DNA from: a virus
Taxonomy: Duplodnaviria > Caudoviricetes
Virus record (IMG/VR): IMGVR_UViG_3300031414_000005
Direction: 5' to 3' (one strand)
DNA length: 64,000 nucleotides
Shown: piece after piece, positions 1 to 64,000 of the stretch
How the letters are laid out: each line of letters begins with the position of its first letter
Numbering within the stretch: position 1 is the stretch's first letter
Notes under the pieces: generated by a model
Databases searched by the model: none
Seen by the model: the letters and a program-made list of their open reading frames with translations, nothing else
What the model was told of the DNA's origin: nothing
Position numbers and translations under genes: made by a program

Positions 1-32
1 AACGTATCCGTCGGATTGAAGTCGCATTACAG

Positions 33-842
33 ATGCCGGGTGCAGTGCTGACCTATGCAGAAAAGCTGGATGCGGCCATGCAAGATACACCCCCGACCGC
101 CGTAACCCCACCGGAAACCCCGGCAAACGGACCGGGTGTACTGACCACCCGCGAACTCACCCCGGTTAGCGAACTCACCCCCGAGATTTCTCGTTACCTG
201 GTGCGGCTGGAAGATGAAGTCACCAATATCTGCGGTGCCGTGATGAAACTCAAACTGTATGCCGCAGGTCCCGTGACTGAAGACCTCATGGGTCACTTCA
301 GTACCGAGTTCCAGGAACAACTGCGTATTGAAGCTAACGCCCCGGGGTTTGATGCCGACAGTTTTGATGTGTATGCGTTCTGCCGTAACCTGGAGGTTGC
401 TGGTATCCGGGTGGAAGCCGATATCCTGAACCGCAGCAATACCGCCTGGGTTGACAGCATGACCATGGAGAAAGTCACGGCGGGTGACACCCCTGACGAT
501 GGCGCCGCCCCGCAGTCAACAATTGAGCCCGTTATTGTGGGCGATGGCCTGTTGCAAGGTTTCCGGGTGACCGAATACCTGGAAGAGTTCGAGCAGGCGA
601 AATCGGACATCGAGAAGTCCCTGTCCCAGCGTGCCATGTTATCTGTGCGGTTTGGTATTGACTATGCGCATGATGAAGAAGGCCGGAAGATCTATTGGGA
701 ACTGGATGAGCTGAAAAACCGGTTTGATAATGCACTCAGCAATTACAACTTTGCGGTGGCCAACCCCAGCGAAGAGATCAGCGACTTCCTGGTCGAGGTC
801 TTTGCATTGCCGAAAGAAAACTTCAAGGTAACGTTGCATTGA
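33..842 (+). CDS. hypothetical acidic phage protein (269 aa)
   Basis: Long ORF with phage-like codon usage; no family recognised. The true start may be one of the downstream ATGs. Confidence 0.75.
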   Translation: MPGAVLTYAEKLDAAMQDTPPTAVTPPETPANGPGVLTTRELTPVSELTPEISRYLVRLEDEVTNICGAVMKLKLYAAGPVTEDLMGHFSTEFQEQLRIEANAPGFDADSFDVYAFCRNLEVAGIRVEADILNRSNTAWVDSMTMEKVTAGDTPDDGAAPQSTIEPVIVGDGLLQGFRVTEYLEEFEQAKSDIEKSLSQRAMLSVRFGIDYAHDEEGRKIYWELDELKNRFDNALSNYNFAVANPSEEISDFLVEVFALPKENFKVTLH

Positions 843-843
843 T

Positions 844-888
844 AATTTAGAATGCAGGTCAGTTTAAGTCTATATAACCAATATGAAT
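844..888 (+). promoter_or_regulatory. early-type phage RNAP promoter, copy 1 (AATTTAGAATGCAG-N12-CTATATAACC)
   Basis: Motif recurs at 6594 and 9862 with the same spacing; core resembles the phiKZ early promoter TATATTAC; lies upstream of a GGAG RBS and the gene at 928. Confidence 0.7.
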
Positions 889-927
889 ACAGAGCAATAG
901 TGCTTTGTACCTATTGGAGATATCCTC

Positions 928-1329
928 ATGAAACTGACCAAACTGCGCTTTGTCCTGTCTAAAGAGTTCATCGAACTGTGTGCTGCAAATATCGACCGTG
1001 GTATGGCGACGGTTATCCGCCTGGCTGAACGTCGTTATGTCTTCGCTAACCCGAAGGCCACTGAAGACATCGATATCGATGAGTCTGATGTGAACCGCGC
1101 GCTGAGCATCGCGAAGAACGAAGACGCACGTTTTGACCGCCTGGCCAACGTGTACAGCTGGATTCGTAAACAGTCTAGCAAAGCGGCTTTAACCTGGAGT
1201 AACTATCGTGCATACATCACTGCTAACGCATTGGAAAAACTGTGGGTCGTCACCGGTGTCTATAAAGAAGCCGCTGATGTCGAAGTCGAGTTTAACCATA
1301 TCGTTGGCATGGTCGCTGATGCAAAGTAA
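928..1329 (+). CDS. hypothetical protein (133 aa), likely early
   Basis: GGAGA RBS, ATG, strong codon bias; directly downstream of promoter copy 1. Confidence 0.85.
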   Translation: MKLTKLRFVLSKEFIELCAANIDRGMATVIRLAERRYVFANPKATEDIDIDESDVNRALSIAKNEDARFDRLANVYSWIRKQSSKAALTWSNYRAYITANALEKLWVVTGVYKEAADVEVEFNHIVGMVADAK

Positions 1330-1336
1330 TCCATAG

Positions 1337-1365
1337 CGGGAGGCTACCAGTAGGTATGCCTCCCG
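1337..1365 (+). terminator. stem-loop CGGGAGGC...GCCTCCCG after gene 928-1329
   Basis: 8-bp inverted repeat just after the stop codon; weak U tract. Confidence 0.5.
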
Positions 1366-1496
1366 ACTATTCACCTGATTTATTTTTTAACGAAAAAGCT
1401 AAATCAGATGCGTAGTTTATAAAAACAACAGGCGTTACCTGTGCTTATGAATTCCATCTTCTCATCGATCTACACACTCAAAAAGGTTTTATTACA

Positions 1497-1676
1497 ATGT
1501 CCACGACCAAATCACACGTTAAAGATGCCAAGAAATTTGCTAACCTGTCCCGTGCGCGTCAAGTTGAAGTCCTGATGGGCGTACGCCTGACTTCGGTTCA
1601 ACGCGACCTCATTGAATACCTGGCTGATGGAGATCACCTTGCAGCTATACACCGTTCAAATCGCCCGGTATCGTAA
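1497..1676 (+). CDS. small hypothetical protein, 59 aa (MSTTKSHVKDAKKFANLSRARQVEVLMG...), not in ORF track
   Basis: Manually translated ATG1497-TAA1676 with phage-like codon usage; 3' end overlaps the next gene. Confidence 0.6.
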   Translation: MSTTKSHVKDAKKFANLSRARQVEVLMGVRLTSVQRDLIEYLADGDHLAAIHRSNRPVS

Positions 1677-2004
1677 AGCATTGGCCCTGGGTGTCCCGTT
1701 TGTGGACACCTCCATCAAAACCGGGAAGTCAGAATTCATGCCGACCTGGGACATGGTGATGGGGTACAAGCAAGGTACTGTCAGTGAAGAACGTTACACC
1801 GAGATGTATTACGACCTGATGCGCCAACGCTATCGAGCCAATCGCCAATGGTGGTTGGCTTTTTTACGCGATCAGCCCAGCGCAGCCATTGGGTGCTTCT
1901 GTACACCGGGTGCGTTCTGTCACCGTTTATTGCTCGTAGACATCTTCAGGAAAATCTGTGAGCGCAACGATATTCCTTTTGAATACGCAGGTGAATTAAC
2001 ATGA
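1627..2004 (+). CDS. DUF488-like protein
   Basis: C-terminal AIGCFCTPGAFCHRLLL matches the DUF488 CxE/C...CHR signature; start placed at ATG1627. Confidence 0.6.
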   Translation: MEITLQLYTVQIARYRKALALGVPFVDTSIKTGKSEFMPTWDMVMGYKQGTVSEERYTEMYYDLMRQRYRANRQWWLAFLRDQPSAAIGCFCTPGAFCHRLLLVDIFRKICERNDIPFEYAGELT

Positions 2005-2471
2005 TCCTGGATTACAACACCGCCTGGGACCGAATAGAGGACAGCACCCTCAAGGGTGAAACCGTCAAGTTTGTGGCCTCAAAAATCCGACCCGGCGAGT
2101 TCTACCTCCACTCGGAACCCGTGCACGGCGACAACCCCTGCCATGCTCTGGTGATTCTGAAAACCAACCACCACCTCTACGCTATCTGGGTGACCTCACC
2201 TCCGGACAGACGTACCGACACCCGTATCCTGCAACGCGCATTGATTGAGTTGTTGCAGCTGCCGTATGGTCAGATCAACGTGTTCAATAACCTGCGGGTT
2301 GACCGCCGGACACGCTACCATATTTGCAATGGGTATCGGTCGTTGTATTTCACCGACCTGGTCAAAGGCCGGTTCTCCCAGAAACAACTGGTTATCCCAA
2401 ATAAACATGAAGCCTTCCTGGCGATGTTCCAGCAACAGGCCAAAGACTTCATTATTCAACAGACTTACTGA
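2001..2471 (+). CDS. hypothetical protein (156 aa)
   Basis: ATGA start/stop overlap with the upstream gene (translational coupling). Confidence 0.8.
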   Translation: MILDYNTAWDRIEDSTLKGETVKFVASKIRPGEFYLHSEPVHGDNPCHALVILKTNHHLYAIWVTSPPDRRTDTRILQRALIELLQLPYGQINVFNNLRVDRRTRYHICNGYRSLYFTDLVKGRFSQKQLVIPNKHEAFLAMFQQQAKDFIIQQTY

Positions 2472-2482
2472 GGTACATTCCA

Positions 2483-2776
2483 ATGGTAAAAGAAGTCAAA
2501 CACGGGTTCACGTTTGATGATGCTGGCTCACAGGCAATCGGGGCGTTCTACACCGATATTGAAATAGCGCTGCGGGTCAAAGGCACCAACCTGACCCAGA
2601 TCTGCCGACAGATCATCAAGCGGCATTTAAAGCAGACCCGTAACCCCGAATTGATCATCACCCTGGAAGCCCTCCAGAAGAAATACGCCCTGGTACCGGA
2701 GTTACGGGAACGGATCGCGGAATACCGGGGATTGGTGTCAGGGGAATTAGAAGTGGTGCGGCTGGTACGTTCGTAA
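2483..2776 (+). CDS. hypothetical protein (97 aa)
   Basis: GAGG RBS before ATG. Confidence 0.8.
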   Translation: MVKEVKHGFTFDDAGSQAIGAFYTDIEIALRVKGTNLTQICRQIIKRHLKQTRNPELIITLEALQKKYALVPELRERIAEYRGLVSGELEVVRLVRS

Positions 2777-2860
2777 ATAAATACTTACCATCAGGTATTA
2801 TCTGACAGCTGTAGATGCTGCCGCGCAATAGTCAACATTGATTTAAGCTATCATCATTTT

Positions 2861-2897
2861 TGGATCGGGTTCGCTGTATGTCCCGATCCATCTTTTT
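2861..2897 (+). terminator. hairpin TGGATCGGG/CCCGATCCA plus U tract
   Basis: 9-bp stem followed by TCTTTTT; could terminate the 1.5-2.8 kb operon. Confidence 0.55.
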
Positions 2898-3110
2898 ATT
2901 CCGTATTTGGTTGTGTGGTAAAAGAGGTTCTCCGCCTCAAGACTTGCCTGTCGCCACCACACGACCAAACCCCTTTGGCGCTTTTGGTTCACGTACCTCA
3001 AATGCGTAAGCTTCCTTCCTGGTGGAATCTCTGTCACGCCAAAAGCGCCAACCACTATGCTGTGTGAAGTCTTTGCCGGAATGACGGCAGTCCATAATAG
3101 GAAATTTCCT

Positions 3111-3136
3111 GGAGAGCTTCGGCTCTCCTCTTTTTT
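3111..3136 (+). terminator. intrinsic terminator GGAGAGC-TTCG-GCTCTCC + U tract
   Basis: 7-bp GC stem, UUCG loop, TCTTTTTT. Confidence 0.85.
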
Positions 3137-3211
3137 GCATTTCTTTTTTTTTGTCCTCATCATGTGACTTCGGTCGGTAACACAGAGAACCAGTTGTAGG
3201 GGACATCAAAA

Positions 3212-3376
3212 ATGAAACTCAAAAGGCTGTTCTGGATCAGGTTTCACTTAGTCCTCGTGTGGGTGTTGGTGGTGCCCATGCATTGTTCGTTGGGGGCGAC
3301 CTGGTCAACCATGAAGTACAGGAGACAACAACACGAAAGGCATTTACGCTTTACTCAGGATGGCTATGAACAATAA
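3212..3376 (+). CDS. small membrane protein, 54 aa (MKLKRLFWIRFHLVLVWVLVVPMHCSLGATWST...), not in ORF track
   Basis: AGGGG RBS, ATG3212-TAA3376, basic N-terminus followed by a hydrophobic stretch. Confidence 0.55.
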   Translation: MKLKRLFWIRFHLVLVWVLVVPMHCSLGATWSTMKYRRQQHERHLRFTQDGYEQ

Positions 3377-3378
3377 CT

Positions 3379-3406
3379 AAAAAAGGGGAGAGCCGAAGCT
3401 CTCCCC
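3379..3406 (-). terminator. intrinsic (possibly bidirectional) terminator for the helicase operon
   Basis: GGGGAGAGC-TTCG-GCTCTCCCC-TTTTTT on the minus strand, between convergent genes. Confidence 0.85.
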
Positions 3407-3418
3407 AATTAAGGCGGT

Positions 3419-4447
3419 TTAGCTGTGTGACCGCGTCACCCAGGTATCCATGGCCCGCAGCCATTGCATCACCACATCCGCGTATTTATCCAGGTGGTCA
3501 GCCGCCGGCTTGAGTTTGCTCCAGTCGGTTGCCTGACACAGCGCTTTGATCTCCGCTTTGTTTCCTTCCTTATCCTTCACCTCCATGTACAGATCCGCCG
3601 CATCTTCCAGCTCCAGCAACGTACGGGCATCAAACGCATCGTAGAAGCTCTGGTAAGCAGTAAGGAGTTTCGACATGGTATCCGCCACATCCAACACTTC
3701 TTTCTTGCTCAGCGACTTACAGGCCTCAGGTACCGACCCTGGCTCGGTCACTTTCGGTGTTGGGATGGTCGGGACCTTAATGGCATCGATCTTCTTGCGC
3801 CCGGCGGCAATGATCTCTGGGGTGAATTCTTTTTGCTGACGAATCCAACCCTGCACCGTCACCATCTCCCGCACGGCTTTATCCAACTGCTGGGCAAAAC
3901 GCTTGGCTTGACTTAACAGGACATTGGCATCACTCAACGCGGTGTGGAACACCTTGTCCTTGTCCAGTTCCCCGTTGATCGCTAATGCGGTCAGTCCTTT
4001 GGTGTCGATATCCCGGAACGGCGAATGCCACTTGCGTTCCTTGAGCCACTCTTCATTCCCGTATTCATCCTGGATTTTCTTGGACAGCTCTTTTAACTGC
4101 TTATCCACCTGTGCCTGCTTTGTACCCCCGAGGATTGCTTTGATCGGGGCCAGGAAACGTTTGGTGACTTCAGCCAATCCTTCACAGCTGGCTTTCAAGC
4201 GCAGTTCAGGTTCAATGATGAAGAAGCTGTCAGCGCTTTCCAGTCCGGCAGCCACCTTACCCAGGTCGCCAGTCAGTGCGGTGACTTTCTGGGTGTACTC
4301 AGTGACGTACGGATCAGACAGGTTATCCGCATCGCCGTACAGGGCCTCTAAGCCCTCGTGAAGCAACGCCTGGAGTTGGACGTGACGTTCTTTGATTAAC
4401 GCGGCTGAGGCAAACGGGGTGCCTTTGTGTTCGATATCCATTGTCAT
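3419..4447 (-). CDS. putative virion head (internal) protein, 342 aa
   Basis: N-terminal GLE motifs typical of phiKZ-type propeptides; helical; co-transcribed with the helicase. Confidence 0.6.
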   Translation of the reverse strand: MTMDIEHKGTPFASAALIKERHVQLQALLHEGLEALYGDADNLSDPYVTEYTQKVTALTGDLGKVAAGLESADSFFIIEPELRLKASCEGLAEVTKRFLAPIKAILGGTKQAQVDKQLKELSKKIQDEYGNEEWLKERKWHSPFRDIDTKGLTALAINGELDKDKVFHTALSDANVLLSQAKRFAQQLDKAVREMVTVQGWIRQQKEFTPEIIAAGRKKIDAIKVPTIPTPKVTEPGSVPEACKSLSKKEVLDVADTMSKLLTAYQSFYDAFDARTLLELEDAADLYMEVKDKEGNKAEIKALCQATDWSKLKPAADHLDKYADVVMQWLRAMDTWVTRSHS

Positions 4448-4450
4448 TCC

Positions 4451-6544
4451 TCACCACCCCATTGACGCAGGCAGTTTACGTTTAACGGTTTCAAGTGTCC
4501 GCAGACTGTCGTAGTCTGCTTCACGCATCAGTTCCAACTCTTCCAGGTCTTCAAACGACCAGGCCGAGCGTTTTGAGAAGTGAATCTCGTCAATGGCTTC
4601 CAACCCCATGTCTGGCATGTGACGGGCACCCATGATCATCTGGACCTGCTCACGGCTCCATTCCATGATGTCGCGGGAACGGGTCGAGATATTCGGCTTA
4701 TTACCGGTATCCAACTGCGCCAGCCAGATCCACACCGGTTGGGTTTGTCCCACACGGAACACCCGGGCAATGGTTTGTTTGATCTCGTAGTCACGGAACG
4801 GGGAGTTAATCATGAAAATGGTGTTGGCCATCAACATCGGTACCCCGGTCGAGAGTGAGTCAAAGGTGGCATTGCAGGGGTTCAGGTTCGGGTCATTACG
4901 GAACAACTCAATTAAGGCGTTGAAGTTCTTGTTGGTGTCACCGTAGATCTCAAGCGGGTTATACCCCTCTTGTTTCAAATGCACGGTCACCTGACGCAGG
5001 ACTTCCACGTAGGACGTAAAGACCAGGGTCTTGGCTTCGGAGTTGTCGATGTACTTGGCGAGGTCAAGGTGCTCCACCATATCCACATGACAGTTGATAC
5101 GTTCACGCCCCAACACGCGGCCCAGACACTCACCCCGGATTTTGAGGTCAACGTATTTCACCACCGACTTCACATCCCGGAATTGTTTCTTCTCCTCGTT
5201 GTTCAGCACCGTGTTGATTTCTTTCTCTTCAAACTCGTTGCAGTATTTCGATTGCGCCGACATGGTTGCCCCGTCAAAGCCTAAGCGGATAAACATCGCC
5301 ACATACGTCTTGTACGTTGCCAGGTCTTCCAGGGCTTTGGTTGCACCCTTCTTCTTCATCACCGCTTCATAACGATCGACACACAAATCGTAGAAACTGC
5401 GGAACTCGGCTTTGTGCAAAGTGTAATACTGGATACGCTCTGCAATAAACGCCTGCATCAAGGCACCAATCGAGTCCAGGGTATATTTGTCCCCGTTTGG
5501 CATTTTCACGGGTACCGACACAATGTCGGGATCTTTACCCAATCCCTGTAATCGCTCGATCTTGTATTTCACTCGCCCCATACGGTTGGCCAGGATGTCA
5601 TTGGCGCGTTTGGCGTTGCGTCCCCAGATCTTTTTAAAGCGCTCGGCCACACTCGGGGTAAAGAAGGGGTCGATGCACATAAAGATAGGGATGGACTCTG
5701 ACCCCAGGGCTTTGATCGGGGTACCGGACATAAAGAGGATGTCCTGGCAGTCTGAGGTCTGACAGAACTCAATCAGGTTCTGGGTCTGTTGGGCTTCCAA
5801 TCGGGTGAAGTTATGGGACTCGTCAATGACGATGTTAAACCCGTCCTTCTTGAACTTTGGCAGCATGGCTAACAACTGCTCCAGGCGTTCATAGTGGAAG
5901 ATGTGCCAACGGGCATCCGGATCCCACGGCTGGTCGTTATCGGCCACCCACACCGACTGGGTCTTGCGAAAGCCTTTGTCCATGTCCGAGAGCCAGGATT
6001 TCTGGATCACGTTCTTGGGGCACACGATCACCGTGCGTTTGTAATCCAGCAATACTGACAGGCCGTAACCAATCAATGTCTTACCGGAACCGGCTTTCCC
6101 GTCCAACAGCAACCCTTTCAGACGATGGCTGGGTTTGGCTTTCTGGTAATACTTGAAGAACCCGGTCTGGTCTTCGAACCACTGGACGTTCATTTCACGG
6201 GCCAGTTGCTGGTAATTAAAGTCCAGGCTCAGGGTGGATTCAATGCTACGCAGCCAGGTTTCCGACTCCAGCAGTTTCAGTAACTGGATCAGACTGCGGC
6301 GGTTTGTAATGATCGACGTATCATCAATCATCTTACTGATAATGTAATGCAGTTCGAGGGCAAAGAAACTGGGTAAGGTGAAACGATTACGCCCAATAGA
6401 CGTAAACATGTATTTACCGACTACCGAGGTTTCCCAAATGTGGGTGATGTCGCGCACGAACCAATCAGTGGAGATTCCGGTGACTTCAATGTTCTGTCCC
6501 CGCTCGGTCACTGTGATCATGCCAATCAGGCGTTTAAGGTTCAT
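4451..6544 (-). CDS. SF2 (SNF2/RAD2-like) helicase, probably virion-associated
   Basis: Walker A GKAGSGKT, Walker B DESH, motif III SGTP, helicase-C motifs (STG...QTIARVFRVGQ). Confidence 0.9.
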   Translation of the reverse strand: MNLKRLIGMITVTERGQNIEVTGISTDWFVRDITHIWETSVVGKYMFTSIGRNRFTLPSFFALELHYIISKMIDDTSIITNRRSLIQLLKLLESETWLRSIESTLSLDFNYQQLAREMNVQWFEDQTGFFKYYQKAKPSHRLKGLLLDGKAGSGKTLIGYGLSVLLDYKRTVIVCPKNVIQKSWLSDMDKGFRKTQSVWVADNDQPWDPDARWHIFHYERLEQLLAMLPKFKKDGFNIVIDESHNFTRLEAQQTQNLIEFCQTSDCQDILFMSGTPIKALGSESIPIFMCIDPFFTPSVAERFKKIWGRNAKRANDILANRMGRVKYKIERLQGLGKDPDIVSVPVKMPNGDKYTLDSIGALMQAFIAERIQYYTLHKAEFRSFYDLCVDRYEAVMKKKGATKALEDLATYKTYVAMFIRLGFDGATMSAQSKYCNEFEEKEINTVLNNEEKKQFRDVKSVVKYVDLKIRGECLGRVLGRERINCHVDMVEHLDLAKYIDNSEAKTLVFTSYVEVLRQVTVHLKQEGYNPLEIYGDTNKNFNALIELFRNDPNLNPCNATFDSLSTGVPMLMANTIFMINSPFRDYEIKQTIARVFRVGQTQPVWIWLAQLDTGNKPNISTRSRDIMEWSREQVQMIMGARHMPDMGLEAIDEIHFSKRSAWSFEDLEELELMREADYDSLRTLETVKRKLPASMGW

Positions 6545-6593
6545 AGGTGGGGTCGCAGCCTTTAGAAGAAAGAAAAAGTTTTTACAGTCAGAG

Positions 6594-6636
6594 AATTAGA
6601 TTGCAGAAGCCGCAAAACCTATATCACCATGATGAC
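6594..6636 (+). promoter_or_regulatory. early-type promoter, copy 2 (AATTAGATTGCAG-N12-CTATATCACC)
   Basis: Same bipartite motif and spacing as copy 1; heads the 6.7-8.4 kb gene block. Confidence 0.7.
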
Positions 6637-6729
6637 AAGCAATAGAAGCAACAATTTTTATCTCTTTGAGGAATTAAAATTAACGCCATTCTGGCACAAC
6701 ACAACGAACTCGCTAAGAAGGAATAACCC

Positions 6730-7116
6730 ATGTTACAGATGTCCCCTGCGTTACAAGCTCAGATGCCACGTATCTGTGCGGTTGATCACTTGACCAACCT
6801 GCTGGCCACCCACGGTTTAGATAAAGACGATTTCGTTGTGCGTTATCCGCACAGCGCAATGTTCTGTGATCGCCGTTACGCTTTTGAAGCAGATCCTAAG
6901 ACAGTACATTTAAGCTGTGTACTGACCCGACGTGAATTCGTTATCAAGTATAACGTCACCCCTTCTTTCCTCAAATCCAAAGGCATCGAGATTGGTTTCA
7001 GTGAGAAACCGGTCCCGTTCATTGTGAAAGAGGAGTTTAAAGTCGAAACCCCGGCTGACCAGAAAATCAGTCATCTGCTGTTTGACCTGTTTGCTGATAA
7101 GGAAATGCATTCATGA
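6730..7116 (+). CDS. hypothetical protein (128 aa)
   Basis: AAGGA RBS before ATG. Confidence 0.8.
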   Translation: MLQMSPALQAQMPRICAVDHLTNLLATHGLDKDDFVVRYPHSAMFCDRRYAFEADPKTVHLSCVLTRREFVIKYNVTPSFLKSKGIEIGFSEKPVPFIVKEEFKVETPADQKISHLLFDLFADKEMHS

Positions 7117-7211
7117 AACGAAACAAAATGGGAGAGGGTGCGCTGGCAGCCTTCCTGTGTCTGGTATTGATCGGGCTGTTCGCCTGGCGTTTAATGGTCA
7201 CCATGCCATGA
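7113..7211 (+). CDS. small membrane peptide, 32 aa (MKRNKMGEGALAAFLCLVLIGLFAWRLMVTMP), not in ORF track
   Basis: ATGA overlaps with both neighbours; AAGGA RBS; single TM helix. Confidence 0.65.
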   Translation: MKRNKMGEGALAAFLCLVLIGLFAWRLMVTMP

Positions 7212-7576
7212 GCCGCGATTACACGGGCACCCGTGACCTGATGAAAGAAGCCGTAATGGGGACACTTCGTGGCATCCCGCACGAAATTAACCTGGTGTTG
7301 TTTCAGGGCGACGCCGATCGCCATGACCTCGGCAACCATGACGGGGATCGTTTGTTAGCGCTGTTCCGCACAGCCTTTCAGAGTATCCCTCTTTCCAATG
7401 CTAAAAATGAGGTGGATCGCAAAACGGCTTTCTTGAACGCAGCGTTCAATTTGGTTAATCGTCTGACCGGGCGTTACGTCACGGTACGACTGTTGGATGT
7501 CAGTGTGGACAAGTATTGTCCAGAAGCCACTGATTACCCGTTGAGCATCATCATCACCCCAAAGAAAGGACTGTAA
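7208..7576 (+). CDS. hypothetical protein (122 aa)
   Basis: Track ORF 7082-7576; start reassigned to ATG7208, which overlaps the stop of the 32-aa gene. Confidence 0.75.
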   Translation: MSRDYTGTRDLMKEAVMGTLRGIPHEINLVLFQGDADRHDLGNHDGDRLLALFRTAFQSIPLSNAKNEVDRKTAFLNAAFNLVNRLTGRYVTVRLLDVSVDKYCPEATDYPLSIIITPKKGL

Positions 7577-7579
7577 CCC

Positions 7580-8125
7580 ATGTCAATTGAGATCCAATTG
7601 CAACGCGCGCTAGAATTAACCCTGAATGAAGAACACGATTCCCTGAGTGACATGGTGTGCCGCGTGCACACCTCGTTAGTGGGACGGGCCATTAACCTGT
7701 TAAAGCAAGCGGGGTTTGGTGCAGACATCGCAGTGGTGCAAAGCTTTGAGCTGGTGAATAACAAGTTGGGTGTGTACGAAGTCAAGATGACGTTTACACC
7801 TAATAAGAAGCACGACAGTTATACCCTCTCTCTTAAATCAAAAGTTAAGAAAGAAGCTATCCTGAGTGCCTTCATTAACCAGTGTCGGGTGATTGCCCAA
7901 CCGCTATTGAATGCCAAGACCAAACGGGAAATCCTGTTAGAAGCGCTGTCTGAACACATCAATAACGATGATGGGTACAGCGGTGTCCGTACGTACGTGG
8001 ATTACCGGGATATGCGAAACCTGCTGATCCGTTGCCAGGTAAAGAAAGAATTTGAAATGTTGCTTAGCAATAACAGCAGAAGCCGTCAGAAAAAAGATGA
8101 GGAGTGGGCATGGGCGCAATGGTAA
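7580..8125 (+). CDS. hypothetical protein (181 aa)
   Basis: AAGGA RBS; tightly packed in operon. Confidence 0.8.
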   Translation: MSIEIQLQRALELTLNEEHDSLSDMVCRVHTSLVGRAINLLKQAGFGADIAVVQSFELVNNKLGVYEVKMTFTPNKKHDSYTLSLKSKVKKEAILSAFINQCRVIAQPLLNAKTKREILLEALSEHINNDDGYSGVRTYVDYRDMRNLLIRCQVKKEFEMLLSNNSRSRQKKDEEWAWAQW

Positions 8126-8424
8126 TTGGTTGTATTTCATTCATCGTGTTGCTCTGCACCGCCGCAGGGTGGTTGTGGATGACCGCACGTCAGCGGACAG
8201 AGAGTGATTACTGGTGGGGGTTAATGGCCGGCTACGCTGCACTCTATTTGTACTGTGTTTACTCCAACCCGCTACACCTGACACGTCTGCCTTTTCCTGT
8301 GATCCTTCTACTGATTCTGTTAACCGGTTATTGTGCCGGGGCATTACGCCTCGGGCGCGCATCACCCAGTATCCTGGCCGGGTTCTTCCTGGCGGGACTC
8401 ATCCTGGGTTGTGGCCAAAGCTAA
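8110..8424 (+). CDS. small multi-pass membrane protein
   Basis: GAGGAG RBS; four hydrophobic segments. Confidence 0.75.
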   Translation: MGAMVIGCISFIVLLCTAAGWLWMTARQRTESDYWWGLMAGYAALYLYCVYSNPLHLTRLPFPVILLLILLTGYCAGALRLGRASPSILAGFFLAGLILGCGQS

Positions 8425-8473
8425 GAGAGGTACCTTCTAATGTCATACCTGAACCAAACGAACCCAGCCCTGG

Positions 8474-8500
8474 CACCCGCGCGAAAGCGTGGGTGTTTTT
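8474..8500 (+). terminator. hairpin CACCCGCGC-GAAA-GCGTGGGTG + TTTTT
   Basis: 9-bp stem (one G-U), GNRA loop, U tract. Confidence 0.65.
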
Positions 8501-8538
8501 CGGCGAACCCAATTAACCCTGAGTAAGTGCACCACTTC

Positions 8539-8564
8539 GGAGGCCTTCGGGCCTCCATCTTTTT
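8539..8564 (+). terminator. intrinsic terminator GGAGGCC-TTCG-GGCCTCC
   Basis: UUCG hairpin followed by U tract. Confidence 0.8.
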
Positions 8565-8641
8565 CATCTCTTTTTTTTATGTAAAGAATTACGTGTTCAC
8601 GTATTACTATGTGACACTGATCCATACAACAGGAAATTACA

Positions 8642-9799
8642 ATGAAAGACACAGCCCCAAAGAAAAAGAACCTGAAGCAAGAACGCAAAGAATTCCAGCG
8701 TCAGCGTGAAGAACTCCGCCTCGATATCAAACAGAGTCTGGCGTCCTATATGGAACACCAGGCTAAACGTCTGGCCGAACAGCTCGGTCAAGAACGCGGT
8801 GAGCAGATCCGTGTGGTGGTGTATGGCGCTGATGCGATCTATAACCACGAAGAAGACCGTTTCTATGCCTCGGTGTATTGCAAGTTCAACCATGCCGGTG
8901 CTGAACTCCAGAGCGCGAACTACAGCCTCAACCCGAACACCTTTAAAGGTCAGTTCCAACCCACGTACCTGCCGTACCTGATCCCCGAGATCAAATGTGA
9001 AGGCGAGTTTAATTTCATTACTGATGCCACCCGTGAAGCGCACGACCTGGCCTGGGACAGTTTCAAAGTGTTACTGAACCTGTACGGTGATAAACTGGAC
9101 AACCTGCGTGACTACGTGAAAAGCGAAGCGAGCCTGGCCGGTAAAGAAGTCGGTGCTCACCTCTACCGTGGTGAAGATGGGTTGATCGGTGTCGTGATCC
9201 AGGTCAACTCCGATAAGCAGGTGTTACTGGGTACGGCGAAGTCTGACGAAGAGCGCCCGTACATCGACAACATGGCCACTGCCATTGAGATCGATACCCT
9301 GCGCAATGTGGTGCCAAAGACCCGTGCGAAGGTTGTAGCCGAAGAACACCTGTTCTTTGACTACATGGTCGGTCAAATCTTTGAACAGCTGCACAACCGT
9401 GGCTGGGAAACCGTACAGACTGTCTCTAACGAAGAGCTGCCGAAGTACGTCGAAGAAACCGTCGCTGAAGCCCTGCGTCTGATTGCGGAAATCCGTGACG
9501 ACGAAGAGATGAAAGCCAAAGCCGCGGAACCGTACGACTACCCGATCACCGGCCTGCGTATCGACAGCAACTTCCTACTGTATTACACCGCCAACGACTA
9601 TGCGATTGATTGTGCAGATCAGGACGCATTGAAGGTGTTGGCACGTCGTACCCCAATGCGTGTCTGGGTACAGGCTGAAATGAAACTGGTTGAGCAGTTA
9701 ATCGAACAAGGTATCATTGATCAGAAAGATACCAAGCGTCCGGTCAACCCGCCAGTGAAAGAAGGTTACGACGCACCGGTCGCCGAAGAAACCGAATAA
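8642..9799 (+). CDS. hypothetical protein (385 aa)
   Basis: AGGA RBS; strong high-expression codon bias; followed by a terminator. Confidence 0.85.
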   Translation: MKDTAPKKKNLKQERKEFQRQREELRLDIKQSLASYMEHQAKRLAEQLGQERGEQIRVVVYGADAIYNHEEDRFYASVYCKFNHAGAELQSANYSLNPNTFKGQFQPTYLPYLIPEIKCEGEFNFITDATREAHDLAWDSFKVLLNLYGDKLDNLRDYVKSEASLAGKEVGAHLYRGEDGLIGVVIQVNSDKQVLLGTAKSDEERPYIDNMATAIEIDTLRNVVPKTRAKVVAEEHLFFDYMVGQIFEQLHNRGWETVQTVSNEELPKYVEETVAEALRLIAEIRDDEEMKAKAAEPYDYPITGLRIDSNFLLYYTANDYAIDCADQDALKVLARRTPMRVWVQAEMKLVEQLIEQGIIDQKDTKRPVNPPVKEGYDAPVAEETE

Positions 9800-9826
9800 C
9801 ACCGAACCTCCCAACACCAGGGGAGC

Positions 9827-9857
9827 GAGCCTACTGCTTCGGCAGTAGGCTCTTTTT
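9827..9857 (+). terminator. intrinsic terminator GAGCCTACTGC-TTCG-GCAGTAGGCTC
   Basis: 11-bp perfect stem, UUCG loop, TTTTT. Confidence 0.9.
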
Positions 9858-9861
9858 ACGC

Positions 9862-9905
9862 AATTTAGATTGCAGTGTGGTTGAGGTCTATATTACCCAT
9901 GTGAA
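9862..9905 (+). promoter_or_regulatory. early-type promoter, copy 3 (AATTTAGATTGCAG-N12-CTATATTACC)
   Basis: Contains an exact TATATTAC; same 12-nt spacer as copies 1 and 2. Confidence 0.75.
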
Positions 9906-9934
9906 TAGGAAACGTAGTTCTCTTAGGAGCCATA

Positions 9935-10984
9935 GTGCAGATCAGTAATATCAATGTTCACGCCGGGTTCCCGACGTTGCTGTCTAATGAAGAATTCGCC
10001 AGCATCGCCCAACAAAGCAAAGGTAACGGAGACGTATTCCGCCAGCAACTGCGCGAAGCGTTGCATGAGAAATTGAATACACCCCCGATGCGTGAACTCC
10101 GGTTTACGCTGTGCTATTACGCGCTTCCCTATGCTTATACCCGTCCCGGTACCAACGGGATTAACACATCGAACTTAGTACAAGGAAATAAAACCATGGG
10201 CCGTCCAAACAACAAGCCACAGAACCGTACCGACAAAGCTGCACCACAGTTAACTTTAGCCGGCGTGAAAGAAGCGATTCTCTCACACACCCCACTGGCT
10301 GATGAAAGCGAGCTGGAGAAAGCAGCCTACGCGGTACTCACCCGGGTTACCAAACGTCACATGAGTCTGACCGATGCACTCGATGATGTCCTGGTTCCGA
10401 AGCAGCCTGAATTCGTTGAAGTCCAACTGGACCTTGACCAATTCGACGATGATACCCGTGAGAAAATCGCACAGCAAATCATCGCCCTCCGGAAAGAACA
10501 ACCGCAGCTGTCGAATGACGACGCCTTGCAGTTAATCTTAACCTCCATTATCGAAACCACCGTTCACACGCCTAACGAGGTAGTCACCATGTCAGAACAA
10601 ACCAACACCAACAGCAACACCCTGAACCTGACCCCGGTTAGCGAAGCTGTTCAGCAGGGCGTGCGGAGTACAGAACCTACATCAAACCAGCAGGCGATAA
10701 TAGATATGATAGTACGGGACGGCAGCGAAGCTCATCTGCCAGAAGCGTCAGTCGAAGAAAGCCTGGAAGAGTTGCGTGCCAAAGAAGAAGCCTACGTGGC
10801 GGATCACGGTGCGGAACTGCAAGCCAACCTGGTCACCGGGAACAGCCCTAACTGGAAACTGGTCGGTGGGATTGCTGCGGGTCTGGCGCTGTTGGGTGTG
10901 GCCGGTTATGTCGGCTACCGCTATTACCAGCGTCAGCAGGACGGCGTACCGAATCTCACTGTAAACGATGCAGAAGAGATCTGA
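9935..10984 (+). CDS. tail-anchored membrane protein (349 aa) with internal in-frame starts
   Basis: AGGAG RBS + GTG; C-terminal TM helix WKLVGGIAAGLALLGVAGYVGYRYY. Confidence 0.75.
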   Translation: MQISNINVHAGFPTLLSNEEFASIAQQSKGNGDVFRQQLREALHEKLNTPPMRELRFTLCYYALPYAYTRPGTNGINTSNLVQGNKTMGRPNNKPQNRTDKAAPQLTLAGVKEAILSHTPLADESELEKAAYAVLTRVTKRHMSLTDALDDVLVPKQPEFVEVQLDLDQFDDDTREKIAQQIIALRKEQPQLSNDDALQLILTSIIETTVHTPNEVVTMSEQTNTNSNTLNLTPVSEAVQQGVRSTEPTSNQQAIIDMIVRDGSEAHLPEASVEESLEELRAKEEAYVADHGAELQANLVTGNSPNWKLVGGIAAGLALLGVAGYVGYRYYQRQQDGVPNLTVNDAEEI

Positions 10985-10990
10985 TTAAAT

Positions 10991-11029
10991 GAGGAGCCTT
11001 CGGGCTCCTCTTCATTCGGCTCTTTTTTT
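10991..11029 (+). terminator. intrinsic terminator GAGGAGCC-TTCG-GGCTCCTC
   Basis: 8-bp stem, UUCG loop, downstream U tract. Confidence 0.8.
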
Positions 11030-11070
11030 TGCCTATTTTCTGACAGTGAGAATAAATAAAGGGCTGCATC

Positions 11071-11541
11071 ATGCTAACTGAAGCTGTACTGCGGATCATC
11101 CTCACCGCGGCGATTGGGCTGCTGGGATGGTTCATTGTTTATCGGCACCGGGTGCAAGCAGAACGTGTGGTGGAATCTCTGAGTCAGAAAAACTTAATGA
11201 GTTCGTTACGCTACCACAACCCGGCGCTTAAGGAGTCGTGTGCTTACCACGTGATCTACGGGTCATTGAAGACCCGCTACCGGTCACCCCTCGCATTGCA
11301 ACTCACCCCACAACGGGAAGCGGTGATGGACACGCTGGCCATGGGGTTGTTGTGTGCGGTCACCATCGAATTGCGCGAACCGTTTTTGATTCTGTCGACC
11401 CTGGCAGAATGCATTCGGCTTGAACACAAGGTGTCTACCAGTGTGTTTATCAATGACAAAGGAGCGATGGAACTGGTCATCCGTGAACCTACGTATGAAC
11501 TGTACTACTTCGTGTTTCATTCGAAAGAGATTCTCATTTAG
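11071..11541 (+). CDS. N-terminally anchored membrane protein (156 aa)
   Basis: N-terminal TM helix followed by basic residues. Confidence 0.75.
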   Translation: MLTEAVLRIILTAAIGLLGWFIVYRHRVQAERVVESLSQKNLMSSLRYHNPALKESCAYHVIYGSLKTRYRSPLALQLTPQREAVMDTLAMGLLCAVTIELREPFLILSTLAECIRLEHKVSTSVFINDKGAMELVIREPTYELYYFVFHSKEILI

Positions 11542-11555
11542 AATAGGTAGCCATC

Positions 11556-11918
11556 ATGGGCCATAACGCCATTCTTCTATTGTTCGTTTTTGTGGTGCTG
11601 GTTTTGTTATTCGTTTTAATGGTGCGTTTCGTCGTGGGTCGACTGGAGGCTTATTCGACGGTGTTTAACAACACCATCGGACAGAACGTGTTTTATTCAC
11701 TGACATATCTCGACAACTATATCCATGACAGTCCGGACCCGGTGACGGTGATGGGTGTCAAGACCAAACTGGATTACTTAACCAATGACCCGATCTATCG
11801 GTTGCAAATGGAGTTGGTTGAGAACCACACCCCACTGGCGCATGCGGTGGTCTTTAAAACCCGTCAGGGGGTGGTGGTGCACCGCGCGTTATACCAAACG
11901 ACGTTGTTTGCAAAATAG
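11556..11918 (+). CDS. N-terminally anchored membrane protein (120 aa)
   Basis: AGGT RBS; strongly hydrophobic N-terminus. Confidence 0.75.
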   Translation: MGHNAILLLFVFVVLVLLFVLMVRFVVGRLEAYSTVFNNTIGQNVFYSLTYLDNYIHDSPDPVTVMGVKTKLDYLTNDPIYRLQMELVENHTPLAHAVVFKTRQGVVVHRALYQTTLFAK

Positions 11919-11921
11919 CCT

Positions 11922-11953
11922 AAAGAGGGAGAGGCTTGCGCCTCTCCCTTTTC
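11922..11953. terminator. bidirectional terminator GGGAGAGGC-TTGC-GCCTCTCCC
   Basis: 9-bp stem flanked by A and T runs between convergent genes. Confidence 0.85.
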
Positions 11954-11955
11954 AG

Positions 11956-12573
11956 TCATTTACTTTTGGCTTGGTCCTCGTAGTAATCAATGGTCGCTTG
12001 CAGTTGACTCACCTGCGCTTCCAATTGAAGAATACGGGCTTTATCAGTGGAAGCGTTGGTGATCTTTTCCAACCGGGCGGCTTCATTCAGGCGGTACTGC
12101 TCTGCGCTGATAAACCCGGTACTGGGAATGACCCCAACCGTGACCGTGGCGGTTACCCCGATGGTGGCTAACGTCTCATCGATTAGCCGTTGCTTTAATG
12201 TGGTGAGGGTGTCTCGCAACTCAGCCGGCACCAGACCACAATCAATGCCCAGGATTAAACGCTCTTGCAGAACCCCGTTATCATCCGGATAGGTGTCGAT
12301 GTACGTGGACGGGATGTACACCGGTGCACGGGTACCGGAGGTTAAGGTGATGATGTCCGCATTGGCGTCCAGGTCCACCTGGTATTGCACCGCGGTTAAG
12401 CCGGCCGGGGTGTAAACCTGCGCCACCACATCAACGTCTTCGCCCAGCATCTCTGGAATCGTGCGCGTGGCAGAAACCGTGTAGCGGGTGTTAGGGTCGA
12501 GCAGTGCATCAAACGGTGTCTTGGCAGTGAACTTACCTGTGACACGTAGCGGGGGAGTAATACTGGTGGCCAC
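11956..12573 (-). CDS. putative virion structural protein (205 aa)
   Basis: Late-oriented gene with C-terminal coiled coil; in the conserved phiKZ-like block next to RNase H. Confidence 0.6.
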   Translation of the reverse strand: MATSITPPLRVTGKFTAKTPFDALLDPNTRYTVSATRTIPEMLGEDVDVVAQVYTPAGLTAVQYQVDLDANADIITLTSGTRAPVYIPSTYIDTYPDDNGVLQERLILGIDCGLVPAELRDTLTTLKQRLIDETLATIGVTATVTVGVIPSTGFISAEQYRLNEAARLEKITNASTDKARILQLEAQVSQLQATIDYYEDQAKSK

Positions 12574-12586
12574 AGGCCCTCCTTAC

Positions 12587-13906
12587 TTACGAAGCGGTTT
12601 GAATCGATTGCAGGTACCCTTTGGTGACCATCAGGTATTTGACCCCGTTGATCGTCTTAGTGGTGTACAGCACCCCATCACGCTCGGCCCGCGATACCTC
12701 GATCGGTACCTCGGTGTCTTCGGTCATGGTTTCCGCTGCCAGCAACATCTGTTCAACCGCCAGAATGAAATCCGTGGTGGCTTTGGTCATGAGATCAAAG
12801 TCTTTGTCACGGCTTGGAATCAGGCTGTAATCCGGGTACAAGGTGCGCAGTTTGATCAACCCATCCCGGTTCGTCGGTTTCCCCAAGGTCAGGATATTGA
12901 TCGACTTGTACAGACTCGGAAAAGTCTGAAGGGATTTTATGATGTGAGTTTGTTCAAAATTACGAAAGACCTTTGTCGGTTGGTCGAGCAGGGTTTCATA
13001 ATCGCCTACAGGTGAGTACTGCGCCTGTTGGGTGGTCTTGTTAGGAATCCCGTTCTCTAACCAGTTCGGCAACAGATAGAACTCCATGGGATTAAAAAGA
13101 TCAGGCAGGACCTCTTCCCATTCTTCCCGTGTGTGTTTTGAACTCCCCAGGATGGTATTGCGAATCGCTTCGTAGATATCGTCTTCGCTCACCGCACTAC
13201 CGCCATAATAGACAATTGTCCAGTATGCATCGTTGGTATTGGGTTTGTTTACCGTATCATGCACAGCAAAACCATACGTCTTCAGGCCAGACTCTGGGTA
13301 CTTTGATCGGGCAGCATTCAGTCGGGTGACAAACTTGTCCTGGGTTTCCTGTGCCAACCGGGTGGCGACATTCTTGTAGTTTTGAAACAAGGCGTCGATT
13401 TCACTGTCTGGCACAGGGCCTACGACCAGGTATTCCCGACGTGGGTACTGTACTGAAAAGGCACCGTCAGCGAACCAGATCTTGACATTGATCTCGCTGT
13501 TGGTCTTCAGGTTACCCGAGAACCAAGCAGGCATCCAGATCGTCCCGTTGGTTTCCATTTCCCCAATGGTCAGGTTATCCCAGACACTGTCGAACTCCGC
13601 TTTGAGTTGCTGGAGCGCAGTGGCACCGGAATCCGTCAGGTTACCCGCGTTGGCTTGATTATAGATCCACGAACACAACTTTAGAATGCCATCTGACAGA
13701 GCATCCGGCAAGGCTGCGTGGTCGTTGCCGATCTCAGAAACAAATGCCATCAAGGTGACATTTGGGTACGTGGTGTTGTCATACACCCCGATATCTTTTG
13801 AGAACGACACAGATTGGCTGGACAACTCACCGAGCGGTGAGGTCGTGAGTTTGGTGTTATCGAAAAGAGCAGGTATTGCGCAGAAACCCAATACGGCGTT
13901 ACTCAT
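12587..13906 (-). CDS. putative virion structural protein (439 aa)
   Basis: AGGA RBS; late-type TATG motif upstream; conserved-looking phiKZ-like block. Confidence 0.6.
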   Translation of the reverse strand: MSNAVLGFCAIPALFDNTKLTTSPLGELSSQSVSFSKDIGVYDNTTYPNVTLMAFVSEIGNDHAALPDALSDGILKLCSWIYNQANAGNLTDSGATALQQLKAEFDSVWDNLTIGEMETNGTIWMPAWFSGNLKTNSEINVKIWFADGAFSVQYPRREYLVVGPVPDSEIDALFQNYKNVATRLAQETQDKFVTRLNAARSKYPESGLKTYGFAVHDTVNKPNTNDAYWTIVYYGGSAVSEDDIYEAIRNTILGSSKHTREEWEEVLPDLFNPMEFYLLPNWLENGIPNKTTQQAQYSPVGDYETLLDQPTKVFRNFEQTHIIKSLQTFPSLYKSINILTLGKPTNRDGLIKLRTLYPDYSLIPSRDKDFDLMTKATTDFILAVEQMLLAAETMTEDTEVPIEVSRAERDGVLYTTKTINGVKYLMVTKGYLQSIQTAS

Positions 13907-13983
13907 GGCGTATTCCTTTTTGAAACGATTAAACTAAACATACGATTCACTGACAATCGGTATATAAGAATAGAGGTATTACT

Positions 13984-14412
13984 GTGGGCACTGTTTTCAT
14001 TCGCTTGCTGTATTTTTTGTTGCCGTACCTCGTGAAGAACTCCAAGCGGTTTATGAGCGACGGGCGTTCTCATCACACGGTGTCGGACAAGTTACGTAAA
14101 GCGTATTTCATTATTGTTGCTTTGGTCATGATCGTTATCATGGGGTTTGGTTACGGTGGCTACCGTTATTATATCCTGTTCAAGAGTCAGCGCGTGTTGG
14201 AAGAGTCAGTGGCGGATTTGCGCCGGGCCCAACCAGACAGCAAACTGGCGGCGGACGTTGTGGGACAGAACCAAAAACTGCTGCACAACATTACCGACCT
14301 GATCACCTTGAACCGGGATCTGCAAGACCAGAACCTGAAACTCAGCAACGAAAACAAAACGTATCGTTGGAAGCTGGGTATCGATGACGAAGGCAATCCG
14401 TTGAACAAGTAA
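13984..14412 (+). CDS. membrane protein with TM helix and coiled coil (possible lysis or spanin-like protein)
   Basis: GAGGT RBS + GTG; TM AYFIIVALVMIVIMGFGYGGY followed by heptad coiled coil. Confidence 0.6.
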   Translation: MGTVFIRLLYFLLPYLVKNSKRFMSDGRSHHTVSDKLRKAYFIIVALVMIVIMGFGYGGYRYYILFKSQRVLEESVADLRRAQPDSKLAADVVGQNQKLLHNITDLITLNRDLQDQNLKLSNENKTYRWKLGIDDEGNPLNK

Positions 14413-14473
14413 AAAATAACGCAGTACCGTATTGTTTGTAAACGGATTGCTGAATATTTCCAGAGGTCAAAAA

Positions 14474-15973
14474 ATGAGTGATGTAAAACCCGATGACGTT
14501 GAAGCGTCAAAGACATGTTTGGTGCTTTATACCGATGGTGGCGCACGCCCGAATCCTGGCAATGCCGGGTGGGGGTTGCACGGGTATTCATACCCATTGG
14601 TTGACAACGACAAACGTAAGAAGAAGAAACTGGCCACCGGTGTCCCGACCAAAATCGGGTACTACGTGAACCAGAAAGTCAGTGAAGATGATGTCGTCCG
14701 GCCTGAGCGCATTTATGAGTTCGCGGGCGGCATCTCTACCAACGGCACCAACAACCAGGGTGAAATGACGGCTACCCTTAATGGGCTGGAATTGGCCTTG
14801 GAAGTGGGTGCGCATAGCGTTAACATCATCAGTGATTCAGAATACACCGGCAAAGGTGTACGTGAAGGCATCCCTAAATGGAAAAAGGACAACTGGAAAA
14901 CCAAAACCGGTGAAGACCGTCCGAACAAAGACATTTGGATCAAGTTGGATACAGTCGTGCAGCAGCTGAAAGAACGCGGCACCATTGTTGACATCAGCTG
15001 GATCAAGGGGCACAACGGGCACAAGGGGAACTCTGAAGCGGATGCGCAAGCAACCAAAGGGGTGTACCTGGCTCGCAAGCAAGACTTCACACCGGTGCGT
15101 AACACCTATGAATTTGCTGATTACGACAAGTCGAGTCATGGCATGTCGGCATTAGCATTTACCCCGCGGTGGTTTTATAATTCCGAGCGAGAAGATTTCT
15201 TTGAACGGAATGATGAAGGTTTCCGGGTGTATTACCTGGGACGTCAACCAGACGATAAAGAGTATTACGGTAAACCAACGCCTGATGTGACCTTTTCGGT
15301 GCTGTGGTCGCATGGTGGTGAACCGATTATCGATAAACTGTTTGACTACAGTCGGAAACACTTGCCGAATCCAAAAGGCAATCTGTGTGTGGGTAACTTG
15401 CAGCGTGCGAAGTTGGCTACACAACACCGTGATTTGGTCGGGGGCGCGCAACCAGTGTATGACCTGAAGGATGGGGTGTATCTGGTGAACACGTCCGATG
15501 AGGTAGTGATGGAAGTGCGCAATCCACCGGGGATCTCTTACCGGGTAATGGAGTGTCTGCACAACGTTGAAGCGATTTTGCGTGAAGCCTTCCACGGCCG
15601 GACTTCTGACCAGTTGACTTTCCAGGATATCACGGCGTCATTCTTTACCGAGAAAGAAGCCAAAGGAAAGAAAACCTTTGAAGTGCGCAAAGACATCACA
15701 CCGATTACGAAGTACGTCGATGTGATGGTGGATTTCCCAGGTGCAGTGAAGCCTGTGAAAACCCGCTTAACGTTTGAAATCGACTGCCCTTCTCGATCGG
15801 TATTCAATGCCATCAAGGGAGAGGACCCCCAGATCCTGTTGTTCATTGCGAAGGAAGGTACCGGCGGCTATCGCTACGGTACGATCGTGAAGACCAAGCA
15901 GGACTGGAGTGCAACAGCATCCGTACATGCAAATCTGCGCGTCTTATCGCTGGAGGAGCTTGGGAGGAAATGA
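14474..15973 (+). CDS. rnhA: ribonuclease HI with long C-terminal extension (phiKZ gp155-like)
   Basis: Catalytic motifs YTDGG..NPG..GWG, TNNQGE, ISDSEY, WIKGHNGHKGNSEAD; start placed at ATG14474 after GAGG. Confidence 0.9.
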   Translation: MSDVKPDDVEASKTCLVLYTDGGARPNPGNAGWGLHGYSYPLVDNDKRKKKKLATGVPTKIGYYVNQKVSEDDVVRPERIYEFAGGISTNGTNNQGEMTATLNGLELALEVGAHSVNIISDSEYTGKGVREGIPKWKKDNWKTKTGEDRPNKDIWIKLDTVVQQLKERGTIVDISWIKGHNGHKGNSEADAQATKGVYLARKQDFTPVRNTYEFADYDKSSHGMSALAFTPRWFYNSEREDFFERNDEGFRVYYLGRQPDDKEYYGKPTPDVTFSVLWSHGGEPIIDKLFDYSRKHLPNPKGNLCVGNLQRAKLATQHRDLVGGAQPVYDLKDGVYLVNTSDEVVMEVRNPPGISYRVMECLHNVEAILREAFHGRTSDQLTFQDITASFFTEKEAKGKKTFEVRKDITPITKYVDVMVDFPGAVKPVKTRLTFEIDCPSRSVFNAIKGEDPQILLFIAKEGTGGYRYGTIVKTKQDWSATASVHANLRVLSLEELGRK

Positions 15974-16335
15974 TGGGTACGTTGATACACAGCTTGCAAG
16001 GCATGGTGGATCGCGTCAGAGCATATCTACAGGAAGAAGTGGTGGATCAGGATGCCGATCGTCGGTGTTTGTTAGTGGTGGCGTTAGCCCGCTACCGCGA
16101 CCGTGAGGTTAATCTCAATGACCTGAATCGCCGCTACTCCCTGACCGCTGACGCCAGCCAGCTTAAACGCTATTACGACTTGTCAGTTTTTCTGCATGAC
16201 CAGTTGGATACGGTGTTTGAGAAGGTGGATTTCCGCAAGCCCGACAATGTGATCGAAAGTTTACCGGAGTGGCTGGTGTACCACAATACCAACCAGCTAC
16301 GCCGGGACATTATCCAGTTTGCTACGCGACATTGA
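15970..16335 (+). CDS. conserved hypothetical protein (121 aa)
   Basis: GGAGG RBS; ATGA overlap with the RNase H gene. Confidence 0.8.
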   Translation: MMGTLIHSLQGMVDRVRAYLQEEVVDQDADRRCLLVVALARYRDREVNLNDLNRRYSLTADASQLKRYYDLSVFLHDQLDTVFEKVDFRKPDNVIESLPEWLVYHNTNQLRRDIIQFATRH

Positions 16336-16344
16336 TGTAACCTT

Positions 16345-16376
16345 AAAAGAGGAGCCCACACGGGCTCCTCTTATTT
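16345..16376. terminator. bidirectional terminator GAGGAGCCC-ACAC-GGGCTCCTC
   Basis: Perfect stem between convergent genes; identical copy at 23809. Confidence 0.85.
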
Positions 16377-16385
16377 CAGCGCTTT

Positions 16386-17165
16386 TTATTTTGCCAGACG
16401 TTTGGCGGTTTCGGTCAGGGCGTTACCGGTCTGGATCGTCAGAGCAAACACCGAGCCGGCAAAGGTCACAAACCGGGCCATTTCCATCAGCTTCTCGGCA
16501 ATGAACTTGTTCCCGGTGGTGTCACCCAGGTCCACTTCACCCGACTCCATGAGTTTGTACAGGATATCGCTCAGTTCGTCCGTACGCGCCACACGACGAT
16601 GGAACTCAGCCGGGGCCGTGATCTTGACAGAACGCACACCCTGGTTGAATTTCTCTACCGTTGCTGGGAACGCACCCAGTGAGGTAAATGCTTGGCCAAA
16701 GGTTACCGTGGTGGGTTTGTCGGTGATCCAGGTTTTCAGCGCATCCTGTTTTGCCAACATGGTCTTAAAATTCGGGGCCATGCTGATGTTCAGGTTGCCG
16801 TCGGAGATCACTTTACCTAACCAGCGATTAAACGCATCCAGCTCGCTTGAGGTGGTTTTATTTACCAACCACAGACATTCGGTCAGTGTGACCACAAAGT
16901 CGGTCATGTTGCCTTGGAAGCCGTCTGGTGTGATGATGAACTTCGGCATCAGATCCATGTAGTTCTTGCGGTCTTCAATCCCGCGGGCAGGACCGAGGTC
17001 AGCCACCACTAAGGGTTTACGAAACACATCCAATCCTTTGCGGATGTATGAGGACAGATCGAAGAGCAACCCCTTCATGCTGTCTTTCCAGGCCATGTCT
17101 TCCATCCCGGTGTTCGGTTGGAAAATAGTCTGTAACTGTTGTTCAAGAGATTGCAATTCGTTCAT
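16386..17165 (-). CDS. putative virion head protein (259 aa)
   Basis: Short N-terminal segment ending in NTGME, a likely propeptide; late-type motif upstream. Confidence 0.6.
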   Translation of the reverse strand: MNELQSLEQQLQTIFQPNTGMEDMAWKDSMKGLLFDLSSYIRKGLDVFRKPLVVADLGPARGIEDRKNYMDLMPKFIITPDGFQGNMTDFVVTLTECLWLVNKTTSSELDAFNRWLGKVISDGNLNISMAPNFKTMLAKQDALKTWITDKPTTVTFGQAFTSLGAFPATVEKFNQGVRSVKITAPAEFHRRVARTDELSDILYKLMESGEVDLGDTTGNKFIAEKLMEMARFVTFAGSVFALTIQTGNALTETAKRLAK

Positions 17166-17259
17166 TGTAAATAGTCCCTAATAGGTCAACTGTAGTTTTA
17201 AACATAGAATCTCTTTCTATAGGTCAAAAAGAACTTTTTCCAGTCAAGGAATCTAATCA

Positions 17260-18693
17260 ATGTTACTGCCAAGCTTCTCTGCTGCTATTAAACGTGCAGC
17301 CCCTATTCGTCCTGCTCTTAACCTTGGCCCAGGTTGGGATATCATGTCCGGTGAGTACGTCGAAGGCGTGCACGGTGAGATGATCCTGAACGGCGGTATG
17401 TTTCCGTTCACCGGTGTGGCCGGTGGCACCAACAGTTTTAAAACGGGTATTCTCGCTCACTGGATGAGCCGTGTGCTGCACCGTTATGTCAACAGTAACT
17501 CTGTGTTCTATGACGCTGAGGAAACCTTTGTCCGCAGTCGTTTCTACCGTTTGTACGACCGTGTGTCTAATCAGACGGGTGCCGGTGAAGCGCTGGAGCA
17601 CGAAGGTCGTTTTAACATGTTTGACCGTTCTGCTATGACCGGTGATCAGTGGTTTGAAACCACCGTCAAAGAGTACAGCGACATGAAGGTCGAACACAAA
17701 GGGGCGATGGGTACCACCCCGTTCAGGAACCTGGATGGCACCCCGTACAAATACCCGCACCCGACCGCCAACTTTGCAGACTCCTTAACCGAGATGCGTT
17801 TCCGCTTGGTGGATGCTCGCTTTGAAGATAATGACATCGGTGCCAGCGAGTCCAACACCCGTGACATGCGCATCAGTAACGCCAAGCGTGTGCTGATCGA
17901 AGATATCCCGATGTACACCAACCGTGGGGGTATTTACGTCACCATGACCGCGCAGGTGGGTAAAGAGATCTCGATCGATGGCAAACCCCAGAAAAAGAAA
18001 ACCACCTTTATGAAACAAGGTGAGAAGCTGGACAAATGCCCGCCAGCTTTCTATCGCCTACCGAATATCACCTGGATCATTGAAACCGGTGCGCCAGTGT
18101 TAGCCAGTGATAATAAATCCTGGATGTACCCGTCACCGTACGGCAAAGACTCTTTTGTTGGGGATGACGGTAAGAACAACCCGGATCTGATGGAGTACTC
18201 GGTTCGTCCACTGCGCAGTAAAGGGAACGGGGCCGGTGTGGCCTGGTCGTTCATTGCTTCACAGCGTGAAGGGTATCTGCCGGGTCTGACTGCGTACCAC
18301 TTCTGTAAGTCAACCAACTACTTCGGTCTGCCGGGGAACAACACCACCCATGAGTGTGCTTTCCTGCCGGGCAAGAAGTTTGGCCGTACCACCGTGCGTG
18401 AACTGCTGAACAAAGAGCCAAAGCTGGAGCGTGCATTAGAGTTCCTGATGGACATGGCGGTGATGCAATTGTATTGGTACGAGCGCGACCCAAAATACAA
18501 CATCGACCCAGTGGATCTGTATAACACACTGAAAGATAAAGGGTATGACTGGGATGTGATCCTCACCCAAACACGGTCATGGTGGACCTATGAAGAAGAT
18601 AAGCACCCGCTGAACTTCCTGAGCACCATGGACCTCCTGCGCATGTATACCGGTGAGTACCATCCGTATTGGATGGCACCGTTAGCGAAATAA
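17260..18693 (+). CDS. uvsX: UvsX/RecA-like recombinase (phiKZ gp152-like)
   Basis: Divergent P-loop GVAGGTNSFKT, YDAEE, Walker B-like ADSLT, MTAQVG; position between RNase H and the vRNAP beta-C gene. Confidence 0.8.
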   Translation: MLLPSFSAAIKRAAPIRPALNLGPGWDIMSGEYVEGVHGEMILNGGMFPFTGVAGGTNSFKTGILAHWMSRVLHRYVNSNSVFYDAEETFVRSRFYRLYDRVSNQTGAGEALEHEGRFNMFDRSAMTGDQWFETTVKEYSDMKVEHKGAMGTTPFRNLDGTPYKYPHPTANFADSLTEMRFRLVDARFEDNDIGASESNTRDMRISNAKRVLIEDIPMYTNRGGIYVTMTAQVGKEISIDGKPQKKKTTFMKQGEKLDKCPPAFYRLPNITWIIETGAPVLASDNKSWMYPSPYGKDSFVGDDGKNNPDLMEYSVRPLRSKGNGAGVAWSFIASQREGYLPGLTAYHFCKSTNYFGLPGNNTTHECAFLPGKKFGRTTVRELLNKEPKLERALEFLMDMAVMQLYWYERDPKYNIDPVDLYNTLKDKGYDWDVILTQTRSWWTYEEDKHPLNFLSTMDLLRMYTGEYHPYWMAPLAK

Positions 18694-18701
18694 TGTTTTG
18701 G

Positions 18702-18729
18702 TGTGGGGGTTAATACCCCCACATCTTTT
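18702..18729 (+). terminator. intrinsic terminator TGTGGGGGT-TAAT-ACCCCCACA
   Basis: 9-bp stem plus TCTTTT after uvsX. Confidence 0.75.
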
Positions 18730-18745
18730 ATTGAGGTTTTTATTT

Positions 18746-19135
18746 ATGAGCGACGAGTTTCAGCCCCCGGGCAAAACCGCTTTCAACGTGATGGTCATCT
18801 GTGAGCCGGAGTTTAACCGTGCCGAACCCATCCCTTTATTGGCCAAGATCGCTGAGGGATTAAGCGAACAATACGACAGCCTGGAGCTTCAGTTCCAGAC
18901 CGTGAGTGGGAAATACGGTATCCGTGCTGGGCATGAAGTGCACGAGGCGTATCGCAGCCTGGTGATCCACGATATCGAAGACCGCACCAAAACCACGTTT
19001 GTGGACTGTGTGGAAAACCTGTTCTACGACATCGATCTGCTGGTGATCTTTGGCAAGCACAACAACTCGGTACTCAATGCGGTGTTGAGCAAATCCTTGG
19101 ACCACCATATCTCAGGCAAAGTCTACGGCTATTGA
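18746..19135 (+). CDS. hypothetical protein (129 aa)
   Basis: GAGG RBS before ATG18746 (the track start lies inside the terminator). Confidence 0.75.
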   Translation: MSDEFQPPGKTAFNVMVICEPEFNRAEPIPLLAKIAEGLSEQYDSLELQFQTVSGKYGIRAGHEVHEAYRSLVIHDIEDRTKTTFVDCVENLFYDIDLLVIFGKHNNSVLNAVLSKSLDHHISGKVYGY

Positions 19136-19177
19136 GTCATGTCAATCGTGTGACAAATATGCAATTGAGGTATTACC

Positions 19178-19855
19178 ATGGCTATGCCCGCTTACCGCAA
19201 AGAAATCCAGGAATGGATCATTGAGAAATACGGTAATCTGATCCCTGGGTCGGGTAACCGCGAGATCTACATCAATTACTTCGCCAAACTCAGCGATGCC
19301 GAGTTCGATGCAATGATGGAAAAGATGATCCGTGATGACGACGTGTTTCCATTCTATTCTCCGAACTTCGATAAAGAGAAGCTCACCCCAGATCGCCTGT
19401 TTAAACTGGCTGACGAGGTGAACCTCGAATACATGCAACGTCTGTGGATGAACGACCACACCACCGGGTTGCGTCACCTCACCCCCATCCCGTATCTGGT
19501 TGGTGAGATTCCCCTGCGTATCCAGCAACAGCTGTTGGTGAAAAAGCAATCAGAAGCCCGTGACAACAACGAGGTCGATGACTTGACTAACCAACCTCGT
19601 GGGGAGTCCAAAGGTGGCTCGCTGTCTTATCCTGAATTCCAGGTACTGTACACCATGGGATTGAAATACACCATCGAGGAGATATTCTCGGTTCGTGGTG
19701 GGGATGAGAAAGCGTTCCGTGCGTACACCAAAGAACTGGTGAACAACGGTGGGGTGTCTATCAATGCCGTGAAGGCTGAAGGCAGCAAGCCGAAATCCGC
19801 TAAAACGGTGGCTGCTGTGTTTAACGCCATGCACCTGGCCAACAACTTCGCATAA
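19178..19855 (+). CDS. rpoB: virion RNA polymerase beta subunit, C-terminal fragment (phiKZ gp149-like)
   Basis: [27 protein letters not shown] aligns by eye with RpoB [40 protein letters not shown] corresponds to TLQEMLTVKSDD. Confidence 0.85.
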   Translation: [225 protein letters not shown]

Positions 19856-19863
19856 GGTCTGTT

Positions 19864-20424
19864 ATGAGCCGAGAACAATTAGGGGCATTGCTCCAGCTGA
19901 TCCAACCTACACGTTCCGCGCCCGGCACCCAGTTAGACCGGGCTAAAGCCGCAATGTGCCAGTTTTGCTCTGAGTGGTACACCGACATCAGGCTCAGCTA
20001 TCTCAACGAACCCAAGAAACTGGATGAGGACGACGAATACAAAGCCGTCCGGGGTCTGGTGCTGGAAAAGGTCCATGGGATCAACAGTGTGCGCTTCTTA
20101 AAAGACGACGTGGTCAAGACCTTGTGGCGCGAGCTCTCTGCCAGCCCCATCAAGTTTAACTTCGTGCACGCAGCCTCATCGTACCTGTCCAACCAGATTG
20201 CCACAATCGACTCAACCGGTTGGGCGACCTTGATCGATGAGATCAGTCGGGCAGAATCAGCACTGAGTGACTCCAAGACCGTCGATGACGCGTCCCGCAG
20301 CGAGAACCTGGAACTGTTGCCGAACCTCACCCTGGTGAAAACCCTGCTGGAAAACTACCCGTGGATGGTCACGTTGTATGTGATCATGCGCTGTCGTTAC
20401 ACCAAACTGTTCACCGAGGTGTGA
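19864..20424 (+). CDS. conserved hypothetical protein (186 aa)
   Basis: AAGG RBS; in operon with the vRNAP gene. Confidence 0.8.
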   Translation: MSREQLGALLQLIQPTRSAPGTQLDRAKAAMCQFCSEWYTDIRLSYLNEPKKLDEDDEYKAVRGLVLEKVHGINSVRFLKDDVVKTLWRELSASPIKFNFVHAASSYLSNQIATIDSTGWATLIDEISRAESALSDSKTVDDASRSENLELLPNLTLVKTLLENYPWMVTLYVIMRCRYTKLFTEV

Positions 20425-20425
20425 C

Positions 20426-21142
20426 ATGAACGACAATCAAATCGGGATCCTGGCTGAGCTTGACGTGTTTCTGGATGCGCGTCTGGCGGTGTTGAAATCC
20501 ATGGAGCCAGATAACTGGCAGGCATTGTTCGGTAGTTGGTACCGGGAACGCACCAGTGACAACTTTGAACGGGTCAACACCAACGTGAGCCAGGCCGCGT
20601 ACGAAGCACTGTACGAAACCCGTGGCACCGACTTGTTCCAGCACATGGACATGACCCCGCTGGCCAACCAGCTTACCCACCTGGTGTTAAACCGGGCCGG
20701 GGTATTGGGGATGCCGGTGACCACACAGGTCATCGACCTGGATGTCAATTTCTACCCGTACCAGATGAGCGATGAAGACAAAGAGTTCGTGTTGTCATGC
20801 ATTGGCGCTTACACCAGTCAGGTGGTGCAACTTCATGCGGTGTACCTGTCGCCTGAGGAGATCACCCCGGCTAAAGTCAAAGCCCAATGGCAACATGTCT
20901 TTATGTACGACTTCGACGGTTGGGTCGGCCCACACCTGGAGGCTTTGAAGTCCACGCCCTTACCGGGGGTCAACTTCTACATTCCCAAGCTTTACAAAAG
21001 CAGCAAGACACTGGAGGAGATCGCAAACTCCCGTGAACGCCTCAGCAGTATCTCGCCGTTTGACTTCCAGGTGCAGTTAATGGTGGGGGTGTTTCAGCTG
21101 AACTATGTTGAGCCCGAACTCTACTCCGCAAAACCGACTTAA
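20426..21142 (+). CDS. conserved hypothetical protein (238 aa)
   Basis: GAGG RBS; tightly coupled to the upstream gene. Confidence 0.8.
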   Translation: MNDNQIGILAELDVFLDARLAVLKSMEPDNWQALFGSWYRERTSDNFERVNTNVSQAAYEALYETRGTDLFQHMDMTPLANQLTHLVLNRAGVLGMPVTTQVIDLDVNFYPYQMSDEDKEFVLSCIGAYTSQVVQLHAVYLSPEEITPAKVKAQWQHVFMYDFDGWVGPHLEALKSTPLPGVNFYIPKLYKSSKTLEEIANSRERLSSISPFDFQVQLMVGVFQLNYVEPELYSAKPT

Positions 21143-21144
21143 AT

Positions 21145-21166
21145 AGGGAGGGCGTTTGCCCTCCCT
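21145..21166. terminator. hairpin AGGGAGGGC-GTTT-GCCCTCCCT between convergent genes
   Basis: 9-bp perfect stem. Confidence 0.7.
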
Positions 21167-21174
21167 CTGGTCTG

Positions 21175-21588
21175 CTAATCATGGCCAACGATTTGTTCAA
21201 AGGTGATGACTTCGGTGCCGATGTAGATTTCGTGTTCCGGAACATCGATTTCATCCAGCACCCCGTCAATATCCACCGGGACCGGAATCGCCTGGACCTC
21301 GACAGTATCGTGCGGGTTGCGGGCTTGGTCGAGAATTGCACCGGTCGCCATGGAAGCGGCGGCCAACAGTACCGCGGCGGCTGCCTGGACATCCTGGGAG
21401 TTCTGTGCATCCTGCGCCAGTTTCTTCTTGGACATCACGATGCTCTCGGCATCCTTTAAGCCACCGAGATAGACCTTGGCCACTTTGGGGTCGACGTACG
21501 CCGATGGTTCCAGGACATCAAGCAGCCCTAGCCGCTTGTTCTGCATCCTTTTCAGGATCGCGTCGTCGTCTAAAGCTGATTCAGACAT
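21175..21588 (-). CDS. hypothetical protein (137 aa), acidic C-terminus
   Basis: GAGGT RBS on the minus strand. Confidence 0.75.
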   Translation of the reverse strand: MSESALDDDAILKRMQNKRLGLLDVLEPSAYVDPKVAKVYLGGLKDAESIVMSKKKLAQDAQNSQDVQAAAAVLLAAASMATGAILDQARNPHDTVEVQAIPVPVDIDGVLDEIDVPEHEIYIGTEVITFEQIVGHD

Positions 21589-21607
21589 AACACACCTCGT
21601 TAAATAA

Positions 21608-21636
21608 AATTAGACCTATATTACTGTTATGTAATA
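21608..21636 (+). promoter_or_regulatory. promoter core CTATATTAC (short form)
   Basis: Exact TATATTAC upstream of gene 21654; lacks the upstream TGCAG box. Confidence 0.6.
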
Positions 21637-21653
21637 GGTAACGGAGTATTCCA

Positions 21654-22196
21654 GTGATGGGCTTATTTTCAGTTGGTAAATGGGTGAACAACCGCATGCT
21701 CAGGCGTAAGCTGGAGCAGTTGGAAACCACCATGGCTGACCATCGAGTCAACCTCAATAATCAAAAGGCATTAGAAGGCCTATATGATCTGTCGGTAAAC
21801 CTGGTGCATGTCCCCATTCGCAACCAATTGTTGTACGGTGAGACATTCACGTTGTATTCCCAAACCGCCGGCGAGTTCTTAACCCAACTCACCATGATTC
21901 GTCATTTCATTGAAACTGGAGAAATCGATCTCAGTAAAGTCACAAGCAGAAAAGCTCCTCACGACAGCACCATTTATGACTGGTGTACTTCTGAAGATAA
22001 TTATATCCTGGACTTCTACGAGTTCATCGATAGTGTGCGTTCTGAGTTCCGCTACATAGTACAATTACTTTCAAAAGAGAATGAGCAGCATAAACGCATC
22101 CGACAACGCCTTAACCAGGGAACCGTCAGTTATGTTGTCGGTGAGCTACTGCGCGTGGCCCATCTGTATTTATCGCTCATGAAGAACAGCTTATAA
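21654..22196 (+). CDS. conserved hypothetical protein (180 aa)
   Basis: GGAG RBS. Confidence 0.8.
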   Translation: MMGLFSVGKWVNNRMLRRKLEQLETTMADHRVNLNNQKALEGLYDLSVNLVHVPIRNQLLYGETFTLYSQTAGEFLTQLTMIRHFIETGEIDLSKVTSRKAPHDSTIYDWCTSEDNYILDFYEFIDSVRSEFRYIVQLLSKENEQHKRIRQRLNQGTVSYVVGELLRVAHLYLSLMKNSL

Positions 22197-22218
22197 TACA
22201 AACATAGGTAACCCTTTT

Positions 22219-22596
22219 ATGGACAAGAAAACCCCCCGTGAGAAAATGATTGATTTACTCAGTCATCCGCTGAAAGGTAGCACTGACACGACGGACATTC
22301 TTACGCGGATCTTTCGCATGATCCTGCAAGGCGAAGCCATTACCCCGGACCGATGGAACCTCCTCATCGAACGTTACCTTCGCAAGATGGAAAACTTCCG
22401 GACATTGGACTCACACAAAGCAGGCACCATCCGTGGCAACCTCAATAAAGCCTTTATTGAGAAACCCAAAATGACGTTTAACACGTTAAAGCGTGGTATT
22501 CAGTTTCTTGGCTTCGACGAAATGGAGATTGTGTTGCGGTTAAAGAAAGGCAACAAAGTTTCCGAGTACACCGAGAAAGTCAAGTTCAACAAATAA
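22219..22596 (+). CDS. conserved basic hypothetical protein, possibly DNA-binding (125 aa)
   Basis: AGGT RBS; basic, with a helical C-terminal segment. Confidence 0.75.
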   Translation: MDKKTPREKMIDLLSHPLKGSTDTTDILTRIFRMILQGEAITPDRWNLLIERYLRKMENFRTLDSHKAGTIRGNLNKAFIEKPKMTFNTLKRGIQFLGFDEMEIVLRLKKGNKVSEYTEKVKFNK

Positions 22597-22611
22597 TGGT
22601 ATGCCCAGGAT

Positions 22612-22660
22612 GAGTCAGACTGCTTCGGCGGTCTGACTTCCTTCTGCTTTATTTTTTTTG
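22612..22660 (+). terminator. hairpin GAGTCAGACTGC-TTCG-GCGGTCTGACTT plus U tract
   Basis: 12-bp stem with G-U pairs and UUCG loop. Confidence 0.75.
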
Positions 22661-22677
22661 GTTTCGGAGTCGCAATC

Positions 22678-23808
22678 ATGACGGATTTTGCCAGTTCCAT
22701 TTTTGACCTGCCGGGGAAGCTCTTAACCAGCGATCTCAGCAACGGATTGTCCTCTGCCATGAAAGGGGCTCAGGATCTTGCCAACACCACCCTGGACAAA
22801 GCCAGTGGCACATTTAACAGTGTCGCCAAAGACACGCTGGCGTTAGTGGATAAAGAATCCCTGGCGGCCACTACACAGCTGACCAATTTCATTGACCAAC
22901 AGCGCGGGTTACTCAGTCAGACCCTGGACAAGCTTAAAAACGGGTCGGTGAACCTCAGCACCATTGCCCAAGCCGTGGATTTTAAAGACGGTTTGAAAGT
23001 TGATAAGGATGTATTACTGAACCGCGTGAGCTCTGCGCTGGGGTTCCCGGTATCCAGTGTGGACGGGTTTGGTGACAGCATCAAGGATTCATTGCTGCAA
23101 AAGATGGACAGCCTGAGCAATGGCTTGGTGGGGAGTGTGGTCACCAATAACGGTGGTAGCATTGCACTCAATGGCCAATGGCGAGAAAACGTCACCAACG
23201 GGGTACTGGGTTTCCTCGGTCGAATCTCGGGCGATGATGACGCTATCAGTAAAGTGGTGGACAACCCGGCCACGTCATCGTTCTTTGATGCCTTGATGGG
23301 GCAGACGATCAAAGTCGGCTTGTTCGATGGGATTGGGACGATCGCCAACAATTACTACCGGGAGAGCGACGCCAAGAAAGCCATTGCGAAGTATTCCTAT
23401 TACGCCGTGCAGCAGGCTGATATCCCCACCATCAGTGCTATCGTGGACCAGATTGGCTCGCCGGCGATGGTAGCCAAGAACCCGGACACCATCAACAGCA
23501 TTCTGACCGGTTATGCGTTTAAGGTGGGTACCCTGGCAAGCGACTACCCGGCACTGGCCAGCGAGTTACTCGCTACCCTGGCGAAGATTGACCCAAACTG
23601 GTGGATCATTAACTTCATGGGTGAACCCATGGTTAACTATGCGATTTTCCAGAACATCTCACCGGATGCATTGTTACTGTTGCGCACCGAGCAACGTTTT
23701 GCCGCAGCCTGTGTGCTGGCCCCTAATTACCGCACCCAGTCACAGATCAGTTTAGTGCGGGCGCAGTACCCGTTACTGGCCATTGCCGCCAACCAATCAG
23801 AAACCTAA
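22678..23808 (+). CDS. putative virion structural protein (376 aa)
   Basis: GGAG RBS; next to the baseplate/tape measure block. Confidence 0.6.
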   Translation: MTDFASSIFDLPGKLLTSDLSNGLSSAMKGAQDLANTTLDKASGTFNSVAKDTLALVDKESLAATTQLTNFIDQQRGLLSQTLDKLKNGSVNLSTIAQAVDFKDGLKVDKDVLLNRVSSALGFPVSSVDGFGDSIKDSLLQKMDSLSNGLVGSVVTNNGGSIALNGQWRENVTNGVLGFLGRISGDDDAISKVVDNPATSSFFDALMGQTIKVGLFDGIGTIANNYYRESDAKKAIAKYSYYAVQQADIPTISAIVDQIGSPAMVAKNPDTINSILTGYAFKVGTLASDYPALASELLATLAKIDPNWWIINFMGEPMVNYAIFQNISPDALLLLRTEQRFAAACVLAPNYRTQSQISLVRAQYPLLAIAANQSET

Positions 23809-23840
23809 AAAAGAGGAGCCCACACGGGCTCCTCTATTAA
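23809..23840. terminator. bidirectional terminator, identical to 16345 copy
   Basis: AAAAGAGGAGCCCACACGGGCTCCTCT between convergent genes. Confidence 0.85.
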
Positions 23841-25846
23841 CGCGGTATGTAATCGCTAAACGCCCGCAACACATCCCCACTGATCGAGCCTGCAAAGCTT
23901 GAGGCCATCTGACGCGGGTCCACCCATTTCTCGATATCCAGGGAGAGCTTACTCAACCGTTTACCGAGGTTAATGGATTTCAGCAGGTTGTCATTGAATG
24001 ACGTCGCTGCGATGGTGTTCATGTAGTCGTTGTACTTGGTATCATCACCAAAGATCTGTTGGGACACCACACGGGCAGGACCGGCAATATCTGACGGCTT
24101 GATAATGTTGGTGGTCGGCACCGTGATGATAGAGGACAGGTCCATCACCTGAATCGTCACATCCACTGCCAGCGGTTTCTTGTCCTTTGACCACCCCACA
24201 TTCCCGGTACCACGTTCTACACGGATGCTGGAGATCATGGAGAGGTTCGAGATCCAACGCCCCTGACTGAACAACGAACACAAGAACGGTGCGGTATAAG
24301 ACGCAGCACCGGTGGCTCGCGGCATCGCCCCGGCTAACAACAAGCACAGTGGTACATAGATCTTGTTGATGATGCTAATGGGGTGTGCGTAGGTGGCCCT
24401 GAGCTGGAAGGTGTAGGACTCGCTCGGCAAGTCACAGTTTGACCCGTTCCAGTGTTTGGGGATGTCCACATACGACTGACCGGCTAACATCATCGGCAGA
24501 CCGCCGATCACCGAGCCCGAGATAAACCCGTTGACGACTGACATCACCGAATCTTTAAACGCATCGATGACCCCAATCCCGGTGTTACCGCCCGAGAACG
24601 TAAACGCCGCTTCCGACACCTGAGACGTCACCCCGTTCAATTGCTGGGATAACTGCGACTCTGCGGCACTGTTACTGAACGTCTCGCCAATCGATCCCAC
24701 GTTGTCGACTTTAAAGCCCACGTAGTTCCCGCCGTTGTGCAGTTCGTCCAACAGATGTTGATAGAGTTTGGTGGTGAACGAGGTTTCTTTTTTCTCTTCA
24801 GAATAAGTAAAGCCCGATCCCATGTTACCCGATTCATCGATGGTGTACTGTCCGGCCGGTTCCGGGGTGTTCAGTTCGTTCTCATCCAGCTTCCCGAGGC
24901 CCGCCTGCAAGTAAGAGGACAAGTACCCGTCTGACTTGTTGGCTTTCTGTGACTCGTTGTTGCTGTTGTACGTCCAGTTCTGCTGATGGTTGGTGAACAG
25001 CTTGCTCATCTGGTCATAACCCTGTGCGGACGTGGAGTCCAGTCGGGTTTTCAACGCACTGAGCCAGGAGCGGTATTTACGGGCACCGCGGTTTGCCACG
25101 TACAGCAGGTCCACCGTCCCGTCTTCCCGGTAGATGTTCGGGTAGAGGCTCGCCACTTTCTTAAAGCTGTTGACGTTGTCACCACCGTAATCCCAGGTCG
25201 AGAGGTTCTGTCCTGCCTGTAACCCTTCGGTGACTTTCTCACCACCGTGTTTGGTACGGAACAAGGTCTTGACCCAACCGGAGTTGATCAACAGCTGGTT
25301 CAACATCGACTCGGCGGTTTTCCAGTACAACGGCATGGTGGACTTCATGTAGTAATACTGGGTTTTTGGCATCCCCATGAAGTAACGGATGGTGTTCACC
25401 CCGATCGACGCTAACTGGAGCGGCCAAAAGGTGATCGCACCCAACGCTTCCCCAGCGGCAAAGAACCAGTCATCCATACGGCCTTTACGGGCCAGCACCG
25501 ACTGCTTAGGATCAAACATGTTCATGAAGAACGTCAAGATGCCGTTAAACTCCGGCACCCCGAACTGTAAATAGATGACGTTGGCATTGTCATCAATCAC
25601 ATCACTGTAAAACCGACCCATCCCACCGTACTGGTCATTAAAGAAACGACTCACCCGGGGATCAGCCACCGGACTGAATTGGGGCGGGGGGTTAATCCAC
25701 AGATTCCCACCTAACGTGGTATCGGTGAATTTGTGCATAGCCGAAGAATAAGAACGGCGATTCAGAATCACCTTGTCCACGTTCGCGTCAGCGATACGGA
25801 ACGCTTGTTGAAGATAATCGCGGTCACGAAGACTGGTCGTCGCCAT
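23837..25846 (-). CDS. virion structural protein, baseplate hub/tail-tip type (phiKZ gp182-like)
   Basis: Follows the tape measure gene; GAGGT RBS before ATG25846; C-terminal tube-like motif (SSIRVERGTG.VGW..D..PLAVDVTIQ). Confidence 0.7.
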   Translation of the reverse strand: MATTSLRDRDYLQQAFRIADANVDKVILNRRSYSSAMHKFTDTTLGGNLWINPPPQFSPVADPRVSRFFNDQYGGMGRFYSDVIDDNANVIYLQFGVPEFNGILTFFMNMFDPKQSVLARKGRMDDWFFAAGEALGAITFWPLQLASIGVNTIRYFMGMPKTQYYYMKSTMPLYWKTAESMLNQLLINSGWVKTLFRTKHGGEKVTEGLQAGQNLSTWDYGGDNVNSFKKVASLYPNIYREDGTVDLLYVANRGARKYRSWLSALKTRLDSTSAQGYDQMSKLFTNHQQNWTYNSNNESQKANKSDGYLSSYLQAGLGKLDENELNTPEPAGQYTIDESGNMGSGFTYSEEKKETSFTTKLYQHLLDELHNGGNYVGFKVDNVGSIGETFSNSAAESQLSQQLNGVTSQVSEAAFTFSGGNTGIGVIDAFKDSVMSVVNGFISGSVIGGLPMMLAGQSYVDIPKHWNGSNCDLPSESYTFQLRATYAHPISIINKIYVPLCLLLAGAMPRATGAASYTAPFLCSLFSQGRWISNLSMISSIRVERGTGNVGWSKDKKPLAVDVTIQVMDLSSIITVPTTNIIKPSDIAGPARVVSQQIFGDDTKYNDYMNTIAATSFNDNLLKSINLGKRLSKLSLDIEKWVDPRQMASSFAGSISGDVLRAFSDYIPR

Positions 25847-25859
25847 GTTGTACCTCATT

Positions 25860-25892
25860 AAAAGGGAGGGAGGGGGTTGCCCACCCTCCCTT
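25860..25892 (-). terminator. GC-rich hairpin plus U tract after the tape measure gene
   Basis: GGGAGGG...CCCTCCC inverted repeat with TTTT on the minus strand. Confidence 0.6.
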
Positions 25893-25900
25893 ATTTACCG

Positions 25901-28900
25901 TTATGAAAAACTGCGATCCATACCGATGTTCATCGAGCTATTTGCCGGGTTGGCATTCTTCTGTGCAGGTTTCGCCTGTGCACCGGTTCCACCGCTTGGG
26001 GCATTGCTACTGTTTTGCAATACCGTCAGCATCTGGCTCAACACATCGTGAATCGAACTCAGGATGGTGTTGGTCTGACCCGATCCATCCGAGGACGGGG
26101 CGGACGCAGGGGCGGGTGCCGGTTCACGGAAGCTCGTGTTCATGTTAGCAGACGGTGCTGCTGCACTGGACGCAGAGCTCACAGAAGATTGTTGTGGTGC
26201 CGGGGTGGCAGCCGGTTCACTGAAACTGGTGGTCATGTTCGGTGACCCGCTGGCCGGATCCGACAGGGATGCGGTGGTGGCCGGTCCTGCGACCCCACTG
26301 TTGTCGTTTCCACCCGGTACGTTGGCTGCAACCTGGCTCGGAGCATCTGCACCCGGAGCCGGTGTTGGCTCGGTCTTGGTATCGTCCGTGCTGACGTCGT
26401 TGGTATCCAATACCCCGTCGTTGAACATCCCGAGGTACTGCTGATACTTCATCCGGCGATCTTCAAGCCCATTGGTCCCACCGTTGATCAGGTAGGAGGC
26501 CTTGTCAATGTTACCGGCTTTGGCGGCGTCAGAGAGTCCTTTCCGGTTCTTCCAGAACCACAAGGCTGCCAAGGCGGCGGTCTGTGGATCTTTCCTGACC
26601 CGGTCTGGGTTGGAGACAATATCAATCCCGGTGTCCTTCGAGAAGGCTTCGTAGTTATCCTTACCGGTGAGCTGAATCAATCCACCCCCACGGTAGTTAT
26701 AACCATCCCCTGGCTTGTCGTTCCCCATGCGTCCGCCGTACACCGCGTTACCGATCGCTGCCGGACCTGCCGACGCAATCTGTTGTGCACGGTCCATCGA
26801 GCCGATACGTTTTGGGAACACTTGGAGCAGTCGCGCCGGTTTGTAGTTCAGGTTCTCCTCAGTGCGAGTAAACCCACCCGATTCGTGATCCAAGTTCGCC
26901 AGCAACGCCGCCAATTCCTTCTTGTCGGTGATGCCTTCTTTCTTCGCCATTTTCAGCACCGTGTCGATGCCTTTCTGTTTACCGGGACCCACCGCCATAG
27001 GTTCGACCTTCCCGGTCTTATCCACGCTCGGTAAGCTGTCCCCAGCACCCATGTAAGCACCGGCTCCGGTCGTCCCTGGGTTGCTGCCAAAGCTGCCTGA
27101 CAACGCCTGGTCCTTAACAGTGTTGGCGGTGGTGACTTGATAACGACTCTTCGACTGGCCAGGAGCTCTGGCAGTAAAGGAGTACTTGTCATCGAACTGC
27201 TGCTTGACCGTGTCCGGCACCGGTGACGTCCCGTTCCCCTGTTGTCCGGTGGTCGCAACATCAGTCGGCGCTTTGACCTCACCCTGCTTGGCTTTGGCTT
27301 GCAGGTTGTTCATCGCCAGTTTCACACTGTCAGGGTCGGTTTCTGCGTGCTCACCTTTGAACGGTGATACATCCACCGTCCACACCGACACTTCTTCTGC
27401 TCGTCCTTCCTTATACGTGGCTGCGACTACCGCTTGTCCGATAGTGTACCGCTGCTGCGCATTCAACGACGTGTACGTGGCTGACGGGAGTCCGCCTTGT
27501 ACGGTATCGGTTACCATCCGGTGGTAAATAAAATAGGTTGGCAGGAAGCGTTTCAGGAACCACTGACCCCACTCCATGAAGTCCGCCTGGTTGTTGAGCT
27601 TGCGGCCAAACTGAACCGCTGTCAGGCGATAGAGATCTCCGCTCTTACCGGTGAAGCGCAGCGCATTACCATTGCGGGCAATGTTACTCTCCACCACTTT
27701 CTCCATACGCAGGAAGGTGGCAATCTTGGCGTACTCCAGCTTCTTCAAGCCATACGCCTTCATGCGCACCATGGTGAGTTCATCCAGAGACTCACCTGGC
27801 TTTGGCAACATCGATGACACATCGTTATCTGATGCATCCACACTGATGCTGGCCAGGTTCATCCCGAGATCAAGCGGACGCTCTGGACGGATACTGTCCC
27901 GACCCCGACGACGAATCCCGTTATCCTCGGTAGAGAAATACCCGCCAGCGGTTTGGCGTTTACCCGGATCAATAGCCCCGGTGACGGTCCCACCAAAATC
28001 ATTGATCATGGTACCAGGTACTGCACTCGGTTTCTTGTCCGCTTCTTTCCCCATCGCTTTCAACACCGCTGAGACACGTGAGCTGGTCTGTCCTTCGTCG
28101 TACATTGGTGACTCACCAATCGCTTCCGGTGCGATACTGTACGGGTTAGGCTCGATATGACTCATCATGTCATTGGTGTTGCTGGCCACCAGATACAAGG
28201 CACTCACGTCGTTGGATTTATCCACATCCTCGAAGCGGGTGTTACCCATGTATTTGTTGAGCATGGCCACAGAAGTTAAGAACACCGGTTTGAAACGGTT
28301 AGTAAACCAACCCACCCATCCCTGGACTTGCTCCGGGTCATTGGTGTCCGTGATCAGGAGACGCAGTGCCTGGTCGATTGGGGTGTCTTCCGTAAAGGAG
28401 GCATCACCCCCTCTGACCGTCACATGGTCTTTCAACAGCATCTCGACTTTGGCAATGCGTTCAGCGTCTTTCCCGGTTGGGTCAACACCGTACATTGTCA
28501 TGCGTACCTGACGCAGTTTACTTGGCCGGTTGATCCAGTCACTGATGGCACTGCCCGCATCCCAGAGTAATGATCCCACCGAGATGGCAGTAATGATACC
28601 TGCCGTGATAGGTCCACCCAGGAGTGCAGCACCGCCTGCCAGGAACGGCAAGAAACGACCGAGACGGGCTGCCACACCCACCGCTTTCCCCACACCCTTC
28701 AGTGCACCCCCTACTACCTTACCGGCCAGACCCAGACGTGGGCGCACCAGGTTACCCGCAGCCTTCGCACCTTTCCAGGCACGACCCGCCCATTTCCCGG
28801 CACGGGTTTGACGCGCGGTCCGCCCGGCATCACCCAGGTCTGCGGCTTCACTGGCGGCATCCGATGCTGCATCAGCAGCTGTCCGACGACGAGCGCGGCG

Positions 28901-31900
28901 ACGTACCGCCCCGTACCCGGCTGCCCCGAGGCTACCATAGGTTAAAGCATCGTCAGCCAACCCACCCCAATCGGTCCCTTCATCCTGGTCGGTTCCCACA
29001 TCCAGGTGTTCATCACCCAGTGACGGATCCATCCCATCCATCCCGCCAATATCCGGGGTGGCTTCTGATGCGTGGGCTGATCCACTGAACATGCTGTACA
29101 ACGCAGTCCCGCCCGCAGCGATTGCACCCCACTTCCCAACCTTACCGAGACGACGTCCCCATTTACCCCGCGCACGGCCACCCCCAACGTCTGGTCCACC
29201 GCGTGCATGGGCCAGGGCTTCATCACGGGTGCGTTTCCCCATAATGATAGCGGCTAACGGTTTTAACCACTTCAAGGTTAAGAACCCTTTCAGTGAACCG
29301 AGGATACCGAGACGACGAATCGCTGACCACCCTGCCAATACGGCGGTGGCTGCTTTACCAATCACCCCCATGATCGGACCAAAGATCGACGCGGTTTTCT
29401 CTTCGTCTTTCTTGGCCTGGTTTCCTTTGAGGGCTTCAATGGCATCAATCAGGCGGTCTTCTTTGGAACTGGCGGCTTTGCGGGCACGTTTGTTTTGGAT
29501 GTCCTGGGCCGAGTTATCCCGTACACCGTCACCGTCTTCATCCAGAGGGTTGGTTGAGAACCCACCCATTCCCCCATCTTGTTTCGGACGACGTTGGCCA
29601 GGCAGACGCGCATCCAGCAGGTCATACACCCGATCAATGGCTGTTACCACACCACCGTTACCACCGATGCTGTCACGTACCGCCCCGGCACCGCGTGCTG
29701 CACCTCCACGGATACGCTCGGCTAAACCGGGGACACCCGCAAACAAGTTGGCCGCAGTCCGACGCAGACGACGGGTATACACCCGGGCATAACGTGTCAG
29801 GGTATTGATCTGCACACCAAAGCGGTTGGTAAGACCTTTCTCAATATCGGCTTCACTCAAGACCACTTCACCGTCAGCATCGTAAACCGTCCCCTTGATC
29901 TCGCTCCATTTCGTGACCGGGTGGCCCTCTTCATCCAGGTATGCCCCGCTACGTAAGCCAGTGCCTGTCAGACGCGGTTCACGTTCTCCTTTGACGTAAA
30001 CGTCCATGGTTTGGATACGTCCCACCACGGTGTCTTTCAGTGCGCGTAAACGGCTTACCGGATCCAGCTTATTAAACAGCCCAATTGCTCCCCGTTTCAG
30101 TCGCTCGATATTAATGAGTACGATACGTTTGTTGCGCTGGTTGAATAACTTGCCTTTCAGATCACTCGCGCGGGCAATGACCACACCCGCTGCATCGACG
30201 ACAGCACCTTTGATGTATTTGTACGACGTGATGACGCGTCCGCTGACCTGGTCATAATACTGACCGGCTTTTAATTTAACGGATTGCAACAACGGCTCAC
30301 TGTTCCCTTCCTGGTAAATGTCGTCGTTGTCACTGGCACTGTCACCCTCTGCACCTTGCGCCCGTCCTTGCAGGAACTTGTACGCTTGGTAACCGATCAC
30401 ACCGGCTGCGGCCACACCGCCCAAACGCGGCGCCATGGCGGTCAGCCCTGCTAACCCAGCGGCACCGGCACCGTACAACACAGCCGGATTAGACGCCAGG
30501 CCTTTCAGCATGTCACGGGCCCGGCCACTGAGGTTGCTGCTGCGCATCCGTTCTAACCAGCTGCGCATCCGACCGCCGGACGTGTTACCTGCGGCACCTT
30601 CTTCCGGGGTAACCGTTGGGGGTTGACGATCATGGAGCAGACTGAGTTGCATTTTCGCAAACTCATGGTTGGCCAGCAGTAACTGATCGGTCTTACTGAC
30701 CAGTTCACCCAGGTACGTGTTCGCCTGGGTTGCCTGAACAACCAACGGGTCAAGGTCCATCCCGGCGGTACTGCGGTTATCCAGCCGATCGGTAAGTTTA
30801 CCAATGGCATCCGCTAAGCCACTGACATCACCCGTAAAGCCCGGTGCTGGACGCCCACGTCCCATACGGCCTTTATTAGCACCCCGTGTGGGGAGTAACG
30901 TCTCGGGGGTGATTCCGCCAGACAACTCCTTGTTATCCGGGTTCTCGATGAACTTGCGCATGATCTCCCAGCGCATGTCATTGTTGAAGGTATCAACCCC
31001 GTTGGTGTTTTGAATCACCCCGAGCTGACGCAGGGCATCCTCATTACCCGTGGCCCGCAGGATATCCAGTTGTTCCGCCACATCCGGGATGTACCCACGC
31101 AGGGAACTCACTCGCTCAGAGATCTGGTTACGCAACTGGTTGGCCCGCTGACTTGGTAACACCAGTGAATTACGAATCCCCTTCAGGGTGGTTGAGTTGG
31201 CTTTCGCCATTAACTCCGGGGTAATGCGGAAACGCTGTTGGATGAAACGCGCCAGTTCAGCACTGTCGGCTTTATCAGTGTCACCCCAGCCTTCTTCCCG
31301 GGCATAATGAATCGGGTCAAAGCTCTCACCCCGGTCCTGGTCACGCAAGAAACGCATGGACAACGCCTTACGTGCAGACGCCGAGAGTTTCTTCTCCGGG
31401 TCCAGCTCGTCAACGATGTTGTTACTCATCGTGGCTAAGCCGCTGTACTCACGACGGTTAAACAACTGACCGCGTAACAGGTTGGTGTTGTTCCGCTGGG
31501 AAACAAACTGCCCGCGCTGGTAGTTGTACGTGGTGGCTTGCACATCATCCCGTCCGGTACGCATTTGTTCCAGACTTAAGTGGATCCGCGAGAACCAACC
31601 CGGAATCACTTCGGTCAAGGTGCGGTGTGCCAGGTTGTCCCACTGTGCAGGTTGGGTCAGGTCACTGAGCTTACGGGTCTGGATATCAATCCGATGGCCG
31701 TTGTCAATGGGTATGTCACGCAGGCGGTTGTTGATAAGCGGGTTCAAGAAACCCCGTTTGGCATTCATCGCCATCCAGCCACGTTTGGTCGGTTGCTGTC
31801 CAGCGTTCCGTGGGTCGGCCTCGAATACCATCTGGTACTCTTCCCAACTCATGGTGCCTTCTTCCAGGTCGGTACGGTTACGCAGGTAGCGGTTCGCAAT

Positions 31901-33124
31901 GCCTGCACCGTTGTTAACCAGGTAGTTGACAGCGTTACCCACTTGGTTAACCCGACGGTTTGCCTGTTGGACACGACGTCCCACGTTACGGTTCTGACGC
32001 AGGTACTGTTGTGCTTGCGAACTGTTCATCCCCATCTGCAACAAGATCGGTAGCATGTCGACAGCTTTACCGCCAGCCATCTGTCCCAGCATCGACACCA
32101 TGTCGCTACCGCCACCCATGCTGCCCGCCAGAGACGCTAAGCTAATCGCCGCCCCAGCGTTCTGCATGTGGCTATCCACCCCGGCGATCTTGGCATCTTG
32201 CCAGTTCGGGTCAACCAGACGCTGTAATACCCCACCTACGCCACCCACGGCTCGTCCAACCGTGGTGAACGTCCGTTCCCGCAACATTTTCTTTGCAGTC
32301 GCTGAGGATGACATTTTCTCAAAGTCAGCCATCGCCGTTTGCTTGGCGATTTCACGGAACTGATCCATCGAGGCATGCATGTAACGTTCGGACAGTTTGG
32401 CGTAACCCTGCATCAGGTTGAAATGGCGGAACTGAAGATCCAGGCTGCGGCGTTGTGCCTTACCAATGAAGTCCTCATTAAAGCCAACGAGACGCGAGAT
32501 CCCTTGTGAGATATTGCGCAGGTCACGGTTACCGATGCCAAGTAACATCCCGGTCTGGGCATTGCCGGCATTCATGGCACCCAGGGTTTCGCGGTGTTGC
32601 CCTTCAGAGAGGTTGGCCTGTTGCAGCAACGACTCTTTCAGGTAACTGGCGACTTCATTGTCCCCGGCTTGTTCCAGCGTTCCAATACCCTTTTGACTGG
32701 CATCACCTGGGGCGTACATCGACTGGTCAGATTCGGCAAACCGCTCGATCTGTTTCAGCACCGATTTCGGGATGTATTTCCCACCGTCCGTGTTCACCGC
32801 GTGTGCAGCATCCTGCAACGCACGAACACCATCGTAAGTACCCCGGCGGAATCTATCGTATAGCTGTCGTGTTTCTCGGTCCACCCGATCGTACAGGTCG
32901 AAGGCGGGTGTATAAGAACGCGGTAAAAGTGCACTGGAAAGCTGGCGTATTTTCTGACTGTCCCGAATCGACATCCCAGCGCCTGTTGCGGCACCACTCA
33001 GAAAACGTTTGACCACACTCCCTTTTTTCTTTGGCGAGCCTGAGAAGTCACTGTCGAAGTCGAAACCTAAATCGAAGTCGCTGTCCCAGTTATCGTCAAA
33101 ATCTAATTCGACATCTTTGGCCAT
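25901..33124 (-). CDS. tail tape measure / structural peptidoglycan hydrolase (phiKZ gp181-like) with GH19 domain, ~2,407 aa
   Basis: Very long G/A/R-rich protein with TM-like segments; GH19 motifs HESGGF..EE.L.Y, YRGGGLIQLTGK.NY, INGG.NGL.DR; divergent from the vRNAP genes. Start placed at ATG33124. Confidence 0.85.
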   Translation of the reverse strand: MAKDVELDFDDNWDSDFDLGFDFDSDFSGSPKKKGSVVKRFLSGAATGAGMSIRDSQKIRQLSSALLPRSYTPAFDLYDRVDRETRQLYDRFRRGTYDGVRALQDAAHAVNTDGGKYIPKSVLKQIERFAESDQSMYAPGDASQKGIGTLEQAGDNEVASYLKESLLQQANLSEGQHRETLGAMNAGNAQTGMLLGIGNRDLRNISQGISRLVGFNEDFIGKAQRRSLDLQFRHFNLMQGYAKLSERYMHASMDQFREIAKQTAMADFEKMSSSATAKKMLRERTFTTVGRAVGGVGGVLQRLVDPNWQDAKIAGVDSHMQNAGAAISLASLAGSMGGGSDMVSMLGQMAGGKAVDMLPILLQMGMNSSQAQQYLRQNRNVGRRVQQANRRVNQVGNAVNYLVNNGAGIANRYLRNRTDLEEGTMSWEEYQMVFEADPRNAGQQPTKRGWMAMNAKRGFLNPLINNRLRDIPIDNGHRIDIQTRKLSDLTQPAQWDNLAHRTLTEVIPGWFSRIHLSLEQMRTGRDDVQATTYNYQRGQFVSQRNNTNLLRGQLFNRREYSGLATMSNNIVDELDPEKKLSASARKALSMRFLRDQDRGESFDPIHYAREEGWGDTDKADSAELARFIQQRFRITPELMAKANSTTLKGIRNSLVLPSQRANQLRNQISERVSSLRGYIPDVAEQLDILRATGNEDALRQLGVIQNTNGVDTFNNDMRWEIMRKFIENPDNKELSGGITPETLLPTRGANKGRMGRGRPAPGFTGDVSGLADAIGKLTDRLDNRSTAGMDLDPLVVQATQANTYLGELVSKTDQLLLANHEFAKMQLSLLHDRQPPTVTPEEGAAGNTSGGRMRSWLERMRSSNLSGRARDMLKGLASNPAVLYGAGAAGLAGLTAMAPRLGGVAAAGVIGYQAYKFLQGRAQGAEGDSASDNDDIYQEGNSEPLLQSVKLKAGQYYDQVSGRVITSYKYIKGAVVDAAGVVIARASDLKGKLFNQRNKRIVLINIERLKRGAIGLFNKLDPVSRLRALKDTVVGRIQTMDVYVKGEREPRLTGTGLRSGAYLDEEGHPVTKWSEIKGTVYDADGEVVLSEADIEKGLTNRFGVQINTLTRYARVYTRRLRRTAANLFAGVPGLAERIRGGAARGAGAVRDSIGGNGGVVTAIDRVYDLLDARLPGQRRPKQDGGMGGFSTNPLDEDGDGVRDNSAQDIQNKRARKAASSKEDRLIDAIEALKGNQAKKDEEKTASIFGPIMGVIGKAATAVLAGWSAIRRLGILGSLKGFLTLKWLKPLAAIIMGKRTRDEALAHARGGPDVGGGRARGKWGRRLGKVGKWGAIAAGGTALYSMFSGSAHASEATPDIGGMDGMDPSLGDEHLDVGTDQDEGTDWGGLADDALTYGSLGAAGYGAVRRRARRRTAADAASDAASEAADLGDAGRTARQTRAGKWAGRAWKGAKAAGNLVRPRLGLAGKVVGGALKGVGKAVGVAARLGRFLPFLAGGAALLGGPITAGIITAISVGSLLWDAGSAISDWINRPSKLRQVRMTMYGVDPTGKDAERIAKVEMLLKDHVTVRGGDASFTEDTPIDQALRLLITDTNDPEQVQGWVGWFTNRFKPVFLTSVAMLNKYMGNTRFEDVDKSNDVSALYLVASNTNDMMSHIEPNPYSIAPEAIGESPMYDEGQTSSRVSAVLKAMGKEADKKPSAVPGTMINDFGGTVTGAIDPGKRQTAGGYFSTEDNGIRRRGRDSIRPERPLDLGMNLASISVDASDNDVSSMLPKPGESLDELTMVRMKAYGLKKLEYAKIATFLRMEKVVESNIARNGNALRFTGKSGDLYRLTAVQFGRKLNNQADFMEWGQWFLKRFLPTYFIYHRMVTDTVQGGLPSATYTSLNAQQRYTIGQAVVAATYKEGRAEEVSVWTVDVSPFKGEHAETDPDSVKLAMNNLQAKAKQGEVKAPTDVATTGQQGNGTSPVPDTVKQQFDDKYSFTARAPGQSKSRYQVTTANTVKDQALSGSFGSNPGTTGAGAYMGAGDSLPSVDKTGKVEPMAVGPGKQKGIDTVLKMAKKEGITDKKELAALLANLDHESGGFTRTEENLNYKPARLLQVFPKRIGSMDRAQQIASAGPAAIGNAVYGGRMGNDKPGDGYNYRGGGLIQLTGKDNYEAFSKDTGIDIVSNPDRVRKDPQTAALAALWFWKNRKGLSDAAKAGNIDKASYLINGGTNGLEDRRMKYQQYLGMFNDGVLDTNDVSTDDTKTEPTPAPGADAPSQVAANVPGGNDNSGVAGPATTASLSDPASGSPNMTTSFSEPAATPAPQQSSVSSASSAAAPSANMNTSFREPAPAPASAPSSDGSGQTNTILSSIHDVLSQMLTVLQNSSNAPSGGTGAQAKPAQKNANPANSSMNIGMDRSFS

Positions 33125-33155
33125 AATGTGGTTCCCGATCTTTACGAGGTTATGA

Positions 33156-34769
33156 ATGAAACCCCTAAATATAACAATTCTGAATCCCAAAACCGTACCC
33201 TGGCAGACCATGCGGCCTGTTACGGTCACTGACATCTTCGATGGGATCACCAATAACCTTCATGATGAGGGGTTATACTCCATCCCCATCTTTGGTCGGG
33301 TCGGTTCTGAAGAACGCGATGAACGCTTTTCCTACATTGATGTGGGACTCAACATTATTCACCCCCAGATCTTTGACGCCCTGTGTTCTCTGAAGCAGCT
33401 TTATCGCGGCATCATGAGTGGCAAATTGTTTGCGACCTGGGACGACAATGTAAAAGATTTCATAAAATCCGATGCGTTAGTGGGACAGACCGGTTTCAGC
33501 TTTTTTCTGAAGCACTGGCGTGACATTGAATTCCCTGCTAACAAGTCCAGCAAGCGTGATGACAAAATCCGGGTGGTGGAGAAATTCAAAGGGATTGCCA
33601 TGACCCGCCGGGTATTAATCCTGCCGGCAGGGTTGCGTGAAGTGCAGATCGATGAAGACGGCCGGACGATTGAAACCGAAGTCAACCCGCTGTACCGTCG
33701 CATGCTGTCAATTGCCAAGACCGTGGTCTTGACACAAGGGGTGGATAACAACCCGATGTACGACAACATCCGCTGGTCATTGCAGAACTCCTTTATGGAG
33801 ATCTATAACTTCTTCGAGAACTTCCTGAAAGGCAAGCGCGGTTTCCTGCAACAGAAATACGGTCGCCGTGCGGTGTTCAACGCCACCGCCAACGTGATCA
33901 CGGCAGCCCCCATCACCAACCGTGACTTACGCTCACCCGCCTATCCCGATATCAACACCACGTTGGTGGGGTTACGTCAGTATATGAAAGTGATGTTCCA
34001 CTTCTTCTTTCATAAGCTGAGTCAGGGTTACCTGGGGGAAGTGTTTACCAAAGGCTCATTGACCGCCCGGTTGGTTGACCGTGAGACGCTGCGTTACGAG
34101 CACGTTGAGGTGGACTTACCGACCATTGACAAGTGGACGTCCGAGGAAGGGATCAACAAACTGATCAACGGCTATAACGACACCGGGGTGCGTAATAAGC
34201 CAATAATCATAAAAGGTTACTATCTTGGTCTTATCTATGTTGACCGGAAATACTTTAAGATTTTCGGTGACATCAATGAGTTACCGAGTTACCTAGATAA
34301 AAAGAACGTCCGTCCTATCACCTACACCGAGCTGTTCTATTTGGCCGGGTTTGATGTGTGGAACAACCGCTTTGTGCAGAACACCCGTTACCCGATTACC
34401 GGGATGGGGTCGATCTATCCGGCCCGTCCGTTTGTCAAGACCACCGTCAACGACTCGATCAAAGAGATGTTGGATGAGGACTGGCAGCGCACCGGACGGT
34501 TAGCCACTGCGTTTCCGGACAATGCATTGGATGCCCAGTTCTTTGATGCCATGGCGGTACACCCCACCCGTCTCGGCCTGGCTGGCGGTGACTACGACGG
34601 TGACCGTATGAGTTGTAACGGGATTCAATCGGATGAAGCGATGCGCGAGTGTGCGGATTCGTTAGCCCGCCGTGAAACCTATATCTCAGGTACCGGTGAT
34701 TTCTATATTGATGTGACCACGGACACATTGGATTTTGTCATGCATGCCATGACCCATATCTCTCAATAA
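33156..34769 (+). CDS. rpoC: virion RNA polymerase beta' subunit, catalytic fragment (phiKZ gp180-like)
   Basis: GGDYDGDRM catalytic DxDGD motif; KGKRGFLQQKYGRR corresponds to KGKQGRFRQNLLGKR. Confidence 0.95.
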   Translation: MKPLNITILNPKTVPWQTMRPVTVTDIFDGITNNLHDEGLYSIPIFGRVGSEERDERFSYIDVGLNIIHPQIFDALCSLKQLYRGIMSGKLFATWDDNVKDFIKSDALVGQTGFSFFLKHWRDIEFPANKSSKRDDKIRVVEKFKGIAMTRRVLILPAGLREVQIDEDGRTIETEVNPLYRRMLSIAKTVVLTQGVDNNPMYDNIRWSLQNSFMEIYNFFENFLKGKRGFLQQKYGRRAVFNATANVITAAPITNRDLRSPAYPDINTTLVGLRQYMKVMFHFFFHKLSQGYLGEVFTKGSLTARLVDRETLRYEHVEVDLPTIDKWTSEEGINKLINGYNDTGVRNKPIIIKGYYLGLIYVDRKYFKIFGDINELPSYLDKKNVRPITYTELFYLAGFDVWNNRFVQNTRYPITGMGSIYPARPFVKTTVNDSIKEMLDEDWQRTGRLATAFPDNALDAQFFDAMAVHPTRLGLAGGDYDGDRMSCNGIQSDEAMRECADSLARRETYISGTGDFYIDVTTDTLDFVMHAMTHISQ

Positions 34770-34777
34770 GGTGTGCT

Positions 34778-37700
34778 ATGTTACGTCTTGAGCAGTTTGA
34801 AAAGCGTTTTAGTGTGCTGCGTAAGAACCAGATCCTGTCGCCGAAGTTTCATGCTTTGGCGTCACTGGAGTTACCGGCTAACGCGATCTTACATTATCTT
34901 CCCACCGACCCCACGGACATCGGCCCGGATGTCAATGAGATCACCCTCATCAATTACCCGGAACCCATCTTTGTTAACCACCTGACTGAGATGGTGAACA
35001 AGATCGGTAACCCACAGCGTGTGACCGCCAACCCGCGGGCCCTGATCGACCAATACCGCAAAACCCATCGCCGGTTCCTGTACCTGCGTAACTTTGCCAC
35101 CACCAATCAGCAACCGCGCAATCTGCTGGTGTGGAACTACGGCATCGCTCAGCAGTTCTACCGGTACCGTCCGTCGGTGTTTGTGTCGTACCAGCGTTGG
35201 TTCAACCAGTATTACACCATGTGGGAGCAAGTCGCTCATTTGCAACAGGACAGCACCCGCAGCCAGTTTATTCCTCTGAGCCTGCCGGCTATCCTGCCAA
35301 GCCTGACCCAGCTGCGTAACAGCAGCAAGAAAATGGGCAGCGGGATGGAAGATGAGCAAGCACACCCCATGGACACCCTGGACGCCCAATGGACTGCGGA
35401 AGACGAAGCCGAGCTGCAAGCGGAGATGGCACAGTCCACCCCGTTCCAGCAGATGTTCGTCAATCTGACCCGTAGCCTGCTGAAGATCAAGAAGTACGGC
35501 AGCAACAGTCGTCGCCGTAAAGCCGAGTTTGTCTACGACCCGCGTAGCCAGTACAACGCGGCGCAGTACTACCATAATTCTCCGCTCGGCGATCAAACAA
35601 CCTATCCAGAAATGGATGACGACGATGACGATTACGACGAGACTGAGGGCGATGGCGGTGACTTTGACGGGGGGATGGAAGGGATCTACAACTGGGGTGT
35701 CGAAGACCTCGGGGCAATGGAATCCCGGATTACGTTAACCACACCACGTCTTGACCAAACTGCCCTGCGCCCGTTCCAGGCGGCCAACTCCTATTGGATG
35801 TTGGATTTCTGGCAGTGGTTAGCCGGTGAGCGTGAAACGTCGGTGATGAGCCTGATGGATCACAACCAGCTGCACAAAGTCAACCTGCTGATTGAGAACA
35901 TGGGGTCGTTTGCCATTCTCAATCTGGGTCGACTGATGGACTGGCTCAATGAGATGCCAAAAGTCCAGCGTGGGGGTGAGGAAGTCGTTAACCCAGTGGC
36001 CAAGGAAAACTACGCCAAGCAACTGCTGTTGTTCTTTAACAAGCAGTTCATGATGAAAACCGAAGGGGGTTTCCAACCGGATACCGCCGATGAGCAAAGC
36101 GATGAGGCCTCTACCCCGTTGCGTGATAAACGCAAGCCCGAGGTGATATCCAGTCCTGAGCTCCCGGATGACATCTTTGACGAAGAAGACGATGGCACGG
36201 AGATCGACACCCGTAACGTCTACGGGGTGGATGTCCCGGTAAACCCGTTTGATGACATCGATAAGCAAGTCCATCAACCGGATGAACCACAGTTGGTGCC
36301 GGAGCCTTCTGAGCCTGTTGCCAGTGATGTGGAGGACGCCACCATTGCCCAGCTGAGTGATGACGTGGACGACGCCCTGCTGGAACTCCCGCAGGCTGCG
36401 CAACATCTCGACGATGCCGATGACCTGATGTTTGAAGGCGGCGGTGCGCCAGAAGACGGGGTGATGATCAAAGCCATTGAGATGGCGGAATCGGGTCAGA
36501 TCTCCGCCAGTGAGTTTCGTCGCATGGAGAAAGTCTCCAGTTCATATCGCCGGATCAAGAACCCGTTTGGTGAAGGCACCCTGGAAGACCTGATTACCTA
36601 TGACCCGGTGGTGTTAAACACCGTGCCAAAAGCAATCGGCCAGGACAGTGACACCATTCTGGACAAGTCGATGCTGGACTCGACCGTGACCCACGTCAAC
36701 ACGCAGTACATCAAACATGTCATGCAGAAAGATGTGGCGAACATGGTGATGGGTGTGCAGCAAGCCGGGATTGCGATCACCAACTATGAAGTGGATGAGG
36801 TCGTCGATGCGTTGTCGGCTTACGATTCGTACACCATCCAGTTCCAGCCGGTTGGGGGGTTGACCACCACCCGTCGTTTCCGTATTCCGAAAGTCCAGGA
36901 AGACAACACCTACACCGTGAACTCGGTGAAGTCGGTGCTGAGCTGGCAGCGTATGGACAAACCGATTCGCAAGATCAACCCAAGCCGTGTTGCCCTCAAC
37001 AGCTACTACGGTAAGAAAGTCTTCATTGACCGTTCCACCAAGAAGGTGAACAGTTATGAGGACTGGTTGCATCGCAACATCATCGCGGAGTCACAACCGA
37101 CCCCGGGTAGTGATGTGCCGTCACAGGTGCAAGGGTTGGTACTGGGTCGTCACTTTGATCCCACCATCAAAACCCCGCACACCTTTGCGATGCTGAGTCG
37201 GCGTTTCCGTCAGTTCCAAGTGGGTGACTGTGCGTTCCTGTTCAACACCCATGACCTGGAGGAGTCGGTTGGTAAAGAACGCTTCCGTGAATTGCTAAGC
37301 CGCGATTTCGTGGTCTGCGGGAAACGGGGTGATGATTTACTGGTGATGGACACGGCCGGGATGGTGTATGCGTATCCGCCAGCGTTGCCGTCTTTCCAGA
37401 TGCTGGACACCATTGAGAACATGGTGGGGTTAAATGTCAAGGATGCGCCGGTTGAGATCGTGGAAGTGAAAATCAATGGGCGCTATGTCCCGATGGTGAT
37501 CATTCTCTGCTATTACTACGGTTTGACCCGTTTGCTGAAACTCCTGGAAACCTCGGTACGTTATGTCCCACGGGGTGAACGGTTACAGTTGACCAGTGAA
37601 GAAGTCGCGATTGGCTTTGCTGACGAGTTCCTGGTGTACAGCCGTAATGACCGGTTGAGCTCATTGATCCTCGGCGGGTTAAACACCTACAAGGATGAGT

Positions 37701-39541
37701 TACGGGCCTTCAACCGCAGCAACCTCGACAACCCAAACATCTTCCTCTCCATGACCAGTCGTCAGAACGTGACAGCCAATTGGTATAAAGAGATGGGACT
37801 GATGTTGGACTTGTTCGTGGACCCGATCACCAAAGAGGAACTGATCAAGCTCAATGCCCCCACCAAGTTCGATGCGCTGTTAATCCATGCGGCGAAAATG
37901 CTGCTGTCCGATGAACACCGTAAAGAAACCTCGATGCAGGAGCAACGTATCGTGGGTTACGAACGTTTCTCAGGTGCGGTGTATAAAGAGATGGTGAAAG
38001 CCGTGCGCTCTTACCGGAGCCGTGCAGTGAACACCAAGCAGGGTGTGGACCTGAACCCCGAAGCCGTGTGGCTACGTATCTTAACCGATACCGCTGCGAT
38101 GCCAATGGATGAAGCCAACCCGATTCAGAACCTCAAGCTGAAAGAACGTGTGACCAGCGGCGGTGACGGTGGCCGTACAGCAACCACTATGGTGCGTCGC
38201 ACCCGTGAATACCTGGAAGACTATATCGGGACCATCTCGGAAGCGACCGTGGATAACGCCAACGTGGCGTATATCTCGTTCCTGACCGCGAACCCGAACT
38301 TTGTCGACCTGCGGGGGAATGTGGCACAGCTGGAGAACTACGACCAGACCAGTCAGTTTGCCTCCTCGGTGTCACTGTTGAACTATGGCTGTGACCGTGA
38401 TGATCCCAAACGTACGGTGTTTGCGTCTATCCAGCATGCTCAGGCGATGTACGCGGATGGGTACCGCCCGACGCCACTGCGCACCGGTTACGAAACCTTG
38501 ATTGCCCAACGTACTGATGAACTCTACTCCGGTAAAGCGGATCAGGACGGGAAAGTGATTGAGGTGACGAAGAACCACATCGCCGTGGAATACACGGACG
38601 GCACGGTGAAGGCGGTGGAACTCGGCACCCGTATCGGCTCCGCATCCGGTACCTACTTTACCCACACCCTGGTAACCGACCTCAAGGTGGGTGATTCGGT
38701 AATGAAGAACGACATCATTGCCTGGAACACCAACTACTTTGAACGGGACCAGATCAATCCATCACAGGTGGTGTGGAAAGCGGGGGTATTGGCACGTGTG
38801 GCCTTTATGGAGGATGAGTTCACGTATGAGGACTCCTCGATTATCTCCAAGGCGCTGGCTGAAAAGCTCGGGACCAAGATCATTAAGCGGGTTCCGATTA
38901 CGGTCGACTTCCGTCAGGAGGTGCGTAACCTGATCAGTGAAGGCATGGAAGTTCAGTACGACAGCATTTTATGTACGATAGAAGACCCTATCACCGCCAA
39001 CCTCGGGGCGTACTCCGACGAAGACTACAGTGGGCTGAGTAATTTGTCAGCCTTCGGTAAGACAGCGAAGACACACGGGCGTATCTCCAAGATCGACGTG
39101 CTGTATAACGGGGACATTGACAACATGTCAGAATCCCTGGCGCTGGTTGCAAACGCCTCTGACCGTAAACGCGGTCGGGTGGCGAAGCAACTTCGTAAAG
39201 GCGGAGCCACCACAGGTCAGGTGTTAGAAGGACTTCGTGTCGATGGGAACACTGTTGATCCCAATAAAGCCGTTATCTTTGTGTATATCGAAGTACCTGT
39301 GCCCGCCGGTATCGGGGGGAAAGGTGTATTCGGTAACCAGATGAAGTCGACCTTTGGCTACATCATGGATAACGAGACTGTCACTGAATCCGGTTTAACG
39401 GTTGACTCAATCTTCAGCTTTAAATCTGAGTTGAACCGTGTGGTCTTGTCAGCGATCATCCAGGCAATGACGAACCCGTTGTTGCGGACGTACACTGAGG
39501 GGGCCAAGGACATCTTCCGTAAAGCCAAAAACCTGGGATAA
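34778..39541 (+). CDS. rpoB: virion RNA polymerase beta subunit, large fragment (phiKZ gp178-like)
   Basis: RpoB-like motifs SEATVD..NVAY..FL, ASIQHAQAM, GVLARVAFM...TYEDS..IS, and GKGVFGNQMKS (GDK..GRHGNKG equivalent). Confidence 0.92.
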   Translation: MLRLEQFEKRFSVLRKNQILSPKFHALASLELPANAILHYLPTDPTDIGPDVNEITLINYPEPIFVNHLTEMVNKIGNPQRVTANPRALIDQYRKTHRRFLYLRNFATTNQQPRNLLVWNYGIAQQFYRYRPSVFVSYQRWFNQYYTMWEQVAHLQQDSTRSQFIPLSLPAILPSLTQLRNSSKKMGSGMEDEQAHPMDTLDAQWTAEDEAELQAEMAQSTPFQQMFVNLTRSLLKIKKYGSNSRRRKAEFVYDPRSQYNAAQYYHNSPLGDQTTYPEMDDDDDDYDETEGDGGDFDGGMEGIYNWGVEDLGAMESRITLTTPRLDQTALRPFQAANSYWMLDFWQWLAGERETSVMSLMDHNQLHKVNLLIENMGSFAILNLGRLMDWLNEMPKVQRGGEEVVNPVAKENYAKQLLLFFNKQFMMKTEGGFQPDTADEQSDEASTPLRDKRKPEVISSPELPDDIFDEEDDGTEIDTRNVYGVDVPVNPFDDIDKQVHQPDEPQLVPEPSEPVASDVEDATIAQLSDDVDDALLELPQAAQHLDDADDLMFEGGGAPEDGVMIKAIEMAESGQISASEFRRMEKVSSSYRRIKNPFGEGTLEDLITYDPVVLNTVPKAIGQDSDTILDKSMLDSTVTHVNTQYIKHVMQKDVANMVMGVQQAGIAITNYEVDEVVDALSAYDSYTIQFQPVGGLTTTRRFRIPKVQEDNTYTVNSVKSVLSWQRMDKPIRKINPSRVALNSYYGKKVFIDRSTKKVNSYEDWLHRNIIAESQPTPGSDVPSQVQGLVLGRHFDPTIKTPHTFAMLSRRFRQFQVGDCAFLFNTHDLEESVGKERFRELLSRDFVVCGKRGDDLLVMDTAGMVYAYPPALPSFQMLDTIENMVGLNVKDAPVEIVEVKINGRYVPMVIILCYYYGLTRLLKLLETSVRYVPRGERLQLTSEEVAIGFADEFLVYSRNDRLSSLILGGLNTYKDELRAFNRSNLDNPNIFLSMTSRQNVTANWYKEMGLMLDLFVDPITKEELIKLNAPTKFDALLIHAAKMLLSDEHRKETSMQEQRIVGYERFSGAVYKEMVKAVRSYRSRAVNTKQGVDLNPEAVWLRILTDTAAMPMDEANPIQNLKLKERVTSGGDGGRTATTMVRRTREYLEDYIGTISEATVDNANVAYISFLTANPNFVDLRGNVAQLENYDQTSQFASSVSLLNYGCDRDDPKRTVFASIQHAQAMYADGYRPTPLRTGYETLIAQRTDELYSGKADQDGKVIEVTKNHIAVEYTDGTVKAVELGTRIGSASGTYFTHTLVTDLKVGDSVMKNDIIAWNTNYFERDQINPSQVVWKAGVLARVAFMEDEFTYEDSSIISKALAEKLGTKIIKRVPITVDFRQEVRNLISEGMEVQYDSILCTIEDPITANLGAYSDEDYSGLSNLSAFGKTAKTHGRISKIDVLYNGDIDNMSESLALVANASDRKRGRVAKQLRKGGATTGQVLEGLRVDGNTVDPNKAVIFVYIEVPVPAGIGGKGVFGNQMKSTFGYIMDNETVTESGLTVDSIFSFKSELNRVVLSAIIQAMTNPLLRTYTEGAKDIFRKAKNLG

Positions 39542-39548
39542 TTAAACG

Positions 39549-40280
39549 ATGACACCTCAAACCATCAAAGACCTGCAAGAGGACCTGATTGCACTCGGCC
39601 TGTTACCGAAAGGACAGAACGACGGCGCATGGGGACCGAAGTCGCAGGCTGCGTGGAACAGTGCGGTGAGTCTGTTGAAGAAAGGGGGCCAACCGGCCCC
39701 CGTTACAGACACCGGTGCTGTGCAGTACGACATTGCCTGGTCAGGCTCGAAGAACGTGAACGATGCGTTTGTGGCCAAGGTAAAAGAGATCGCCACCAAA
39801 CTGTTATTGCCAATGAATGACAACGCAGGTGCAGGCTGGCTGATGAGTTGTATGGCGTTTGAAACGGGTGAGACATTCAGTCCCTCTATTCAGAACGGTG
39901 CCGGGGCGCAAGCCTATGGCCTGATTCAGTTTATGAAAGGTGCCGCATCCGACATGGGTGTGACCCTGGACCAACTGAAAGTCATGACAGCCCTTCAACA
40001 GCTGGATTACGTCTACCTGTATTTCAAACGGTTCACCGGTAAAATCACGTCGCTCGATGATGTGTACCTGGCTATTTTCTATCCGGCTGCTATGGGTAAA
40101 CCAGACAGCACCGTGTTGTTCTACCGTGACCTGGCGAAGACCTCGCTGGCGTACAAGCAGAACAGCGGGCTCGACCTGAATAAAGACGGACAGATCACCG
40201 TTGCGGAGATTTGTTCGATTATCCGTTCTAAACATGCGAAAGGGTTACGACCTGAGTACCGAAAAGTGATTAAGGGTTAA
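39549..40280 (+). CDS. endolysin: N-terminal peptidoglycan-binding domain plus lysozyme-like/transglycosylase domain
   Basis: LQEDLIALGLL....DGAWGPKS (PGBD) followed by MAFETG..FSP......A.GLIQF. Confidence 0.85.
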   Translation: MTPQTIKDLQEDLIALGLLPKGQNDGAWGPKSQAAWNSAVSLLKKGGQPAPVTDTGAVQYDIAWSGSKNVNDAFVAKVKEIATKLLLPMNDNAGAGWLMSCMAFETGETFSPSIQNGAGAQAYGLIQFMKGAASDMGVTLDQLKVMTALQQLDYVYLYFKRFTGKITSLDDVYLAIFYPAAMGKPDSTVLFYRDLAKTSLAYKQNSGLDLNKDGQITVAEICSIIRSKHAKGLRPEYRKVIKG

Positions 40281-40282
40281 TC

Positions 40283-40462
40283 ATGGGCGAACAACTGAAT
40301 TACGGCACAGTACAACTGCTGGCCAATATCCATGCTGCGGTGGAACAAACCATGGCGAAGCTGGGTAGCGAAGAATTTAAACCACTGGACGCAGACAAAC
40401 AGCAGGCTTATATCACTGCGCGTCTGCAAGCCGGTATTGCTGCATATAACGCGAAAGGATAA
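40283..40462 (+). CDS. small hypothetical protein, 59 aa (MGEQLNYGTVQLLANIHAAVEQ...), not in ORF track
   Basis: AAGGG RBS; fills the gap between endolysin and the next gene; contains the AAGGA RBS of the next gene. Confidence 0.75.
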   Translation: MGEQLNYGTVQLLANIHAAVEQTMAKLGSEEFKPLDADKQQAYITARLQAGIAAYNAKG

Positions 40463-40468
40463 TTCCCC

Positions 40469-42001
40469 ATGCTTAAGAAAAGTAACGTCGCCAGTGTGGT
40501 GTCCTTAGCGCAACAGTTGCAGGACCGTGGCTACCAGTTAACCCTGAATCCAAAGTTCACCTTGCTGGACGCTGTTATGCGTGCCAACGAAGTCAACTAC
40601 GTGGTGGCAACCGATTCACTGGAAGATGTGTTGGTGAACCGTTCAGCTATGCGTGTGGTGGATGGGGTGGCTCTGGAAGACGGCGAAGAAACGCCGGTGC
40701 TGATTCCCAACGCCCACACCCAGGCCATGGATGAACTGACCACGGCAGCGGCGTCGGCGATCACGGTGATCTCTAACCTGGTCCGCACCCACATCAACCC
40801 GAACGTGGCAAACATCGCTCAGGCGGTTTACCGCGTGCTGGATGGCAATGCCTATTCGGACATCACTGATTTTGGTTATGAGACACGTGCTTACAACCCG
40901 ATTTACAACAGTGGTGTGGTGGAAGGCCTGATCAGTGGCATCAACACGGCGCAGGCTCTGCCACTGCCAACGGTGAATCTGCCAGCGATGAACAACACCC
41001 AGCTGGAAAACCTGGTGAAGACAGCCAATGCCAGCATCAACTCGGGTCTGGCGACTTTCCAGCAGAAATACGCAGATGGTCTGGTTTATGTGTATGACCT
41101 GTTCTTCCGTCAGAGCGGCGGTCCCAATCCACTGAGCGCGTCGATCTACACCACCCGTCAAGGTGACAACATGGTGAACCTCGGCAGCGGTAGCGATACG
41201 GCTGTTCCGGCGGTGGGTCTGATCATTGCCGCGGCGTTGGTTGACAACCCGCCGGAAGGCACCACGCTGGATGTGGATGTCTACAACGGTCTGGTTAGCC
41301 GTGTCATGAGTGCGCTGGCCAATGCAGTGAAAATGGTGAGCGATGAGCGCGCCTTTGCCATTGAGCAGAAAATCCTGGTATTGGAATACCCAATGATCAG
41401 CTCGTCCACCGGGCGTGTGAACGGCAAAATGGTGCTGAACGATGACATGACGTCAAGCTTCTACGGTTCAGGCATCAGCATGGATGAACTGATTGGTTCC
41501 GCACTGTCCTCGCGTTACACCTCGCTCGATGAACTGCTGATCAACAAAGACCGTCTGGTTGAAATCTACAGAGCCCACCGTGACCAAGCCATGGTGAACC
41601 GCACCATCAACCGTCAGCAGTTCCTGAACTCCGCCCTGGTTGAGCAAATCAGCAACTACTTTGATGACGTGGACCCGGCGATTCTGGAACCGACCGTGAA
41701 GGCACAGGAACTGGCTAACAAAGGCGAGTTGCGTCTGTTGGTCCTGAACAAGGTGCGTGATGACCTGTATCACACCCGTGTGCTGGAAAACAACATTCAG
41801 GAATACCTGACCACGTTGTTTGCTGAACGTATTTTCATCAACCCGTCACTGGGTGACTTCCTGCGTATTTTCAACACCACCGAAATGTACGGTGTGGCGA
41901 GAAACAACGAAGAAGAGAGCATCCGTGAGCGTGCGGCGTATACCGCCATCATCATGCTGACCAAACTGTTCTCTGAAGCCACCACAGTTAAACGTCTTTA
42001 A
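40469..42001 (+). CDS. virion structural/head protein (phiKZ gp177-like), 510 aa
   Basis: Synteny between vRNAP beta and the gp176/gp175 homologues; strong codon bias. Confidence 0.65.
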   Translation: MLKKSNVASVVSLAQQLQDRGYQLTLNPKFTLLDAVMRANEVNYVVATDSLEDVLVNRSAMRVVDGVALEDGEETPVLIPNAHTQAMDELTTAAASAITVISNLVRTHINPNVANIAQAVYRVLDGNAYSDITDFGYETRAYNPIYNSGVVEGLISGINTAQALPLPTVNLPAMNNTQLENLVKTANASINSGLATFQQKYADGLVYVYDLFFRQSGGPNPLSASIYTTRQGDNMVNLGSGSDTAVPAVGLIIAAALVDNPPEGTTLDVDVYNGLVSRVMSALANAVKMVSDERAFAIEQKILVLEYPMISSSTGRVNGKMVLNDDMTSSFYGSGISMDELIGSALSSRYTSLDELLINKDRLVEIYRAHRDQAMVNRTINRQQFLNSALVEQISNYFDDVDPAILEPTVKAQELANKGELRLLVLNKVRDDLYHTRVLENNIQEYLTTLFAERIFINPSLGDFLRIFNTTEMYGVARNNEEESIRERAAYTAIIMLTKLFSEATTVKRL

Positions 42002-42016
42002 TAACGGAGGTGTCCC

Positions 42017-42742
42017 TTGGACATCAGCACCTACAAGCGCGATAAAACGCGAGTGATGGGCGCACTGAAGGTCATGGAAGACCGCAGTGTGATTGCCCTG
42101 GAGCCAGTACGTATTCATATCCCCAACCGTTACCTGGATCGCGGTCTGGCTGCGATCGGTGACCGCGTGTCAACCTTGGCGGTGTACGCCTTGCTCACCA
42201 ACGATGGACATTACATGGTGAGCTTGGCTCCGTGCCGGGTGTACTTGAAACCCAATGCCATCCGTGAAATCAAAATTGAAGGGGAAGGTTACTTCGAGTT
42301 TGAGTTTGCCAAAGGGGACACCGTGATTGAATCGACCACGGTGGTGCAGGAAGAGATCATCACGTACTACATGTACAGTGAGTTCGACGCCAAAGGCAAA
42401 ATGCCCTGGTTCATGGACCGGGATTTAAATGGGCGGTTGTTTGACAACGCCAAGCATTTCTGCGGTGGGTACATCGGGGACAACCCGCAAATCTACCGTA
42501 TGCTGCACGCTATCCGTAACCGTGACCCGGACAACATTCGTCGTCCCTGGCGTCAGGCGGTGAAAACGGAAGCGGACGTTGCCCGTGTTCAGCCGGTGAT
42601 TGTGGCACTGAGTGCCATCAACATCACCTCGTCAGGTACCTTGCCACGTCTGCTGGGGTCGTACCTTAGCGACACGATTCGTTCTGCGATCATTGACCCG
42701 TCCGAACGCGCAGAGGGCGGTGAGATCATCATGCGTAAATAA
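42017..42742 (+). CDS. rpoC: virion RNA polymerase beta' C-terminal fragment (phiKZ gp176-like)
   Basis: GGAGG RBS + TTG; immediately before the protease; C-terminal SGTLPRLLGSYLSDTIRSA resembles the beta' C-terminal region. Confidence 0.7.
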   Translation: MDISTYKRDKTRVMGALKVMEDRSVIALEPVRIHIPNRYLDRGLAAIGDRVSTLAVYALLTNDGHYMVSLAPCRVYLKPNAIREIKIEGEGYFEFEFAKGDTVIESTTVVQEEIITYYMYSEFDAKGKMPWFMDRDLNGRLFDNAKHFCGGYIGDNPQIYRMLHAIRNRDPDNIRRPWRQAVKTEADVARVQPVIVALSAINITSSGTLPRLLGSYLSDTIRSAIIDPSERAEGGEIIMRK

Positions 42743-42754
42743 AGGAGTTGCACC

Positions 42755-43537
42755 ATGTCTTCCGTGTCGTATGCATGTGAAGTTCTGCGTGGAATGAACA
42801 AGCAAGGGATATTGACACCTGACAGCGATGGCTATTACAAAACCTGTGTCGGTGCCTTCAACATCCACAACTTCCACAAAGATTTCTACCCGCTCACTAA
42901 CCAGATCAAAGAGATGTTTGATTCGGGGGCGGAATTCCAACGTCGTATCAAAACCCATCAGTTGCGGGGTGAGTGTGAACACCCGGCACCGGAAGCCGGC
43001 ATGACCCAACAGCAGTGGTTTGCGCGTCTGCGTAAAATCCGCCTGGATCGTGTTAGCCACCATTTCAAAAGTGTGGTGCTGGATTTCTCACAGGTCGGGA
43101 AGAATGGACAAAACATCGTTCCTATCCTGGCTGAAGTGAAACCTTCCGGTGTGTTTGGTCCGGGTCTGCAATCGTCTTTCGATAACAAAGATGAAGACAC
43201 TGCGTTCAGTATCCGCAGTATCACCGCAGACACCCCATTACCCAACAGCTTCCGTGACCGTAAAGAAGTGCAGTACATCGCCACCTTCGACTGGGTCAAC
43301 GAACCGGGTATCAAGATCGCCACCAAATACCACGCACCAGGACTGGAGTCACTGGAAGCGGGTGAGATGTCGGTCGCAGCCATTGAAGAAGACATCCGCA
43401 TTATCCAGGAGTTCCAGCGTAACGGAACCGGCCTGGAGGCGAATGATAACATTCATGAGCTGCAAGCCCTGGTCGGTGCGTTAACGCACTCCGGTGCGAA
43501 AACCGGGATCATCTTACCGCCGTCAATGCGTTGGTAG
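42755..43537 (+). CDS. prohead maturation protease (T4 gp21/phiKZ gp175-like)
   Basis: LRGECEHP (His), RVSHH, FSIRS (Ser), TFDWVNEPG (Asp) motifs. Confidence 0.88.
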   Translation: MSSVSYACEVLRGMNKQGILTPDSDGYYKTCVGAFNIHNFHKDFYPLTNQIKEMFDSGAEFQRRIKTHQLRGECEHPAPEAGMTQQQWFARLRKIRLDRVSHHFKSVVLDFSQVGKNGQNIVPILAEVKPSGVFGPGLQSSFDNKDEDTAFSIRSITADTPLPNSFRDRKEVQYIATFDWVNEPGIKIATKYHAPGLESLEAGEMSVAAIEEDIRIIQEFQRNGTGLEANDNIHELQALVGALTHSGAKTGIILPPSMRW

Positions 43538-43549
43538 TTACACCCCTCT

Positions 43550-43578
43550 GGCTCCTGCTTCGGCGGGAGCCTTCTTTG
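43550..43578 (+). terminator. intrinsic terminator GGCTCCTGC-TTCG-GCGGGAGCC
   Basis: UUCG hairpin plus TTCTTT after the protease gene. Confidence 0.8.
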
Positions 43579-43647
43579 TTCTGCTGTTATTTTTATACAT
43601 GTGACCGTATTCTTTGACCGTAATTCCTTTAACTGGATTATCCCCAC

Positions 43648-44223
43648 ATGAATGTAAAGCTTACCAAACCCGAAGCGTACTTTGTGAATGACCTGCGTCA
43701 GTTCGCTGATTTCCTCAACTGCTTCCAGCGCATCATGGTGCAAGCCCGTCAGCTGTGGCAGGAGCACGAAGCCGAATTGCTGAAGAAACCGTCGTCCGCC
43801 CGTAACGACCTGACCATGGGTGTGGTTGGTGAAATCAACCGCAAGATCGTGGCCATGGAACCGATCCCGTATGTGCGCCATGACACCACCACGGTGATTG
43901 AGCGGTTTAAGATCTACACCAACGAACTGTTCCTGCTGGAACAAATCCAGTTGGTTGACCTGTTCCGTTTCGTGGCGTCTGTGTATGCCCCCAACACCGA
44001 TATCGTGCGAGTCAATATGTTGATCGTCAACTACGTCGACCTGGACACGGGTGCGGTAAACTTCAACAAAGATTTCATCAACGAATTCCGTCAGCTGATT
44101 TACTCGATTGGTGTCTCAGCGCACAAAGACATCCTGCGCAGCTTACCGCGTCCGACGCCGGTAAAGCAGTACCAAGGTAACATGGTCGAAGCCGTGGCAA
44201 TCGCTGACGAGAAAGAGGTGTAA
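43648..44223 (+). CDS. hypothetical protein (191 aa)
   Basis: ORF with phage codon usage; contains the GAGG RBS of the next gene. Confidence 0.8.
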   Translation: MNVKLTKPEAYFVNDLRQFADFLNCFQRIMVQARQLWQEHEAELLKKPSSARNDLTMGVVGEINRKIVAMEPIPYVRHDTTTVIERFKIYTNELFLLEQIQLVDLFRFVASVYAPNTDIVRVNMLIVNYVDLDTGAVNFNKDFINEFRQLIYSIGVSAHKDILRSLPRPTPVKQYQGNMVEAVAIADEKEV

Positions 44224-44224
44224 C

Positions 44225-44401
44225 ATGGAAGCATTAATCTATCTGCTGAACCTGACTGCGGATGCCCTGGAAGGCCGTTACCTGTCGGATGATGCTGCGA
44301 AGAAAGAAGACCAGTTCTATCATCACGACACCGTCGATGCCGTCGTGACAGCCGTTGCACGCACCATGGACGATGCGTTGGCTGAAAAGGCGCAAAGCTA
44401 A
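44225..44401 (+). CDS. small acidic protein, 58 aa (MEALIYLLNLTADALEGRY...), not in ORF track
   Basis: GAGGT RBS; ATG44225-TAA44401. Confidence 0.7.
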   Translation: MEALIYLLNLTADALEGRYLSDDAAKKEDQFYHHDTVDAVVTAVARTMDDALAEKAQS

Positions 44402-44413
44402 ATAATCACAAAC

Positions 44414-44431
44414 CTATATCACCCATATGAC
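44414..44431 (+). promoter_or_regulatory. promoter core CTATATCACC-CATATGAC
   Basis: Matches the downstream half of the promoter motif. Confidence 0.6.
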
Positions 44432-44501
44432 AACAGACACACCAGTCTGGGGACGACACATACGTGACGTCTTAATTCTAATGGTTGAGAGGTATTGAGA
44501 A

Positions 44502-44594
44502 ATGATTTGTCGTCTGGTGCGTAAAACGATTTATCGTAAAGCGAGTAAAGATAACAACGTCGCTGCGGTGCGTGTTTTTCTGATTCGTAAATAA
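44502..44594 (+). CDS. basic peptide, 30 aa (MICRLVRKTIYRKASKDNNVAAVRVFLIRK), not in ORF track
   Basis: GAGAGGT RBS; first ORF after the promoter core. Confidence 0.5.
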   Translation: MICRLVRKTIYRKASKDNNVAAVRVFLIRK

Positions 44595-44671
44595 TCTGTA
44601 TTGCTTAGCAGTCCCTTTGCAGTAACCCCTTTTTAATTGCGTTCTCACTCATTCATCAAATGGAGTATCAA

Positions 44672-45124
44672 ATGTCTAAAGCAACTGTTAACGATCGTAT
44701 CCTGGCCCTGTCTGCTTCCCTGGTTGAAACCGCGAAGACTGATGCGACCAACGCGAAAACCGTTTACGATCTGGACACTGTGAAAGCGGCACTGCCAGAA
44801 GGTCTGAACTTCGAGCAGGCACAGCAGTATCAGAACTTCCTGGGTGAACTGACCCTGGCGTCCGAACTGGCGACTTCCCAGATCGGCAGCGGTGTGCTGG
44901 CCGAGAACGAAGACCATTCTGAATTCACTGGCGTGCTGGACTTCGGTGCCACCACGATCAGCAATATCTTCCAGGGCAAAACAGCCATTGGCGAGAAAGA
45001 TGTATTCGGTCACGTGGTGTCTTCAGTGCACACTGAATTCACTGGCGAACTGGGTGCGCAGGCGAAAGCCGTGCGTGCAGACATCGCGAGCAAGGCCAAA
45101 GCCCTGTTCGGTGGTAAGAAGTAA
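44672..45124 (+). CDS. hypothetical protein (150 aa), likely highly expressed
   Basis: GGAG RBS before ATG44672; extreme codon bias (CTG, GGC/GGT, GAA, AAA). Confidence 0.85.
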   Translation: MSKATVNDRILALSASLVETAKTDATNAKTVYDLDTVKAALPEGLNFEQAQQYQNFLGELTLASELATSQIGSGVLAENEDHSEFTGVLDFGATTISNIFQGKTAIGEKDVFGHVVSSVHTEFTGELGAQAKAVRADIASKAKALFGGKK

Positions 45125-45211
45125 CAACTAACCCTATCCATTAACCCGCTCGGTCACTTCTCATTCCGGAAAAATAAGATCTAACCTAAGCGAGTAGTAG
45201 ATAGTTGAATC

Positions 45212-45237
45212 GGGAGTTACTTCGGTAACTCCCTTTT
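45212..45237 (+). terminator. intrinsic terminator GGGAGTTAC-TTCG-GTAACTCCC-TTTT
   Basis: 9-bp perfect stem, UUCG loop, U tract. Confidence 0.9.
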
Positions 45238-45344
45238 CTCAGATGCTTTTCTTTTGTTCATGCAAAGGAAAAGAATTTGTACCCGAAGGTGAAGCGGGCA
45301 AACTTCCCACACCCCAGCCGAGTGCGGCACCCAAAACAAAGGTA

Positions 45345-46127
45345 ATGAAAATGAACTTTACAGGTCGAACCCTCAACATCTCCATGAAACAAGATATCGA
45401 AACCACTGACACATTTTGGGTCTTTGAAATCCATGTGCTTAGCAACCGTGTGGTATACATAACAGGTAATGACGGGTTGCTTGATCATGTTTCCCGCCGG
45501 GTACTTGATCTAGGTATGGCGATTCATCTTCGTCTCCCGCATTGCTATAAGTGGTTTGATGGCTATTCTTTTGAAGATCTGAACAGTGAACTGGATCATA
45601 TCTGGAAAGACCTCCAGGCATTCGTGGCAACTTACTGTGGTAGTCACACACTTCAGAAATACAAAGAGAACCGCTCTAAGTTGGTGATGATGGACTCAAC
45701 GTATCAGAAAGAAGGTGGACCCACCAACCCGCTGGTATCCCTGCCAAGCAATGTCTGGATCAACACGATCTACATTCCTAAGGCAAAGGGTTGGGTGGAT
45801 ATCGCGTATGAACTCACCCGCCACCCTGATCAACACACCGACCTGGTCACCATGCATCCGGGTAATCACGCCGATGATGCGTTTAAACGCACCAAAGAAT
45901 CGTTACGTCGCGGGGTGCGCAGTTTCAAATGGGTGATGCGCCGTTCACTCCATGTGGGTGAGGTCGATGGCCTGCGGTTTGTTCCGTCGATTGGTGAGGT
46001 TTACCTTAAGCATCAGGACGAGATTCACCGGGTGTTGGATATCCCGTTGTCGATTGGTGAGTCGAACATGAATCGGGTGGAGCGTCAGATTGAAGAAAGC
46101 CGAAAAGAATACGACAACGATCAGTAA
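45345..46127 (+). CDS. hypothetical protein (~260 aa)
   Basis: AAAGG RBS before ATG45345; the track start at 45243 is less likely. Confidence 0.75.
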   Translation: MKMNFTGRTLNISMKQDIETTDTFWVFEIHVLSNRVVYITGNDGLLDHVSRRVLDLGMAIHLRLPHCYKWFDGYSFEDLNSELDHIWKDLQAFVATYCGSHTLQKYKENRSKLVMMDSTYQKEGGPTNPLVSLPSNVWINTIYIPKAKGWVDIAYELTRHPDQHTDLVTMHPGNHADDAFKRTKESLRRGVRSFKWVMRRSLHVGEVDGLRFVPSIGEVYLKHQDEIHRVLDIPLSIGESNMNRVERQIEESRKEYDNDQ

Positions 46128-46140
46128 TCATTAATTAACA

Positions 46141-46164
46141 GGGGCTGCTTCGGCGGCTCCTTTT
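46141..46164 (+). terminator. intrinsic terminator GGGGCTGC-TTCG-GCGGCTCC-TTTT
   Basis: UUCG hairpin plus U tract. Confidence 0.8.
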
Positions 46165-46181
46165 CCAGTTAAGGAATCATC

Positions 46182-46547
46182 ATGAAAAACGACGTATTGG
46201 CCAAGTTGATTGCCTGGGGTATTGAAGTTCAGTATCAGTCTCTGCCTGCCAGAACCGATGAGATTGTACCGGGCTGTGTGTTCTCGCTCATGCCCGGAAT
46301 TGATGAAGGTTGTTTCCTCGTCCTTCAGGCAACCCGGCGTGATGGCCCTGTGGGGTTACCCACCGAAGAGGAAGCGGTGCAGGGTGTCTTGTACAACTTC
46401 AGTGAAGAACTCAAAGGGTTTGAGGGGGTGAGTGGTTACATGACCAATGCAAACTTCGCAAACACGCCGAAGGGAGAGACACCGTCAGAAGCCGGCTATG
46501 TCCGCTATTCGCTGTTCACCACTGTACACACCGACCATATCGCATAA
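46182..46547 (+). CDS. hypothetical protein (121 aa)
   Basis: AAGGA RBS. Confidence 0.8.
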   Translation: MKNDVLAKLIAWGIEVQYQSLPARTDEIVPGCVFSLMPGIDEGCFLVLQATRRDGPVGLPTEEEAVQGVLYNFSEELKGFEGVSGYMTNANFANTPKGETPSEAGYVRYSLFTTVHTDHIA

Positions 46548-46635
46548 CACATCGGGGGCCTTGCGGGGCTCCCTTTCTCAGGCCTTTCTTTTTGCTCCGG
46601 AATCCTATAACCACTTATCACTATTAGGGTTTGTT

Positions 46636-47160
46636 ATGAGCATTGAAATGTTGCTGATAAAAAAGAAGAAGAGTAAGCCGGTCGCGTCCATGACCTACCC
46701 GCAGTTTCAGGACTGGTTGAAAGCTAACTCGTCGAAAGTCATCGCGGATACCGCCACCGCCACCCCTCAATCGCGGTACCAAACCCCCAGCTACGGTTAC
46801 GCCAACATGCCCGCCGCGCCAGCGCAAACCATGTGGGGGTCACCGTACAAAGGTTTGTTCACCCATGACTCGCCGATTGCACGTATCATGCAGCACGCCA
46901 TCCCGCCTGCGGTGTACGAAGAGATCCGGGCCAACACCCGCATCTGTATGTTCCGGTTCCTGGACTACAACACCTACCCCAACTACGTCAGTGTGACCCG
47001 CAATGGGTTTACCAGTAACAACTACACCAGTTTCAGGGGCTACCATTGTAATGACTTTGTGTATTACGATGCCACTAAGGGAATCATGATGCGTTATAAC
47101 CCGTTGACGGATAACACTCCTGTTGCGTTTGACGGCACATTACTTCCTTCCACGAGCTAA
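46636..47160 (+). CDS. hypothetical protein (174 aa), MSIEMLLIKKKKSKP...
   Basis: AGGG RBS before ATG46636; the track extension to 46447 overlaps the previous gene and a hairpin. Confidence 0.7.
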   Translation: MSIEMLLIKKKKSKPVASMTYPQFQDWLKANSSKVIADTATATPQSRYQTPSYGYANMPAAPAQTMWGSPYKGLFTHDSPIARIMQHAIPPAVYEEIRANTRICMFRFLDYNTYPNYVSVTRNGFTSNNYTSFRGYHCNDFVYYDATKGIMMRYNPLTDNTPVAFDGTLLPSTS

Positions 47161-47165
47161 TTACC

Positions 47166-47555
47166 ATGGCCGAGTTCTCTGTTTTTATTACCATTGTCTT
47201 TTGCATGATCTACAGCCTGCGGCGGTATTGTCGCTGCCGGCCTCTCGGGCGCTCAGCTGTCACCATAGGCGACTATAACTTTTATGAAGCCTCTGATGTG
47301 GATGAGCTAAATAAACGCTCTAACGAGCTTTACAGGCTGTTTAAGAAGGTGTTACGTGAGAGCCACATCACCATCCCCCCAGAACACGCCAAACGGACCC
47401 GCGAAGAGTTTGATCAGTTGTTCGTCTTTCACTTCGCCATTAACCATTATAGCCCTGGTCTTGTGCTGGGTGCTTTGTGGTGGCTTGCCCCTGCTCAGCG
47501 TGACGCAGTGGTTACATCGTTTGGCATGGCCGTAAGGCGTTATGTGAAAAACTAA
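47166..47555 (+). CDS. membrane-anchored hypothetical protein (129 aa)
   Basis: N-terminal hydrophobic helix. Confidence 0.7.
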   Translation: MAEFSVFITIVFCMIYSLRRYCRCRPLGRSAVTIGDYNFYEASDVDELNKRSNELYRLFKKVLRESHITIPPEHAKRTREEFDQLFVFHFAINHYSPGLVLGALWWLAPAQRDAVVTSFGMAVRRYVKN

Positions 47556-47558
47556 ATC

Positions 47559-47584
47559 AGAGGCTTCCGCAAGGAGGCCTCTTT
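47559..47584 (+). terminator. hairpin AGAGGCTTCC-GCAA-GGAGGCCTCT
   Basis: 10-bp stem with G-U, GNRA loop. Confidence 0.7.
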
Positions 47585-47593
47585 GAGGTTGCT

Positions 47594-48079
47594 ATGAATC
47601 ACAACCCGCAGATCAGCGAAGGCGTGAAGCGGACAAGGAAAACCAAAAGCAAACGCACACGCCGGATTACAGTGGAGGACACCTTTACCGGTGAACTGAC
47701 CTACCTGTATACCCTGCGAGCATTAGTGAGCTTTTGTGGTGATCCCAAACTGAGTGGGCAAGGCATTCTGAGCCATTACCGTAACAAGTTGTTTAAACGT
47801 CGTTACCGGTTCTCTGTGGACAGCGTCAAAGAACCCCCGGTGATCATCCGTCCTATTGAGTATTATGACTACGTTAAACACCACCGCATTATCTTTGCCA
47901 GTGTTGAGGAAGTCCAGTCGATTACCGGGAACCCGGTGAAACGGATTAAGCTCCAGTTGCTGCAACCGCAATTGGTGCTATGGTACGGGGTAGTGGTCAA
48001 GTACATTGACGACCCGCGACAGTTCCCCCGTTACGACTTAGAGGACATCGAAGAGAGCTTTAAAATCACGATCGCCTAA
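47594..48079 (+). CDS. basic protein with two NUMOD1-like DNA-binding motifs (161 aa)
   Basis: RITVEDTFTGELTYLYTLRALVSFCG and IIFASVEEVQSITG resemble NUMOD1/IENR1 motifs (by eye). Confidence 0.5.
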   Translation: MNHNPQISEGVKRTRKTKSKRTRRITVEDTFTGELTYLYTLRALVSFCGDPKLSGQGILSHYRNKLFKRRYRFSVDSVKEPPVIIRPIEYYDYVKHHRIIFASVEEVQSITGNPVKRIKLQLLQPQLVLWYGVVVKYIDDPRQFPRYDLEDIEESFKITIA

Positions 48080-48110
48080 AAGAGGAGAGCCATTGGCTCT
48101 CCTCTGTTTT
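48078..48110. terminator. bidirectional terminator AGAGGAGAGCC-ATT-GGCTCTCCTCT
   Basis: 11-bp stem between convergent genes. Confidence 0.85.
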
Positions 48111-48136
48111 AGTGGTCTTTTTTTTTTGCTGTCGAA

Positions 48137-49009
48137 TCAGTTGTGGGAAACCTGAGTCTTGGCAATCTGCTGCATGCGGTTGTTGAAGCCGCTACCAGTG
48201 AACGCCTGGATGTTGGCGTCAACAGATTTGAACACAGACGGCAACTGTTCGTAGTACGGGTTAGCACCACGGATGTTGGCCATCATCTTCTTCGCCAGCT
48301 GCATGACTTCGTAGTTCGAAATCGGCGTACCGGTAAAGGCGATGCTGTGCGTCGTTTCACCCGGCGTGTCGTCTTTGTTACGACGCGCTTCGTTGGTACC
48401 CGTTGAACGTGGCATCATGTTGACCACCAACCACGCTTTCAACGGATTCTGGAACACCGGGTCTGGCTCGTAGTACAGACAGGTCATTGAGCGCATGTCC
48501 GGCAGCAGATCCGGTGGCGGGTTATCGACGGTGGACACCAGTGGGATCTGGGTATCCGAATCGCCGAGGCCCCAGCGGCTCCAGAAGTCAAAGACGCCAT
48601 TGACCATGAAACCGTATTTCTCCGGGATCAGGTGGTTTGGCTCAGGGAACGTACGGGTGGCACCAGCGAAGTCATGCTGTTGCTTACCGCCAGCCCCGAT
48701 CGATGACTCGATGAAGTTGTTGGTCTGCACTTCCGTGAAGCCCGTGATCTCGCGTGTGTGATCTTCCATCAAGGAACGGATCAGACCGTGCATGTCACCG
48801 GCACCCGGAATGTAGTCAATGAAACGCGGCGTGCTGATCACGTTGCAGACGAGCTGCTGTTGAACGTACGCGGCGTTATCAATGAAACGGGGAATCTTCG
48901 GGGCGTAACCGAAGTTACCGCCCGTCAGGATGTTTGCCTTAACGGCATTGTTGGCGTTGTACGGCGGCTTGTTGTTCGGAGCCGTCGAGTCGCTATAACG
49001 TAAAACCAT
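48137..49009 (-). CDS. tail tube protein (phiKZ gp30-like)
   Basis: 290 aa directly downstream of the sheath; tube-type motifs (EPDP..Q.P.KAWL..NMMP). Confidence 0.85.
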   Translation of the reverse strand: MVLRYSDSTAPNNKPPYNANNAVKANILTGGNFGYAPKIPRFIDNAAYVQQQLVCNVISTPRFIDYIPGAGDMHGLIRSLMEDHTREITGFTEVQTNNFIESSIGAGGKQQHDFAGATRTFPEPNHLIPEKYGFMVNGVFDFWSRWGLGDSDTQIPLVSTVDNPPPDLLPDMRSMTCLYYEPDPVFQNPLKAWLVVNMMPRSTGTNEARRNKDDTPGETTHSIAFTGTPISNYEVMQLAKKMMANIRGANPYYEQLPSVFKSVDANIQAFTGSGFNNRMQQIAKTQVSHN

Positions 49010-49019
49010 GATTTACCTC

Positions 49020-51080
49020 TTAGGCTACGGCCGGGAGATCGTCGCTGTTCTTCGCGATGATGCTGAAGGACATCTGGTACTTCGGCTTATTCGCATACAC
49101 AGTAACGTCGCAAGACAGACGGTTGCGAGATTGACGATCGTATTCGGTGTAGTAGCAGTTAGGTACTACCGTTACACGCCCGCCGTATTTCTTCGCAGTG
49201 CGTTCCTGGATCAGGGTGTTGCATTTCTCCAGGTACTGGTTAGAGTCCATGGTGCCGTCACCGGTGATGTCACGCCATACACGCTGGACTTCTTTCTCAA
49301 CGTCGACACAGATGTGCACGGTCAGCAGCTCTTTCAGAACCGAAGACTCGTTAGAGTACACTGTGGTCAGCGCTGGGCGGAAGGCTTTCTTCGTGTCATA
49401 CGTCTGCGCATAGATCAGACCGTAAGAGAAGTTAGCATCGCGGGCATCGTTGGTTTCCCACAGACCCTGGAAATCGTACATCGTGGAGATGATACGGTTA
49501 TCACCAGCATCCGGAGACTGGGTCGGATCAGCCAGGCCATTCGCGGCACCCACCCACGCCGACATGCGCACAGCCAGGTCGTTGATGTGGCTATAACGCG
49601 TATAGTCTTCATCACCGATCATGTAGCCATCTTGCATGACGATTGCAGCACGACACACTTGGGTGCCATACAGGGTGGACTCTGGGAACAGATCCAACTG
49701 CGTACGCAGGGAATAACCCAGGCTGCGCTGCTGGCTCATGGTCAGCGACTGACCGTGGATAAACGTGGACAGCACAACGTACATGTCTTTACGTTTACCG
49801 AGCAGTTCAATAAAGCTCTGCTTGGTGGTCGCGGAATAACCGGAGTCCCAGAAGCTGTTGAACGGGAACTTGGCATCATCCAGCAGGGCTTCATCCACGC
49901 CGAAGTTTTCCAGGTACGTCTGCATCAACGTGTCCTGGGTCGCCGCAGTGATGTCGCCATCTTTACCACCCTGGCCGTAATAATACACGCCGTCTGCCAG
50001 CACGTCGCTACCTTCAGCGGCATTCTGCATATAGACATTGTAATACGGGGCGCCAGACGGGTAAGTACCGGCTGCGAAGTTCATCTGCCAGAACGCATCG
50101 TCACCACCTGTTACCAGGCGCTGGTTAACGGACGCTTCTTCCGCAGCATACATCTTACCGAGGACTTCTTTGAGGTTCGCTTCATACAGCTTGATGTTGC
50201 CAAACGGCGGCGCGATGTCGCTGCTGCTACCATCAGACGTCTGGTTGCTGTAGCCACGCAGTTTGTTGACCACGTAGAAACGTTCTTTGGTGTTCTCGTC
50301 AATGGCAGACTTCTTGAACGCCACGTCAACGTACGCATCGCCGGTCGTAGTCAAACGACGTGAGGCAGTGGAGTTGATGTTTTTACGCTCAACAAAAGCC
50401 ATACGGAACAGATACGCCACCTGGTCTTCAATCACGTTGTTGTTCACAGGTGAGTTGGAGAGCAGGGTGGGTGACCAGAACGCCAGACCCATGTTCTGAT
50501 ACGCAACACCCGGGCCTGGGGCCTGGAGCTGGAACAGAGGGTAGTAGTCGGACTGCACACCAGTGGAAGAGGTGAGCTCACCTTTGGACTTCTGCACTTG
50601 ACCGTACGGGTCGGTGGTTGTGCGGTTCACCACGGTACGCACCAGCAGGCCGTCGACTGCATCGCCATCAGCGATCAGTTTACCGTCGGTACCGCGGGCA
50701 TAAGTACCATCAGCATTACGCTTATACTGTGGAATTTGATCAGCGACGATTTCCACACCCACTGTAACAGCAGCGCGGTCATCATTGTCAGACAAACGTT
50801 TAATATAAACAGAACTCTGACCAGCACCGGCCATCTGCATCAGCAGACGGGTGGAGTGTGAGTAGTACTTACTCAATGGATCAAAGGTTTTGCTGCCGTA
50901 CTCGGACGTGAGCTGATCAACGTTGATCAGTCGCGTGTCGGTACGACCGCGCTCAGCCTGGATACCGATGACCGGCAACAGCTGAGGGTATGTTTCGGGG
51001 GCGACCACGTCAGGGAGCAGAGATCCGTCTTGGATCCCGTTGTTAATATAACGTGGAGCGCCACTTGATAAAGTTACCAT
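49020..51080 (-). CDS. contractile tail sheath protein (phiKZ gp29-like)
   Basis: 686 aa; GGAG RBS; sheath-like C-terminus; divergent from the baseplate-terminase block as in phiKZ. Confidence 0.85.
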   Translation of the reverse strand: MVTLSSGAPRYINNGIQDGSLLPDVVAPETYPQLLPVIGIQAERGRTDTRLINVDQLTSEYGSKTFDPLSKYYSHSTRLLMQMAGAGQSSVYIKRLSDNDDRAAVTVGVEIVADQIPQYKRNADGTYARGTDGKLIADGDAVDGLLVRTVVNRTTTDPYGQVQKSKGELTSSTGVQSDYYPLFQLQAPGPGVAYQNMGLAFWSPTLLSNSPVNNNVIEDQVAYLFRMAFVERKNINSTASRRLTTTGDAYVDVAFKKSAIDENTKERFYVVNKLRGYSNQTSDGSSSDIAPPFGNIKLYEANLKEVLGKMYAAEEASVNQRLVTGGDDAFWQMNFAAGTYPSGAPYYNVYMQNAAEGSDVLADGVYYYGQGGKDGDITAATQDTLMQTYLENFGVDEALLDDAKFPFNSFWDSGYSATTKQSFIELLGKRKDMYVVLSTFIHGQSLTMSQQRSLGYSLRTQLDLFPESTLYGTQVCRAAIVMQDGYMIGDEDYTRYSHINDLAVRMSAWVGAANGLADPTQSPDAGDNRIISTMYDFQGLWETNDARDANFSYGLIYAQTYDTKKAFRPALTTVYSNESSVLKELLTVHICVDVEKEVQRVWRDITGDGTMDSNQYLEKCNTLIQERTAKKYGGRVTVVPNCYYTEYDRQSRNRLSCDVTVYANKPKYQMSFSIIAKNSDDLPAVA

Positions 51081-51204
51081 TGAAAGCTCCTAGACATAAC
51101 TTGCAAGTTATTATTACCGGTGTCTAATCGTATAACTAAGACAGACAATTGTCATAGAATGTCCGTTTATTCATACATACCATCCATTATGGGGTTGCAC
51201 GGCG

Positions 51205-52128
51205 ATGATCTTTCTTTCAGCCTATGACACGACTGTGGGACGCGCACAGGACGTAGAGGCATTGCGCTCACAAATTCGTTTAGCCATCGGTCGTGGGGAA
51301 TACACCCCGTCGGGCAAAAGTAGCACCTTGCTGGAGCTGCTCACCAAATCCAAGAGGGATGAAACGGTTGATCCGTATCCTCATCCTTTATATCTCACCA
51401 CCAACACCCGTGAAGAACGTGTGACCTACGACGCCCGTCCTTTTACTGTGTACTCACGTGACAAGAACGTTTCTGTTATTTCTGATCAGCGCCAATATGA
51501 TCAGATTCAAAACCGGGCAATTCTGGAAGCGGTGTTGCGCAGTCCAAACGGGATTGACGTGTTCCGCAACATGTACAGCCTGCCAATGAAAGTTTACACG
51601 CGTTGGGTGGCCGGTACCCTGGGTCGTCGTTTCAACCTGGACTTTGATGCCCTGAAACGTCTGACCGCCTTTACCGGGTGGTTTTTTCTCGGCCTGATGG
51701 ATACCGCGGAAGTCGATCCCCAGGATGACCGGGTGATGACCAAGAAGGTCAACCAGCTATCTGATCAATGTAAACTGCCACGGGAATACGTCCTGGAGGT
51801 CGTCGGCGAATTACCGGCAATCAACAGCATTCCGCAGTTTGTGGATATCCTGCGTCAACAAGAGTGGGCCGATTCATTGCGCCAGCTGGACATCCGTACG
51901 TTCCTGGTGTTGATGGTAGGTGCCTGGTTTGGTTACGGTGCCCGTGATATCGTGGGGGCGAGTCTTGAACACCTGCCCACTTTCTTTACCCTGATTTACA
52001 CTGCCTGCAATGACAATGCATTCCGTGACACCCCGTTCGGCAAACTGCTGCGGGATGAGCGTGAGTTCAAAGATGCGAAACTTGCCTACATGCGTAACTT
52101 TGGGTATGCGACTGGAAAATGGAGATAA
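51205..52128 (+). CDS. virion structural protein (phiKZ gp28-like)
   Basis: Synteny divergent from the sheath; 307 aa. Confidence 0.65.
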   Translation: MIFLSAYDTTVGRAQDVEALRSQIRLAIGRGEYTPSGKSSTLLELLTKSKRDETVDPYPHPLYLTTNTREERVTYDARPFTVYSRDKNVSVISDQRQYDQIQNRAILEAVLRSPNGIDVFRNMYSLPMKVYTRWVAGTLGRRFNLDFDALKRLTAFTGWFFLGLMDTAEVDPQDDRVMTKKVNQLSDQCKLPREYVLEVVGELPAINSIPQFVDILRQQEWADSLRQLDIRTFLVLMVGAWFGYGARDIVGASLEHLPTFFTLIYTACNDNAFRDTPFGKLLRDEREFKDAKLAYMRNFGYATGKWR

Positions 52129-52134
52129 CTCCAC

Positions 52135-54720
52135 ATGGCCGAAATTCTTCAAAACCCGTTGCTTGCGCACGCCGTGAAGAACAGCTGGATTAATCCCCAG
52201 ATCGATCGGCAGTTCATCGTTGGGTTGGCACGCCGCTCCCGGCCACTGGGTGACATCAATTACCTGGATATCCTGGGACAACGTCAATACCTCCCCAACA
52301 GCAAAGACCGTTTCCATGTCTTTGAGATTGGTCGTAACCATCCTCAACAGTGGAACCTGGCCAACAACTACATCACCCCGGTACCGTTTGAGTATTGGGT
52401 GAAAGCCTCCGAAATCAGTGCCGCCCGTAACCTGGTGCTGAATTTCTATAATGATGCGGGGTTCCAATTCCCGCTTCAGGAAACCTGGATCAAACTGGGG
52501 CAGAACCAATCGATCCTCATCGCGGTGCGTAAACTGAACCGTTTACGGCTGGCGTACGAAGACCGGATGTTCATGCGTTGTTACACCAATGCGTATTACA
52601 GCTATCAGCAGGACAGCACCACCCCAGCAAAGATCCAGGTGTTTGGCGGTGAGGTGGTATTGGTGGCCGATGCACTGCCGTGGCAGACCCGGTATCACCA
52701 GCTACAGGCCGGTACCGGTTATGCTCAGGCGTTCCTGAACGGGGTGTTGGTGGCAGACATTGCCCCGTCAACCTTGACCACGGGGGATTACATTGAGGTT
52801 GTGTACGACCCGTCGGTGAAACGGGTGGACACCTATGGCATGCAGAACCTGCCGTCGTTTTATTCCGCGATGGACAGCAAACGCAAATACCTGGTGCACC
52901 CGCCGAAGTCTGCGGGGACAGAGGTGATCGATTACCTTGACGACATTGATTTCTGGATTGTGGATCAAAACGGCAAGGGGTTGTATTACCACAAGAACCA
53001 GGCCGATGCGGTGCGGATGGTGACTCACCGGGACTACGCGTTGCCAACCGCTTATGTGGGGCGTTACGCCCAGGCCTTTGCAGATTGGGTGAACAACAAC
53101 AACCTCAGTGTGCGGATGGTGGTGCGCAACCCTGGCTGGGTGCGGAATCAAGGTTACGAGCACAATCGCTTGCGGGAGCTCTATAAACTGAGTGACGTGA
53201 AGATCGTGCGGGCACTGCTGGGGTTGGATGCGGTGTTACCCGAATGGCAGGCAAGCAACCTCGAAGCCAGCCCGTATCAGAAACTGATCCGAACCCGCTA
53301 CCAGGACATCACCCGTGCACAGGTGGCCGAGGCTTACGGCTACAACGCCATGACCCTGGCACTCAACGCCACCCCGGTGCAAATTGGTGACACCGAACAA
53401 GGCCGTGGGTTTATCCTGCCGTCCAGTTGCTGGTTTAACGCCACGGTGTATGAGTACGACCAGGATGGGCTGTTGCTGGGGTTCTATACCCATGTCACGG
53501 GTGAGAACTATTTACCGGTGAACAGTGCGTGTGTGTTGATTGAACCGCGCGCAGGGAAAGTCAGCCGTGATCTCAGCACCACCCTCGGCGTGGCCGATGT
53601 CAAACTGGATATCAACTACGGCTTCCGGGCCTACGTTGCCAGCTACAACATCGATACCCAACAACCGGTGGGGAAATGGAAAGATGTCACCGGCAGCAAC
53701 AGTTACAGTGTCAGTAACGGTGTACTGAAATGGAACATCGACAGCAGCCTGCAAATCGGGTTGGTGATCACCAATGATACGTTCCTGGGTTACAGCTTTA
53801 CGCTTGAGAACCCGGACCACACGCTGACGTTTTCCTTAACGGAAACCTGGCAAGCCGGTGGCGTTGAGATGGCGATTCCACCTGGGGATGTGGATATCTG
53901 GATGGGGGACGGCACCACGCCGTTGTCGTCACTGATTCAGGGTCTGGATTACATCCTGGATTTCCCGAAAGTCTACATCCTGAACAAACAGTATCTGTCA
54001 CAAGGTGACAAGGTGTCGTTTGTGGTGCGGTGTTCGGGCTTTGCCAATGCCGACGGGACGATGCAGACAGCGCAGATCAATGACAACGGTTGGGTGGATA
54101 AAGGGGTGCTCAGTTACAATGACACCTGGAACCTGCGTGATGACCGGGCAACCCGGTGCATTGTTGGGGGTAAACTTTATCGCCGGGAGCAACTGGTGTT
54201 TGCAGAAGGTGATACCCCGCCGTTTGACCAACTCAATGGACTGAACGGTCAGCCGTATCAAGTGACCTCGGTGATTGCTGAACTGAAATACGTTGAGGAT
54301 TACCAGAGCGAGACTTACCGGGCGAAAAGCCAGGACCTGGACACCCGTCTCAGCAACTACCTGACCTCGGTGATGCCACAAACCCAGAGCACGTTACCGT
54401 CGACCCAGGCGGACAAATACCTGCTCTACAGCCCGTTCCTGTGCAAGTTGATCAATGACATTGCGCTGGGGGTGTTTGTGGTGCCAGCCAGTTGGGAGTC
54501 TGAAGACCGGATTAACCAGTTGATCAAAGGGTATCTGTGGTGGCTCAAGTATGACCCGATTGTGTTGGGGTGGAACAGTGCGCGTATCTCGGTACAACCC
54601 CACAACCTTAACCGGGTGCTATACGTGAGTGCCAATGCGTACAAGTTCTTAAACCAAGTCATTCGTCTTTATCTGGATAACAAAGTGAGCCTGACTGGAG
54701 CGGTTGAAATCCAGACCTAA
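52135..54720 (+). CDS. virion structural protein, baseplate (phiKZ gp27-like)
   Basis: 861 aa, beta-rich; synteny with the gp28/gp26/terminase homologues. Confidence 0.7.
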   Translation: MAEILQNPLLAHAVKNSWINPQIDRQFIVGLARRSRPLGDINYLDILGQRQYLPNSKDRFHVFEIGRNHPQQWNLANNYITPVPFEYWVKASEISAARNLVLNFYNDAGFQFPLQETWIKLGQNQSILIAVRKLNRLRLAYEDRMFMRCYTNAYYSYQQDSTTPAKIQVFGGEVVLVADALPWQTRYHQLQAGTGYAQAFLNGVLVADIAPSTLTTGDYIEVVYDPSVKRVDTYGMQNLPSFYSAMDSKRKYLVHPPKSAGTEVIDYLDDIDFWIVDQNGKGLYYHKNQADAVRMVTHRDYALPTAYVGRYAQAFADWVNNNNLSVRMVVRNPGWVRNQGYEHNRLRELYKLSDVKIVRALLGLDAVLPEWQASNLEASPYQKLIRTRYQDITRAQVAEAYGYNAMTLALNATPVQIGDTEQGRGFILPSSCWFNATVYEYDQDGLLLGFYTHVTGENYLPVNSACVLIEPRAGKVSRDLSTTLGVADVKLDINYGFRAYVASYNIDTQQPVGKWKDVTGSNSYSVSNGVLKWNIDSSLQIGLVITNDTFLGYSFTLENPDHTLTFSLTETWQAGGVEMAIPPGDVDIWMGDGTTPLSSLIQGLDYILDFPKVYILNKQYLSQGDKVSFVVRCSGFANADGTMQTAQINDNGWVDKGVLSYNDTWNLRDDRATRCIVGGKLYRREQLVFAEGDTPPFDQLNGLNGQPYQVTSVIAELKYVEDYQSETYRAKSQDLDTRLSNYLTSVMPQTQSTLPSTQADKYLLYSPFLCKLINDIALGVFVVPASWESEDRINQLIKGYLWWLKYDPIVLGWNSARISVQPHNLNRVLYVSANAYKFLNQVIRLYLDNKVSLTGAVEIQT

Positions 54721-54736
54721 GGCGAGGAGATTTTTA

Positions 54737-56473
54737 ATGGCTGATTCAAAGTCCATCAACAATATGTTCAGTAGTGTGTCGAGTGGGGTGGTGGCTGCAC
54801 TGCAACCCACTTTGCGCACTAACACTGACCGTAAAACAATCCTTTTCATTGATTACGTTTACGACCCGGACACCATCGGCAACAAAGACCCGTCGCAGTA
54901 CATTGTGCCGCGGGTGGGTGACATGGTGATCGACCCGGAGAACGGCTGGTATCTGGTGACCTACGTGGACATCGAAGGTACCCTGAAATCCACTCTGACT
55001 CCGTGGAACCCGAAAGACGTGGTGGCGGACGATGAAACCGACATCACCATCCTGGGTGGACCGTATCACTATGCAACCGGGGAATACCTGGTGGCGATTG
55101 ATTACAGTCAGAACCCGCCGGTGGCCATGGTCGACAACCGCATCTACTCGACTGGCAGTATGGTGAAATTCGCCAAGCTGTTTAAGGGTAACGACATCTC
55201 CGAGAACGGGGAAGTCGTGAGTGCGGTGTACAATAACTCCGGGGACCTGGTGGGGAATGCCATTCCACTGGAAGCAATCGCGATTCCCAACTTCACCAGT
55301 AACACCCTGCGGCGTCCGGTGGACTTTGCGGCGGCACAGTACTTGGAGAACGGGGAGCGTTGCACGTTGGTGTTCTACGACGAGAACGGGCACTTCTCAC
55401 CACCGGCCTGGCGCCTGTGTGTGCAGCAGTCGGCGTTTATCCGTCACAATGAGCTTGGGAAGAAATACGTCAAAGAGATCGAACTGATCAGTCCGTTCCT
55501 GACCTCGAAGACCGACCCGAACTTGTTGCAGATCCCAATCAACGTGAACCTGGCGGCGGTCGAGTTCCGTGGGCGTGTCTGGTACAACGACGGGTCACCG
55601 GTGGACATGAACGTCACCGGGTCGAAGATGGTGCTGAATGGCCTGGATGAATACATCCCGTCAGTACCGGGTCAGATGGACAACTTCGTGCTGGAGTATT
55701 TCCTCAGTGCTGAAGAAGAGATCTATCTGGCCTCACCAGGGGAAGTCAAACACAAAGCCCGTCAGTACCGGGTGAAGACCATCGAGAAGCAGGGTGCTTA
55801 CAGTCCAAAGCTCTATGCCTATCCGGTCTGGGTGTCTGGCACCGAAGGGTACAAACTGGTGTTCTTCCTGCTCGACCTCGATCGCAAGGTGGTGTACAAC
55901 GTAACCGATTACATCCGGCTTAACAGTGTCTCCCCGGCGTTCGACCCCTTGAAGTACGGTACGGTTCAACATCTTACGTACAACGTATCTCTCAAGGATG
56001 TGGATGCTCGTTATGAAGAGTACACCCACAGACAGTCGATCGACATCTCCTTGCTGCGCCCAGGTACCGAACCCGGTTCTCTGTGGACAGTTGGATTTGA
56101 CCCGAACCAGAACCCGGCGTATGGCTTGGATATTGACGCCAAGTTCAACACGTCGTCTTCAATGGTGAACATCCGCAACGGGTTTGACCGGTACAACGAC
56201 CAGGCCAAATGGCTGGACGCCCTGTACTTTAATATCAAGCCATTAGTGGACAGCACCGTTGAAACCGTGGCACCAACCCCAACCCATTTCATCCTCTATG
56301 TGGATGATAACAACCAATGGCGATTCCCTATCGACCAGTGGTGGGCTGACCTCAATGTCAGTGCCCGTTTGGCTAACTACAGTACCCTCTACATCAAGTG
56401 GGTGAAAGTGGTGGGTGACAACAGCGAATTGCAGCTGGGTGTTTCTGGTTTGACCGTTCGACAAGTGAGCTAA
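54737..56473 (+). CDS. virion structural protein, baseplate wedge-like (phiKZ gp26-like)
   Basis: GAGGAG RBS before ATG54737; immediately upstream of terminase. Confidence 0.7.
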   Translation: MADSKSINNMFSSVSSGVVAALQPTLRTNTDRKTILFIDYVYDPDTIGNKDPSQYIVPRVGDMVIDPENGWYLVTYVDIEGTLKSTLTPWNPKDVVADDETDITILGGPYHYATGEYLVAIDYSQNPPVAMVDNRIYSTGSMVKFAKLFKGNDISENGEVVSAVYNNSGDLVGNAIPLEAIAIPNFTSNTLRRPVDFAAAQYLENGERCTLVFYDENGHFSPPAWRLCVQQSAFIRHNELGKKYVKEIELISPFLTSKTDPNLLQIPINVNLAAVEFRGRVWYNDGSPVDMNVTGSKMVLNGLDEYIPSVPGQMDNFVLEYFLSAEEEIYLASPGEVKHKARQYRVKTIEKQGAYSPKLYAYPVWVSGTEGYKLVFFLLDLDRKVVYNVTDYIRLNSVSPAFDPLKYGTVQHLTYNVSLKDVDARYEEYTHRQSIDISLLRPGTEPGSLWTVGFDPNQNPAYGLDIDAKFNTSSSMVNIRNGFDRYNDQAKWLDALYFNIKPLVDSTVETVAPTPTHFILYVDDNNQWRFPIDQWWADLNVSARLANYSTLYIKWVKVVGDNSELQLGVSGLTVRQVS

Positions 56474-56477
56474 AGTT

Positions 56478-56504
56478 GTGAGGGGGTAACACCCCTCACT
56501 TTTT
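56478..56504 (+). terminator. intrinsic terminator GTGAGGGG-N6-CCCCTCAC-TTTTT
   Basis: 8-bp stem plus U tract between the gp26-like gene and terminase. Confidence 0.8.
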
Positions 56505-56516
56505 AAGGATTAACAC

Positions 56517-58730
56517 ATGGCCCACCGAACAATACTTTTTCTGGATGACTGGAAACGTATCGCGGCCAAGCCGCATATGCAGACCGGCAATAAATCCTTC
56601 CTGAAAATGGCCAAGGCCTTTCGGGACATGGGAATTCAAAACTGGTATTTCCATCTTGCATTGATTGACCAGCGTCTTGTGGACATCGACCCACATGACC
56701 CGAATTTAACACCGGAACAACGGGTATGGGTATTGACCGAAGCCAGTGTGAACTACTGGTATTTCGTGCGTGAAGTCGCCCGTGTCCCGGCAGAAGGGGT
56801 GGGTGGTAAACCGTATCAGGCGAGCCGCAGTAACATCATGCTGGCCTGGCTGTACCTGTGTCACATTGACCAGATGTTGATCCAACCCCGTCAGACCGGT
56901 AAGTCGGTGGGTGTGGACTTTATCTGGGCATGGATTCTGTGGTTTGCAGGTCGCGGTGTGAAAGTGCAGTTGATGACACTGAACAACCGTCTGCGTACCG
57001 AGAACATGGCGCGAATGCGCAAGATCCGCGATCGCTTCCCGAAATGGATGATCAAACCCAACCGTTTCGATGCCGAGAACTCCGAGCGTATGACCTACAG
57101 TGGTTGGTCGCAACCGGGTAAAGAGGTGATCAACGAGTACGCGATATTCCTGCCACAGTCTGATGAGGAAGGGGCGAACAACGTTGGTCGTGGTCTGACC
57201 TCGGCCAACAAGCAGTTTGATGAAGGTCCGTTCTGTCCGAACATCGACATTTCTATCCCGGCATCCCTAAACGGTACCACCGCTGCGCGTGATGACGCCA
57301 AAGCCTTTAATGGGTTCTACGGCATCCTCTACACGACCACGGCGGGGGATCTCGGGACGAAGGAAGGCCGTTACATGTACGACATCCTGATGTCGGGCAC
57401 GGAATGGTCAGAGATGTTCTACGACTGTAAAGACCAGAAGGAACTGGCACTGACCGTGCGGGTGAACTCGCGCTCAGGTCAAGCACCGGTACCGTTTATC
57501 TCGGCCGTGTTCTCACACCGCCAGTTAGGGAAAGACGACCAGTGGTTGCGTGAAACCATTGCGGCGAACAAAAACACCAAAGCCTCTGCTGAGAAAGACT
57601 ACCTCAACAAGTGGGGCAAAGGGTCGGAGAAATCACCGTTGTCCGTGGAAGTCATGGACGAGATCGCGTCTTCTGGGGTGGAACCGGTCTGGCGAGAGAT
57701 CACCAAAGAAGAACGGTGCATGTTCAATTGGTACATCGACAAAATGACGATTGCCAAGAACATGACGACCACCCAATACGTCATCGGGGTGGACACCTCA
57801 GACAGTACCGGCAAAGATGCCACGACGTTTGTGATGCGTGATGTGCGTGATGGCTCGGTGGTGTGCGTAGGGACGTTCAACAACATCAGCCTGCCCATGA
57901 TCACCCGTGCGATTTCCAACTTCCTGATTCAACACAAGAACTCGGTGTTGGTGGTGGAACGTAACCGTGCGCAGCATCTCATTGACCAGTTGTTGATTGA
58001 CCTGCCAGCCAAAGGTGTGGATCCGTTCAAACGGATGTACAACCTGGTGGTGGAAGACCAGACTGTCCGTGTGTCTGATTTCCGCGACCTGGCACGCACC
58101 ACGATGTCAACGCGTGACCAGAGCTTCTACGATGCCCAGCGTGCAATGTTCGGCTTCTGGACAGGCAAAGACTCCCGTGAGGCGTTGTACGGCGGTAACT
58201 TCTTTGACTCGGCGGAGAAATGTTCGAAGTCGGTGCGTGACATAAAACTGATTAACGAACTGTCGCAGCTGATCACCGATAAGAAAGGTCGGATTAACCA
58301 CCCAAGCGGTGGACATGATGACTTGGTGATTGCATGGCTGTTGGGCTACTGGTTTATGACCCGTGCATCCCACCTGAGTTGGTACGGCATCGAAACCGGT
58401 AAGGTGATGTTGCTGGCCCAGAGCAAAGGGACGGAATCCGAAGAAGACGTGGTGTACCGTGAGCAGCAGATCGCTTATAAGGAAGAGTTGAACGAAATCA
58501 TGGAGGAGATCAAGAACTGTGAATCACCGTTACTGGTGACCCGTCTGGAAATGAAAGCGCGGAAAGTCCGTGGTTACATCGATGACACGCAGGATGAGAT
58601 CATCTCGATTGACCAGTTCATCAACGCGGCCAAGGAAGAACGCGCCAAGCGTATCCGTGACACTCAACAGAAACGGCGCAACATGGGGAACAACCCGTTT
58701 GCCCGTCAGTTCGGTCGTCGTGCAGCGTAA
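56517..58730 (+). CDS. terL: terminase large subunit
   Basis: Walker A QPRQTGKS, Walker B FDEG, motif III TTT, nuclease YVIGVDTS...D and GGHDDLVIA. Confidence 0.95.
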   Translation: MAHRTILFLDDWKRIAAKPHMQTGNKSFLKMAKAFRDMGIQNWYFHLALIDQRLVDIDPHDPNLTPEQRVWVLTEASVNYWYFVREVARVPAEGVGGKPYQASRSNIMLAWLYLCHIDQMLIQPRQTGKSVGVDFIWAWILWFAGRGVKVQLMTLNNRLRTENMARMRKIRDRFPKWMIKPNRFDAENSERMTYSGWSQPGKEVINEYAIFLPQSDEEGANNVGRGLTSANKQFDEGPFCPNIDISIPASLNGTTAARDDAKAFNGFYGILYTTTAGDLGTKEGRYMYDILMSGTEWSEMFYDCKDQKELALTVRVNSRSGQAPVPFISAVFSHRQLGKDDQWLRETIAANKNTKASAEKDYLNKWGKGSEKSPLSVEVMDEIASSGVEPVWREITKEERCMFNWYIDKMTIAKNMTTTQYVIGVDTSDSTGKDATTFVMRDVRDGSVVCVGTFNNISLPMITRAISNFLIQHKNSVLVVERNRAQHLIDQLLIDLPAKGVDPFKRMYNLVVEDQTVRVSDFRDLARTTMSTRDQSFYDAQRAMFGFWTGKDSREALYGGNFFDSAEKCSKSVRDIKLINELSQLITDKKGRINHPSGGHDDLVIAWLLGYWFMTRASHLSWYGIETGKVMLLAQSKGTESEEDVVYREQQIAYKEELNEIMEEIKNCESPLLVTRLEMKARKVRGYIDDTQDEIISIDQFINAAKEERAKRIRDTQQKRRNMGNNPFARQFGRRAA

Positions 58731-58743
58731 CAAAAAAAAGCCC

Positions 58744-58776
58744 AAAAGGGGGAGAGGCCGAAGCCTCTCCCTTTTT
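58744..58776. terminator. bidirectional terminator GGGAGAGGC-CGAA-GCCTCTCCC
   Basis: UUCG loop on the minus strand; A and T runs on both sides; convergent genes. Confidence 0.85.
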
Positions 58777-59417
58777 CATGCACTTTTGCTTTGAGCCAGA
58801 TAACCGTCAACAATGACTTTAGCAATACTGAAAACCGCATCCGCAGACTGTGCAGCATTGATCACCACCGCGCGGTGTTCATGGATACGGGCCAGACGCA
58901 GGTACACCTGACGCTGCTCTTCCATCTTCGACAGGTACTTGGCTTCAAGGGTATCTACCTCTTCACCACGGCCTGCACGTCGGGCCAGTACAACGTCAAC
59001 CGGTGCATCCAACACGATCACCAGACCCGGTTGGATTTCACGCACGGCAAAACTGGACAGCCATTCGATCTGTTGCTGAGTCACCTGTCCACTTAATCCC
59101 TGATAAGCAAAGGTTGACCAATCGCAACGGTCAGCCAGCACCACACGATCCGCAAGCAATGCAGCCCGGATAGTCTCGGCCATGTCAGCACGGGCCGCAC
59201 TCATCAGCAGGGTTTCCACCTTGGCGGACATCACCTTGGTTTTCAGGATGGTGCGCAGGTCTTCAGCCACCGGACTGCCGCCAGGTTCACGGGTGCGAGA
59301 GACATCAACCCCTTTACTTTCCAGGTAAGCCTGAATACGGTTCAGCAGTTCGGTCTTACCAATGCCATCGAAGCCTTCAACAGCGATGTAGTTCTTTAAC
59401 GCGGGTAATGGAAGCAT
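58776..59417 (-). CDS. tmk: thymidylate (dTMP) kinase
   Basis: IAVEGFDGIGKT P-loop, TREPGG, LADR..WST.AYQ motifs. Confidence 0.95.
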   Translation of the reverse strand: MLPLPALKNYIAVEGFDGIGKTELLNRIQAYLESKGVDVSRTREPGGSPVAEDLRTILKTKVMSAKVETLLMSAARADMAETIRAALLADRVVLADRCDWSTFAYQGLSGQVTQQQIEWLSSFAVREIQPGLVIVLDAPVDVVLARRAGRGEEVDTLEAKYLSKMEEQRQVYLRLARIHEHRAVVINAAQSADAVFSIAKVIVDGYLAQSKSA

Positions 59418-60748
59418 TAACTGTAATATCCTTTCGTCAGTGTGCGCAGCACAATGTAGATCATGAGAGCAGTACGGATAGCAATGATCGTTGCCGGGGT
59501 TTTGACGTTGGTCGCTTCCTTCACAATCGCATCGCCCCAGTCACGTAACTGGATTAACGCTTCGTTACTGGAACGGCTGGAGGTATAAGCCCCACGCATC
59601 TTCGACACCACGTCCGGCAAATCATTCATCTTCATACGCTTGGATTTCATGTAATCAAATAAATGAATGATACATTCTTCGACGAAAAGTGCGTAGCGTT
59701 CCGCGCCTTTCTCACCGTAGTTATCGGACATCACTTTCAAGGCGCGTTCCAGTTTGTCTGGGGGACAGTTCTTGATAGCGTTGGCCGCCAGGCTCACCAA
59801 TTCCGGTTTAATAAACGTGGCCTGGTTGGTAATCACGGTGCTAATGTAACGCTGATACTGGGTAACCTGTTTCGAGACGTCACCCACTGTCGACACCCCA
59901 TCCATCTCAACCATGGACGATGAGGTCGTGATGTTGTTGGTGTTGTTCTTCACTTCATGGAACACACGGTTAATCGCATTACACACATCACGCAAACGGT
60001 CCTGGATGTCCCCGATCATGTAAATGATGGCCTTGTCATCGGTGAATCTGACATAGGTATTATAGTGGACACCAAGTCCTTTTGTTACGATGGACTTTGC
60101 GCGGGCATCAAATAAGGCTCCCCACGAACCATGCACCTTGAGGTCGAACTTCTTCGACAGCTGGTTGTAGGTCTGTTGGGCGACGGACTTGTTGGCCGGG
60201 TAGCGGTAATCGTGACTCTGAATGGATGACATGCATTTATAGTGATAGATGCGCATCACGTTAAGTTTGGCTTCTTCCCGTTTGGTTTCTGACTTAATCA
60301 ACGGGGAGACGTGGAGCGCATGCAACACCCAACCCATCGATAAGTTGAAGACGTTTCCGGTTACATGGAAATTGCGGTTCACGAAAGGCGTTTCATACAG
60401 ATCTTCCGCCAGGTCGGTTTCATCGCAGTCCAGGATGTCATCAAACCAGGTGTTCCAGTCCTCGGTGGTAAACTTGATGGGGTAAACACCAATCAAGGCG
60501 TTGCCGAAGAAGTGGATATGATCTTGATTCTTGGTGACGAAGTGGTAGGCGTAGGCGGCAATGGCGTCGCAGAACTTGTCGTTGATTTTGAGGTGACCGC
60601 AGTAACGTTCAAACACCGATTTAATGGTGTTGGTGCCAAGACTGCTGTTGTCTTCCAAACCGGCGGCAAACCGTCCCTCCACTTCGGCTTTGAGTGCATC
60701 CCAATCCAGGGCGTGTTTCTCATCCAGCCAGCTTTCGAGTCCAAACAT
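59417..60748 (-). CDS. conserved virion structural protein (phiKZ gp32-like)
   Basis: AAGG RBS before ATG60748; N-terminal GLE motifs; stop overlaps the tmk start. Confidence 0.65.
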   Translation of the reverse strand: MFGLESWLDEKHALDWDALKAEVEGRFAAGLEDNSSLGTNTIKSVFERYCGHLKINDKFCDAIAAYAYHFVTKNQDHIHFFGNALIGVYPIKFTTEDWNTWFDDILDCDETDLAEDLYETPFVNRNFHVTGNVFNLSMGWVLHALHVSPLIKSETKREEAKLNVMRIYHYKCMSSIQSHDYRYPANKSVAQQTYNQLSKKFDLKVHGSWGALFDARAKSIVTKGLGVHYNTYVRFTDDKAIIYMIGDIQDRLRDVCNAINRVFHEVKNNTNNITTSSSMVEMDGVSTVGDVSKQVTQYQRYISTVITNQATFIKPELVSLAANAIKNCPPDKLERALKVMSDNYGEKGAERYALFVEECIIHLFDYMKSKRMKMNDLPDVVSKMRGAYTSSRSSNEALIQLRDWGDAIVKEATNVKTPATIIAIRTALMIYIVLRTLTKGYYS

Positions 60749-60781
60749 GGGGTTACCTTTAAATGTCAATGTTTTTGAAGT

Positions 60782-60798
60782 CTATATCATCGGTATGC
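60782..60798 (+). promoter_or_regulatory. promoter-core variant CTATATCATC
   Basis: AAGTCTATAT as in copy 1; in a divergent intergenic gap upstream of gene 60838. Confidence 0.45.
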
Positions 60799-60837
60799 AT
60801 AAGACCTTAGTCTTTTGTATTCCATCGGAGAACAATA

Positions 60838-61725
60838 ATGAGTGAACAGCCAATTGGTTTGCCAGGTGTTCTGGCGCACATCGGTTTTGGTAAGGCCCGT
60901 GATCGTATTAAGAAGGATCTCGACATTTACGGTGATCGCCGTCTCAAGTTAGCAAAACGTGAGGCAGGTAACGGGTTCTTACTGGTAATCGAAGGTGACC
61001 AGGTTGATCTTGTGTTTGAACGTCGTAGCCGTGAACCTGAAGCCATCCAGGCCAAGGCGAAAGCTGCGATCATTGCACAATTCCAGGATGCATTCCCTTC
61101 TGTCGATTCGCTGGTCGTCTACGGTATTGTCACCTTTGACAAAATCGATAACAGTCGCCAGCTTAACTATGACCGCGTCATGAGTATCACGGTGTACCAC
61201 AGCAATGTGGACTTGCCGGTTGATAAACATCCCGTGTTCAATCTGCCGATGAGCCCACTGATTCCCACCTGCTGGCAGGATGTGGTGGAGTTCATCGAGA
61301 CGTGTGCACGGCATAACGCACCGGTTGTGTTTATCTACACCGACACCTACGACGGTGTCTGGGTATCAGGTTCTTCCCTGACCGGGACAACATCCTGTGA
61401 GATCACGAAGATTCGTGACAATGGCAAAGAGATTGTCATGTACGCGAAAGTCGAGATCGAGGGTGTCACCATCAAGGACATTGAACTGGGTGTGGACAAG
61501 AGCGATAAAGAGGCCTGGGAAATCTACCTCAATATCCTTTCTACTAATTCCAGCGCTTTGTTGGAGCAGTACCGGGGACAACGTTTCTCCCTGGTGTTCC
61601 GCAGCATCGGTTACCACAACGATGCACCCCGCTGGATCAACTCTGCCTATTTGAAAGGCCTCAGTAACGCGGAAACACAAAACCACAAAGGGTATGTGTT
61701 GTTCTCGGAATTGGGTTGGGAGTAA
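60838..61725 (+). CDS. hypothetical protein (295 aa)
   Basis: GGAG RBS. Confidence 0.8.
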   Translation: MSEQPIGLPGVLAHIGFGKARDRIKKDLDIYGDRRLKLAKREAGNGFLLVIEGDQVDLVFERRSREPEAIQAKAKAAIIAQFQDAFPSVDSLVVYGIVTFDKIDNSRQLNYDRVMSITVYHSNVDLPVDKHPVFNLPMSPLIPTCWQDVVEFIETCARHNAPVVFIYTDTYDGVWVSGSSLTGTTSCEITKIRDNGKEIVMYAKVEIEGVTIKDIELGVDKSDKEAWEIYLNILSTNSSALLEQYRGQRFSLVFRSIGYHNDAPRWINSAYLKGLSNAETQNHKGYVLFSELGWE

Positions 61726-61930
61726 TTCCACTGCGTTAAAACTGAACATTGTTCAGGTATGATACGGTGTGTACGGAGAGACGCACCGTCTTTTCACTTT
61801 TTAGATTTACTTACTCAAAATCGAACGTTGCGCTTTCGGGTGCAATCTACTCAGGGTTATACACACGGTAAATGGAGCTGAATGTGAAAACATAAGCATG
61901 GGAAGTTTTACGTAGTAGGAGTATTTTTCA

Positions 61931-62203
61931 ATGAGAATTATCATGACTGCCGATAAGCGTTACTTACTTGGCCACGAAAACAGTATCATTCCTGGCTTAA
62001 CGTTATTGGAAGGTGATGTGACTATTAACGGAAACGAAATCAAAATTAATGATGACGTTATTGCAGAGTTCCGCAACCGGGATATTCATCTCAACGACAA
62101 ACTCATCAGTGAACGTTTCGGAAACACCAAGCCACTGAAAAGCAACTTACTGTACATGTATCAGCAAGAGGACAATTCATGGAATATGCAGCGTCGGGTG
62201 TAA
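61931..62203 (+). CDS. hypothetical protein (90 aa)
   Basis: AGGAG RBS. Confidence 0.75.
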   Translation: MRIIMTADKRYLLGHENSIIPGLTLLEGDVTINGNEIKINDDVIAEFRNRDIHLNDKLISERFGNTKPLKSNLLYMYQQEDNSWNMQRRV

Positions 62204-62532
62204 GAGCGGGGTTTAAGCCGGAGTTCAACATGAGCAAAGGCGCCTTTGCACTGAAAAACCTGTCGAGCGAAGAACAGTACCTGGCTACCGCACCTGCGGT
62301 AGCTGTACTGAAGATCGCCGGCATCAGTGACCGTAACATGATCGAAGTCGAAGGTGAAGCGATGCCTTCGAAACGATTCTCGCGCAAGTGGTTCGAGCGC
62401 AACAAACCCACCGAAGACGGGTTTCTTTTATTGCAACGTAACGGCAACATCAGATTCCTTCCCGCGCACGTCGCCGAAGCCCGTGAGGCAATGGTCGCCG
62501 TGGCGTGGGAGGAATCAATTTACGAAGATTAA
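62179..62532 (+). CDS. hypothetical protein (117 aa)
   Basis: GAGGA RBS inside the upstream gene; 25-nt overlap. Confidence 0.7.
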   Translation: MEYAASGVRAGFKPEFNMSKGAFALKNLSSEEQYLATAPAVAVLKIAGISDRNMIEVEGEAMPSKRFSRKWFERNKPTEDGFLLLQRNGNIRFLPAHVAEAREAMVAVAWEESIYED

Positions 62533-63377
62533 CGTTTGGGGACAATGGCCCGCAGGATACGGTGCTTGCGCAACTTATCACTGTAGCCAAAGATTTTCTT
62601 CATTCTTTTCAACTGATCTTTGTACGACTGTTTGGCATCCCGGTAGCCGTCGACTTCGTCACGGAACGCCCCGAGTTCGACCCCGCCGACCAGTACCCCT
62701 TCATTGATTTTCAACCATAGTTTCTTATGGATCATCCCCTTAGTTGCCAGAACCACTAATTCTGAGAAGTCTGGATAGGCCCTCGGATTCAATGTCGACA
62801 GTTGTTCGTCAAACTGCAACGTCACACGAGCCGTTAGCTGTGTGGTAACTAGAGAGGTTTCAAAAATGGTAATCGTGTTATGACCGGTCAATGCAATGTT
62901 GGTTGACTGGATTTCCGGCATTTGTGAAGTCGAATCCACAACGGTGTTGAGCCGTTGTGAGATTTGGCTCCCGGACCCTGCAACACCCGATGCGTATGTC
63001 GGTGAACCCCCGGGATTATAGGCAGCCATAAAGGTATCTGGCCAGCCATAATACAAGTTCTGTACGGAGATGATCTTACGCCCCATGGTCAAGCTGTCAG
63101 GGATGTTGATCACCGTCGTCCAGGGATCCGATTGTTCAATCCGCGCACCGCGTAAGGCGATGTTGTGTTGGGTACCGCCAATGACTTCACACTCCGGTAA
63201 AACCTTTGCATGGATCACCTGCTCCAGGATAGCCTGGTTCAAGGAGAACGGTGTGACTGGCCGGATTTGCCCGTGAAACAAATTTTTATCGCTTTCTAAA
63301 AACGCTGCCTTTAAGACTTCTTCGGGGATATCAAATCCATTGCAGACGTCACGCAGCGCGAATTCAATCGCATTCAT
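62529..63377 (-). CDS. conserved putative virion structural protein (282 aa)
   Basis: AAGGG RBS; late-type motif upstream; divergent from PhuZ. Confidence 0.65.
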   Translation of the reverse strand: MNAIEFALRDVCNGFDIPEEVLKAAFLESDKNLFHGQIRPVTPFSLNQAILEQVIHAKVLPECEVIGGTQHNIALRGARIEQSDPWTTVINIPDSLTMGRKIISVQNLYYGWPDTFMAAYNPGGSPTYASGVAGSGSQISQRLNTVVDSTSQMPEIQSTNIALTGHNTITIFETSLVTTQLTARVTLQFDEQLSTLNPRAYPDFSELVVLATKGMIHKKLWLKINEGVLVGGVELGAFRDEVDGYRDAKQSYKDQLKRMKKIFGYSDKLRKHRILRAIVPKR

Positions 63378-63433
63378 AATGCTGACCCTTTTAACAAGTA
63401 AACATACAATTTTTCATATAAGAGGAAATACTG

Positions 63434-64000
63434 ATGTCTAACACTTCTACTGCAAAAGTTGCTGGCGCACCGACTACCCGAATCTACGGCTGTGGCGGCG
63501 CGGGTATCAACGCAGTTAACCGTTTCATTCAGTCTGGTCAGGGTAGCATTCTGGGAACCATCGATGGCTCCTATGCGTTCCTGGACACCTCGCGTGCCAA
63601 CCTACCATCCGATGCGGATGAGTCCAAGGTCTATGTCCCGAACGACACCAAAGGTTCTGGTAAAAAGCGTGGTGAAAACTACGACGCGATCAAAGCCTCG
63701 TTCAAAGATATCCTGCTGAAACAAGAGCCGGGTGAATACAACATCGTGGTGTTCTCGCTGTCTGGTGGTTCAGGTTCGGTGATCGGCCCGGTGATCATGG
63801 CAGAACTGCTGGCACGCAAGCTGCCTACGGTGGCGGTGGTGATCGCTTCAACGGAATCCGGTAAGGAAACCCTGAACACTATCGACACACTGCTGTCACT
63901 GGATGGTATCCGTAAAGCACGCAAATTGCCGGTGGTCATGTGTTACGCAGAAAACGAAGAGTCGCGCACCTTCGCCGAAGTGGATCATGAAGTCACCAAG
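63434..64000 (+). CDS. phuZ: PhuZ phage tubulin (3'-truncated by the window edge; not in ORF track)
   Basis: Manual translation MSNTSTAKVAGAPTTRIYGCGGAGINAVN...FLDTS..N...KGSGKKR...VVFSLSGGSGS shows the tubulin/FtsZ GTPase signatures; GAGG RBS. Confidence 0.93.
   Translation, partial: MSNTSTAKVAGAPTTRIYGCGGAGINAVNRFIQSGQGSILGTIDGSYAFLDTSRANLPSDADESKVYVPNDTKGSGKKRGENYDAIKASFKDILLKQEPGEYNIVVFSLSGGSGSVIGPVIMAELLARKLPTVAVVIASTESGKETLNTIDTLLSLDGIRKARKLPVVMCYAENEESRTFAEVDHEVTK

What the first reader, a model, noticed from the sequence alone, without database searches (positions are those of the whole stretch)
2795..3137. Candidate novel structured ncRNA with two tandem three-way-junction-like domains
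Seen: about 340 nt with no credible ORF in an otherwise fully coding genome, and densely paired. Domain A is a 13-bp stem, TTGGTTGTGTGGT (2907-2919) with ACCACACGACCAA (2956-2968, one G-U), closing two small hairpins (GAGG/CCTC, GAC/GTC). After a 6-nt linker, domain B is a perfect 13-bp stem, TTGGCGCTTTTGG (2975-2987) with CCAAAAGCGCCAA (3039-3051), also closing two small hairpins (ACGTA/TGCGT, TTCC/GGAA). Both closing stems begin TTGG and end CCAA despite unrelated internal sequence. Further hairpins lie upstream (TCAG/CTGA, CAGC/GCTG, 2861-2890) and downstream (TGCCG/CGGCA 3074-3089; palindrome AGGAAATTTCCT 3099-3110), followed by a UUCG terminator. AAGACTT (2939) could alternatively pair with AAGTCTT (3067), suggesting a switch or tertiary contact. 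G-U pairs argue for RNA rather than DNA structure. It does not resemble tRNA, tmRNA or hammerhead motifs by eye. Inference: an undescribed jumbo-phage sRNA, such as a scaffold or decoy for host defence proteins, a packaging or export RNA, or a ribozyme.
Basis: partly seen in the sequence, partly recalled or inferred. Interest (0 to 1): 0.78.

Follow-up and report, generated by a model that had tools for sequence, protein, structure and literature searches.

The report
Two-domain structured small RNA, jumbo phage
A 230-base stretch between genes of a giant bacterial virus encodes a folded RNA whose two long stems are kept by matching mutations in related viruses; it belongs to no catalogued RNA family, is built like the C4 regulatory RNA of phage P1, and its function is still unknown.

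Summary
Window 2900-3136 (+) folds far better than shuffles: z = -6.0 on the + strand and -3.65 on the - strand. It contains two adjacent 14-bp stems, each closing two hairpins, and ends in a UUCG intrinsic terminator.

Six related metagenomic contigs carry the locus. One of them (L018) is only 58-71% identical across the two domains, yet keeps every helix. Of 36 pairs tested, 99.5% of cells stay paired and 11 pairs changed on both sides (0 of 500 shuffles reach this). Several G-U pairs work only on the + strand. The 106-aa ORF on the minus strand is broken in 5 of the 6 relatives.

This is therefore a real + strand RNA under selection for structure. Rfam gives no hit (tRNA, C4, pRNA, riboswitches all tested). 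There is no second copy in the genome, and no homologue in five cultured jumbo phages or in IMG/VR.

Each domain has the layout of P1 C4 antisense RNA: U(-1), long closing stem, two hairpins, a single-stranded junction (CUGUCAC against C4's CUGUCAA), then N-CC. I infer two RNase-P-processed, C4-like base-pairing RNAs at about 0.4 confidence. The proposed AAGACUU/AAGUCUU switch is not supported.

The parts
2861..2900 (+). T1: intrinsic terminator of the upstream early operon (stem GGAUCGGG/CCCGAUCC, then AUCUUUUUAUU)
   Evidence: The hairpin appears in the MFE and alifold structures. L018 has a different stem sequence (CCCGGUUAG/CUAGCCGGG) but keeps a hairpin plus U-run. L005 shows a GC>GU change.
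2906..2969 (+). Domain A: 14-bp closing stem (2906-2919/2956-2969), hairpin 1 (2924-2928/2934-2938, conserved loop UCUCC within GGUUCUCCGCC) and the conserved segment GACUUGCCUGUCGCC (possible 3-bp hairpin 2941-2943/2950-2952)
   Evidence: The stem stays 100% paired in 7 sequences, and 4 pairs changed on both sides. Hairpin 1 has 1 double change. CM R2 scores L018 at 76 bits.
2970..2974 (+). C-rich linker, also the 3' tail of domain A (CCCCU; A2969-C2970-C2971 gives an N-CC end)
   Evidence: Conserved in all 7 sequences. Its role as an RNase P 'RCC' determinant is inferred.
2975..3054 (+). Domain B: 14-bp closing stem (2975-2988/3038-3051), hairpin 1 (2991-2995/3003-3007, loop CCUCAAA), hairpin 2 (3009-3030, conserved UCCUGGUGGAA), junction strand CUGUCAC (3031-3037) and 3' A-CCA (3051-3054)
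   Evidence: The stem has 6 pairs changed on both sides and is 98.8% paired. The only break is the terminal 2975-3051 pair in L018. L018 folds on its own into the same three-way junction. CM R1 scores L018 at 33.6 bits, E = 1.3e-5. In L018 the tail is U-CCU, so only N-CC is conserved.
3055..3110 (+). 3' region: conserved AUGCUGUGUG.AGUCUU, hairpin 3073-3090 and hairpin 3099-3110 (AGGA/UCCU)
   Evidence: Hairpin 3073-3090 has a different stem in L018 (UUACCGU/GCGGUAA) but still forms. The 3099-3110 hairpin stem is invariant (L018 has one loop change, 3104 A>U), so it is neither supported nor refuted.
3111..3136 (+). T2: intrinsic terminator GGAGAGC-UUCG-GCUCUCC plus UCUUUUUUG; predicted 3' end of the RNA
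   Evidence: It is 100% identical in all 7 sequences. The same terminator sequence recurs at 3 or more other places in the genome.
3137..3211 (+). Conserved spacer and 5' UTR of the small ORF; UGUCCUC (3152-3158) can pair with GGGGACA (3198-3204), which covers the Shine-Dalgarno sequence
   Evidence: The first 34 nt (3137-3170) match L018 except for a 1-nt T-run length difference. The pairing survives in L018 as a U-G wobble. Any function is inferred.
3212..3376 (+). ORF54: small protein with one hydrophobic helix, directly downstream of the RNA
   Evidence: The 54-codon frame is intact in all 7 sequences. L018 differs at 15 synonymous and 13 non-synonymous codons. No PHROG hit.
3385..3406 (.). 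T3: bidirectional terminator between ORF54 and the convergent genes
2843..3163 (-). Spurious 106-aa ORF antisense to the RNA
   Evidence: The frame is broken by 1-nt indels and stops in L005-L008 and L018, and frameshifted at 2939 with a premature stop in L019. No PHROG hit.

Best explanation
Shown: window about 2900-3136 (+) encodes a structured RNA of about 235 nt under purifying selection for its fold. It has two adjacent three-way-junction domains (A, 2906-2969; B, 2975-3051), two or three further hairpins and an intrinsic terminator (T2). It sits at the 3' end of an early accessory operon, behind that operon's own terminator (T1), and just upstream of a conserved 54-codon membrane-protein ORF. 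Inferred mechanism: each domain is a tRNA-acceptor-like module built like the C4 antisense RNA of phage P1. The shared parts are an unpaired or weakly paired U at -1, a long closing helix, two hairpins, a single-stranded junction strand, a discriminator-like base and then CC. On this reading host RNase P cuts at the 5' side of each closing helix, near U2907 and U2976. This releases two stable RNAs of about 65 and 78 nt from read-through or locally started transcripts. These RNAs then act by short base-pairing through the parts that are conserved in sequence while the stems drift. Those parts are the CU-rich loops UUCUCCG and CCUCAAA, the loop UCCUGGUGG and the junction strand CUGUCAC. Likely targets are purine-rich sites such as ribosome-binding sites, with the neighbouring ORF54 as first candidate. 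My confidence that this is a real structured RNA is about 0.9. My confidence in the C4-like processing and base-pairing mechanism is about 0.4.
For: Fold: z = -6.04 on + against -3.65 on -, the best of the large gaps tested in the genome. Covariation: on a MAFFT alignment of 7 sequences that is blind to structure, 36 pairs are 99.5% paired, 11 pairs changed on both sides (shuffle mean 2.8, 0 of 500 reach it), and registers slid by 1-3 columns give 0-2. With the five closest sequences alone there are 3 double changes, all in L008; position-only permutation gives P = 3.4e-4. L018 folds alone into the same architecture. Strand: changes such as U-A>U-G (2919-2956, 2985-3041) and G-C>G-U (2986-3040, 2868-2883) pair only on the + strand. 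Loops and junctions are conserved while stems change. Not coding: the antisense ORF is broken in relatives. C4 likeness was checked against the real P1 sequence. RF01695 aligns P1 C4 as a 17-bp closing stem, two hairpins, the 7-nt junction CUGUCAA and a 3' A-CC, with the mature 5' end just after a U that faces the A. The P1 record annotates UUGACAG (the complement of that junction) as C4 target sites a1 and a2, and GUUAGUG (the complement of the hairpin-2 loop) as b1 and b2. A small ORF, icd, follows. Domain B reads U|UGGCG...CGCCA|A|CC with junction CUGUCAC; domain A reads U|UUGG...CCAA|A|CC; N-CC is kept in all 7 sequences. UGACAG, the complement of CUGUCA, lies upstream at 2803-2808 and is conserved in L018. 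C4 processing by RNase P and the roles of its loops are taken from PMC5320573 and PMC11143913.
Against: No promoter was found between T1 and domain A. The Rfam C4 model does not score the locus at E <= 10, and my models score P1 C4 at only 5.5-6.2 bits. The likeness is therefore architectural and could be convergent or coincidental. The terminal CCA of domain B is not conserved (U-CCU in L018), and +1 would be U rather than the GG seen in C4. No convincing one-site or two-site target was found in the phage genome. Complementarity to the ORF54 leader is limited to 5-7 nt stretches at chance level. All covariation comes from one narrow lineage of 7 sequences, with essentially two informative relatives (L008 and L018).
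Confidence: 0.4

Rival explanations
1. Cis-acting leader or attenuator. The structured region is a sensor (for a ligand, protein or RNA) whose state decides whether transcription stops at T2 or reads through into ORF54. It would work like a tandem-aptamer riboswitch or a protein-dependent antiterminator.
For: The order is structured domains, then intrinsic terminator T2, then 75 nt, then a conserved small ORF on the same strand. T2 and the 34 nt after it match L018 apart from a 1-nt T-run length difference. The domain A hairpin-1 loop UUCUCC could compete with the 3' arm of T2 for GGAGAG (seen directly in the sequence). Two tandem three-way junctions recall the glycine riboswitch (from memory).
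Against: No riboswitch, T-box or leader family scores. The closing stems are 14 bp, which is very stable and unlike the short switchable P1 stems of riboswitches. T2 is a generic terminator reused elsewhere in the genome, so its conservation is not specific to this locus. The ORF54 ribosome-binding site has its own local sequestering stem.
Confidence: 0.2
2. Protein-binding RNA. It would be a scaffold, sponge or decoy, for example a tRNA-acceptor mimic that titrates a host tRNA-targeting defence nuclease, RNase P or the CCA-adding enzyme, or an RNA partner of a phage protein.
For: Conserved loop and junction sequences on covarying stems are typical of protein-recognised RNAs. The ends are acceptor-like and N-CC is conserved. 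The phage encodes no tRNA of its own. The neighbouring genes look like accessory or anti-defence genes, for example a weak gp49/66-family hit. PMC13282480 notes phiKZ ncRNAs of unknown role.
Against: No partner is identified. The loops do not match known protein-binding motifs: no GGA motif for CsrA and no T-loop or anticodon-loop consensus (position 33 is C). ARAGORN and the tRNA model reject both domains.
Confidence: 0.2
3. Self-cleaving ribozyme or other catalytic RNA built on a three-way junction.
For: Both domains are three-way junctions.
Against: No hammerhead, twister, pistol, hatchet or other ribozyme model scores at E <= 10. The hammerhead core (CUGANGA...GAAA) is absent from the junctions.
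Confidence: 0.03
4. A DNA-level element (cruciform or protein-binding inverted repeats such as an origin or packaging site), or simply a cluster of terminator hairpins, or a protein-coding gene on the minus strand.
For: Two 13-bp inverted repeats also exist as DNA. The minus strand folds with z = -3.65. A 106-aa ORF lies on the minus strand.
Against: Many conserved or newly arisen pairs are G-U on the + strand, which would be A-C mismatches in DNA or in minus-strand RNA. The stems change in sequence while pairing is kept, and the loops are conserved. This is the reverse of what a sequence-specific DNA site would show. The ORF is broken in relatives. T1 and T2 explain only two of the roughly nine helices.
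Confidence: 0.04

Closest known systems
C4 antisense RNA of phages P1/P7 (Rfam RF01695, clan CL00128)
   Same: It is phage-encoded and about 77 nt (domain B is about 78 nt from U2976 to C3053). It has a long closing helix formed by the 5' and 3' ends, two internal hairpins and a 7-nt single-stranded junction before the 3' strand (P1 CUGUCAA; domain B CUGUCAC). A U at -1 faces an A that is followed by CC. The terminal pairs match the consensus (uGGcg/cgCCa against UGGCG/CGCCA). It lies upstream of a small ORF on the same strand (icd in P1, ORF54 here). A copy of the junction's complement lies upstream (a1 UUGACAG in P1; UGACAG at 2803-2808 here).
   Different: The RF01695 model gives no score at E <= 10. 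The closing stem is 14 bp, not 17 bp with a bulge. Hairpin 1 has a 7-nt loop, not a UUCG tetraloop. 2 nt (UC) separate the stem from hairpin 1. Two unlike modules sit in tandem and are followed by more hairpins and a terminator. No a2/b2-type target pair lies next to the downstream ORF. The host phage is a virulent-type jumbo phage, not a temperate plasmid prophage with an immunity circuit.
tRNA and tRNA-like RNase P substrates (acceptor/T-stem minihelices, polycistronic tRNA precursors)
   Same: Each domain has a 12-13-bp helix from the presumed +1 position, a discriminator-like base plus CC, tRNA-like size (65-78 nt) and a tandem arrangement with a short linker. Hairpin 1 of domain B has a 5-bp stem and a 7-nt loop.
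   Different: There is no cloverleaf, T-loop or D-arm. Both strands of the closing helix are continuous. Position 33 of the anticodon-like loop is C, and the CCA is not conserved. ARAGORN and RF00005 find nothing.
phi29 packaging RNA (pRNA, RF00044)
   Same: It is a phage-encoded RNA whose core is a three-way junction closed by the paired 5' and 3' ends.
   Different: No model match. This phage is of a terminase-packaging phiKZ-like type, and I found no complementary inter-molecular loop pair (resemblance recalled from memory, not tested further).
sRNAs reported in phiKZ and 201phi2-1 by ONT-cappable-seq (PMC11512511, PMC10914365)
   Same: They are small non-coding RNAs in nucleus-forming jumbo phages, with function unknown.
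   Different: Those are mostly short products of premature termination in 5' UTRs, such as the one upstream of the tail gene gp182/gp277. They are not intergenic tandem three-way junctions. Model R3 finds nothing in five cultured relatives.

Membership tests
C4 antisense RNA (RF01695) | Scores above the Rfam gathering threshold (45 bits) with the family covariance model | tested here: not met
   No hit at E <= 10 in the locus or in the whole genome. The same model scores P1 C4 at 68.8 bits.
C4 antisense RNA (RF01695) | Architecture: closing stem of the 5' and 3' ends, two hairpins, single-stranded junction before the 3' strand, 3' A-CC | tested here: met
   Both domains have it, supported by covariation; compared with the Rfam alignment of P1 C4.
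C4 antisense RNA (RF01695) | 5' end made by RNase P; mature RNA of about 77 nt | not testable with these tools
   No reads were available. Needs an in vitro RNase P assay or 5' end mapping.
C4 antisense RNA (RF01695) | Junction (a') and loop (b') complementary to paired target sites at the ribosome-binding site of a downstream gene | tested here: not met
   No paired sites occur near ORF54 or anywhere else in the genome. Only a single upstream UGACAG at 2803-2808 was found.
tRNA (RF00005) / tRNA-like | Cloverleaf recognised by ARAGORN or by the tRNA covariance model | tested here: not met
   ARAGORN finds 0 genes in the window and in the genome; relaxed settings give only noise in other registers. 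RF00005 gives no hit at E <= 10.
tRNA (RF00005) / tRNA-like | Conserved 3' CCA after a discriminator base | tested here: not met
   Domain B has A-CCA in 6 sequences but U-CCU in L018. Domain A has A-CCC. Only N-CC is conserved.
Riboswitch or attenuator leaders (e.g. tandem glycine, RF00504) | Match to a family model, and mutually exclusive terminator and antiterminator pairings | tested here: not met
   No Rfam hit. The only alternative pairing proposed is not kept in the variants.
Self-cleaving ribozymes (hammerhead and others) | Conserved catalytic core, or a match to a family model | tested here: not met
   No hit at E <= 10. The junction strands are AAAA/AA/GCC in domain A and UC/A/CUGUCAC in domain B.
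Structured functional RNA (generic) | Compensatory base changes that keep helices, above controls | tested here: met
   11 of 36 pairs changed on both sides; 0 of 500 shuffles reach this; slid registers give 0-2.

The most novel reading that the evidence does not exclude
The two modules are tRNA-acceptor mimics made by a tRNA-less, nucleus-forming jumbo phage. They would act as decoys or competitive substrates for host enzymes that recognise the acceptor end, such as RNase P, the CCA-adding enzyme or tRNA-targeting defence nucleases. That would be a new RNA-based counter-defence or host-takeover device, not an antisense regulator.
Probability: 0.1. Interest if true: 0.85.

Novelty: new variant of a known kind. 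Interest (0 to 1): 0.6.

Why it matters
Non-coding RNAs of nucleus-forming jumbo phages are almost unexplored, and a 2026 review only notes that phiKZ makes some (PMC13282480). This locus is a candidate whose fold is backed by covariation rather than by prediction alone. It belongs to no Rfam family, and its anatomy points to a concrete bench test: RNase P cleavage at two predicted sites. If the C4-like reading holds, a regulatory RNA design known from temperate P1-type phages would also operate in tandem form in a lytic-type giant phage. There it sits next to a small membrane protein in an early accessory block. If the reading fails, the RNA remains a well-defined orphan structured RNA worth probing for protein partners.

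Tried and rejected
1. Coding rival: the minus-strand 106-aa ORF has no PHROG hit and is frameshifted or stopped in relatives. Rejected.
2. Rfam in permissive E-value mode, over 1 kb and over 246 nt: only sub-threshold noise (TarB 18 bits on the terminator, and similar).
3. tRNA or tmRNA: ARAGORN at default and relaxed settings, plus RF00005. Rejected.
4. Second copies: CMs R1 and R2 hit only their own locus in the genome, and neither hits the other domain. A and B are therefore not detectably homologous, although both carry a CUGUC motif before the 3' strand.
5. Relatives:
- DNA search of INPHARED found nothing.
- Single-protein scans of IMG/VR with four neighbouring genes found nothing.
- The exact stem-B pattern found nothing in IMG/VR.
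- Two metagenome scans found nothing.
- Loop-motif patterns in IMG/VR gave three chance hits with no CM score.
- Contigs of the next-nearest helicases (41-43% identical) lack synteny and CM hits.
- Five cultured jumbo phages scanned with R3 gave a best E of 0.6.
- The relatives that worked came from exact-protein look-ups of the helicase cluster and of the upstream 97-aa gene.
6. Targets: the longest complementary match is a 14-mer on the antisense strand of a gene, at chance level. Duplex-energy scans of both strands gave no outlier. Motif-pair scans found no C4-style two-site target.
7. Promoter: no sigma-70-like site, and no copy of the phage's CTATAT[ACT]ACC early-promoter core between 870 and 6619.
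10. The scan flagged this same stretch twice before in other windows of the same genome.
Full report
WHAT IS THERE. The window is the reverse strand of bases 127838-191837 of a 232,948-bp virus record with direct terminal repeats. Its SNF2/DEAD helicase (window 4451-6544, minus strand) is about 37-41% identical to helicases of phiKZ-like jumbo phages of Erwinia, Proteus, Salmonella, Escherichia (Goslar), Pseudomonas and Burkholderia. The next nearest helicase among 5.8 billion proteins is only 43% identical. The phage is therefore a jumbo phage of an isolated lineage.

The finding lies between a 97-codon gene (2483-2776, +) and a 54-codon ORF (3212-3376, +).

IS IT MORE THAN CHANCE. RNAfold of 2795-3137 gives -116.7 kcal/mol against -86.9 +/- 4.9 for dinucleotide shuffles. 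That is z = -6.04 with 0 of 100 shuffles as good; the minus strand reaches only z = -3.65. Both long stems are in the minimum-energy and centroid structures. Among the eight other non-coding gaps of at least 250 nt that a crude gene call leaves in the genome, none falls below about z = -3.1. The 2900-3136 core scored -4.6 in the same test. A genome-wide scan for stems of at least 12 bp enclosing 15-130 nt finds 16-27 per strand. The two 14-bp stems here are the only adjacent pair.

CODING RIVAL. A 106-aa ATG ORF on the minus strand (2843-3163) covers the region. It starts in the terminator's A-run and has no PHROG match. It is destroyed by 1-nt indels and stops in L005-L008 and L018, and by a 1-nt deletion at 2939 in L019. 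It is not a gene.

RELATIVES AND COVARIATION. Direct DNA and single-protein searches found nothing. Exact-sequence look-ups of the 90%-identity cluster of the helicase gave four Logan contigs (L005-L008). A protein search with the upstream 97-aa gene gave two more contigs. L019 is a JGI contig whose 97-aa protein is 91% identical. L018 is a Logan contig whose protein is 77% identical.

L008 differs from the window by 11.5% over 11 kb but by only 4.5-5% across the RNA. Of its 11 substitutions in 2900-3060, six form three exact partner pairs: 2911/2964 U-A>C-G, 2979/3047 C-G>U-A and 2982/3044 U-A>C-G. Position-only permutation gives P = 3.4e-4.

L018 is much more divergent: domain A is 71% identical and domain B 58%. 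Every helix survives even so. Stem A gains three more double changes (2914/2961, 2915/2960, 2916/2959). Stem B changes at eight of its 14 pairs and loses only the terminal 2975-3051 pair. Hairpin 1 of domain A swaps G-C/A-U for A-U/G-C around an unchanged loop. Hairpins B1, B2 and 3073-3090 and the upstream terminator T1 all re-form from different sequences.

On the MAFFT alignment A4, which was made without reference to structure, the four helices that align without ambiguity contain 36 pairs. These are 99.5% paired, and 11 of them changed on both sides. The shuffle mean is 2.8, and 0 of 500 shuffles reach 11. Registers slid by 1-3 columns give 0-2 double changes and 36-46% pairing.

Several changes create or remove G-U pairs that exist only on the + strand: 2919-2956, 2912-2963, 2985-3041, 2986-3040, 2868-2883 and 2924-2938. 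The selected molecule is therefore the + strand RNA, not DNA and not the antisense transcript.

The unpaired parts are conserved in sequence while the stems drift. They are GGUUCUCCGCC, GACUUGCCUGUCGCC, ACCUCAAAUG, UCCUGGUGGAA, CUGUCACG and AUGCUGUGUG.AGUCUU. This is the signature of a functional structured RNA. One caveat applies: all the evidence comes from one narrow lineage, with two informative relatives.

BOUNDARIES AND CONTEXT. The hairpin at 2861-2890 plus AUCUUUUUAUU is an intrinsic terminator (T1) for the upstream operon. The spacer 2777-2860 diverges freely in L018 (62% identity, with indels). The RNA body therefore starts near 2900, not at 2795.

The 3' end is the strong terminator T2 (3111-3136), a sequence that the genome reuses at other sites. 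It occurs at about 14 intergenic sites on this strand. The nearest copies are at 870 and 6619, and none lies directly upstream of the RNA. No sigma-70-like site is present either. How the RNA is transcribed is therefore open: by read-through of T1 from the early operon, or from an unrecognised promoter.

Downstream, ORF54 is intact in all seven sequences, with 15 synonymous and 13 non-synonymous codon differences in L018. It is probably a real small membrane protein. Its Shine-Dalgarno sequence (GGGGA) can be sequestered by UGUCCUC at 3152-3158, a pairing that L018 keeps.

WHAT IT IS NOT. No Rfam family scores at E <= 10 apart from noise. Dedicated whole-genome searches with the tRNA and C4 models found nothing. 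ARAGORN finds no tRNA or tmRNA in the genome, and relaxed settings give only hits in other registers.

Models of domain B (R1) and domain A (R2) find no second copy in the genome and do not find each other. A two-domain model that includes L018 (R3) finds nothing in Proteus phage 10, Goslar, SA002, pEa_SNUABM_37 or FLC9. Contigs carrying the next-nearest helicases lack both synteny and hits. Loop-motif patterns found only chance matches in IMG/VR.

WHAT IT RESEMBLES. Another first-stage note suggested that domain B is a tRNA mimic ending in A-CCA. The CCA is not conserved (U-CCU in L018), and no tRNA model fits. The idea nevertheless led me to the RNase P substrates of phages.

I fetched the real C4 RNA of P1 (AF234172 48343-48419). 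Rfam aligns it as a 17-bp closing stem, a 5-bp hairpin, a second 5-bp hairpin with a 12-nt loop, the 7-nt junction CUGUCAA, the 3' strand and then A-CC. The annotated mature 5' end lies directly after a U that faces that A. The P1 record annotates UUGACAG (the complement of the junction) and GUUAGUG (the complement of the hairpin-2 loop) as the a1/a2 and b1/b2 target sites. Site b2 sits at the ribosome-binding site of the small gene icd. PMC5320573 and PMC11143913 state that C4 is cut from a longer transcript by RNase P to 77 +/- 1 nt and acts through these two elements.

Both domains here have the same ground plan. Domain B reads U|UGGCG...[hairpin][hairpin] CUGUCAC ...CGCCA|A|CC and is 78 nt from U2976 to C3053. 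Domain A reads U|UUGG...[hairpin] GACUUGCCUGUCGCC ...CCAA|A|CC. The N-CC end is kept in all seven sequences. This also explains why both stems 'begin TTGG and end CCAA'.

UGACAG, the complement of the domain B junction, lies upstream at 2803-2808 and is conserved in L018, much as a1 lies upstream of c4. A small ORF follows, as icd does in P1.

The likeness is architectural only. RF01695 does not score, and my models give P1 C4 just 5.5-6.2 bits. I found no a2/b2-like target pair.

MOST LIKELY MECHANISM. Shown: this is a + strand RNA whose fold is under selection, bounded by two terminators, with conserved loops.

Inferred, at about 0.4: RNase P cuts at the base of each closing helix and releases two stable modules. 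These modules then pair through the conserved CU-rich loops and the CUGUC junction with purine-rich sites such as ribosome-binding sites. ORF54 is the first candidate target.

The rivals are a cis-acting attenuator of ORF54 (0.2), a protein-binding scaffold or acceptor-mimic decoy (0.2), a ribozyme (0.03), and a DNA element or trivial hairpin cluster (0.04).

VERDICT. The RNA is new to Rfam and confined to a small lineage, and it is best described as a tandem, divergent variant of the C4-type design. Interest is moderate to high because the fold is well supported and the mechanism can be tested directly.

Noticed in passing
window 3212-3376 (+), with leader 3137-3211: A conserved 54-codon ORF encodes a small protein with one hydrophobic helix (MKLKRLFWIRFHLVLVWVLVVP...). 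It is intact in all 7 relatives, and its Shine-Dalgarno sequence GGGGA can pair with UGUCCUC at 3152-3158. It has no PHROG match. The 34 nt after terminator T2 match the divergent L018 apart from a 1-nt T-run length difference, which is unexplained.
   Followed up: partly
window 3111-3128, 3385-3406; genome G000:C1:40853-40877 and 110915-110941: The same terminator sequence GGAGAGC-UUCG-GCUCUCC recurs at several loci. Purine-rich terminator arms (GGAGAG, GGAGGCC) dominate the k-mers enriched in intergenic regions of this phage.
   Followed up: partly
window 848-879, 6597-6628, 9866-9897, plus about 11 more intergenic sites: The motif TAGA[AT]TGCAG-N12-CTATAT[ACT]ACC, or its core alone, occurs almost only in intergenic regions on one strand. 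It is probably the phage's early (virion RNA polymerase) promoter, similar to the phiKZ TATATTAC element.
   Followed up: partly
window 1330-1611: A 282-nt gap inside the same early operon folds moderately better than shuffles on both strands (z about -3). It was not examined further.
   Followed up: no
window 33770-34458: This 689 nt stretch is the largest non-coding gap in the genome by a crude gene call. Its folding z-scores are only -0.3 to -1.8, and its content is unexplained.
   Followed up: no
L014:17714-19177 and L017:18970-20752: In two distant relatives the thymidylate synthase gene is preceded by or split by more than 500 nt of non-coding DNA. This suggests an intron, as reported for other jumbo phages.
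   Followed up: no
window 33-842 (+) and relatives L005, L006, L008, L018: The first gene of the early block carries a weak Phage_gp49_66 (PF13876) domain, and gene 1612-2004 carries a DUF488-N3a hit. The block looks like an accessory or anti-defence cassette.
   Followed up: no
   Followed up: no
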